In this document: in pieces, positions 1 to 60,000 of the stretch
Numbering within the stretch: the first letter of the stretch is position 1
Layout: each line of letters opens with the position of its first letter
Assembly (NCBI GenBank): GCA_044892525.1
Contig: CM097885.1
Coordinates: 34,784,001-34,844,000, forward strand
Length of the DNA stretch: 60,000 nucleotides
Direction: 5' to 3'
Source: Schmidtea polychroa
Taxonomy: Eukaryota
The notes under the pieces: generated by a model
The model's database searches: none
Told to the model about the DNA's origin: nothing
What the model saw: the letters and a program-made list of their open reading frames with translations, nothing else
Translations under genes and position numbers: made by a program

Positions 1-589
1 GCATGGTTGTTATCAATGTATAATTTTGTTTAATAAATGTAAGTAGTATGATTGGAGCCCGCCCGGCCACATATAACCCCTCCCCCCCCCGGGAAATTTT
101 TTTTTTTAGAACGATGCCACATATTTTTAGAACTATTACGTAATCAATGCCTAATATTTATAGAACGATGCCTAATATTTTTAGAACTATTACGTAATTT
201 TTTAAATTAATTGGCCGGGCGGTGACCTACTTTTTTTCTTCCCAAAAATTAATGTTCCCACCAACAGATTTTATTGAACGATACCTCATCTTAAACCTCA
301 GTCCAAGACCTTTCGAATGAGCTATAGGTATTTTATATATCTTTAATAGTTTTAATGTTATTAACAATTGATGACCACCATCTTTTCAACGTTAAATTAT
401 TATTATTATTCAAAATATTATTAATTGGCCCAGCGGTGACCTACTTTTTTTTCATCCCAAAAATTAATGTTCCCACCAACGGATTTTATTGGACGATACC
501 TCATCTTAAAGCTCAGTCCAAGACCTTTCAAATGAGCTATTGAAGGTATCATCATCATTAATATTAACAAAGAGAATGACTCACTCAAC

Positions 590-1270
590 GATGCCTATTA
601 TTTTTAGAATGGTACCTATTATTTTTAGAACGATGCCTAATATTTTTAGAATGATTACGTCATAATTTTAGAACGATGCCTAATATTTTTAGAACGATGT
701 CTATTATTTTTAGAATTATTACGTCATAATTTTAGAATGATGTCTAATATTTTTAGAACGATGCCTAATATTTTTAGAATGATGCCTAATATTTTTAGAA
801 CGATGCCTAATATTTTTAGAATGATGCCTAATATTTTTAGAACGATTACGTCATAATTTTAGAATGATGCCTAATATTTTTAGAATGATTACGTCATAAT
901 TTTAGAACGATGCCTAATATTTTTAGTACGATGCCTAATATTTTTAGAATGATTACGTCATACTTTTAGAACGATGCCTAATATTTTTAGAATGATGCCT
1001 AATATTTTTAGAACGATGCCTAATATTTTTAGAATGATGCCTAATATTTTTAGAACGATTACGTCATAATTTTAGAATGATGCCTAATATTTTTAGAACG
1101 ATTACGTCATAATTTTAGAATGATGCCTAATATTTTTAGAATGATTACGTCATAATTTTAGAACGATGCCTAATATTTTTAGAATGATGCCTAATATTTT
1201 TAGAACGATGCCAAATATTTTTAGAATGATGCCTCGTATTTTTAGAACGATGCCTAATATTTTTAGAACT
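590..1270. repeat. ~21-bp subterminal tandem array of element A (left TIR)
   Basis: Units TAGAA(C/T)GATGCCTAATATTTT interspersed with TAGAA(C/T)GATTACGTCATAATTT. Shorter copy at ~5425-5640, inverted copy at ~15560-16185. Confidence 0.95.
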
Positions 1271-1303
1271 ATTAATTTTTGTTTTAATTTGTTTAAATCG
1301 TTG

Positions 1304-1335
<32 letters not shown>

Positions 1336-1344
1336 CCATTATTA

Positions 1345-4300
1345 TTATCCATACAGGTTGTTGATGTCAATATACAACAACTCTGTATTTTCATCACTAC
1401 TAACAAAATGTTTATTCACAAACGTTATCCCACCTCTAATCCCACCTTCAAAGAAATTATACATTTCCATGTCGGTGAGAAGCTCAATCGGTTTATCAAG
1501 ACTTAACAAAGCAGAACTCCAAGAAAGACTGGGGATACCTAGGAAATTCAAAGGCTCAAGCCTATTATGAGCAACACTCTTAGCTCGGAATTGCTGAAAA
1601 AAGTCAGCCAACAGAAATACATCTAATTTCAAATAGACCATCATATAATCCAAAAGGGAATTACATGATGTCTCTTGCCAGATTAGTTTTGCTTTATTGT
1701 ATTCATCATCGGATACATCACTCCATTTAGGGGGCAATTCTAATGTAGAAATTAATACATCAAGGGAAGTTGCTACATCATAAGGGAAAATCCCTTTACT
1801 CTTAATAATAGACCCTCTAAACTCAGATTCTGTCAAAGGTAATGTGTTAAGGGTTGAGACAGCATTTTTCAAAGACGAATTTACAAACTGACAAGAATCT
1901 ATAAATTTCACAGTCAGGGAATCAATATGCACAAAAAGAGATAAAAATTTTTCACTTGTCACCGGTATACAAGAAATATGCCAGGACTTATATTTAGCCA
2001 AGCCAAATTTGAGGATATGATGGAGATCATACCCTCTCAAATTATGAAAGACTACAGGTAGTGTGTGGTATATTTTCCTGGAAAGATTACAAGTGTTGCA
2101 AGCAGCACCAAGGAATTGACCGGTAAAGTGATCATGATCCCTGACTGGTTTAACTAATAATTTTTTACACAAATGACAGTTTGTGCTGTTATTAAAATTA
2201 ATTTGGTCATTTTCTGTGAATATCATTTTCTTATTTTTATTTTTATAATAATAGGGAGTTACAATCTTTTTAGCGATATCATTAATTTCTTTTAAAAATT
2301 CGTCTATACAAGAAAGGCCTATGAATGATTTATAAAATTTTGCGCCTGTATTATTATTTATACATAAAAGTCCAGCCGAAATGGGTAAATGTTTCTGATA
2401 ATATTTAGAATCTTTAGGAAGGATTGCCTCAAAATCGGCATAAATAACAAAAGGAGGAGTAATCATTTTACTATAGTCTGTGAATTCTAATAATGGATCT
2501 TTTGGTAGTGTGTACATTGTGGTTCCTAATTGGTTTCGTTCACAAAGACCTTGATGTTTAATAAAACTATCTTCAAATCTGAATCCATTCAGACATCTAG
2601 GACACCACTTACAGTAAATACGAACAGAACTTATTGATGAATTTCGGCAATTAAGAAAGATGTTTAAATCAGATATAGCGACGTAATGGTAGGTTTTCCG
2701 ATTCTGTAATAATAACAAATTTAGACAAGTACCTCCTACTATTTTACTGCGATAAATTATATCTATAAAAGGATGTTTCATGATGGGACCCGAAATTAAC
2801 CCAGTTTCGTCATAACTTAAAACATTAATTGAATAACCTGGGTTTTGTCGTTCAAATTTTGAGATATTTGATAATTTCATTGGCATATCTGCCGGGTTAT
2901 ATATCAGATCTGAAAGGTTATAAGAACTAGGCAGATGACGCAATTCATCAGGAGTACTATCATATTTTATAAGAGCCAAAACCGAGTAAAGGAAACAAAA
3001 TTCGTCATCATTATTTACATTTATTATACATTTTTTCCTGATTAATGTTTTCGGGGTTTCAATATATTTACGACCACTCAACCTACTAATCTTTGAATAT
3101 TTTGTCACAATAAAACTAATGTATTATATTTTGTTAATGGTCCAATTACTTCCCTTTTCATTTATTTTACTAATTTTTTCATTTAAAAGAGAGATACCAT
3201 CATCAATAAATGTGTCGCTCCATACACGAGCAGAGTTTGAGATTATGAAAGACTGAAATTCATCATTTTTCTCAAACTCTACTTTAATACAAAATTGAAT
3301 TTTTACTGATTTCATTTTATTTACAATTTCTAACAATTTTTCTATGAGAACGTCAGGAACAGAAAGAATTTTACAATTCAAGGAAGATATATCCAACTTA
3401 ACTATTACATGGGAACTATTCAGGTCGGAAACTACGTCGACTATACCACTACCTACTTGGGGTACAACATCACTATTTTCAAATTCACTATTTTCAAATT
3501 CACTATTTTCAAATTCACTATTTATAACTTCACTATTTATAACTTCACTATTTACAACTTCACTATTTACAACTTCATTACTTACAACATCATCGTCGTC
3601 TTCACTAATGACTATTATTTCTTTCATCTTTTTTGTGGGAATTTCTGTGGGAATTTCTAAATGTCTTTTATTACCTATTATTCCTATTAATCTATTGACT
3701 GTTTCCATTAATTGTCGATTTTGTATCAACATGGCATTAATCATACTTTTGTTGGTGGTCCTATTATTGATTTTTGTTGATGTTTCCATTAATTGTCGAT
3801 TTTGTAAGTTTTCGGTGTTCCTATTATTAGTTGATGATATATATTTTTGATACGCAATTTTGAAAACTGATTTTTTAGAAGGCATATATTGGGTTAAATG
3901 ATTACGATGTTTATCATAAAATTCGGTATATGTCGATGTTTCAAGAGTTTGGCATGTAGGACATAACAAGTATGTTACACTTTTATATTCATGACCATAA
4001 TATTTTTCCATAATATCGTCACAGTCATGATGTGTAGCACTGTTACAAAAGGTTGGATATTTATAACCTATAAAATAAGTAAAATAGTATTATTATCAAA
4101 ATTATTATTATTATTATTATCAAAATTATTATTATTTATTATTACTATATAATCTGAGTTTATACGACAAAATATTCTGTCCCTCCCTTGCTCATAAGTG
4201 TATTATATTTAAATTTATTTTAATTAAATAAAAACATATTCATTTTCTTTATAAAAATTAATTTCATTATTTGTTTCATAACAAAATTGACTTCATACAT

Positions 4301-4686
4301 TTTCTTTATAACAAAATTGACTTCATATTAATTTAAAAAATCATAATAATTTAAAGTAAATTAATTTAAAAATCATAATAATTTAAAGCATATTAATTTT
4401 AAAATTTTAAAAAACCTACATTTAGGTTTCTTGCACGCGAGATTGTGTACAGCATTATTTACTAAAAAATCATAATAATAATAATAATTTAAAAATTAAC
4501 TTTACCATAATTTCCGGAAACATTATTTTCAATTCCATTACTTGCTGAAAAATTATAAGTTCCCGAAACATTATTTTCATTAATGTAGACTAAAATATAA
4601 ATAAAAATAAAAACATATTAAAAAAAAAAATTACCCATACGATTTCTTCGAATCATTTCCTTGATTTCATTTGAAATATTTTGCAT
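1345..4686 (-). pseudogene. 3'-truncated inverted copy of Polinton protein-primed DNA polymerase B
   Basis: ORFs 3124-4011 and 1345-3108 are in the same frame, separated by one TAA. Contains exo motifs YADFE, FHNLRGYD, YLKLDV and endonuclease VII-like RDHDHFTGQFLGAACNTCNL. Stops right after Pol motif A YIDINNLYG at the duplication junction. Confidence 0.92.
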
Positions 4687-4927
4687 TTTGAATAAATGAA
4701 AAAGAATTACAAAAACATAGATTATATATGTAACCTTTATCCAATCAAAATGCAGATAGGATAGAAAAAATTAACGCACACATATTCATGTCTTTGTTTA
4801 AAAAAAGAATGAGTCATCGATGACTCACATAGTAACAAATAATGTCTTTGTTACTCACATAAAGACATGCAATACAAGTGCATGAAATTTGTTGATATGA
4901 ATAATAAAATTAATTAATAATTATAAT

Positions 4928-5056
<129 letters not shown>

Positions 5057-5076
5057 CTTGTGACATTTAATACATT

Positions 5077-5672
5077 AGTAGTATGATTGGAGCCCGCCCG
5101 GCCAGGAGCCCGCCCGGCCACATATACCCCCTCCCCCACCCCCGGAAATTTTTTTTTTTAGAACGATGCCACATATTTTTAGAACTATTACGTAATCAAT
5201 GCCTAATATTTATAGAACGATGCCTAATATTTTTAGAACTATTACGTAATTTTTTAAATTAATTGGCCGGGCGGTGACCTACTTTTTTTCTTCCCAAAAA
5301 TTAATGTTCCCACCAACGGATTTTATTGGACGATACCTCATCTTAAAGCTCAGTCCAAGACCTTTCAAATGAGCTATTGAAGGTATCATCATCATTAATA
5401 TTAACAAAGAGAATGACTCACTCAACGATGCCTATTATTTTTAGAATGATGCCTAATATTTTTAGAACGATTACGTCATAATTTTAGAATGATGCCTAAT
5501 ATTTTTAGAATGATTACGTCATAATTTTAGAACGATGCCTAATATTTTTAGAATGATGCCTAATATTTTTAGAACGATGCCAAATATTTTTAGAATGATG
5601 CCTCGTATTTTTAGAACGATGCCTAATATTTTTAGAACTATTAATTTTTGTTTTAATTTGTTTAAATCGTTG

Positions 5673-5700
<28 letters not shown>
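5077..5700. repeat. Third (internal) copy of element A terminus
   Basis: AGTAGTATGATTGG at 5077, preceded by TACATT (reverse complement of the TSD). Carries the doubled GGAGCCCGCCCGGCC found at the right end but not at position 42. Confidence 0.9.
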
Positions 5701-5730
<30 letters not shown>

Positions 5731-6250
5731 TTCTTATTATTTGCAATTATTCATAAAACTTAATTTCTACATCAATTTCATGATTTTCAACATTTTCATC
5801 ATTTGCATGAATATTTTAATATTTTTCAATATTTTTCAATATTTCTTTACTATTATTATTAAATTATTATTTTTACAGTTATTTTGAAAGTTTTTCATCT
5901 TATTATTATTATTATTATTTTCAAAGTTATTTTCAAAGAATTATTATTATTATTTGCAAAGTTCTAATTATTATTTTTTTTTTTTAGAAGTTTCATTATT
6001 ATTATTTACTTACATATTCATAAAACTTAATTTCTACGTCAATTTCAGGATTTTCAACATTTTCATCATTTGCATTTTTTAATAATTATCAATTTTTTCA
6101 TAATTTTCTACATTTTCAATATTTTCACGATTTTCAACATTTTCATGATTATTTCAGGAACTTTTTCATCAAATATTGTTCAAAGTATTATTTTCAAAGA
6201 ATTATTTTCAAAGTTTTAATCAATATTATTATTATTAATATTATTATTAT

Positions 6251-6336
6251 ATATACTCCGAGTTTATCCGACAAGATATTCTGTCCCCCTATGGGTATTG
6301 GTCACAAGGGTACTACTCACAATCAACATGTCGCAA
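6251..6336 (+). repeat. ~85-bp dispersed motif of unknown type
   Basis: TATATACTCCGAGTTTATCCGACAAGATATTCTGTCCCCCTATGGGTATTG...CAACATGTCGCAA. Diverged copies at ~4150-4196, 6718-6803, 8781-8866 and 10620-10716 (reverse), with mirror copies in the right arm. Confidence 0.85.
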
Positions 6337-6358
6337 ATTATTTTCAAATACAATTTCA

Positions 6359-6422
<64 letters not shown>

Positions 6423-6891
6423 GCAAATATTAGTCAAAAACATAAAATATTTTTACACATACACACACAACCCATTAACAATTATTATTATCAATAGTAG
6501 TGAAAACCTAAATATTTTTTATACAACCCATTAAACTTTATTATTATTATTATTATTATTATAATTAGTCAAAAACCTAAAATAATTTTTACACACTAAG
6601 TTATGGGGTAGAGAATTATTATATGTTTGCAATATTCTGTGTTTGCCTTCACGGGAAGTTGACAATAATTTTACACACACACATTCTATATACACATACC
6701 TTGTTTAACATGGGTGTATATACTCTTAGTCTATCCGACAAAATATCCTGTCCCCCTATGGGTATTGCTCATATGGGTACTAGTCACACTCAACATGTCG
6801 CAAGGGTTTTCGAGTTTAAAGCATATTATGGTTTATTAAGGTTAGTAAATAAAACTTATAACACCTACTATTTTAATAATATTTAAACGAT

Positions 6892-7091
6892 AAAAATCAA
6901 GACAAGAGAGGACAAGGCAAAGTTTATGCATTTAGTATTGCCAGGCCTAATGAGCAGTGACCAAATATCTGTGCCTGAAAGACACGGTGGATATTTGTTC
7001 GCGTCCACAAGGGTCGTCTGTGCCTCCCCCAAGTGGGGTCAGAAGAACCTGGGCATTATAGCTTTCCGTACGGAACATTACGCCTAGCATG
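6892..7091 (+). ncRNA. Candidate structured RNA (three consecutive long hairpins), family unknown
   Basis: GC-rich island in AT-rich DNA with stems CAAATATC/GATATTTG, AGGGTCGTCTG/CAGAAGAACCT and CTGGGC/GCCTAG. Near-identical copy in unrelated element C. Confidence 0.4.
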
Positions 7092-10000
7092 GGTAGTCAA
7101 CTACCAGCACATTCGAAACGTATAATTTCAAAATACATGCGTCATTGGCACTATAACCAAATTAATTAATGTTTTCACTAACACAAATATATATTTACAG
7201 AGGCCTCCCACCAGTTAGATTACAACCGCCCACCACGACGATCAGCTTGTAAATATATATTAATTAAGGGATAAAAAGGACCCACCCAACCCTATTATAT
7301 TTAATTTACAAATTTTTCTCGCTCTTCTGCTGGTAATCTATCTCAAAATTATCATCTCCATCAGGCCATTTGGAATACATCTTGCAAATTGGACGTATTT
7401 CTTAGTTTCTGATGCGGTGTCAACTATCATTGCTAAAATTTAAAAGCCATTAACTTACAGATGTTATTTATCATTTTATCGTCAGAAATTAAATTCTACC
7501 TGACTATTAGGCAACTGTTATTTGTGGTATACTTTTTCAATGACATTTCCCACCATAAAACACAGATACCTAAATATAATATATTTATTTTAAAGAATTA
7601 ATTCATGTCTTACATTAATAATAATATTCTTCAGGTATGACGAGTACTTTACTTAATTGCTAAAACATCGATTTTTCCCATTTTTCTTGACATTCGTTGA
7701 AAGTTTACATAATTTAAGTAAACATTCATTTTGAAGGACACCCACAATCAGCTAATTCATTTAAAAAATCCAGAACATAACTCCTTTAGTGTTTCACCAT
7801 TTTGTCTGGTTCATCTTCCTCATAATCATATAATTCATGTTTTAATAAGAAATCTCTAAATCTAAAAACTATAACTCCTTTAGTGTTTCACCATTTTGTC
7901 TGGTTCATCTTCTTCATAATCATATAATTCATGTTTTAATAAGAAATCTCTAAATCCAGAACATAAGTCTTTTAGTGTTTCACCATTTTGTCTGACTCAT
8001 CTTCTTCATAATCATATAATTCATTTTCTTCATTACTAAGTAAAATAATTAAAATATTGTAGTAAATTCTTTATTTACTTACTTTATGGATACTAAAACG
8101 AAAGAAATAAAGTTATATCATAATTATATTTAATTAATTTAAATTTAAATAATTTAAATTTAGTATTTAAACATATTTAAACAATTTAGTTATTTAAGCA
8201 TATTTACACATTATTATATAGTATTTATAAAATATTATAATATTATAATTTTATGTATTCTAAATTTATTAATAAATACAGTATAATTTTATATAATATT
8301 ATAATATTATGTACACTTATATATCCTTCATTTAATTTTTTAAATTCAAAAATTTATAATGAAGATTTTTTGAATTAAAAAATATTCTGTTAGTATTTCC
8401 ATGCAGAAAACAACGAATTCAATAATTAAAATCTTAATTTTCATGTTGTTAGGGTTGTGGCCAGAAGTTAATTGCCATCTAATCGTTTGTTCTCAATTTC
8501 GCTCATTTTTGTTCAAAACATTCAGTAGAGTTGTTATCTGGAAAGTTTCTTTTAGCTCAGCTTTCTTTAAACACTCACGGCATTCTTGAATGATGTGACA
8601 CTGGAAATAAATTAACAATGGGTGGTCTTGCATAAATGTTGTTGGTTTGAACTGTTGATTTATTTTAGAAATATGTATATTAAAAACATTTAAGGTATCA
8701 TTCAGTAAAATAATATAGTATTTTTGAGTATTTTTTAGTTGATTTATAAATAACAGTATTTTGATATATCAATAAAGACCATATACTCCTAGTTTATCCG
8801 ACAAAATATTCTGTCCCCCTATGGGTATTGCTAGCAAGGGTACTGGTCACATTCAACATGTCGCAATATTAATCATTTAGAAATTCTTAGGTAATTTAGT
8901 GAGATGATCAGAAATTCGTGAATATTTTAAATGTAACTTTACACTTATGTCGAGCGACTAATTTATTGGTTAACTTTGTAGTCATTTAAAGCAAAAATTA
9001 ATTTATTCATCTAATGTTCGTTACAATAGTTAATAATATGAGAAAACATGGTCATTATTCATTGATAATTTTAAATTCTTTATCATTTGGAGTAAATTTG
9101 TTTGAGGCAAAAATAATTAAAGGAGTCATAATAGAAATATGGTTATCATTTATCCAATTAAGGCGCCTCTTAGTTAGAAATATATATTAAAAAGTAACAA
9201 TTATTTTCTAATTTAATTAGATGATCATTAGACGTAATATATCTTTGCGAGAAATTTAAGATGTTTGAGTAACCAAAACATGGATATTTTGTACGATAAA
9301 TTTATGAATATTGGTTAATTTAGTCATTAAAATAATAATATAATAAGGTAATTTAGGAAAATATCATTTATCCATCCGATAACAATATTCCTTCAATAGA
9401 TATTCAACCGATTTAATTTCTAATTAAAATCATAAATTTCCTTCAAAGATCATTTTTCTTTAGTTGTTTTCCAATTCTTTTAAGTTAATATTTCTCAAGC
9501 TTTGTCAACGATATCCCCAAAATGAATAAAATAACTTCTTAAATAAAAATAATTTAAAGCAATAACCATTGATATCAATTAATTCTAAAGATTTCAAATT
9601 TCTCATTGTCAAAAACAAGTAAATTGATCATTAACCATTAATAAAACCGTGGATAATTAATTAAAACTGGTTCTGAAACATAAATTACTGTGCAACCTCT
9701 AAAACGATATAATTTCACAGGAACTATTCACAGCTGACTATTTCCCTTCAAAATTTGATATTTTACCAATAAGAATATATAAATATTCAAAACATTAACC
9801 GATCCCTCACCAAATATTTCTAGCATTTTAAAAACCCCCTTAAAAATCATATATTACCATCTTAACCTTCACTAAATCCAACCGAATATAATTTCACTCA
9901 CTTGAGCCCTTTAATATATCTTAAAATCCATAGAAATTCTTCAAAATATGAATTTTATTTAATTGTTACAAACATTCTTCCATTGAAATAATTTAGTAGC

Positions 10001-13000
10001 TAAATTCAAAGACCTCAGTAAAAGATCAAAATTCGCTAAAATGAATATTTCCTACAAATATTTCACCACATTCACCATCAAATATCTAATTAGAGATGAA
10101 ATATATTGATAGATCATCGATTCGGCTAATTATAGCCATTATAAAATGATATATCTTTCAAACTAAATCACAAATTTCAGTATATTTTACATTAATTTTC
10201 AAGTAGATTTCAAATATATCATCATCATGATAAAATTAGTTGGTTTCAACTTTAGATTTTCAATATTTTAAAGTATCATCAATGTGTAAATATTCTTAGA
10301 AAAATATATTGATATATTAATTTAGTCAAATTCAATATCATTACAAAGTCATTATCATCAAAATTTATCCTATCACTTGATTATTAACCTCATTAAAAAT
10401 TAATTTTTATTTAAAATTTAAAAACAAGTCAATAAAATATAGCAAATTATCAAGAAATTAATTAAATTTATCTTAGAATTAACACTAAGCCTTAAATATT
10501 CTTTCAATTAACATGAAATTCACAAAAAAAAAATGTTGGTAAAATCCCGCTAACTCTAAAAAATTACCAATGAATTTAACGCCAAATAATAACCAAATAT
10601 TTGCCTAAATAAAACACAGCAGTACCTTTACGATCAGTACCCTTACGACCAATACCCTTACAAGCAGTACCCATAGAGGGAGAAAATATGTTGTCGGATA
10701 AACTCAGAGTATATATAATAAAACGAATTAACTATAACTCCATCAAATTGAATCAGTCAAATTAACACAAATTTTAATAAAAAATCTTATTCTAAAATGG
10801 TAAGCAGCGTAAAATCGAAAGATAACACAGAGATAAAATTAACAATATTATTCTCAGGTGGTAAGAATATTTTATTTTTGAGTCTGTTATCCCTTTATTA
10901 TCATTGTTTACTTTGTGTTTTCATATATTTAAGTAAAGTTAATGGCACACTTTGTTTCGTTCTTAACTTTGAGAGATCTTTTTGATTGAAGACTAATGTA
11001 TCTTAAATTATATTTTAGAATATTTGTTTTAGAAATATTTAATGTAAAATAGTAAATATAATAATTATTAATTCAATATTAAAGGAGTTAATCAAAATTT
11101 AAAATATGAATTATCATAATTGCTCAGTCAAATACCATTTGTTATGTATGTTTTCATTTGTGGATTAAATACTCTATCAAAATAAATGTTTATCACATTA
11201 TTAGAATATTTTAATTCGTTAGTAACTCATATATTAGAAATAATTTTATATATCCTCATCACTTATAGCCCCCAGATTTTCCACTAATCCTATATTATAA
11301 TTATATTCGGTTGGATTTAGTGAAGGTTAAGATGGTAATATATGATTTTTAAGGGGGTTTTTAAAATGCTAGAAATATTTGGTGAGGGATCGGTTAATGT
11401 TTTGAATATTTATATATTCTTATTGGTAAAATATCAAATTTTGAAGGGAAATAGTCAGCTGTGAATAGTTCCTGTGAAATTATATCGTTTTAGAGGTTGC
11501 ACAGTAATTTATGTTTCAGAACCAGTTTTAATTAATTATCCACGGTTTTATTAATGGTTAATGATCAATTTACTTGTTTTTGACAATGAGAAATTTGAAA
11601 TCTTTAGAATTAATTGATATCAATGGTTATTGCTTTAAATTATTTTTATTTAAGAAGTTATTTTATTCATTTTGGGGATATCGTTGACAAAGCTTGAGAA
11701 ATATTAACTTAAAAGAATTGGAAAACAACTAAAGAAAAATGATCTTTGAAGGAAATTTATGATTTTAATTAGAAATTAAATCGGTTGAATATCTATTGAA
11801 GGAATATTGTTATCGGATGGATAAATGATATTTTCCTAAATTACCTTATTATATTATTATTTTAATGACTAAATTAACCAATATTCATAAATTTATCGTA
11901 CAAAATATCCATGTTTTGGTTACTCAAACATCTTAAATTTCTCGCAAAGATATATTACGTCTAATGATCATCTAATTAAATTAGAAAATAATTGTTACTT
12001 TTTAATATATATTTCTAACTAAGAGGCGCCTTAATTGGATAAATGATAACCATATTTCTATTATGACTCCTTTAATTATTTTTGCCTCAAACAAATTTAC
12101 TCCAAATGATAAAGAATTTAAAATTATCAATGAATAATGACCATGTTTTCTCATATTATTAACTATTGTAACGAACATTAGATGAATAAATTAATTTTTG
12201 CTTTAAATGACTACAAAGTTAACCAATAAATTAGTCGCTCGACATAAGTGTAAAGTTACATTTAAAATATTCACGAATTTCTGATCATCTCACTAAATTA
12301 CCTAAGAATTTCTAAATGATTAATATTGCGACATGTTGAATGTGACCAGTACCCTTGCTAGCAATACCCATAGGGGGACAGAATATTTTGTCGGATAAAC
12401 TAGGAGTATATGGTCTTTATTGATATATCAAAATACTGTTATTTATAAATCAACTAAAAAATACTCAAAAATACTATATTATTTTACTGAATGATACCTT
12501 AAATGTTTTTAATATACATATTTCTAAAATAAATCAACAGTTCAAACCAACAACATTTATGCAAGACCACCCATTGTTAATTTATTTCCAGTGTCACATC
12601 ATTCAAGAATGCCGTGAGTGTTTAAAGAAAGCTGAGCTAAAAGAAACTTTCCAGATAACAACTCTACTGAATGTTTTGAACAAAAATGAGCGAAATTGAG
12701 AACAAACGATTAGATGGCAATTAACTTCTGGCCACAACCCTAACAACATGAAAATTAAGATTTTAATTATTGAATTCGTTGTTTTCTGCATGGAAATACT
12801 AACAGAATATTTTTTAATTCAAAAAATCTTCATTATAAATTTTTGAATTTAAAAAATTAAATGAAGGATATATAAGTGTACATAATATTATAATATTATA
12901 TAAAATTATACTGTATTTATTAATAAATTTAGAATACATAAAATTATAATATTATAATATTTTATAAATACTATATAATAATGTGTAAATATGCTTAAAT

Positions 13001-13168
13001 AACTAAATTGTTTAAATATGTTTAAATACTAAATTTAAATTATTTAAATTTAAATTAATTAAATATAATTATGATATAACTTTATTTCTTTCGTTTTAGT
13101 ATCCATAAAGTAAGTAAATAAAGAATTTACTACAATATTTTAATTATTTTACTTAGTAATGAAGAAAA

Positions 13169-13430
13169 TGAATTATATGATTATGAAGAAGATGAGTCAG
13201 ACAAAATGGTGAAACACTAAAAGACTTATGTTCTGGATTTAGAGATTTCTTATTAAAACATGAATTATATGATTATGAAGAAGATGAACCAGACAAAATG
13301 GTGAAACACTAAAGGAGTTATAGTTTTTAGATTTAGAGATTTCTTATTAAAACATGAATTATATGATTATGAGGAAGATGAACCAGACAAAATGGTGAAA
13401 CACTAAAGGAGTTATGTTCTGGATTTTTTA
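13169..13430 (+). repeat. Three ~93-bp tandem repeats in a degenerate acidic coding-like segment (mirror ~7762-8025)
   Basis: TGAATTATATGATTATGA(A/G)GAAGATGA starts at ~13169, 13261 and 13355. Preceded by a GTAAGT...CTTAG intron-like segment (13110-13156). Confidence 0.8.
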
Positions 13431-14100
13431 AATGAATTAGCTGATTGTGGGTGTCCTTCAAAATGAATGTTTACTTAAATTATGTAAACTTTCAACGAAT
13501 GTCAAGAAAAATGGGAAAAATCGATGTTTTAGCAATTAAGTAAAGTACTCGTCATACCTGAAGAATATTATTATTAATGTAAGACATGAATTAATTCTTT
13601 AAAATAAATATATTATATTTAGGTATCTGTGTTTTATGGTGGGAAATGTCATTGAAAAAGTATACCACAAATAACAGTTGCCTAATAGTCAGGTAGAATT
13701 TAATTTCTGACGATAAAATGATAAATAACATCTGTAAGTTAATGGCTTTTAAATTTTAGCAATGATAGTTGACACCGCATCAGAAACTAAGAAATACGTC
13801 CAATTTGCAAGATGTATTCCAAATGGCCTGATGGAGATGATAATTTTGAGATAGATTACCAGCAGAAGAGCGAGAAAAATTTGTAAATTAAATATAATAG
13901 GGTTGGGTGGGTCCTTTTTATCCCTTAATTAATATATATTTACAAGCTGATCGTCGTGGTGGGCGGTTGTAATCTAACTGGTGGGAGGCCTCTGTAAATA
14001 TATATTTGTGTTAGTGAAAACATTAATTAATTTGGTTATAGTGCCAATGACGCATGTATTTTGAAATTATACGTTTCGAATGTGCTGGTAGTTGACTACC

Positions 14101-14300
14101 CATGCTAGGCGTAATGTTCCGTACGGAAAGCTATAATGCCCAGGTTCTTCTGACCCCACTTGGGGGAGGCACAGACGACCCTTGTGGACGCGAACAAATA
14201 TCCACCGTGTCTTTCAGGCACAGATATTTGGTCACTGCTCATTAGGCCTGGCAATACTAAATGCATAAACTTTGCCTTGTCCTCTCTTGTCTTGATTTTT
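14101..14300 (-). ncRNA. Mirror copy of candidate structured RNA
   Basis: Reverse complement of 6892-7091 within the palindrome arm. Confidence 0.4.
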
Positions 14301-14769
14301 ATCGTTTAAATATTATTAAAATAGTAGGTGTTATAAGTTTTATTTACTAACCTTAATAAACCATAATATGCTTTAAACTCGAAAACCCTTGCGACATGTT
14401 GAGTGTGACTAGTACCCATATGAGCAATACCCATAGGGGGACAGGATATTTTGTCGGATAGACTAAGAGTATATACACCCATGTTAAACAAGGTATGTGT
14501 ATATAGAATGTGTGTGTGTAAAATTATTGTCAACTTCCCGTGAAGGCAAACACAGAATATTGCAAACATATAATAATTCTCTACCCCATAACTTAGTGTG
14601 TAAAAATTATTTTAGGTTTTTGACTAATTATAATAATAATAATAATAATAATAAAGTTTAATGGGTTGTATAAAAAATATTTAGGTTTTCACTAATATTG
14701 ATAATAATAATTGTTAATGGGTTGTGTGTGTATGTGTAAAAATATTTTATGTTTTTGACTAATATTTGC

Positions 14770-14836
<67 letters not shown>

Positions 14837-15461
14837 TGAAATTGTATTTGAAAATAATTTGCGACATGTTGATTGTGAGTAGTACCCTTGTGACCAATAC
14901 CCATAGGGGGACAGAATATCTTGTCGGATAAACTCGGAGTATATATAATAATAATATTAATAATAATAATATTGATTAAAACTTTGAAAATAATTCTTTG
15001 AAAATAATACTTTGAACAATATTTGATGAAAAAGTTCCTGAAATAATCATGAAAATGTTGAAAATCGTGAAAATATTGAAAATGTAGAAAATTATGAAAA
15101 AATTGATAATTATTAAAAAATGCAAATGATGAAAATGTTGAAAATCCTGAAATTGACGTAGAAATTAAGTTTTATGAATATGTAAGTAAATAATAATAAT
15201 GAAACTTCTAAAAAAAAAAATAATAATTAGAACTTTGCAAATAATAATAATAATTCTTTGAAAATAACTTTGAAAATATTAATAATAATAATAAGATGAA
15301 AAACTTTCAAAATAACTGTAAAAATAATAATTTAATAATAATAGTAAAGAAATATTGAAAAATATTGAAAAATATTAAAATATTCATGCAAATGATGAAA
15401 ATGTTGAAAATCATGAAATTGATGTAGAAATTAAGTTTTATGAATAATTGCAAATAATAAG

Positions 15462-15533
<72 letters not shown>

Positions 15534-16768
15534 CAACGATTTAAACAAATTAAAACAAAAATTAATAGTTCTAAAAATATTAGGCATCGTTCTAAAAATA
15601 CGAGGCATCATTCTAAAAATATTAGGCATCATTCTAAAAATATTAGGCATCGTTCTAAAATTATGACGTAATCATTCTAAAAATATTAGGCATCATTCTA
15701 AAATTATGACGTAATCGTTCTAAAAATATTAGGCATCATTCTAAAAATATTAGGCATCGTTCTAAAAATATTAGGCATCATTCTAAAAATATTAGGCATC
15801 GTTCTAAAAGTATGACGTAATCATTCTAAAAATATTAGGCATCGTACTAAAAATATTAGGCATCGTTCTAAAATTATGACGTAATCATTCTAAAAATATT
15901 AGGCATCATTCTAAAATTATGACGTAATCGTTCTAAAAATATTAGGCATCATTCTAAAAATATTAGGCATCGTTCTAAAAATATTAGGCATCATTCTAAA
16001 AATATTAGGCATCGTTCTAAAAATATTAGACATCATTCTAAAATTATGACGTAATAATTCTAAAAATAATAGGCATCGTTCTAAAAATATTAGGCATCGT
16101 TCTAAAATTATGACGTAATCATTCTAAAAATATTAGGCATCGTTCTAAAAATAATAGGTACCATTCTAAAAATAATAGGCATCGTTGAGTGAGTCATTCT
16201 CTTTGTTAATATTAATGATGATGATACCTTCAATAGCTCATTTGAAAGGTCTTGGACTGAGCTTTAAGATGAGGTATCGTCCAATAAAATCCGTTGGTGG
16301 GAACATTAATTTTTGGGATGAAAAAAAAGTAGGTCACCGCTGGGCCAATTAATAATATTTTGAATAATAATAATAATTTAACGTTGAAAAGATGGTGGTC
16401 ATCAATTGTTAATAACATTAAAACTATTAAAGATATATAAAATACCTATAGCTCATTCGAAAGGTCTTGGACTGAGGTTTAAGATGAGGTATCGTTCAAT
16501 AAAATCTGTTGGTGGGAACATTAATTTTTGGGAAGAAAAAAAGTAGGTCACCGCCCGGCCAATTAATTTAAAAAATTACGTAATAGTTCTAAAAATATTA
16601 GGCATCGTTCTATAAATATTAGGCATTGATTACGTAATAGTTCTAAAAATATGTGGCATCGTTCTAAAAAAAAAAATTTCCGGGGGTGGGGGAGGGGGTA
16701 TATGTGGCCGGGCGGGCTCCTGGCCGGGCGGGCTCCAATCATACTACTAATGTATTAAATGTCACAAG

Positions 16769-16876
<108 letters not shown>

Positions 16877-16914
16877 ATTATAATTATTAATTAATTTTAT
16901 TATTCATATCAACA

Positions 16915-17117
16915 AATTTCATGCACTTGTATTGCATGTCTTTATGTGAGTAACAAAGACATTATTTGTTACTATGTGAGTCATCGATGACTCATTCTTT
17001 TTTTAAACAAAGACATGAATATGTGTGCGTTAATTTTTTCTATCCTATCTGCATTTTGATTGGATAAAGGTTACATATATAATCTATGTTTTTGTAATTC
17101 TTTTTCATTTATTCAAA
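16915..17117 (+). promoter_or_regulatory. Putative PolB promoter: double AP-1 palindrome, CCAAT, TATA
   Basis: TGAGTCATCGATGACTCA at ~16977, GATTGG at ~17058 and TATATAA at ~17076, with ATG at 17118. Related module repeated at ~22070-22195. Confidence 0.55.
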
Positions 17118-20100
17118 ATGCAAAATATTTCAAATGAAATCAAGGAAATGATTCGAAGAAATCGTATGGGTAATTTTTTTTTTAATATGTTTTTATTTTT
17201 ATTTATATTTTAGTCTACATTAATGAAAATAATGTTTCGGGAACTTATAATTTTTCAGCAAGTAATGGAATTGAAAATAATGTTTCCGGAAATTATGGTA
17301 AAGTTAATTTTTAAATTATTATTATTATTATGATTTTTTAGTAAATAATGCTGTACACAATCTCGCGTGCAAGAAACCTAAATGTAGGTTTTTTAAAATT
17401 TTAAAATTAATATGCTTTAAATTATTATGATTTTTAAATTAATTTACTTTAAATTATTATGATTTTTTAAATTAATATGAAGTCAATTTTGTTATAAAGA
17501 AAATGTATGAAGTCAATTTTGTTATGAAACAAATAATGAAATTAATTTTTATAAAGAAAATGAATATGTTTTTATTTAATTAAAATAAATTTAAATATAA
17601 TACACTTATGAGCAAGGGAGGGACAGAATATTTTGTCGTATAAACTCAGATTATATAGTAATAATAAATAATAATAATTTTGATAATAATAATAATAATA
17701 ATTTTGATAATAATACTATTTTACTTATTTTATAGGTTATAAATATCCAACCTTTTGTAACAGTGCTACACATCATGACTGTGACGATATTATGGAAAAA
17801 TATTATGGTCATGAATATAAAAGTGTAACATACTTGTTATGTCCTACATGCCAAACTCTTGAAACATCGACATATACCGAATTTTATGATAAACATCGTA
17901 ATCATTTAACCCAATATATGCCTTCTAAAAAATCAGTTTTCAAAATTGCGTATCAAAAATATATATCATCAACTAATAATAGGAACACCGAAAACTTACA
18001 AAATCGACAATTAATGGAAACATCAACAAAAATCAATAATAGGACCACCAACAAAAGTATGATTAATGCCATGTTGATACAAAATCGACAATTAATGGAA
18101 ACAGACAATAGATTTATAGGAATAATAGGTAATAAAAGACATTTAGAAATTCCCACAGAAATTCCCACAAAAAAGATGAAAGAAATAATAGTCATTAGTG
18201 AAGACGACGATGATGTTGTAAGTAATGAAGTTGTAAATAGTGAAGTTGTAAATAGTGAAGTTATAAATAGTGAAGTTATAAATAGTGAATTTGAAAATAG
18301 TGAATTTGAAAATAGTGAATTTGAAAATAGTGATGTTGTACCCCAAGTAGGTAGTGGTATAGTCGACGTAGTTTCCGACCTGAATAGTTCCCATGTAATA
18401 GTTAAGTTGGATATATCTTCCTTGAATTGTAAAATTCTTTCTGTTCCTGACGTTCTCATAGAAAAATTGTTAGAAATTGTAAATAAAATGAAATCAGTAA
18501 AAATTCAATTTTGTATTAAAGTAGAGTTTGAGAAAAATGATGAATTTCAGTCTTTCATAATCTCAAACTCTGCTCGTGTATGGAGCGACACATTTATTGA
18601 TGATGGTATCTCTCTTTTAAATGAAAAAATTAGTAAAATAAATGAAAAGGGAAGTAATTGGACCATTAACAAAATATAATACATTAGTTTTATTGTGACA
18701 AAATATTCAAAGATTAGTAGGTTGAGTGGTCGTAAATATATTGAAACCCCGAAAACATTAATCAGGAAAAAATGTATAATAAATGTAAATAATGATGACG
18801 AATTTTGTTTCCTTTACTCGGTTTTGGCTCTTATAAAATATGATAGTACTCCTGATGAATTGCGTCATCTGCCTAGTTCTTATAACCTTTCAGATCTGAT
18901 ATATAACCCGGCAGATATGCCAATGAAATTATCAAATATCTCAAAATTTGAACGACAAAACCCAGGTTATTCAATTAATGTTTTAAGTTATGACGAAACT
19001 GGGTTAATTTCGGGTCCCATCATGAAACATCCTTTTATAGATATAATTTATCGCAGTAAAATAGTAGGAGGTACTTGTCTAAATTTGTTATTATTACAGA
19101 ATCGGAAAACCTACCATTACGTCGCTATATCTGATTTAAACATCTTTCTTAATTGCCGAAATTCATCAATAAGTTCTGTTCGTATTTACTGTAAGTGGTG
19201 TCCTAGATGTCTGAATGGATTCAGATTTGAAGATAGTTTTATTAAACATCAAGGTCTTTGTGAACGAAACCAATTAGGAACCACAATGTACACACTACCA
19301 AAAGATCCATTATTAGAATTCACAGACTATAGTAAAATGATTACTCCTCCTTTTGTTATTTATGCCGATTTTGAGGCAATCCTTCCTAAAGATTCTAAAT
19401 ATTATCAGAAACATTTACCCATTTCGGCTGGACTTTTATGTATAAATAATAATACAGGCGCAAAATTTTATAAATCATTCATAGGCCTTTCTTGTATAGA
19501 CGAATTTTTAAAAGAAATTAATGATATCGCTAAAAAGATTGTAACTCCCTATTATTATAAAAATAAAAATAAGAAAATGATATTCACAGAAAATGACCAA
19601 ATTAATTTTAATAACAGCACAAACTGTCATTTGTGTAAAAAATTATTAGTTAAACCAGTCAGGGATCATGATCACTTTACCGGTCAATTCCTTGGTGCTG
19701 CTTGCAACACTTGTAATCTTTCCAGGAAAATATACCACACACTACCTGTAGTCTTTCATAATTTGAGAGGGTATGATCTTCATCATATCCTCAAATTTGG
19801 CTTGGCTAAATATAAGTCCTGGCATATTTCTTGTATACCGGTGACAAGTGAAAATTTTTATCTCTTTTTGTGCATATTGATTCCCTGACTGTGAAATTTA
19901 TAGATTCTTGTCAGTTTGTAAATTCGTCTTTGAAAAATGCTGTCTCAACCCTTAACACATTACCTTTGACAGAATCTGAGTTTAGAGGGTCTATTATTAA
20001 GAGTAAAGGGATTTTCCCTTATGATGTAGCAACTTCCCTTGATGTATTAATTTCTACATTAGAATTGCCCCCTAAATGGAGTGATGTATCCGATGATGAA

Positions 20101-21699
20101 TACAATAAAGCAAAACTAATCTGGCAAGAGACATCATGTAATTCCCTTTTGGATTATATGATGGTCTATTTGAAATTAGATGTATTTCTGTTGGCTGACT
20201 TTTTTCAGCAATTCCGAGCTAAGAGTATTGCTCATAATAGGCTTGAGCCTTTGAATTTCCTAGGTATCCCCAGTCTTTCTTGGAGTTCTGCTTTGTTAAG
20301 TCTTGATAAACCGATTGAGCTTCTCACCGACATGGAAATGTATAATTTCTTTGAAGGTGGGATTAGAGGTGGGATAACGTTTGTGAATAAACATTTTGTT
20401 AGTAGTGATGAAAATACAGAGTTGTTGTATATTGACATCAACAACCTGTATGGATGGGCTTTATCACAAAAGCTTCCCGACGGTGGTTTTGAATGGGTGA
20501 CTGATGACATTGCTTTAGAGAGATTATTAATTGAGTGCACAACGGAAGATTTAAATCAACTTGATTATGGCTATACTATAGAAGTAGATTTAAAAATACC
20601 GAAATCTATCCATGACAAACTAGATGATTTTCCGGTAGCTCCTGGTAAGATGTGCCCACCTTTTTCTAAAGTGGAGAAGTTGCTACTTACACACGATCCG
20701 AAAACACACTATGTTTTACATTGGCGACTTCTCCAAATCTTTCTTCAGTTAGGTGTTGTTGTTACCAAGGTACATAGGGCTATTAGGTATACACAAAGCA
20801 CTGTCTTCAAGAAATACATAGATACCAACACACAACTACGAGCCGCATCCATAACACCGCTCGATAAAGACTATTACAAGTTGCTCAATAACAGTTTGTA
20901 TGGAAAAACTGTTGAGAACTTGAAAAAACGTATTAACTTACGACTGTGCAATTCCGCACACAAACTTATCACATATGCCTCAAAACCGGCATTTAAGAAA
21001 TCTACTAGGATAGACGATGATTTGATTTCGGTTTTGCTTATGAAAGAGTCTGTATGTTTAGATAGGCCCAGCTACATCGGGCAAACTGTACTTGATCTTT
21101 CTAAACTGAGAATGTATCAGTTGCAGTATAATGAATTGCAAAAATATCGCGATGAGTTTAACTGTGAAATTAATATAGTAGCTAGTGATACAGACTCTTT
21201 CTTTTTGGAAATTAAAAATTGTAGTCTTGACATTCTCTTACCTGCCATGATTCGTGACTCCTTGCTTGACACATCTAATTATAACCCACAACATCCTTTA
21301 TATAGTAGAGCACTAGATTCCGTCATTGGAAAATTCAAAGACGAGAATAAAGGATTGAGATATAAGGAGTGGGTGTTTCTTCGTCCCAAGTGTTACAGCT
21401 TATTAGGTGATAAAGAAACTCTTAAAGCAAAATCTGTCACGTTGAAAGATACTGGCTTAGATCACAATTCCTATCGTGATTGTTATTTTAACAATAAGGT
21501 TTACTCTGTGCCACAATTCCGCATTGCATCCAAAAATCATCAATTGTACAGCATAAAAAACATTAAGAAGGCGCTGACAAATAGAGATGACAAGCGGTAT
21601 TGGAAATCGAAAAACAAGAGTTTGGCATATGGGCATTATCGGATAGGGGACACTTTTATATATGATGATGACGACAATTTTGACGGAGAAGATTACTGA
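17118..21699 (+). pseudogene. Polinton/adintovirus-type protein-primed DNA polymerase B with endonuclease VII-like insertion; predicted exons 17118-17169, 17214-17297, 17342-17383, 17736-21699; one in-frame stop (18677-18679) and one frameshift (~19851-19855)
   Basis: Motifs YADFE, FHNLRGYD, YLKLDV, YIDINNLYG, KLLNNSLYGKT, SDTDSF and RPKCYS, plus zinc-finger-like CPRC..H..C and CHLC..RDHDH..ACNTCN. Three GT-AG introns, all phase 1, keep the frame. Confidence 0.93.
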
Positions 21700-21873
21700 T
21701 CATTTCGGTAATAATAATAATTATTATTATAATTATTATTTTTTATTATTAATAGTTGTCAATGAAGCCAAGATTGTAAGAAACAATCAATGCAACAGAC
21801 ATTTGTAAAAATGACAATGTAAAATTGTAAATTTGTAATTTAAATATATTTTGTTGATTACTATTTTTCTAAG

Positions 21874-21964
<91 letters not shown>

Positions 21965-21996
21965 TTAATTATTATTATTACTAGTATTGTCATAAA

Positions 21997-22059
<63 letters not shown>

Positions 22060-22412
22060 TTACATAAAGACATTTCATGCACTTGTATTGCATGTCTTTA
22101 TGTGAGTAGAAATTACTCAGTTAGTAACAATGACTCATCGATGAGTCATATTCAGAGAACAAAGCATCGATAATATCCAATTCTGATTGGTTAGATGTTA
22201 TCGATACTTTGTACATCTTTTCAAATGAGGTAATTATTATTTTTTTATGATTTAAATTTTTTTATAATGAAATTTTTTTATGATTAATTTTTATTTTTTT
22301 TTTTATGAAACCAGTTTTTATGAAAACAAATTATATAATTTATGAAATAAATTTTATGAAAACAAACTTTTTTATGAAGAAATGGGTATGTTTTTATTAT
22401 TATTATTATTAA

Positions 22413-22481
<69 letters not shown>

Positions 22482-22559
22482 TGTTATTATTATTATTATT
22501 CTGTAGCGACATACAATAAATTTTGGTTTACCAAAAAAGAAGTCTTCTAAAAATTAGAG

Positions 22560-23261
22560 TCGTGTGATGAGTCTTTCTTTTAAAAATAAATGATTGGTCT
22601 TTGTTCAAAAAAGTCATCGATGAGTCATACAAGGGGGGGGCGGAGTATGCAAAAAAAGAAACCCCCTATCTAAACTATGAGTCATCGATGAGTCTTTGTC
22701 TATATGTCTTTGTTTAAATGTACTTAAATATTTGATTAAATGTCTTTGTTTAAATATTTGTTTAAATGTATTTATTTAAATATTTGTTTAAATGTATTTA
22801 TTTAAATTTTTGTTTAAATGTATTTATTTAAATATTTGTTTAAATGTATTTATTTAAATATTTGTTTAAATGTATTTATTTAAATATTAAATATGTCTTT
22901 GTTTAAAAAATGATGAGTCATACATACTTTAATAATGAGTCAGTTGGCTTTGTTCCAAAAATGATGAGTCATATGACCTTGTTACTAAAAATAGAATGAC
23001 CTTGACCTAGTTACTAAAAATAGAATGACCTTGATGAGTCATCGATGACGTCACGTGACATTGTTACTAAAAATAGAATTACCTTGACCTAGTTACCACG
23101 GTTGCTATGGATGAGTCATATAACCTTGACCCAGTTACCGCTGTTGCTATGGATGAGTCATCGATGAGTCATATGTCTTTGTTTTGCGCTGAGTCATCGG
23201 GGGGGGGTAGTGCAAAAAAATGACAAAAAACGATGAGTCATGGAGCACACTTCTCTCTACT
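22560..23261. repeat. Terminal repeat region of element B
   Basis: Many GATGAGTCAT and TGACCT motifs, 26-bp tandem TTTGTTTAAATGTATTTATTTAAATA (~22740-22890) and G-runs. Confidence 0.85.
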
Positions 23262-23867
23262 ATGCTGTTCTTCTGATTTACGTGCAGGTCTTATAGCAAC
23301 AACACAGTGCGCAAAATGGTTTTAGATTACAGCAAAATAATTAAAAATTCTTTAATCATTGAAATAGATGGCAATAAACCCTGAATTCTGTGTAGGTGAC
23401 AAAATTTCATTACCGTTGGATGAATGGACATCACTACGTAACCGTCTGCAAATAAATATATACAGGTCCTAGAACAAAAGATTGCAGAATATGGACTTGA
23501 TTTCCGAAAGGATATCGTCGGAATTATGACTGACGGAGCAAGTGTAATGAAAAAAACTTGGGAGGTCATTACCTGTAAATCAACAGTTATGTTTTGCCTG
23601 TGGCGTGCAACTGACCATAATTGAAGAACTATATCAAAAGAAGGATATAGAAAGAGAAACAGATCAGTAATTCGACGAATTTAACGTATAATATTATAAT
23701 TTAATATACTGTTTTTTATAAAACTATTTTTGAATGTGTCATTTTATTAATTTTATCAAAATAATATGTTAATATCTTTCAAGAACAGGTATTTAAAAAT
23801 CCCGGGACTAGTTAAATGCAATCAGAAATATCGGGATTGAAAATATAGCACTGGATTGCCAACACTA
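23262..23867 (+). mobile_element. hAT transposon relic with transposase fragments and right TIR
   Basis: Translations KFSLPLDEWTSLRNR and DIVGIMTDGASVMKK/LGRSLPVNQQLCFACGVQL; ends GGATTGCCAACACTA. Confidence 0.8.
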
Positions 23868-24399
23868 GCTGCTAGTTTCATCTGCTACCCTTTTTCTAAT
23901 GAAGTCTTCAATTTTTCATATTTTCCATATTATGATTTCATTCATGGAGCAAAATTTGGACACATTATTACTTTTCCTCTATTACTAAGACGATCTAATA
24001 TTTTTATTCTTTTCACGTTATTTCTCAAATCTTTTGGCATTATAAAACCTTAAAAATTTACGTAAATTATGAAAATCCTAGAAAAACCTTAACTGTTGGA
24101 AACTTACCAGTAGACATTCAAATACATAAACACACAATGGTGTAAACTTTGCTGTTAAAATGATATTGGGCTACTGAAATAATATGTAAATTGTGAGAAT
24201 TAAAAAGTTGGCCACCAATATTTCTTTAAAAATCGGCTCTTTTCAAGCATTATATAAACAATTACAACATATATATCCATATGAAATAATTTAATGAAAA
24301 TTTTCGTGGTTTTGTTAATTAAATCTGTTAATTTATCAACCGTGTAAATCGGATGATAAGTGTATTTTCATAATAGAATAACTGAGAATAAGTTTTTCT

Positions 24400-25143
24400 A
24401 ATTTGATCGATCAACGTCCAGTTTCTTTGTAATCTTGTTTGATGTAAGTTCTTCTATCGGCAGTCCGTTTGATTTAAGCGTACATGTATCGAGCCGTCCG
24501 AATTTAAGGCCTCATCTTTACTAATGTACACCACCCCTGTATACAAAACCAATGTGTCTCAAACAAACGGGTATGCAGGTGGTCGATAGCAACATTCGTG
24601 CTTGACGTTATAGTCGTTTGGCACTCAATTAGACCATCATACCTTGTCCACAGTTCTTGTTTTGTCTTTATCGTTAAGCTTACGCCTCTGTCAATATAAG
24701 CAGCCAAATTTGAAACGTCAAACATTGAGCACCAACTTATTGATTTTTGGTGACGTTTTTCAATTTCAAATTGGCTGCCAATGGCAATAATCATTGGTAT
24801 TGCGATAATAAGAAACCAAGAATATTTAGTGTTTTGGGATCAAAGTCAACACCGAAACCATAAAAACGAAACGAATTATCAACCCGGAACACCAACGCGT
24901 GTATAAAGGCGAGTGCTATTGCGAGAAAATAATAATTATTGCAATGAACTAAGTAGGAACGGCAAAACACGATTCGTTTTGTCCTATCTGATCGTTTTGT
25001 ATAGAAGAAGATGTAAGATAAAATGGTCTTTAAGACCCAATAGTATATCAGAAGATTGTTTGCGGTAATAAACAAAATGAAAAGTAAAGACGCCGATATT
25101 AAAACAAAACACTGCAAAGGTTTTAAAGTTTTTTTGTATTCAT
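24400..25143 (-). pseudogene. Frameshifted hydrophobic (membrane-protein-like) coding sequence, unidentified
   Basis: Overlapping ORFs 24791-25117 and 24504-24794 and an ATG at 25143 join if single bases are added in A-runs. GC content is coding-like. Confidence 0.35.
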
Positions 25144-25801
25144 ACTAATTTGAACTGATAAATAAATAGTTTTGGTAACGGAACTCAATGGTAAGTGATT
25201 CTCAATCACATTGTACATTTGTAATCCGATAGTAAAATCAATTAACGAAGAGTATAACGATGGCAAAAATTAAAAGTATTTAGAGTTTCGAAACCAAAAT
25301 CAAATGATGTTTTATAAACACAATAAATTAACAGGCCTAAAGTCAAAAAGCTTTAGAAATAATTTGAAAAAATTAAAAATCTAGCATAACTTAATAAATT
25401 TTACCTTAATTTATGTATTTTTGCATAAATTTTGATAATAAATATCCCAGAAACCTATAATGTAGTTATATATTTTAAGCATAAATAATAGTTAATAAAA
25501 ATTCATCAAGTTAATTTAAATAAATTTAAGTAAATTAAGTTAGCAATTGAAAAACATAATAAAGATTACAATAAGATCCATAAAATTAGAATTTATATAA
25601 TTTAGAGAAGCAAAATTTTGTATTATGAAAAAGTTCGCAATTTAAATATTAAAGTTTACAATTTGTTTTAAATATCTAAAGTTTCAAAAATTACGAAAAA
25701 TTAAATTCTTTTAAATTAATTATCTTGCTAATTTTTAAAATTTTAAGATATTAGTTTCCAAATATTTATATATTCAACAAACTTTTTAGGTCAGTTTAGT
25801 T

Positions 25802-26602
25802 ATGAATAACCATTATTGTGATTTAAAATTATCACTTGAATCAGAAACTGGTCTATGCAATGAAACTGTGATGGAAGATTCATCTTTTGTTGACATTAAA
25901 ATTTCAGAAAGCGAATCGATAATATGTAATAGTATATTAAACAATCAGGAAAACAATACTACCAAAGATTTTTCAAATATCAATAATCTTGAAAGATTAG
26001 TAAAAAAATTAACAATGATAGATAATAAAATTGAACCATTGTATAATTCAGAGAACAGTGTTTTTAAGGAACTAGTTAAAATAAGGCCGCTGATTGTTGA
26101 TGAAGAAAGTTGTAAGGAAATTGAAAGAAATGAAGAGAAAGAAGTTTATTATCGACGTTTTTCTACAGAAGAAGATTTACAGCCAGTAATTGATTTAATC
26201 ACAAAGGATCTATCAGAACCTTATTCAATATACACATATAGATATTTCATTTATAACTGGCCAAAAATGTGTATTATGGCTTTTACTCCAGAGGGAAAGT
26301 GTGTTGGTGCAATCGTTGGTAAAACAGAGTCTCATTCATCAACCGACCGAGTTAGAGGATACATTGCGATGCTGGCCGTTCAAAAAGAATATCGCCGTAG
26401 ATTTATTGGATCGCGACTAGTTGAGCTCGTAATTGATACAATGATTAATGATGGTTGTAGTGAAGTTGTTCTGGAAACTGAAATTACTAATAAATCAGCT
26501 CTTTCACTTTATGAAAAATTGGGTTTTATCCGAGATAAACGACTTTTTCGATACTATTTGAATGGAGTCGACGCATTTAGATTAAAATTGTGGTTATCGT
26601 AA
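25802..26602 (+). CDS. NAA30: N-alpha-acetyltransferase 30 (NatC catalytic subunit, MAK3)
   Basis: [28 protein letters not shown] and [44 protein letters not shown]. Possible extra ATG exon ending at 25190. Confidence 0.97.
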
Positions 26603-27968
26603 ACTATGATATTTTAGTTGATATTTATTTTTACTGTAGGAATAAATTATTTTCGAAATATCTTCCCATGTGAAACTTAAAATTTTGTTTTGAAATTTTT
26701 AATTTAATATGGCTATCATTTTATAATTGTTGCCATGCAACTAATGACATATATTTTATTATAAATTTGCAGTTTATTTATTTGTAGTTAATTTTAACAA
26801 AGTGGTATTGTATTTTTTGAATTTATGATAAGTTCCTTTGCCAGTAATTTTATTGTGTGGTTTTTTTCTAGGCTTGGAAAAACTTATTTAATATTATAAA
26901 GTCTTACTGATGATTATTATTATAAAGTTATAATTTTAGTAATAGTTAATAATTAAAAATAATTTAACTTATTATTGAACATTTGTTATATTGGATATAA
27001 CGTAAATATAAGAAGTTTGAATTAAATAAAAACGATTTGTTAGTTTTTGCCGTGTGATTCTATTAAAAATAAATTGTGTTTCAGTGCTGGAATCAGAATA
27101 GTAACCTTAATATATTCTCACTTTTGTTATTTCTTTTATTAAATTTAGAGGAAATTGAAAAAAAAATCCTTGCGTTTTCTATATAAATTCATTAGAAATA
27201 ATAAAAATTCTTTCAACTTTCAAGAATTTCTATAATTATTTTGTTTGATATTCATGTATTTAGTATTTCCCTAACAAACCGTTTTGAAACAGTTAATATT
27301 TGCCGGAAATTATTTTTAACATTAGATTTCAAATTTATTATTTTTATACGAATAACACGGTTTGTTTTTATCACTGTTTTGATAATAGTATGGCACATGT
27401 AGTTTCAATATTTATTAATTGAATTAAAAAACAACAATTTATAGAAAAATCGCATAAGGTATCCCAAAAACCTATCAGATATTACTGCTATTCCTACTGT
27501 TAGTACCAAATAATTAATGTAGGGTTTTCAATAATTATAATCAATAACAAGGATTAATGTTGTAATTCTATCATTTTTTCGTGTAAAATGATTTTCGAAT
27601 ATAATTAGTTTTAGCATTTAAATAATTTTATAAATGTTACAGTCAAACAATAGTTGGGGTTTGGACGGACCAGGAACCAGCTCATTTAGATCAATCCTAA
27701 CAAAATTTTCGTTTGTATTTTTATTTTTATCAAAAATATTCTATCATGCCACATGGAAAACATAAGTCAAAGAGACCAAGTGGATGCCTGCAAAGGAATT
27801 CTTAAAAAAATTGCTTTCAACAGTTTCATATCATTTATGGGTTGTAAATTACAAATTGAAATAATCAAAAAAAGAAGAGCTTTGTTACAGAACAAAGATA
27901 GCTCTTTCAGAACTGTGCCAAGGCAAAAGGAGATGTTCGTAAGCCATCAAAAGAGAGGCTTTACAAGG

Positions 27969-28370
27969 CATGGGCGTCCGCAGGAATTTTTCCAATGGGG
28001 GGGGCAAAAATATTTTTTTTACTAAGTTGTAAAAAATGCTAGAGTTGTAAAAAATGCATGTGTATTATAAATATTTGAGGCATTAAACAAAATAAGACTA
28101 TTTTTTCGTTTATTTACAAAATAGAACTTTTTTTCATTAATGTACAACATAGAACACTGTTTTTAAAACCAGGACATCAGTTAATATTGAAAGTTTTTAT
28201 ACAAATAAGATGATATGAAATCATTGATTTCCAGATATAATTAATAACATTAGAAAAACAGAAAGTCTCTTTAAATTAAATTTTTTATTAATTTTTTTAG
28301 TCTTGGGTTTTTCCAACATTGTTTGAGCGTATCTATTAAAATGTGTTTAAATTAATCGAAAAATAGAATG
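27969..28370. mobile_element. hAT-derived fragment with one TIR
   Basis: Starts CATGGGCGTCCGCAGG, resembling the TIR of 39412-40076; 28285-28370 matches 39940-40026. Confidence 0.65.
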
Positions 28371-31300
28371 TTCCAGAATTAAAAAGAATTCAAGTTTGTT
28401 TTAATGCATCAATGCTGGCATACTGGCACACCGAAAACAGGGTATATATACCACCACATTTCGATCACAAGCTACATTTTTTTGCCAAAAAATTTTGTTC
28501 TTTGATTCGAATTTTGACCGAACCTGAAGCACTCGATAATAGTAAAAATGGGTTTATTTATTTCATGTATATCGATATAACCTTAATTTTAATGATAATT
28601 GATTTACTTTTTGTATTTGTTTTTGTTATGCTTGGAAGTAACTGAGTTCGGAGTGACCATAAAGATACACGGCCTCAGCTAGTTCCACCAATTAATATGA
28701 ATTAAATTAACATCAACGTCATTGTTGGGTCCATAATCCGCAATGACACAGTAGGTCAACGACCTAGCATGTATATTAAATTGAAAGAAATTTTCCACCA
28801 AAGATCCTACTGACTTCATGGTTTCGCGTCACGGAGGTAGTGGGTTAATTGATCCTGAAGTGTCCAACATAGTTTAGGCTGTGTTGGCTTAAATGAAATA
28901 AATAAACAGGTTCGGCGTTGAAGTACTTTTTGCTGCAACGTCGACCGCACTCAACACTAAGTCCTATCGTAGCGAGTACAGTGTGGCCACGAAAATAGGA
29001 AAGTTTTAATTAATACAACCATTTTCACCATGTAATGACACATTCAAACATACATCCAAAATCATATAATTTTCATCACACTAGGACTCAAAAAACGGAG
29101 GAAAGCTCCAGACTTAAAACGATCACAGTTCTACAACTAATTAACACTCAATCTATTCGATTACTTCTAACTTACGAAATTCTATTATATAATTACGCTC
29201 ATCACTGATTCACTGACTGATATAGATAGGGATATGAACGGTTGGAGAGGGTAAAGTCAATTTACGATAGTTTAGGGCCTTGCTTAGAGTTAGATAGTGT
29301 TGGGCCAAGCTCCGAAGGTGTTGGAAAAACGAACCGAGGAAGGGATAGAGTAAAATAAAATAAAAACATATAAAAAAAATACGAGAAACATAGGAGGAAA
29401 CAAATTAAATATCCAACAAAGAAATTAGAAAAACTAAATAAAATAACAAAACCTCTAAAGGAAAAATAAGACAAGAGGGAAGGCACCTAATAAACGACAG
29501 TAAAAGAAAAAAATAAAATAGCAGAAAATCTAAGAAAAATGAAGAAAAACAAAATAAAAAATCATCCATAAGGCTAATTAAAACAAAAAATGAAGTTACA
29601 ATAAAATAGCAACAAAACCACAGGAAAAACAGATAAAATAATAAAAAATAGGAAAATAAATAAAATAATAATAAAAATAGGAAAAAGTCATTAAAATACA
29701 CCGGATTACATTAAAAAACATAAAAATTATAATAAACAATAATATTACATGCAAGTCGCGTCCTGATTGGACGAAAAGTAATATATAAAGAGCGACAAAA
29801 ATCTGTAGAGTATCATTCTAACCCGAAACTCTACAGGTAAAATTTTATCCTTTATATAATCATTCTAACCCGAAACTCTACAGGAAAACTAGAAACCACT
29901 CACAAGCACAGATTATTGAACCATATTCATTCATCGGATAACATATACATTTAACGGAGATCGAATTCAGTTCAGTCGAACGAGTCTATCTAAAGAAAAC
30001 TTATATTATTTTGATCTAACACCTTCGGAGATTTTTGGTAAATTATGTTTTAGATTTTAGCATGATGATTTAAATATTTATTATGAATTTAAAAAGTCGT
30101 TTATAATTCAATAAATTTCATATTTTAAACGAAGGTGTTGCTTTCTCTCTATGATGCTGGCGACGGCGTCCTCTGGAGTCCGGGTATGATGCAGTTGGGT
30201 TTTTCGAACGTACTACGGAGAGGAAATTTACGAATATGAACTCGAGAAATTGAAGTGATAGAACCAGCCCAGGATCCATATGAATTTAGAAACTAAAGTG
30301 ATTACTTAATGAATACGAGATTTATGCTAACCAGAGTCATCATGCCCGGATTTCAAATGTCGTGGTCGCCAGGTGAACATTTATTTAATTGATTTTCTCA
30401 TAATTCCATTATTTCTATATTGATTTACTAAATAATTAAATTGTATTATTGCACATTTATTGAGAATGGAGTTGCGATGTGACGGGTCGAGTCGTCCTTC
30501 ACACCGGTCCAAGAGCAGTGGGCAGAGATGCGTACTGCCTTGGGTGGGTTGTGAGGAGCGAGGAAACCATGTGAGATTTAACAAATCAAGTAAATGATTC
30601 TTTCATCGAGTGTAATCCAACCATCTTAGTCGTCGAAAACCATCCATTGTAGCAACTTCTGAGTGACATAGTTTGAGACAACGATACTTTGGGAACTCCC
30701 AGAGGCATACCATTAGGTCTATCAGCAGCCTTGTATCCGATCACGTCATCAATAATCTTTGATTTAGAGCCATATTCGTCTTGCATTGAGAAAAATGACT
30801 GTTAGAATGTCTGCCGGAAGGAATTATTATTTTCGAGTTTTTACGAGAAATTCTCTATATTAAGCCCAGTTCGTATCTTGCAATCTGAAGATGCCTTAGA
30901 ATCTACACCGCCAGTAGGTTAGCGAATAGATCCATTACCTTGTTTGTCGTCGACTCCGAGGAGACTTAATGATCGACCAACGTCTAGCCGCTGTCATTGA
31001 TAATAGCTCGATTTAGACATGAAGGTAAACATCTCTGGATAGTAGACCGCCGGGAAATCGATTGATAAGATATCTGAAGCCTCAATTCTGAGCGAACGAG
31101 TTGACAGTCTTTATCTCAAAACCAATTAGTGGAGCAAAATCTAAATATAAAATCAATCTTATCTAGTAGATTCGCAATTAACCCACACAATTAGATTCAT
31201 GTGATTTCTGTGACACTCTCTCAGACTCCAACCTATCTAGAAAATCAGCCAGCGATATCATGTCTAGTGTGCAGATAGTGGATAGATTTACATCATAATT

Positions 31301-32028
31301 ACATAATGGTAGCAGGGGAGATAGCTAGGCTACCTGTACAATCCGATAGCGAGATTACGTCACATTGAATGGTAGAATTGCTGCCCAGTCCAAGAACACA
31401 CATCGATGATAAATCGTACAATGCATGCATATGAACCGACCCGACGACATCTGTTAGCATACATAAAAAGAAAAACTAATACGCCACTACTCGCAAACAA
31501 GCGTCGTCATGACGACATTTATGGCGTGAGATTTAAGATGATCAAACAGCAAATTATAATGAGACTTAAATTAAATTTTTGCGGTTCTTTTATGAAGCCG
31601 ATCACGATGTTTAAAACACCCATAGTCACCAGTCATACCGAACTAGGTTTTTGCGACACAACTCGCGCGTAATTTCATGAATATAGTAGCGCGGGGAGTG
31701 GGAATGCTATTGCTAAGGAAGGATAATTATAATAAATTCGACTGTGATAAATTAATAAAAGCACATTAATAAAAATGGCCAATTTCGGAAAATAAACATA
31801 AAGTCAAAGTTAGGATAAATGAATTATTTTGAGGAATTCCGTTTTCTTTTCTCTATCAGTATGGATGCTTGCAGACAAATGAGTGTAAATGTTGACCAGT
31901 GATATGGGCAAGTGGGTCATTGTCGAGTAGTATGATTGAAAATAGGGTAAAACTTGCAGTCAAAATATTTGGAAACGACACTCCAACGAATTTTTTTTCT
32001 ACAATTAACAAAACGTCTTGATCTTTAG

Positions 32029-32790
32029 ATGCCTGCTTCAACCGCTACGAACAAGGATCTTCGTCCATGCTTCTCCTGCGCAGATAAAGCCGCAGACATA
32101 GCACAACTCCACTTATATATCGGGGCACTGAAAAAGAGAATTGATCTCTATGAAGGCACGTGGTTCTCCCCGCCACAGATGAAGGAGGAGCGCAGTAAAA
32201 TTCTTCGGTTGGAACATTGCCGGGACAGCCTCCTAGAGGAGAGTCGCTGTCAAAGACTGACGATCAAGGCGCAATCGGAAGCCCTCCACAAGGTCTACAC
32301 GGAGGCAGAATTGGCCAAACGGATACGAGAATTTCCCGTCTTGGAGGCCAGCAATGTTTTTCCCGCTCACCACCAAAGTACTTCCACCGCTACAACCAGT
32401 TGTCTAGGGCACGGCTCCTATCTGCCGCCTGTTCCCGCACCGGCCTTATATAGTTGTCAGCCGCCGGTAGGTGGTCCATCCGACCCTATCTTGGCTCCAG
32501 TTTTAGTGACATCAGTTACAGCACCCGATGCGGACAACCATCAACCACAGCGTAAAAGGAAACGGCCGACCCGAGCCGCCAAAAATCAAAGACGTCGAGA
32601 TGCAATCGCGGCTCTCGAGGCGTCGTTATCTGTGGCCAAGTCTTCTCTGGAGAAGTTATCGTCAACACCCTCTACCCCCACAAAGGAGATATTCCGGGTG
32701 ATCTCGCCCGAAGGGGTCCAGCTCGTGCGAGACCGTCGGTTACCGGTCGACATCGACGAGATGATCGCCGAAGGGGAAGTTTTCCCATAA
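32029..32790 (+). CDS. Orphan coiled-coil protein (EGTWFSP family) with Pro-rich linker and basic NLS-like stretch
   Basis: 253-aa GC-rich ORF preceded by an acceptor-like CTTTAG; homologous to 37241-37600. Confidence 0.65.
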   Translation: MPASTATNKDLRPCFSCADKAADIAQLHLYIGALKKRIDLYEGTWFSPPQMKEERSKILRLEHCRDSLLEESRCQRLTIKAQSEALHKVYTEAELAKRIREFPVLEASNVFPAHHQSTSTATTSCLGHGSYLPPVPAPALYSCQPPVGGPSDPILAPVLVTSVTAPDADNHQPQRKRKRPTRAAKNQRRRDAIAALEASLSVAKSSLEKLSSTPSTPTKEIFRVISPEGVQLVRDRRLPVDIDEMIAEGEVFP

Positions 32791-34049
32791 TTGGACGTGT
32801 CGTTGACCCATCTCTCATCCGACGCGATCAGGCTCAACAATCTTTATAAATGACTTAGATGATGCGTATTTGTACTCTCCTACGTGTTGTGATTCTACAA
32901 TTTGTGTTCATATGTATCCTCAATTTCATTAATATAATCATAGTATTCGTTGTGTTGTCCCGTAAAAGTTATAGAGTGATGAGTTATGACTGGACGAATG
33001 GATTGGAATGATCATTGGAGAATGTGGGTCGTCCCCTTGGACCAGGGTCGTACCGAGAATACATGACGAGTAGGGTTAAGACCTTCTTAGGCACCGAGGA
33101 ACCTGAACTGAGAGGGGGTCCGTAGTAGTCCTAAGGCAGGGGCTCACCTGCGGACCAACTCCGACCCGTGTGAGCAGTACCAACGTGGGTAGATCATCAC
33201 GGGCTCACATGAGGGAATATTTGTAAATCATGCGGGTTATGTGGGGGAAGGGCCCCGAGCTAAAAGAACATGATGCCAGCCGCACTACGTATGTCCGTTT
33301 GACTCCTCCCATACGCCCAACAATAGTATAGGACGCCTCAGTCACTTTTATTTTTATAGATATTTCTGAGTTAGGAGAAATAATAGGATAGTTATGTCCA
33401 GTTGTCGGTAGACAAAGTAGGTTTAGGCAATCTTATAGAAACCACGAATAGTTAAGATATCCGATAGTTCAGGATTAGAAATACAGGCAGATCCCTGCTC
33501 AAATTTTTATGAGAAGTGTGGAAACATGTTTCTTAAATTGGGAATAAGGGCAGACCCCTGCTCAACTTTTTGAAGAATTAAGTCACATTTTCCACAAGAC
33601 CCGCCGAAAATACGGAACGACATTTATCGATAAATATTATAGAAAAACTATAATGATTTATGATAGGAAATTAAGGGCGCATTCCTGCACAAAATTTTGA
33701 AAAGAAACAATAAAAAACATCGAGAAATGAGGACCATAGCTGAATAAAATAGAAAAGTAGAAAGCAGAAATAGAAAATGATTAATGACGTAAGACCTTCT
33801 ATCGGCCGTCTAGAACCCGAAGAGAAAATACAATTGGGAGTAGTTTTAGCAATAGAGCTCACCTGCTCATTGTTTTTTCGCCTTTGTGTACATTACCAAC
33901 ATGGTCGTCGCCATGGATACACAAATGGTTTAAGGTGCAATAGTCGTGGAGGTGCTTAGGAAAGAGTCGTGTGAATATCTAAATTACCCTTGACGTATTT
34001 AAAATATAAAATGACACACCCCTAAGTAACCAACATATGGTACACAAAA

Positions 34050-34963
34050 ATAAAGTTAATAATCCTAATCTATAGAAGGGACAATCTTATATGTTATGAA
34101 GAAACTTAAGAATATAGATACTGAACTATCACTAAATTTATTAGAAATATTTAAAAATGAAATTGGGAAGTTGTGAAACGTAGAAATAGATATATGGTGT
34201 CCCTACTTATATTTTACATCAGGGAACTTACGTTAAACCAAACGAGAATGAGTTTTTAAAATATTCATCTAATTCTAGCCTTAGAAATTATGCCAAGCAA
34301 CTATTTCTAAGATTGTTTCCCCACAATGAATTTGAAAATTGTGAAGTTACAGAAGATTTAAAAACTGAAATAATACATTTAGAAGAAGATGAATTAACGG
34401 AATACGAAAATTTACAAAATTGTATTCAAAGTTTGGCTAGACCTAAGCAAGTTAAAGAAAATGAATTTAACATTGAAAGAGAATTTAAAAATCTTCAAGG
34501 AAATAGAGGGAAAAGAAGTGACGATATTTTTTGCTTATATAATGCATTGTTGACTGTAGCTCCAACATCAACCTCTTGCGAAAGAGTATTCTCGGTATCA
34601 GGAAACAAAATGACAAAAATACGAAGTCGACTAGGCGTAAATACGTTAAATGCTCTCGTATTTTTGAAATATTATTTCAATCAAAATATATAGATATTTA
34701 AATAATTAATATTTTGACTAAAAAGTATTTTTGTTTTGACTAAAATGTTTTTCTAATGTTTAATGGATTAATTTAATTTTATATTATGTTATACTTGTTA
34801 TAATGAACTGTTTTTGTTTTTAAATAAATGAGTATTTTTGATAACCTTTTGTTAAGAAATTATTTTTCCTAGAAATTATTTTGAGTACTCAAGTAACCGG
34901 TTAATTAAAAAAAAGGTACTCGACTACTCGAGTAATTAAAACTCGAGTAAAATGGAAACCCTA
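34050..34963 (+). mobile_element. hAT transposon 3' part; ORF 34313-34693 encodes the C-terminal dimerisation domain
   Basis: LLTVAPTSTSCERVFSVSGNKMTKIRSRLGVNTLNALVFLK, subterminal TACTCGA repeats and end TGGAAACCCTA. Confidence 0.85.
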
Positions 34964-35514
34964 CATAGGATCCAATGTTATACTTATTAACATAGTCTAA
35001 ATTTTCGAGATCAAGTTCTATTCTTCTATCTCAAATCTTAGGCTATACAAAGCTAGCAAATAACTGTATCGTTGTCAGTACCACTCATACCCACCTGAAC
35101 CCTGGTCAGATCTTAGGTCATTTGTAGGGTACGCAATAATCCATTTTCAATTCGCATTTGGTTAACGTCTGGGAAAATTTTATTATTATTCATAATATTG
35201 CTCCAAATATCCAAACCCTATTAACATCACTGATTTAGCCTAAGTATTATTATTATTATTATTAGTCGAATTATAATCCATTACCAAGCAACAAAATCAC
35301 CCGTCTCACCACCGTTACCCAATATTATCAACCTTAGTAATATTTTGGATGGAATGTCGTTACTATGATTGTTATTATTCCCATTAAAGTTATCATTATT
35401 ATCATTACTAAAATCACCACTACTAAACTATCATCATTATCACTTCGATAATTAGTACCATTATTAAATATTATCATAGATAGTTAAAACAAAATTACAT
35501 AGACTTATGAATCA

Positions 35515-35845
35515 TAAATATTACTTTTTGAAAAGAAACTGCAAACGTCTGTAATCTTGACCAAATTGATTGATCACTTTGTCCATTATTTTTCGCGTTT
35601 TTTTACTGTCATTGATTTGGTCACGATGAACACTCATCATGCAAAGTCCAGAAAGTCTATCTTCACACATTGTTGACCTTAGCCACGCTTTGACTCTTCT
35701 CAGTGTGATAAATGATCTTTCAACCGTGAAGTTGACACTGGCAAATTTTATTAATTTTTTTTGTCTTGAAATTTTCCAACATTGTTTGAGCGCATCTATT
35801 AAAATGTGTTTAAATTAATCGAAAAATAGAATGGTTTGGGAAATC
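35515..35845 (-). mobile_element. hAT transposase C-terminal fragment
   Basis: Nearly identical to 39712-40038; encodes ERSFITLRRVKAWLRSTMCEDR. Confidence 0.8.
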
Positions 35846-36496
35846 CATTTTTCACAATCAATGCTAACTGGAAGGCCGTAAATTATGCCTGGGACGATAG
35901 ACTACCACAATCTCTAAGCAGTATGAAGACTGCTACAATAGCCACAGCGAGTGACCTACATTAAAAATAGGGACAATTTCCACCAACTTGTACCTGAAAT
36001 ATTTATGAAACCAACATAACAAAATAAATTACCTTATAAAACGAGTAGCAATATGGATTGTGCCGCTGATGACCACCACAACTGAAGAAGAAGCAAGTCT
36101 TGTGAAAACAGAGTTCGACGCCAATGCTTTTTCCCATGCGTGGTCGAATCCAGCGGCAATTTCATAAGTAACCACATAGAAATGGAAAGAATAAAAATAT
36201 AAATATTAAAAATTGAAATTGCGTTGTTGTTATAATTTAATTTAATATAAAATTTTAATTCTTTCAATGGTTTTTCATTTCCATGATTCAAGAACTAGAA
36301 TAAATATTGGTTTTAGACTAAATTAATATAAAATTAAAAATTTAGACTGGTTGTAAATTTTTGGGTAGAATGATGTGATAAGGGGTCTAAGAATTTCGTC
36401 AGGTTAAACTTTCAGATAAAGCCCGACGCAACGAGCATTTTAACCAGAGTTAAGTAGATCAACTTGACAACTTTCGTTAATGAATATCGTTTAGAT

Positions 36497-36658
36497 ATGT
36501 CAGATGCAAGGAAATCAAACGAAGACTGGCAAGCTCGGTCAGAACAAGAGGCCAAAGATGCGCTTCCACCTCAAGAACCTAGCTCCAGAAAACGTGGCCG
36601 ACCTTGTAAATCGACAAAGCGGAACGAAGAATCGACTTCTCGATCCGGAATGAAATAA
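36497..36658 (+). CDS. Short charged ORF/exon with AT-hook-like KRGRP, possibly upstream exon of the 37241 gene
   Basis: GC-rich, MSDARKSNEDWQ...SRKRGRPCK; no canonical donor found. Confidence 0.3.
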   Translation: MSDARKSNEDWQARSEQEAKDALPPQEPSSRKRGRPCKSTKRNEESTSRSGMK

Positions 36659-37240
36659 TCAGGCTGAAATATTAAGATATCACGACTCCTTACCCTCAAA
36701 CTGTTATATTTTGTTTAGCTATTATTATACCTCGTGTTTATTTTTCTTTTATTTTAAATACCATGCCCCCATATGTAAACTTTTGTATTGTCTTAGCGAA
36801 TATTATATTTCATGTTAGTCTTTTACTTTATTACTTTTGCTAGGGGGTTAGAGTGAAACTGAATAGCGAGTGAGGGGTAGTAGAATCAGTGAAGACGGCG
36901 AAAGATCTGAGTGAAGCAATCAACTACCCTATACGGAATAGGGATAAGGTAGAAGCCAGTGACCCAGGATTTCCCATTGTGATCCTCACCAAATGCAGGA
37001 ACGACGTCATCGGGATGGGGCTTGGGTAGTAAAGAAACGCTAGTGAACAAGATTGATCAAGGGTTACACATATGATAGTGAATCGTTAGTAGAAATACCC
37101 GTAAGTAACATAAAAACGGACCGTAACAATGCATGCAAGTTCTGAAATGCATTTAAAATTTAATATATAGAATAAAATACCTGATGTTCTTGCAGATAGT
37201 TTAATGCTTTTAATTTGTAGGGATTGAACTCCTCTCAACA

Positions 37241-37600
37241 ATGCGGGAAGACCGAGAGAGAGCCGAACGTCAAATGGAGACACTTCAACACAGAGTAATC
37301 AAATTCAAAAAGCGGTACTGGGAACTGGAGGGCACTTGGTTTAGCCCCAGCGAGATACAGAAGAGGATGCAACTAATCCAGCAACTGCAACTACAAACTA
37401 CGCAAAATAAAACCGAGATCCGAGCCCTCAGGTTGCAAGTCCGGAGATTGGAGACGGAACTGCACCAGAAGGAATTAGACCGTGACGCGGCCGAACGGAT
37501 CCGTCCCATAGATGTGGAACTTGCAGAACTCCACCCGTCCATACCTTCTACGAGCCGAAACAAGAGAAACGCTCAGGCCGGAATGCGCGGAACTGATTAA
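37241..37600 (+). CDS. Orphan coiled-coil protein (EGTWFSP family), second paralog
   Basis: KKRYWELEGTWFSP and AERIRPIDV align with KKRIDLYEGTWFSP and AKRIREFPV of the 32029 ORF. Acceptor-like TTTGTAG at 37220, with the frame open from there. Confidence 0.6.
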   Translation: MREDRERAERQMETLQHRVIKFKKRYWELEGTWFSPSEIQKRMQLIQQLQLQTTQNKTEIRALRLQVRRLETELHQKELDRDAAERIRPIDVELAELHPSIPSTSRNKRNAQAGMRGTD

Positions 37601-38818
37601 AAGTGCTCGGTCGAACTTCCCGGGCAACAACGGAGATAGCTTGTCGCAGGGATGTTTTCCGCCTCTCAGAAGCTCGAGTCGAATAAACATCTCATACTGA
37701 CCTGATCCTTGATAAAAATGACCATTTTGTTGTATATGACTATGGTAGATTAATTAAATTAGTGTGTTAAGGTTTTACCTCAAATATTTCGAATTGAATT
37801 GGTTTTAGTATTCTTATTTATTTTTATACGACCACTGGGTCAGAGAGGGCAAGATAGATTGACTCCAGAACAATGAGGATCGGCACGAAGGGCAGCAAGA
37901 CCTGAAACAGTGAAAGAGCTCAAGCAATGTGACGAGTTATCGGGAACACAATCAAACGGTAGGGATCATTTAAAGCGGTATCGAGAAGTATCGAGAATCC
38001 ATTTGACTAATTACTAGAAGTTAAATGCTAATATTGTGGCCATACCTAAAATATTCGGTGGCCGATATACCATGAATCCAGAACAAGTAATTGTTTGTCG
38101 ACAATATATAGCATGTAACCAATGATCCATGTAATGCCAAGTAAAAACTTATTTTTAAACAACATATTTATTGCAATCGTTAATAAAAATATATTTAGTA
38201 AAATATGACTGAAAGTAGTTCAATATGTGATAGACATTAAGTTTCATACAAATTAGTAATTTGTTTTAATTAAGAAAATTCAGTGTAAATAGATTCTGTA
38301 TAATGAATGCCAACCTTTTAAAGGCTTCTTAACTAGCGCATTTACTAAATATGGAACTCGCTATTAATTGAATACTTCTAACAAATCTTTATTTATGTAG
38401 CAATTCTAGACTTAATTTTTTCAAATAACTGCTTTGTACTTTAGAATCTCTTAATGACCATGACACCATAGCATTTAACTGGTTTAATATATAATGGCTA
38501 TAGCAATGATTACATAACAATTTGTAATGAAATGTATTACATATTACTCACTTTACACAATTAGTTCAATTGGAAACGGTAACCTGTGATTATTTGAACA
38601 GTACTTGTCAAACTCATCTCATATTAAATGTTAGTACAACGTTTTCACTATTGAACACACACACAGACACACCGAACATTCATTGCATTGTACACACTTC
38701 ATTACATCATCACCCACGCGTGTGCACACATACAATGTACAGTAGTCTGGCAAATGGTAATCGAAATTTAAAACCATTATCAAATTAATGAAAACTCGTA
38801 TTAATTATTATAAAAGTA

Positions 38819-54002
<15,184 letters not shown>

Positions 54003-54032
54003 GTAATAATCATCAGTTGTGGAGCTATTATA

Positions 54033-54231
<199 letters not shown>

Positions 54232-54830
54232 GTATTTATTAAAAATGTTTACTATGAATCAGTAAATATATCAAAAACATCGATATATTAACTGATTCAT
54301 AGTCAAATTTTTTAATAAATACAATATCAATGGAAAAGAAATCAGTAGTGTAATTGAAAAAAAAGTTCTTATAATATTATTGTTATTATTAGTCTGTGAA
54401 TGATAATTTTGAACAGATGAATGACAATTTTACTGTAAAACAGTTCAAATTCATGATCTAAAATCCACAGACCCATAAGGTTGATCAATTTTAGTAAAAT
54501 GACCAATATTTCAACTTTAACGAATATTGGCATCTATATTCGTGAAATTACACGTGAAACTCACATGTTATAATATATTGGAATGTATTAAATAATGCTA
54601 ATTTAAATTATACATTTTATAAATTGGTTTCCGTATCTATTAAAGATTTTAATGATAATGTTTAGTGAAATTTTATTCATAAGAGGTGTTTAAGTTGAAT
54701 AAAATCTATACTTTCAATGAGTTATATAAGAAATTCTTTAAAATATTTCAAAATGTATGCAATATTGAAAGTTTTCCATTCGAATTTGACATTATTCTTA
54801 ATCAGTAGATATATATGACCTTCCTGCCTG

Positions 54831-55267
54831 ATTTTGGTACGCCCTTACTATTCAATAATTAGTCAATAGTTAACGAATATTTTCATTAATTATTTCCTTT
54901 TATTTTATTATTTTTATTTAATTAATTAATTAATTATTTATTTATTTCTTTATTTTGTTATTTTATTTAATTTATTTTAATTTAAATTTAAATTATTATT
55001 TCTTATCTGTAATTCTTATTACTCTTTTTTTACTAATTTACGCAAACTTATATATGAGCTTACGGAAGCAATTTGGTACCCCCTTACTACTCAATAATTA
55101 ATCAGAAGTTATTATTTTTTTTTATTTAATTAATTAATTATTATAATTTTATTTCTTTATTTATTTCTTTATTTTGTTATTTAATTTTATTTATTTTAGT
55201 TTAAATTTAAATTATTAATTCTTATTTGTTATTCTTAATACTTTTTTTTACTAATTTATGCAAACTG
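54831..55267. repeat. ~240-bp tandem duplication
   Basis: TTTGGTAC(G/C)CCCTTACTA...TACTAATTTA(C/T)GCAAACT occurs twice (~54831 and ~55071). Confidence 0.85.
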
Positions 55268-55399
55268 AGACAAAAATGTTCAAAATATAAAAATATATTA
55301 GTCAAACATATTATACATTTAATTCTAAAGAAAATCAATAAAAACAAATTTTTTAACAAAGATTTATTTAAATAGCAACTGGTATATCTTCAGCTGATT

Positions 55400-57050
55400 C
55401 TTTGAATTGCAAGAATGATGGATCCGGATCGAATTATTGAACAACAAATGAGACATCTCCCATATAATGCCCAAATGCCTAACTTTTATTTTTCCCCATC
55501 CAAACCCTTTTATCATCTGCTTTAGTAAGTGCAGTTGTTTCATTTTTTATGGTGAATAGCTGGTGATTTTTGCAAGTTATTTTAGTTTGCGGTATAGAAC
55601 AATTTGATTAGTATTATAACAATTCAGATATCACTGATGCTTTATGTCACTACCTTTCAGTGTTACACCTTTAGCTTTTTTAATCTCGAATCACCTAACA
55701 AACTATAGCACATTAGTCTAAGAAAACCCCAATCCTTATATTTAAGCCCTTTATTCTCGTTTTTGAACTTTCCAATGACAGAATCAAGGTTCCTACTGTA
55801 TAATGGATGATTTGGGTCATAATTTGAAGTGTCCAGCAAATTATCTCTGATCATGGCAGGTAAAAGAACATCAAACTTACAATTAACTACTTCAAGGAAA
55901 AATGAATACGTATCACTTACAACGATATTAATTTCACTGTTGAATTCGTTACGATATTTTTGTAACTCTTCATACTGCAGCTGATACATTCTAAGTTTAG
56001 ATAAGTCCAGTACAGTTTGGCAAATGTTGCTGGGTCTATCTAAACAAATAGCTTCCTTATTTAGCAAGACTGATATTAAGTCATTGTCAATTGCATAAGT
56101 CCTTTTAAACGATGGTTTAGATGTATATGTAATCAGCCTAGAAGCCGAATTGCAAAGCCCTAAATTCAGGTGTTTTTACAGATTCTCTACGGTCTTGCCG
56201 AAAAGACTATTATTTAATAACTTATAATAATTTTTATCCAAGGTATTACTCGATTCCGAAGTAAGTGGGGTATTGGTATTGATGTAATCTTTAAAAATAT
56301 TATCGTTTTTGAATTTAATTGCCATATGTACATGAATTAATTTTATACCAAAAGAAAGAAAAAGCTTGAGAAGTCTCCAATGAAGAACATAGTTCTTTTT
56401 GAGATGATGTATAAGCATCAACTTCTCAACTTTAGGGCCAGATGGACACATCTTTTCAGCGGCAACTGGAAAATCATCCAATTTGTCGTAAATCGAATTT
56501 CCAAATCAACCTCCAAGGTAAATTCAAATGGAAATACTTCGAAATCTGCAGATTCACAAAAATAAATTATTTTATTTAACTCTTCTCTATTGGTTACCCA
56601 TTTAAAATCCTTATATGGAAGATTTTGGCTTAAGGCCAGCCCATACAAATTATTTATATCAATGTAAAGAAGTTCTGTATTGTCGGAGGATACTACATGG
56701 TGTTTGTTTAACAAATGTTAATCCAACACGGATCCCTCCTTCGAAAAAATTATACATCTCCATATTTTGCAACAGCTCGATAGGAGATTTCAAAGTCACT
56801 AAAGCGGAACTCCAGCTCATGCCTGGAATTCCCAAGAAATTAAGAGGTTCAAGTCGATTATGTGCAATAGATTTTGAACGAAATTGTTGAAAATAGTCAG
56901 CTAGTAAGAAAACATCCAATTTAAGATATAACATCATGTAATCAAACAATGATTCACAATGAAATTCTTCCCAGATATGTTGTGCCCTTTTATATTCATC
57001 GGCCGTCACTCCTTCCCAAATTGTTGGTAAGTCATACATATCTTTTAAAA
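55400..57050 (-). pseudogene. Decayed Polinton PolB, C-terminal half, diverged subfamily
   Basis: Frameshifted ORFs with YLKLDVFLLADYF, YIDINNLYG, KLLNNSLFGKTVENL and LLDTSNY. Confidence 0.92.
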
Positions 57051-57059
57051 CTGTTACTG

Positions 57060-57650
57060 TTTGTCCACAACCAACGAAACTATTCGTAATTTCCGATGAT
57101 GAAGATGTTCATTCATCAAATGACGAAAATATTGTTCAATATGGTGGTTCTGATGAACCTTTAATTAAATTTAATTTGAATAAGGCACATTCTATTGTTA
57201 AAATGGTTTCTTTAAATTTAAATAAATTAATTATCCCTGCACCATTATTAACTGAATTAAATTCTGTTATACCCGAAATGGGATATGTTAAAATTCAATT
57301 CTGCATTGATGTAGAATTTGAAAAAGATGGACAATTTCAGTCTTTTATAACATCTAATTCGGCGAAACCCATGAGTTATACCCTTTTAGATGACAGTATT
57401 GCTCTTTTGAATGAAAAAATAACTCAAATCTGCGAAAATGGTAGTCAATTAATAAAATTAAGGAAATTAGTTTTAAATTGACAAAATATTCACGAATAAG
57501 TAGGTTGAGTGATCACGGAGGTATTAAAACTCCTCCAAAATTATCCTTAAAACATTGTACGGGTAATGTGAAAAACACTGGCGACATGTGTTTCATCAAT
57601 ATTATTTTGTCTATTAAAATATTATGAGGTTAGACATGACAGAAATAGAG
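57060..57650 (+). pseudogene. Decayed Polinton PolB N-terminal fragment
   Basis: VKIQFCIDVEFEKDGQFQSFITSNSA and TKYSRISRLS match 18500-18730. Confidence 0.85.
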
Positions 57651-58329
57651 CATCTTTGACTCAAGACTTTCTGCTAGACTTTCACAGTTATTTTAATAAA
57701 TGTTAATGTATTTAGTGTATTTAATAAATGTATTCAGTCATATTTGTTTTTCACTTCTTTAACAACGAAATTGCAATATCAATGCAAAACACATGCAAAT
57801 TTTATCAAAGACATTCTATAAACAAACTTATATTATATTTTTAAAGTGTTAATAAAGAAAAAGGTTAATATGATTAGTTAATTATCGAATTATTTATTGT
57901 TTAGAACATTTAATCAATTTTTTGTTGGCAAAATTAGCAGAAACATCTGGTGTAAAAATAGAGGATATATCTTTTTCAAATGCATTAAATATAGGCTGGG
58001 TAGCCGAAAGTGAAGATTCAGGATTTGATGAAACTGATGAGGAAATAACTGAAGAAATTGATGAAGAAAACACATAAGAAGACGAGGAGAAAATCATTCA
58101 AGAAATTGGTGAACCTAAGGAGGAATTTACGGATTATATAACTGAAAATATCAAGGATACCGAACCGCGTGAATGTAACGACTGTATAGATCATGTCGTT
58201 GAAAGTGTTATGAAATGCGGAGATGATGAATGTGAATGTGTTAATAAATTTTAGTTTGAGTGTATATTTAAATTATAATATTTATAAATAACAACATTAA
58301 CTTTTATTTAAATATTTACACATTACATA

Positions 58330-58832
58330 TACAACAACTCCCATGGCTAGTCACATATAACCTTTGAATTTTTTTTTGGCTTGCTCTATTTCTTGAGCGT
58401 TCTGGGTAAGTTCGACTAGTGTGCACCATCCACCATTGGCATCGATTCATGGCGTAAATTTGGATTTGGCTATCTACAAATTAATATTAATAATAATAAT
58501 AATAATTTAAAACATAATAATAATTTACTTCTAGAGACCACAAACAGTAATGGTGAGCATCGTATAGACTTTTTTTCTATAATAATCTTCATATAGGTAA
58601 AACCTATGATTATTCTGGTCCACTTCATTTGGTCTTCGAATAGACAGTCGAAGATCCTATTGAATTAAAATTTCTTCGTCTCCAGGCATTCCATATTAAG
58701 CATGGTCTGGTAGACGAGATGGTTTCCATCGATGATTTTCTCAGTTTGTTTAACTAGAAAACTGAAGCTTTGAGCGATATTCTCATTAACCAAAACTTTT
58801 AAGATGTTTTCAGCAAAATTTGATTTTGACAT
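58330..58832 (-). pseudogene. Decayed, apparently spliced Polinton accessory gene, unknown product
   Basis: CCAAT and TATAAATA upstream of ATG 58832, GT-AG intron ~58475-58529, frames broken by stops. Confidence 0.35.
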
Positions 58833-59079
58833 TGTATATTAATTTTAAATATAGTGTTCTATTTATAATAATACTGGTTATGATTGTGATTGGTTAATAT
58901 ATTATAAATGTAAAACATAAGAGATTTGATTCGATTCAATTCTATATTATATTTAGTAAACTTTCGAATTACATGTATTTTCTTTAAAAACACTTTGATT
59001 TTGCCCTAATGTATTGCCCTTTACACACATTCACTCACAATCACTTAAGATCTCGCTTAGAAATATTTTTCTATCCTTA

Positions 59080-59414
59080 AGGTGTGTAATACAAAGACAT
59101 ATGCAATACAAATGCATGAGTAACAAAGACATTTGCAATGCAGACGTAGTATTAAAATGTGTTTTGACTTTGAAAAATTTTCTAAAAAGTAATTCTTTAA
59201 ATGGGCTTAAGAAAATTTTTAATTTGACATCAATTTGACCTGAAAATTAAGGGGTAGGGGTTGACCTCAAAATTTGACCTTAAAATGGTTTAAAATCTAC
59301 TTTGACCTCAGAATTTGACCTTAAACTATCCTCAAAATTGGATTGACCTCAAATTTTTCTATCGCCTTAAGTTAACCTTAATGATGAGTCATCATGAGCT
59401 CACTTCTACATACT
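59080..59414. mobile_element. Terminus of a B-related Polinton inserted into another PolB copy
   Basis: GATGAGTCATCATGAGCTCACTTCTACATACT aligns with 23232-23261. TTGACCT repeats present; PolB sequence resumes at 59415. Confidence 0.7.
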
Positions 59415-60000
59415 AACGTCTGAATTTGCGGCTTTGTAATTCGGCTTCTAGGCTGATTACATATACATCTAAACCATCGTTTAAAAGGACTTATGCAATT
59501 GACAATGACTTAGTATCAGTCTTGCTAAATAAGGAAGCTATTTGTTTAGATAGACCCAGCTAAATTGGCCAAACTGTACTGGACTTATCTAAACTTAGAA
59601 TGTATCAGCTGCAGTATGAAGAGTTACAAAAATATCGTAACGAATTCAACTGTAAAATTAATATCGTTGTAGGTGATACGTATTCATTTTTCCTTGAAGT
59701 AGTTAATTGTAAGTTTGATGTTCTTTTACCTGCCATGATCAGAGATAATTTGCTGGACACTTCAAATTATGACCCAAATCATCCATTATACAGTAGGAAC
59801 CTTGATTCTGTCATTGGAAAGTTCAAAAACGAGAATAAAGGGCTTAAATATAAGGATTGGGGTTTTCTTAGACTAATGTGCTATAGTTTGTTAGGTGATT
59901 CGAGATTAAAAAAGCTAAAGGTGTAACACTGAAAGGTAGTGACATAAAGCATCAGTGATATCTGAATTGTTATAATACTAATCAAATTGTTCTACACCGC
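59415..60000 (+). pseudogene. PolB C-terminal fragment, inverted near-identical copy of ~55590-56170
   Basis: MYQLQYEELQKYRNEF...LLDTSNYDPNHPLY; shares the inactivating DTYS change. Confidence 0.92.

What the first reader, a model, noticed from the sequence alone, without database searches (positions are those of the whole stretch)
17118..17791. Polinton PolB appears to have a spliced N-terminus with three phase-1 spliceosomal introns
Seen: GT-AG segments 17170-17213 (44 nt), 17298-17341 (44 nt) and 17384-17735 (352 nt) join four exons in frame, giving MQNISNEIKEMIRRNRMVYINENN...NLACKKPKCYKYPTFCNSATHHDCDDIMEKY. This builds a Cys/His cluster across the last junction. The ATG lies just downstream of TATA, CCAAT and AP-1 motifs. 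The predicted host intron at 38909-38952 is also 44 nt. Established: Polinton PolB is usually annotated as one ORF. Inference: this virus-like element uses host-style short introns, so ORF-based annotation misses its N-terminus.
Basis: partly seen in the sequence, partly recalled or inferred. Interest (0 to 1): 0.7.

Follow-up and report, generated by a model that had tools for sequence, protein, structure and literature searches.

The report
Spliced start of Polinton DNA polymerase
The DNA polymerase gene of a virus-like jumping element (Polinton/Maverick) in an animal genome, likely a flatworm, begins with three tiny exons separated by host-type introns, and a likely RNA data set holds the spliced form; these core genes have been described as intron-free, so intron-blind gene finders would miss the protein's start.

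Summary
Confirmed. The three GT-AG segments are at the stated coordinates, all phase 1, and join in frame. A run guessed to be RNA holds an 801-nt contig with joints at introns 1 and 3; its length equals the four exon pieces exactly, which requires intron 2 to be removed too. A DNA-like run shows the unspliced form. Three other Polinton families in the genome (38-61% identical in the next domain) have unrelated leaders but the same design: 3-4 phase-1 introns, the last splitting a Cys codon. That Cys is conserved in 6 of 9 outside homologues. The protease gene is spliced too; integrase and a Bcl-2-like gene carry introns at shared positions. The element is a 16.7-kb Polinton with TIRs and 6-bp TSDs. 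This window's copy is rearranged and broken, and the RNA matches sibling copies. Papers read call core Maverick genes intronless. The scan already noted this on other DNA, in this genome and others; the junction evidence is what this report adds. A regulatory role is not shown.

The parts
16977..17082 (+). Promoter-like motifs: two AP-1-like sites (16977, 16988), reverse CCAAT (17059), TATATAA (17076); function untested
   Evidence: ATTGG plus TATA-like word also seen by eye upstream of the family 2 and 3 starts
17118..17169 (+). polB exon 1, coding part (ATG at 17118, 52 nt)
17170..17213 (+). Intron 1, 44 nt, GT-AG, phase 1
   Evidence: joint in run X1 at the matching place of sibling copy L051 (9170-9215, depth 14.7, 85 letters on the short side)
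17214..17297 (+). polB exon 2, 84 nt, Asn-rich, made of two similar halves
   Evidence: halves z 4.1, 1 of 300 shuffles
17298..17341 (+). Intron 2, 44 nt, GT-AG, phase 1
   Evidence: not listed as a joint (the tool skipped this repeat); required by the contig length 155+84+42+520=801
17342..17383 (+). polB exon 3, 42 nt; ends in the first base of the conserved Cys codon
17384..17735 (+). Intron 3, 352 nt, GT-AG, phase 1, splits the Cys codon
   Evidence: joint in run X1 (L051 9385-9738, depth 14.7, 39 letters on the short side); same position in families 2-4
17736..21699 (+). polB exon 4: Cys/His domain, linker, likely TP and vOTU, exonuclease with EndoVII-like insert, polymerase. Broken in this copy by a stop at 18677-18679 and a frameshift near 19850
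21931..23261 (.). Right terminal inverted repeat (about 1.3-1.4 kb), ending ...CTACT
23262..23267 (+). 6-bp target-site duplication; its twin lies before the left end, 10.2 kb upstream of the window (L049 9822-9827)
1347..5034 (-). Inverted duplicate of the polB 5' two thirds (ATG at 4686) with the same three introns, part of this copy's internal rearrangement

Best explanation
The polymerase gene of this Polinton family has three short GT-AG introns at its 5' end that are removed in a likely RNA sample, most likely by the host spliceosome as an ordinary, constitutive step, which supplies the start codon and completes the first Cys of a predicted zinc-binding domain. Steps: (shown) exon-intron layout, spliced contig, conservation of phase and of the split Cys codon in four families; (inferred) host RNA polymerase II transcribes integrated copies from the TATA/CCAAT region; (inferred) the 59-residue Asn-rich leader is a disposable linker, since its sequence and exon number differ among families, while intron 3 is old and fixed because it cuts a needed codon; (inferred) the ancestor started Met-x-Cys without a leader, gained the intron in the Cys codon, and the leader then grew by copying phase-1 exon-intron blocks; (from 10.1101/2024.03.18.585575, passages) the product would be a TP-vOTU-Exo-Palm polyprotein, here with the Cys/His domain in front.
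For: Joints at introns 1 and 3 and in the protease gene in run X1, none of them in X6, X7 or X8; X6 holds unspliced pieces over introns 1-2 and the intron 3 acceptor. Contig arithmetic 801. Family 2: 6 of 10 loci parse cleanly with phases 1,1,1, one more is ambiguous, three do not parse; exon lengths differ only by multiples of 3 while intron 3 ranges 531-824 nt. Family 3 (L076): 44- and 46-nt introns, phase 1. Family 4: 4 of 6 loci intact with four phase-1 introns, last codon T|GC. Cys at the junction column in 6 of 9 outside homologues, 4 of them starting Met-x-Cys. Host myosin introns by a crude parser: median 52 nt, 32 of 42 at most 60 nt.
Against: Only one run shows the joints, it is only guessed to be RNA, and it is held as contigs, not reads. 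Intron 2 is deduced, not listed. The integrase and Bcl-2-like introns gave no listed joint (repeats skipped). The 29 of 30 family 1 copies with all six dinucleotides are 99% identical, so that count says little. Zinc binding is by motif only: no Pfam, PDB, Atlas or fold match. Block duplication is weakly supported: intron 1 resembles intron 2 in families 2 and 3 (z 3.5, 4.4) but not in family 1 (z 1.5). Whether the Met-x-Cys homologues are intron-free DNA was not seen.
Confidence: 0.88

Rival explanations
1. Splicing is real and is also a regulated switch: retention of intron 1 or 3 stops polymerase synthesis in most cells, and full splicing happens only in some cell types (as recalled for the P-element third intron).
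For: Retaining intron 1 gives a stop after 31 codons; intron 3 cuts a conserved Cys codon and is kept long (352-824 nt) in all four families; protease and integrase are cut by introns as well.
Against: In run X1 one unbranched contig crosses all junctions and intron 3 depth is low (1.45 against 12.3 in exon 4), which fits efficient splicing; a stop on retention is expected for any AT-rich intron; no tissue data.
Confidence: 0.15
2. The joined contig comes from an intron-free DNA copy (processed or episomal) and not from RNA.
For: X1 is only guessed to be RNA and covers all 30 bins of the element; the genome was not searched for a joined form; 63 joints were hidden.
Against: X6 shows no such joints and holds unspliced pieces; none of the 30 best family 1 loci lacks an intron; a run of the same study has poly(A)-like loose ends. 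An intron-free DNA copy would itself imply earlier splicing.
Confidence: 0.05
3. The GT-AG segments are chance features of AT-rich DNA and the protein starts at the Met at 17792.
For: AT-rich DNA offers many GT and AG sites; three database homologues are called from that Met.
Against: Joints at the exact sites; four families keep phase and the split Cys; starting at 17792 would drop four conserved Cys/His positions.
Confidence: 0.02

Closest known systems
Polinton/Maverick elements of animals (adintoviruses; vertebrate Mavericks PMC8097293; nematode Mavericks 10.1101/2022.07.12.499685)
   Same: About 16.7 kb, TIRs beginning AG, 6-bp TSD, pPolB, rve integrase with chromodomain, A32-like ATPase, adenain protease, two capsid-sized ORFs. 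Bcl-2 homologues are reported in adintoviruses (PMC8502044, passages).
   Different: Both papers state in the passages read that the core genes are intronless; in nematodes only cargo genes have introns. Here polB, protease and integrase are split.
TP-vOTU-Exo-Palm pPolB of polintons (10.1101/2024.03.18.585575, passages)
   Same: Cys and His motifs of a vOTU-type domain precede Exo I-III and Pol A-C motifs (patterns recalled).
   Different: A spliced low-complexity leader and a CCHC + CCHH cluster sit in front; an EndoVII/HNH-like insert lies in the exonuclease; no Pfam DNA_pol_B_2 hit.
Introners inside Maverick-Polinton-like viruses of dinoflagellates (PMC11957031, passages)
   Same: Spliceosomal-type introns inside full-length Polinton-like elements.
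   Different: Those are young intron-generating transposons in protists; here the introns are old, position-conserved and not alike in sequence among families, and splicing of a core gene is seen in an RNA-like run.

Membership tests
Polinton/Maverick | Terminal inverted repeats starting 5'-AG | tested here: met
   About 1.4-kb TIRs starting AGTAG in copies A, C, D, E; window copy has both ends
Polinton/Maverick | 6-bp target-site duplication | tested here: met
   5 of 6 copies with both ends (A, C, D, E, window; not F)
Polinton/Maverick | [quoted passage not shown] | tested here: met
   Exo I-III and Pol A-C motifs in a 1328-codon frame of a sibling copy (patterns recalled); 656 library hits at E<=1e-10 to its N-terminal 520 residues. 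Pfam gave no PolB hit
Polinton/Maverick | Retroviral-like integrase | tested here: met
   rve E 1.6e-7 on the upstream exon, rve_3 and Chromo on the downstream exon
Polinton/Maverick | Packaging ATPase and adenain protease | tested here: met
   Pox_A32 E 1.2e-6; Peptidase_C5 E 1.2e-7
Polinton/Maverick | [quoted passage not shown] | tested here: inconclusive
   ORFs of 409 and 351 codons in the expected places, no Pfam hit; not folded
Polinton/Maverick | Core genes intronless (a described trait, not a defining one) | tested here: not met
   Joints in polB and protease against the statements in PMC8097293 and 10.1101/2022.07.12.499685
U2-type spliceosomal intron | GT-AG ends, T-rich 3' tract, size within the host range | tested here: met
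U2-type spliceosomal intron | Precise removal from RNA | tested here: met
U2-type spliceosomal intron | Branch point, lariat, dependence on the spliceosome | not testable with these tools
   needs lariat sequencing or knockdown
Introner (intron-generating transposon) | Many near-identical introns at unrelated gene positions | tested here: inconclusive
   Introns differ among families and genes; host genes were not searched for copies
vOTU-containing pPolB | Catalytic Cys and His in an OTU fold | tested here: inconclusive
   Motifs present and aligned with homologues; the single-sequence model failed (pLDDT 36)

The most novel reading that the evidence does not exclude
A whole flatworm lineage of still-active Polintons has put its polymerase, integrase and protease under the host spliceosome, with one ancient intron inside a zinc-ligand codon acting as a cell-type gate on replication and a leader that keeps breeding new phase-1 exon-intron blocks; this would tie the element to hosts that splice 37-50-nt introns and make it a natural model of intron gain in a virus-like genome.
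Probability: 0.15. Interest if true: 0.75.

Novelty: new variant of a known kind. Interest (0 to 1): 0.52.

Why it matters
Surveys of Polintons and related viruses call genes as plain ORFs and state or assume that they lack introns (PMC8097293; PMC9356565; 10.1101/2025.04.19.649669). Intron-bearing lineages would be scored as broken and their proteins truncated; here the integrase looks frameshifted and the protease and polymerase lose their starts. Split core genes also mean nuclear transcription and dependence on host splicing, which bears on the open question whether such elements move between hosts as viruses. Four families with 3-4 phase-1 introns give a compact case of intron gain.

Tried and rejected
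Run search listed no holder on record as RNA; X1 is a guess. Runs X7 and X8 covered too little of polB to tell. Copy-to-copy conservation in family 1 is uninformative at 99% identity. Copy E seemed to lack the integrase intron; it has it, with a length that keeps the frame open. The blind parser fails on long AT-rich introns, so its host lengths are rough. Folding 554 residues without an alignment failed; the four-sequence model of the Cys/His domain has pLDDT 72-76 only over residues 31-60 with a two-strand-plus-helix pattern and no useful fold match; Atlas, PDB sequence and Pfam searches gave nothing. No related loci in viral contigs; three further contig scans did not complete, so the DNA of the outside homologues was not seen. 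The genome was not searched for an intron-free joined copy. Kapitonov and Jurka 2006 is not held; it is cited only through PMC8097293. Eight literature searches found no paper describing spliceosomal introns in core genes of animal Polintons; Repbase entries, subscription papers and supplements were not seen and may describe them. Group I/II introns rejected on length.

Full report
Observation. All three segments are as described: 17170-17213 and 17298-17341 (44 nt each) and 17384-17735 (352 nt), GT...TAG, 86-93% AT, phase 1. Exons of 52, 84 and 42 nt join in frame to the ORF 17714-18679. The last junction forms a Cys codon; unspliced, the first Met is at 17792. Exons are GC-richer than introns 1-2 (52 of 178 against 7 of 88), and 0 of 2000 block shuffles gave an open two-intron chain.

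The element. The genome has 781 Mb; a DNA search gave 1220 candidates, and the 40 scored are 99-100% identical. Fetched copies show a 16.7-kb element with 1.4-kb TIRs and 6-bp TSDs in 5 of 6 copies that have both ends. Pfam finds integrase, chromodomain, A32-like ATPase, adenain protease, TBP and a weak Bcl-2 match; polymerase, exonuclease and vOTU-type motifs are present (patterns recalled). The window's copy spans 33.4 kb between its TSDs, carries an inverted duplication and foreign DNA, and its polB has a stop at 18677-18679 and a frameshift near 19850; five of six sibling copies fetched have an open 1328-codon frame. The best named hits of a neighbouring host gene are flukes, so the host is likely a flatworm.

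RNA. Run X1 (guessed RNA, contigs only) has an 801-nt contig whose match begins exactly at the intron 3 acceptor and a same-depth match ending at 17015; 155+84+42+520 = 801. Laid on a sibling copy, X1 shows GT..AG joints for intron 1 (44 nt) and intron 3 (352 nt), both at depth 14.7, and a 37-nt joint in the protease gene at depth 47.1; X6, X7 and X8 show none of the three, and X6 holds unspliced pieces over introns 1-2 and the intron 3 acceptor. Intron 2 lies in a repeat that the tool skipped. X1 also shows three joints without GT..AG ends elsewhere in the element. The contig differs from the window copy at 17069, 18105 and 18115, where 28-29 of the 29 other loci also differ, so the RNA comes from siblings.

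Conservation. Within family 1, 29 of 30 loci keep all six dinucleotides, which says little at 99% identity. A protein search listed 96 of 150 matches at 79% or more and 54 at 65-66%. This family 2 has three phase-1 introns of 47, 46-47 and 531-824 nt; 6 of 10 loci parse cleanly, one is ambiguous, three do not parse; exon lengths vary only by multiples of 3. An old family 3 has 44- and 46-nt introns and a long third. Family 4 has four phase-1 introns, intact in 4 of 6 loci. In all four the last intron splits the Cys codon. Leader exons show little or no similarity among families. The protease, integrase, Bcl-2-like and one minus-strand gene have GT-AG introns at the same places in families 1 and 2, and flanking exons show an excess of third-position changes. 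A crude parse of host myosin genes gave a median intron of 52 nt, 32 of 42 at most 60 nt, so 37-56 nt is host-like.

The protein. The four families keep a C-x6-C-x4-H-x2-4-C cluster and a C-x2-C-x14-H-x2-H cluster (one decayed family 3 copy lacks the third Cys). In 6 of 9 outside homologues a Cys fills the column of the split codon, 4 of them starting Met-x-Cys; the other 3 are called from the internal Met. This supports the spliced reading, shows the annotation loss, and suggests that the leader and its introns were added in front of an old start. Zinc binding is inferred from the pattern; no family or fold was matched. Most leader exons in families 2 and 4 end in AATG, and intron 1 resembles intron 2 in families 2 and 3 but not in family 1: weak support for growth by copying exon-intron blocks.

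Mechanism. Most likely (0.88) the host transcribes integrated copies and the spliceosome removes the introns constitutively, giving the start codon, a linker and the first zinc ligand of the polymerase polyprotein. A regulated switch on top of this is possible (0.15) but X1 suggests efficient splicing. A DNA origin of the joined contig (0.05) and chance (0.02) are unlikely.

What is known. Passages read: vertebrate Mavericks have no introns, in agreement with Kapitonov and Jurka 2006 (PMC8097293); nematode Maverick core genes are intronless and only cargo has introns (10.1101/2022.07.12.499685); introners occur in dinoflagellate Polinton-like viruses (PMC11957031); group I introns in cryptophyte PLVs (PMC12220804); Bcl-2 homologues in adintoviruses (PMC8502044); TP-vOTU layout (10.1101/2024.03.18.585575); ORF-only calling (PMC9356565; 10.1101/2025.04.19.649669). 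Term look-ups in PMC10748475, PMC11296320, 10.1101/2024.03.25.586562, PMC11244446, 10.64898/2026.07.28.741278, PMC6431247 and PMC11131425 showed no passage on spliced core genes. Eight searches found no description of this trait in animals; Repbase and supplements were not seen. The scan's own notes report the same trait in this genome and in others; two of them say spliced RNA had not been seen.

Verdict. A real feature and a new variant of a known kind: a Polinton lineage with spliced core genes, here backed by junction evidence from one run and by four families. Interest 0.52.

Noticed in passing
L051 8409-8445 (sibling copy, outside the window): 37-nt GT-AG intron right after the first codons of the adenain protease gene; joint seen in run X1, same position in family 2.
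   Followed up: yes
L051 5023-5132: Integrase gene split inside the rve core by a GT-AG intron made almost wholly of ATT repeats; length varies among copies, same position in family 2; no joint listed (repeat skipped).
   Followed up: partly
L051 597-1137; decayed relative at window 58300-58850 (-): Two-exon Bcl-2-like gene (weak Pfam match) next to the left TIR, intron position shared by families 1-3.
   Followed up: partly
L051 2897-3355 (-): Small TBP-like gene carried by the element (Pfam TBP E 3e-16).
   Followed up: partly
window 1-20460: Large palindrome centred near 10600 with a 1.4-kb unique middle, inside one TSD-bounded Polinton copy; may be a replication by-product or an assembly fold-back.
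   Followed up: partly
window 4183, 6287, 6754, 8817 (-); 12375, 14438, 14908, 17620 (+): A GC-richer motif of about 60 nt recurs in the inserted DNA and once inside polB intron 3; unexplained.
   Followed up: no
window 53000-60000: Decayed, rearranged copy of a third Polinton family, 68-79% identical to families 1 and 2.
   Followed up: partly
window 22200-22510: The TIR repeats the polB upstream motifs and is followed by an ATG, a GT and a long AT-rich stretch ending in AG; possible spliced transcript in the TIR.
   Followed up: no
proteins P0126, P0130, P0149: Outside polB homologues end early in hydrophobic tails that look like read-through into introns, hinting at introns at other positions in relatives.
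   Followed up: no
   Followed up: partly
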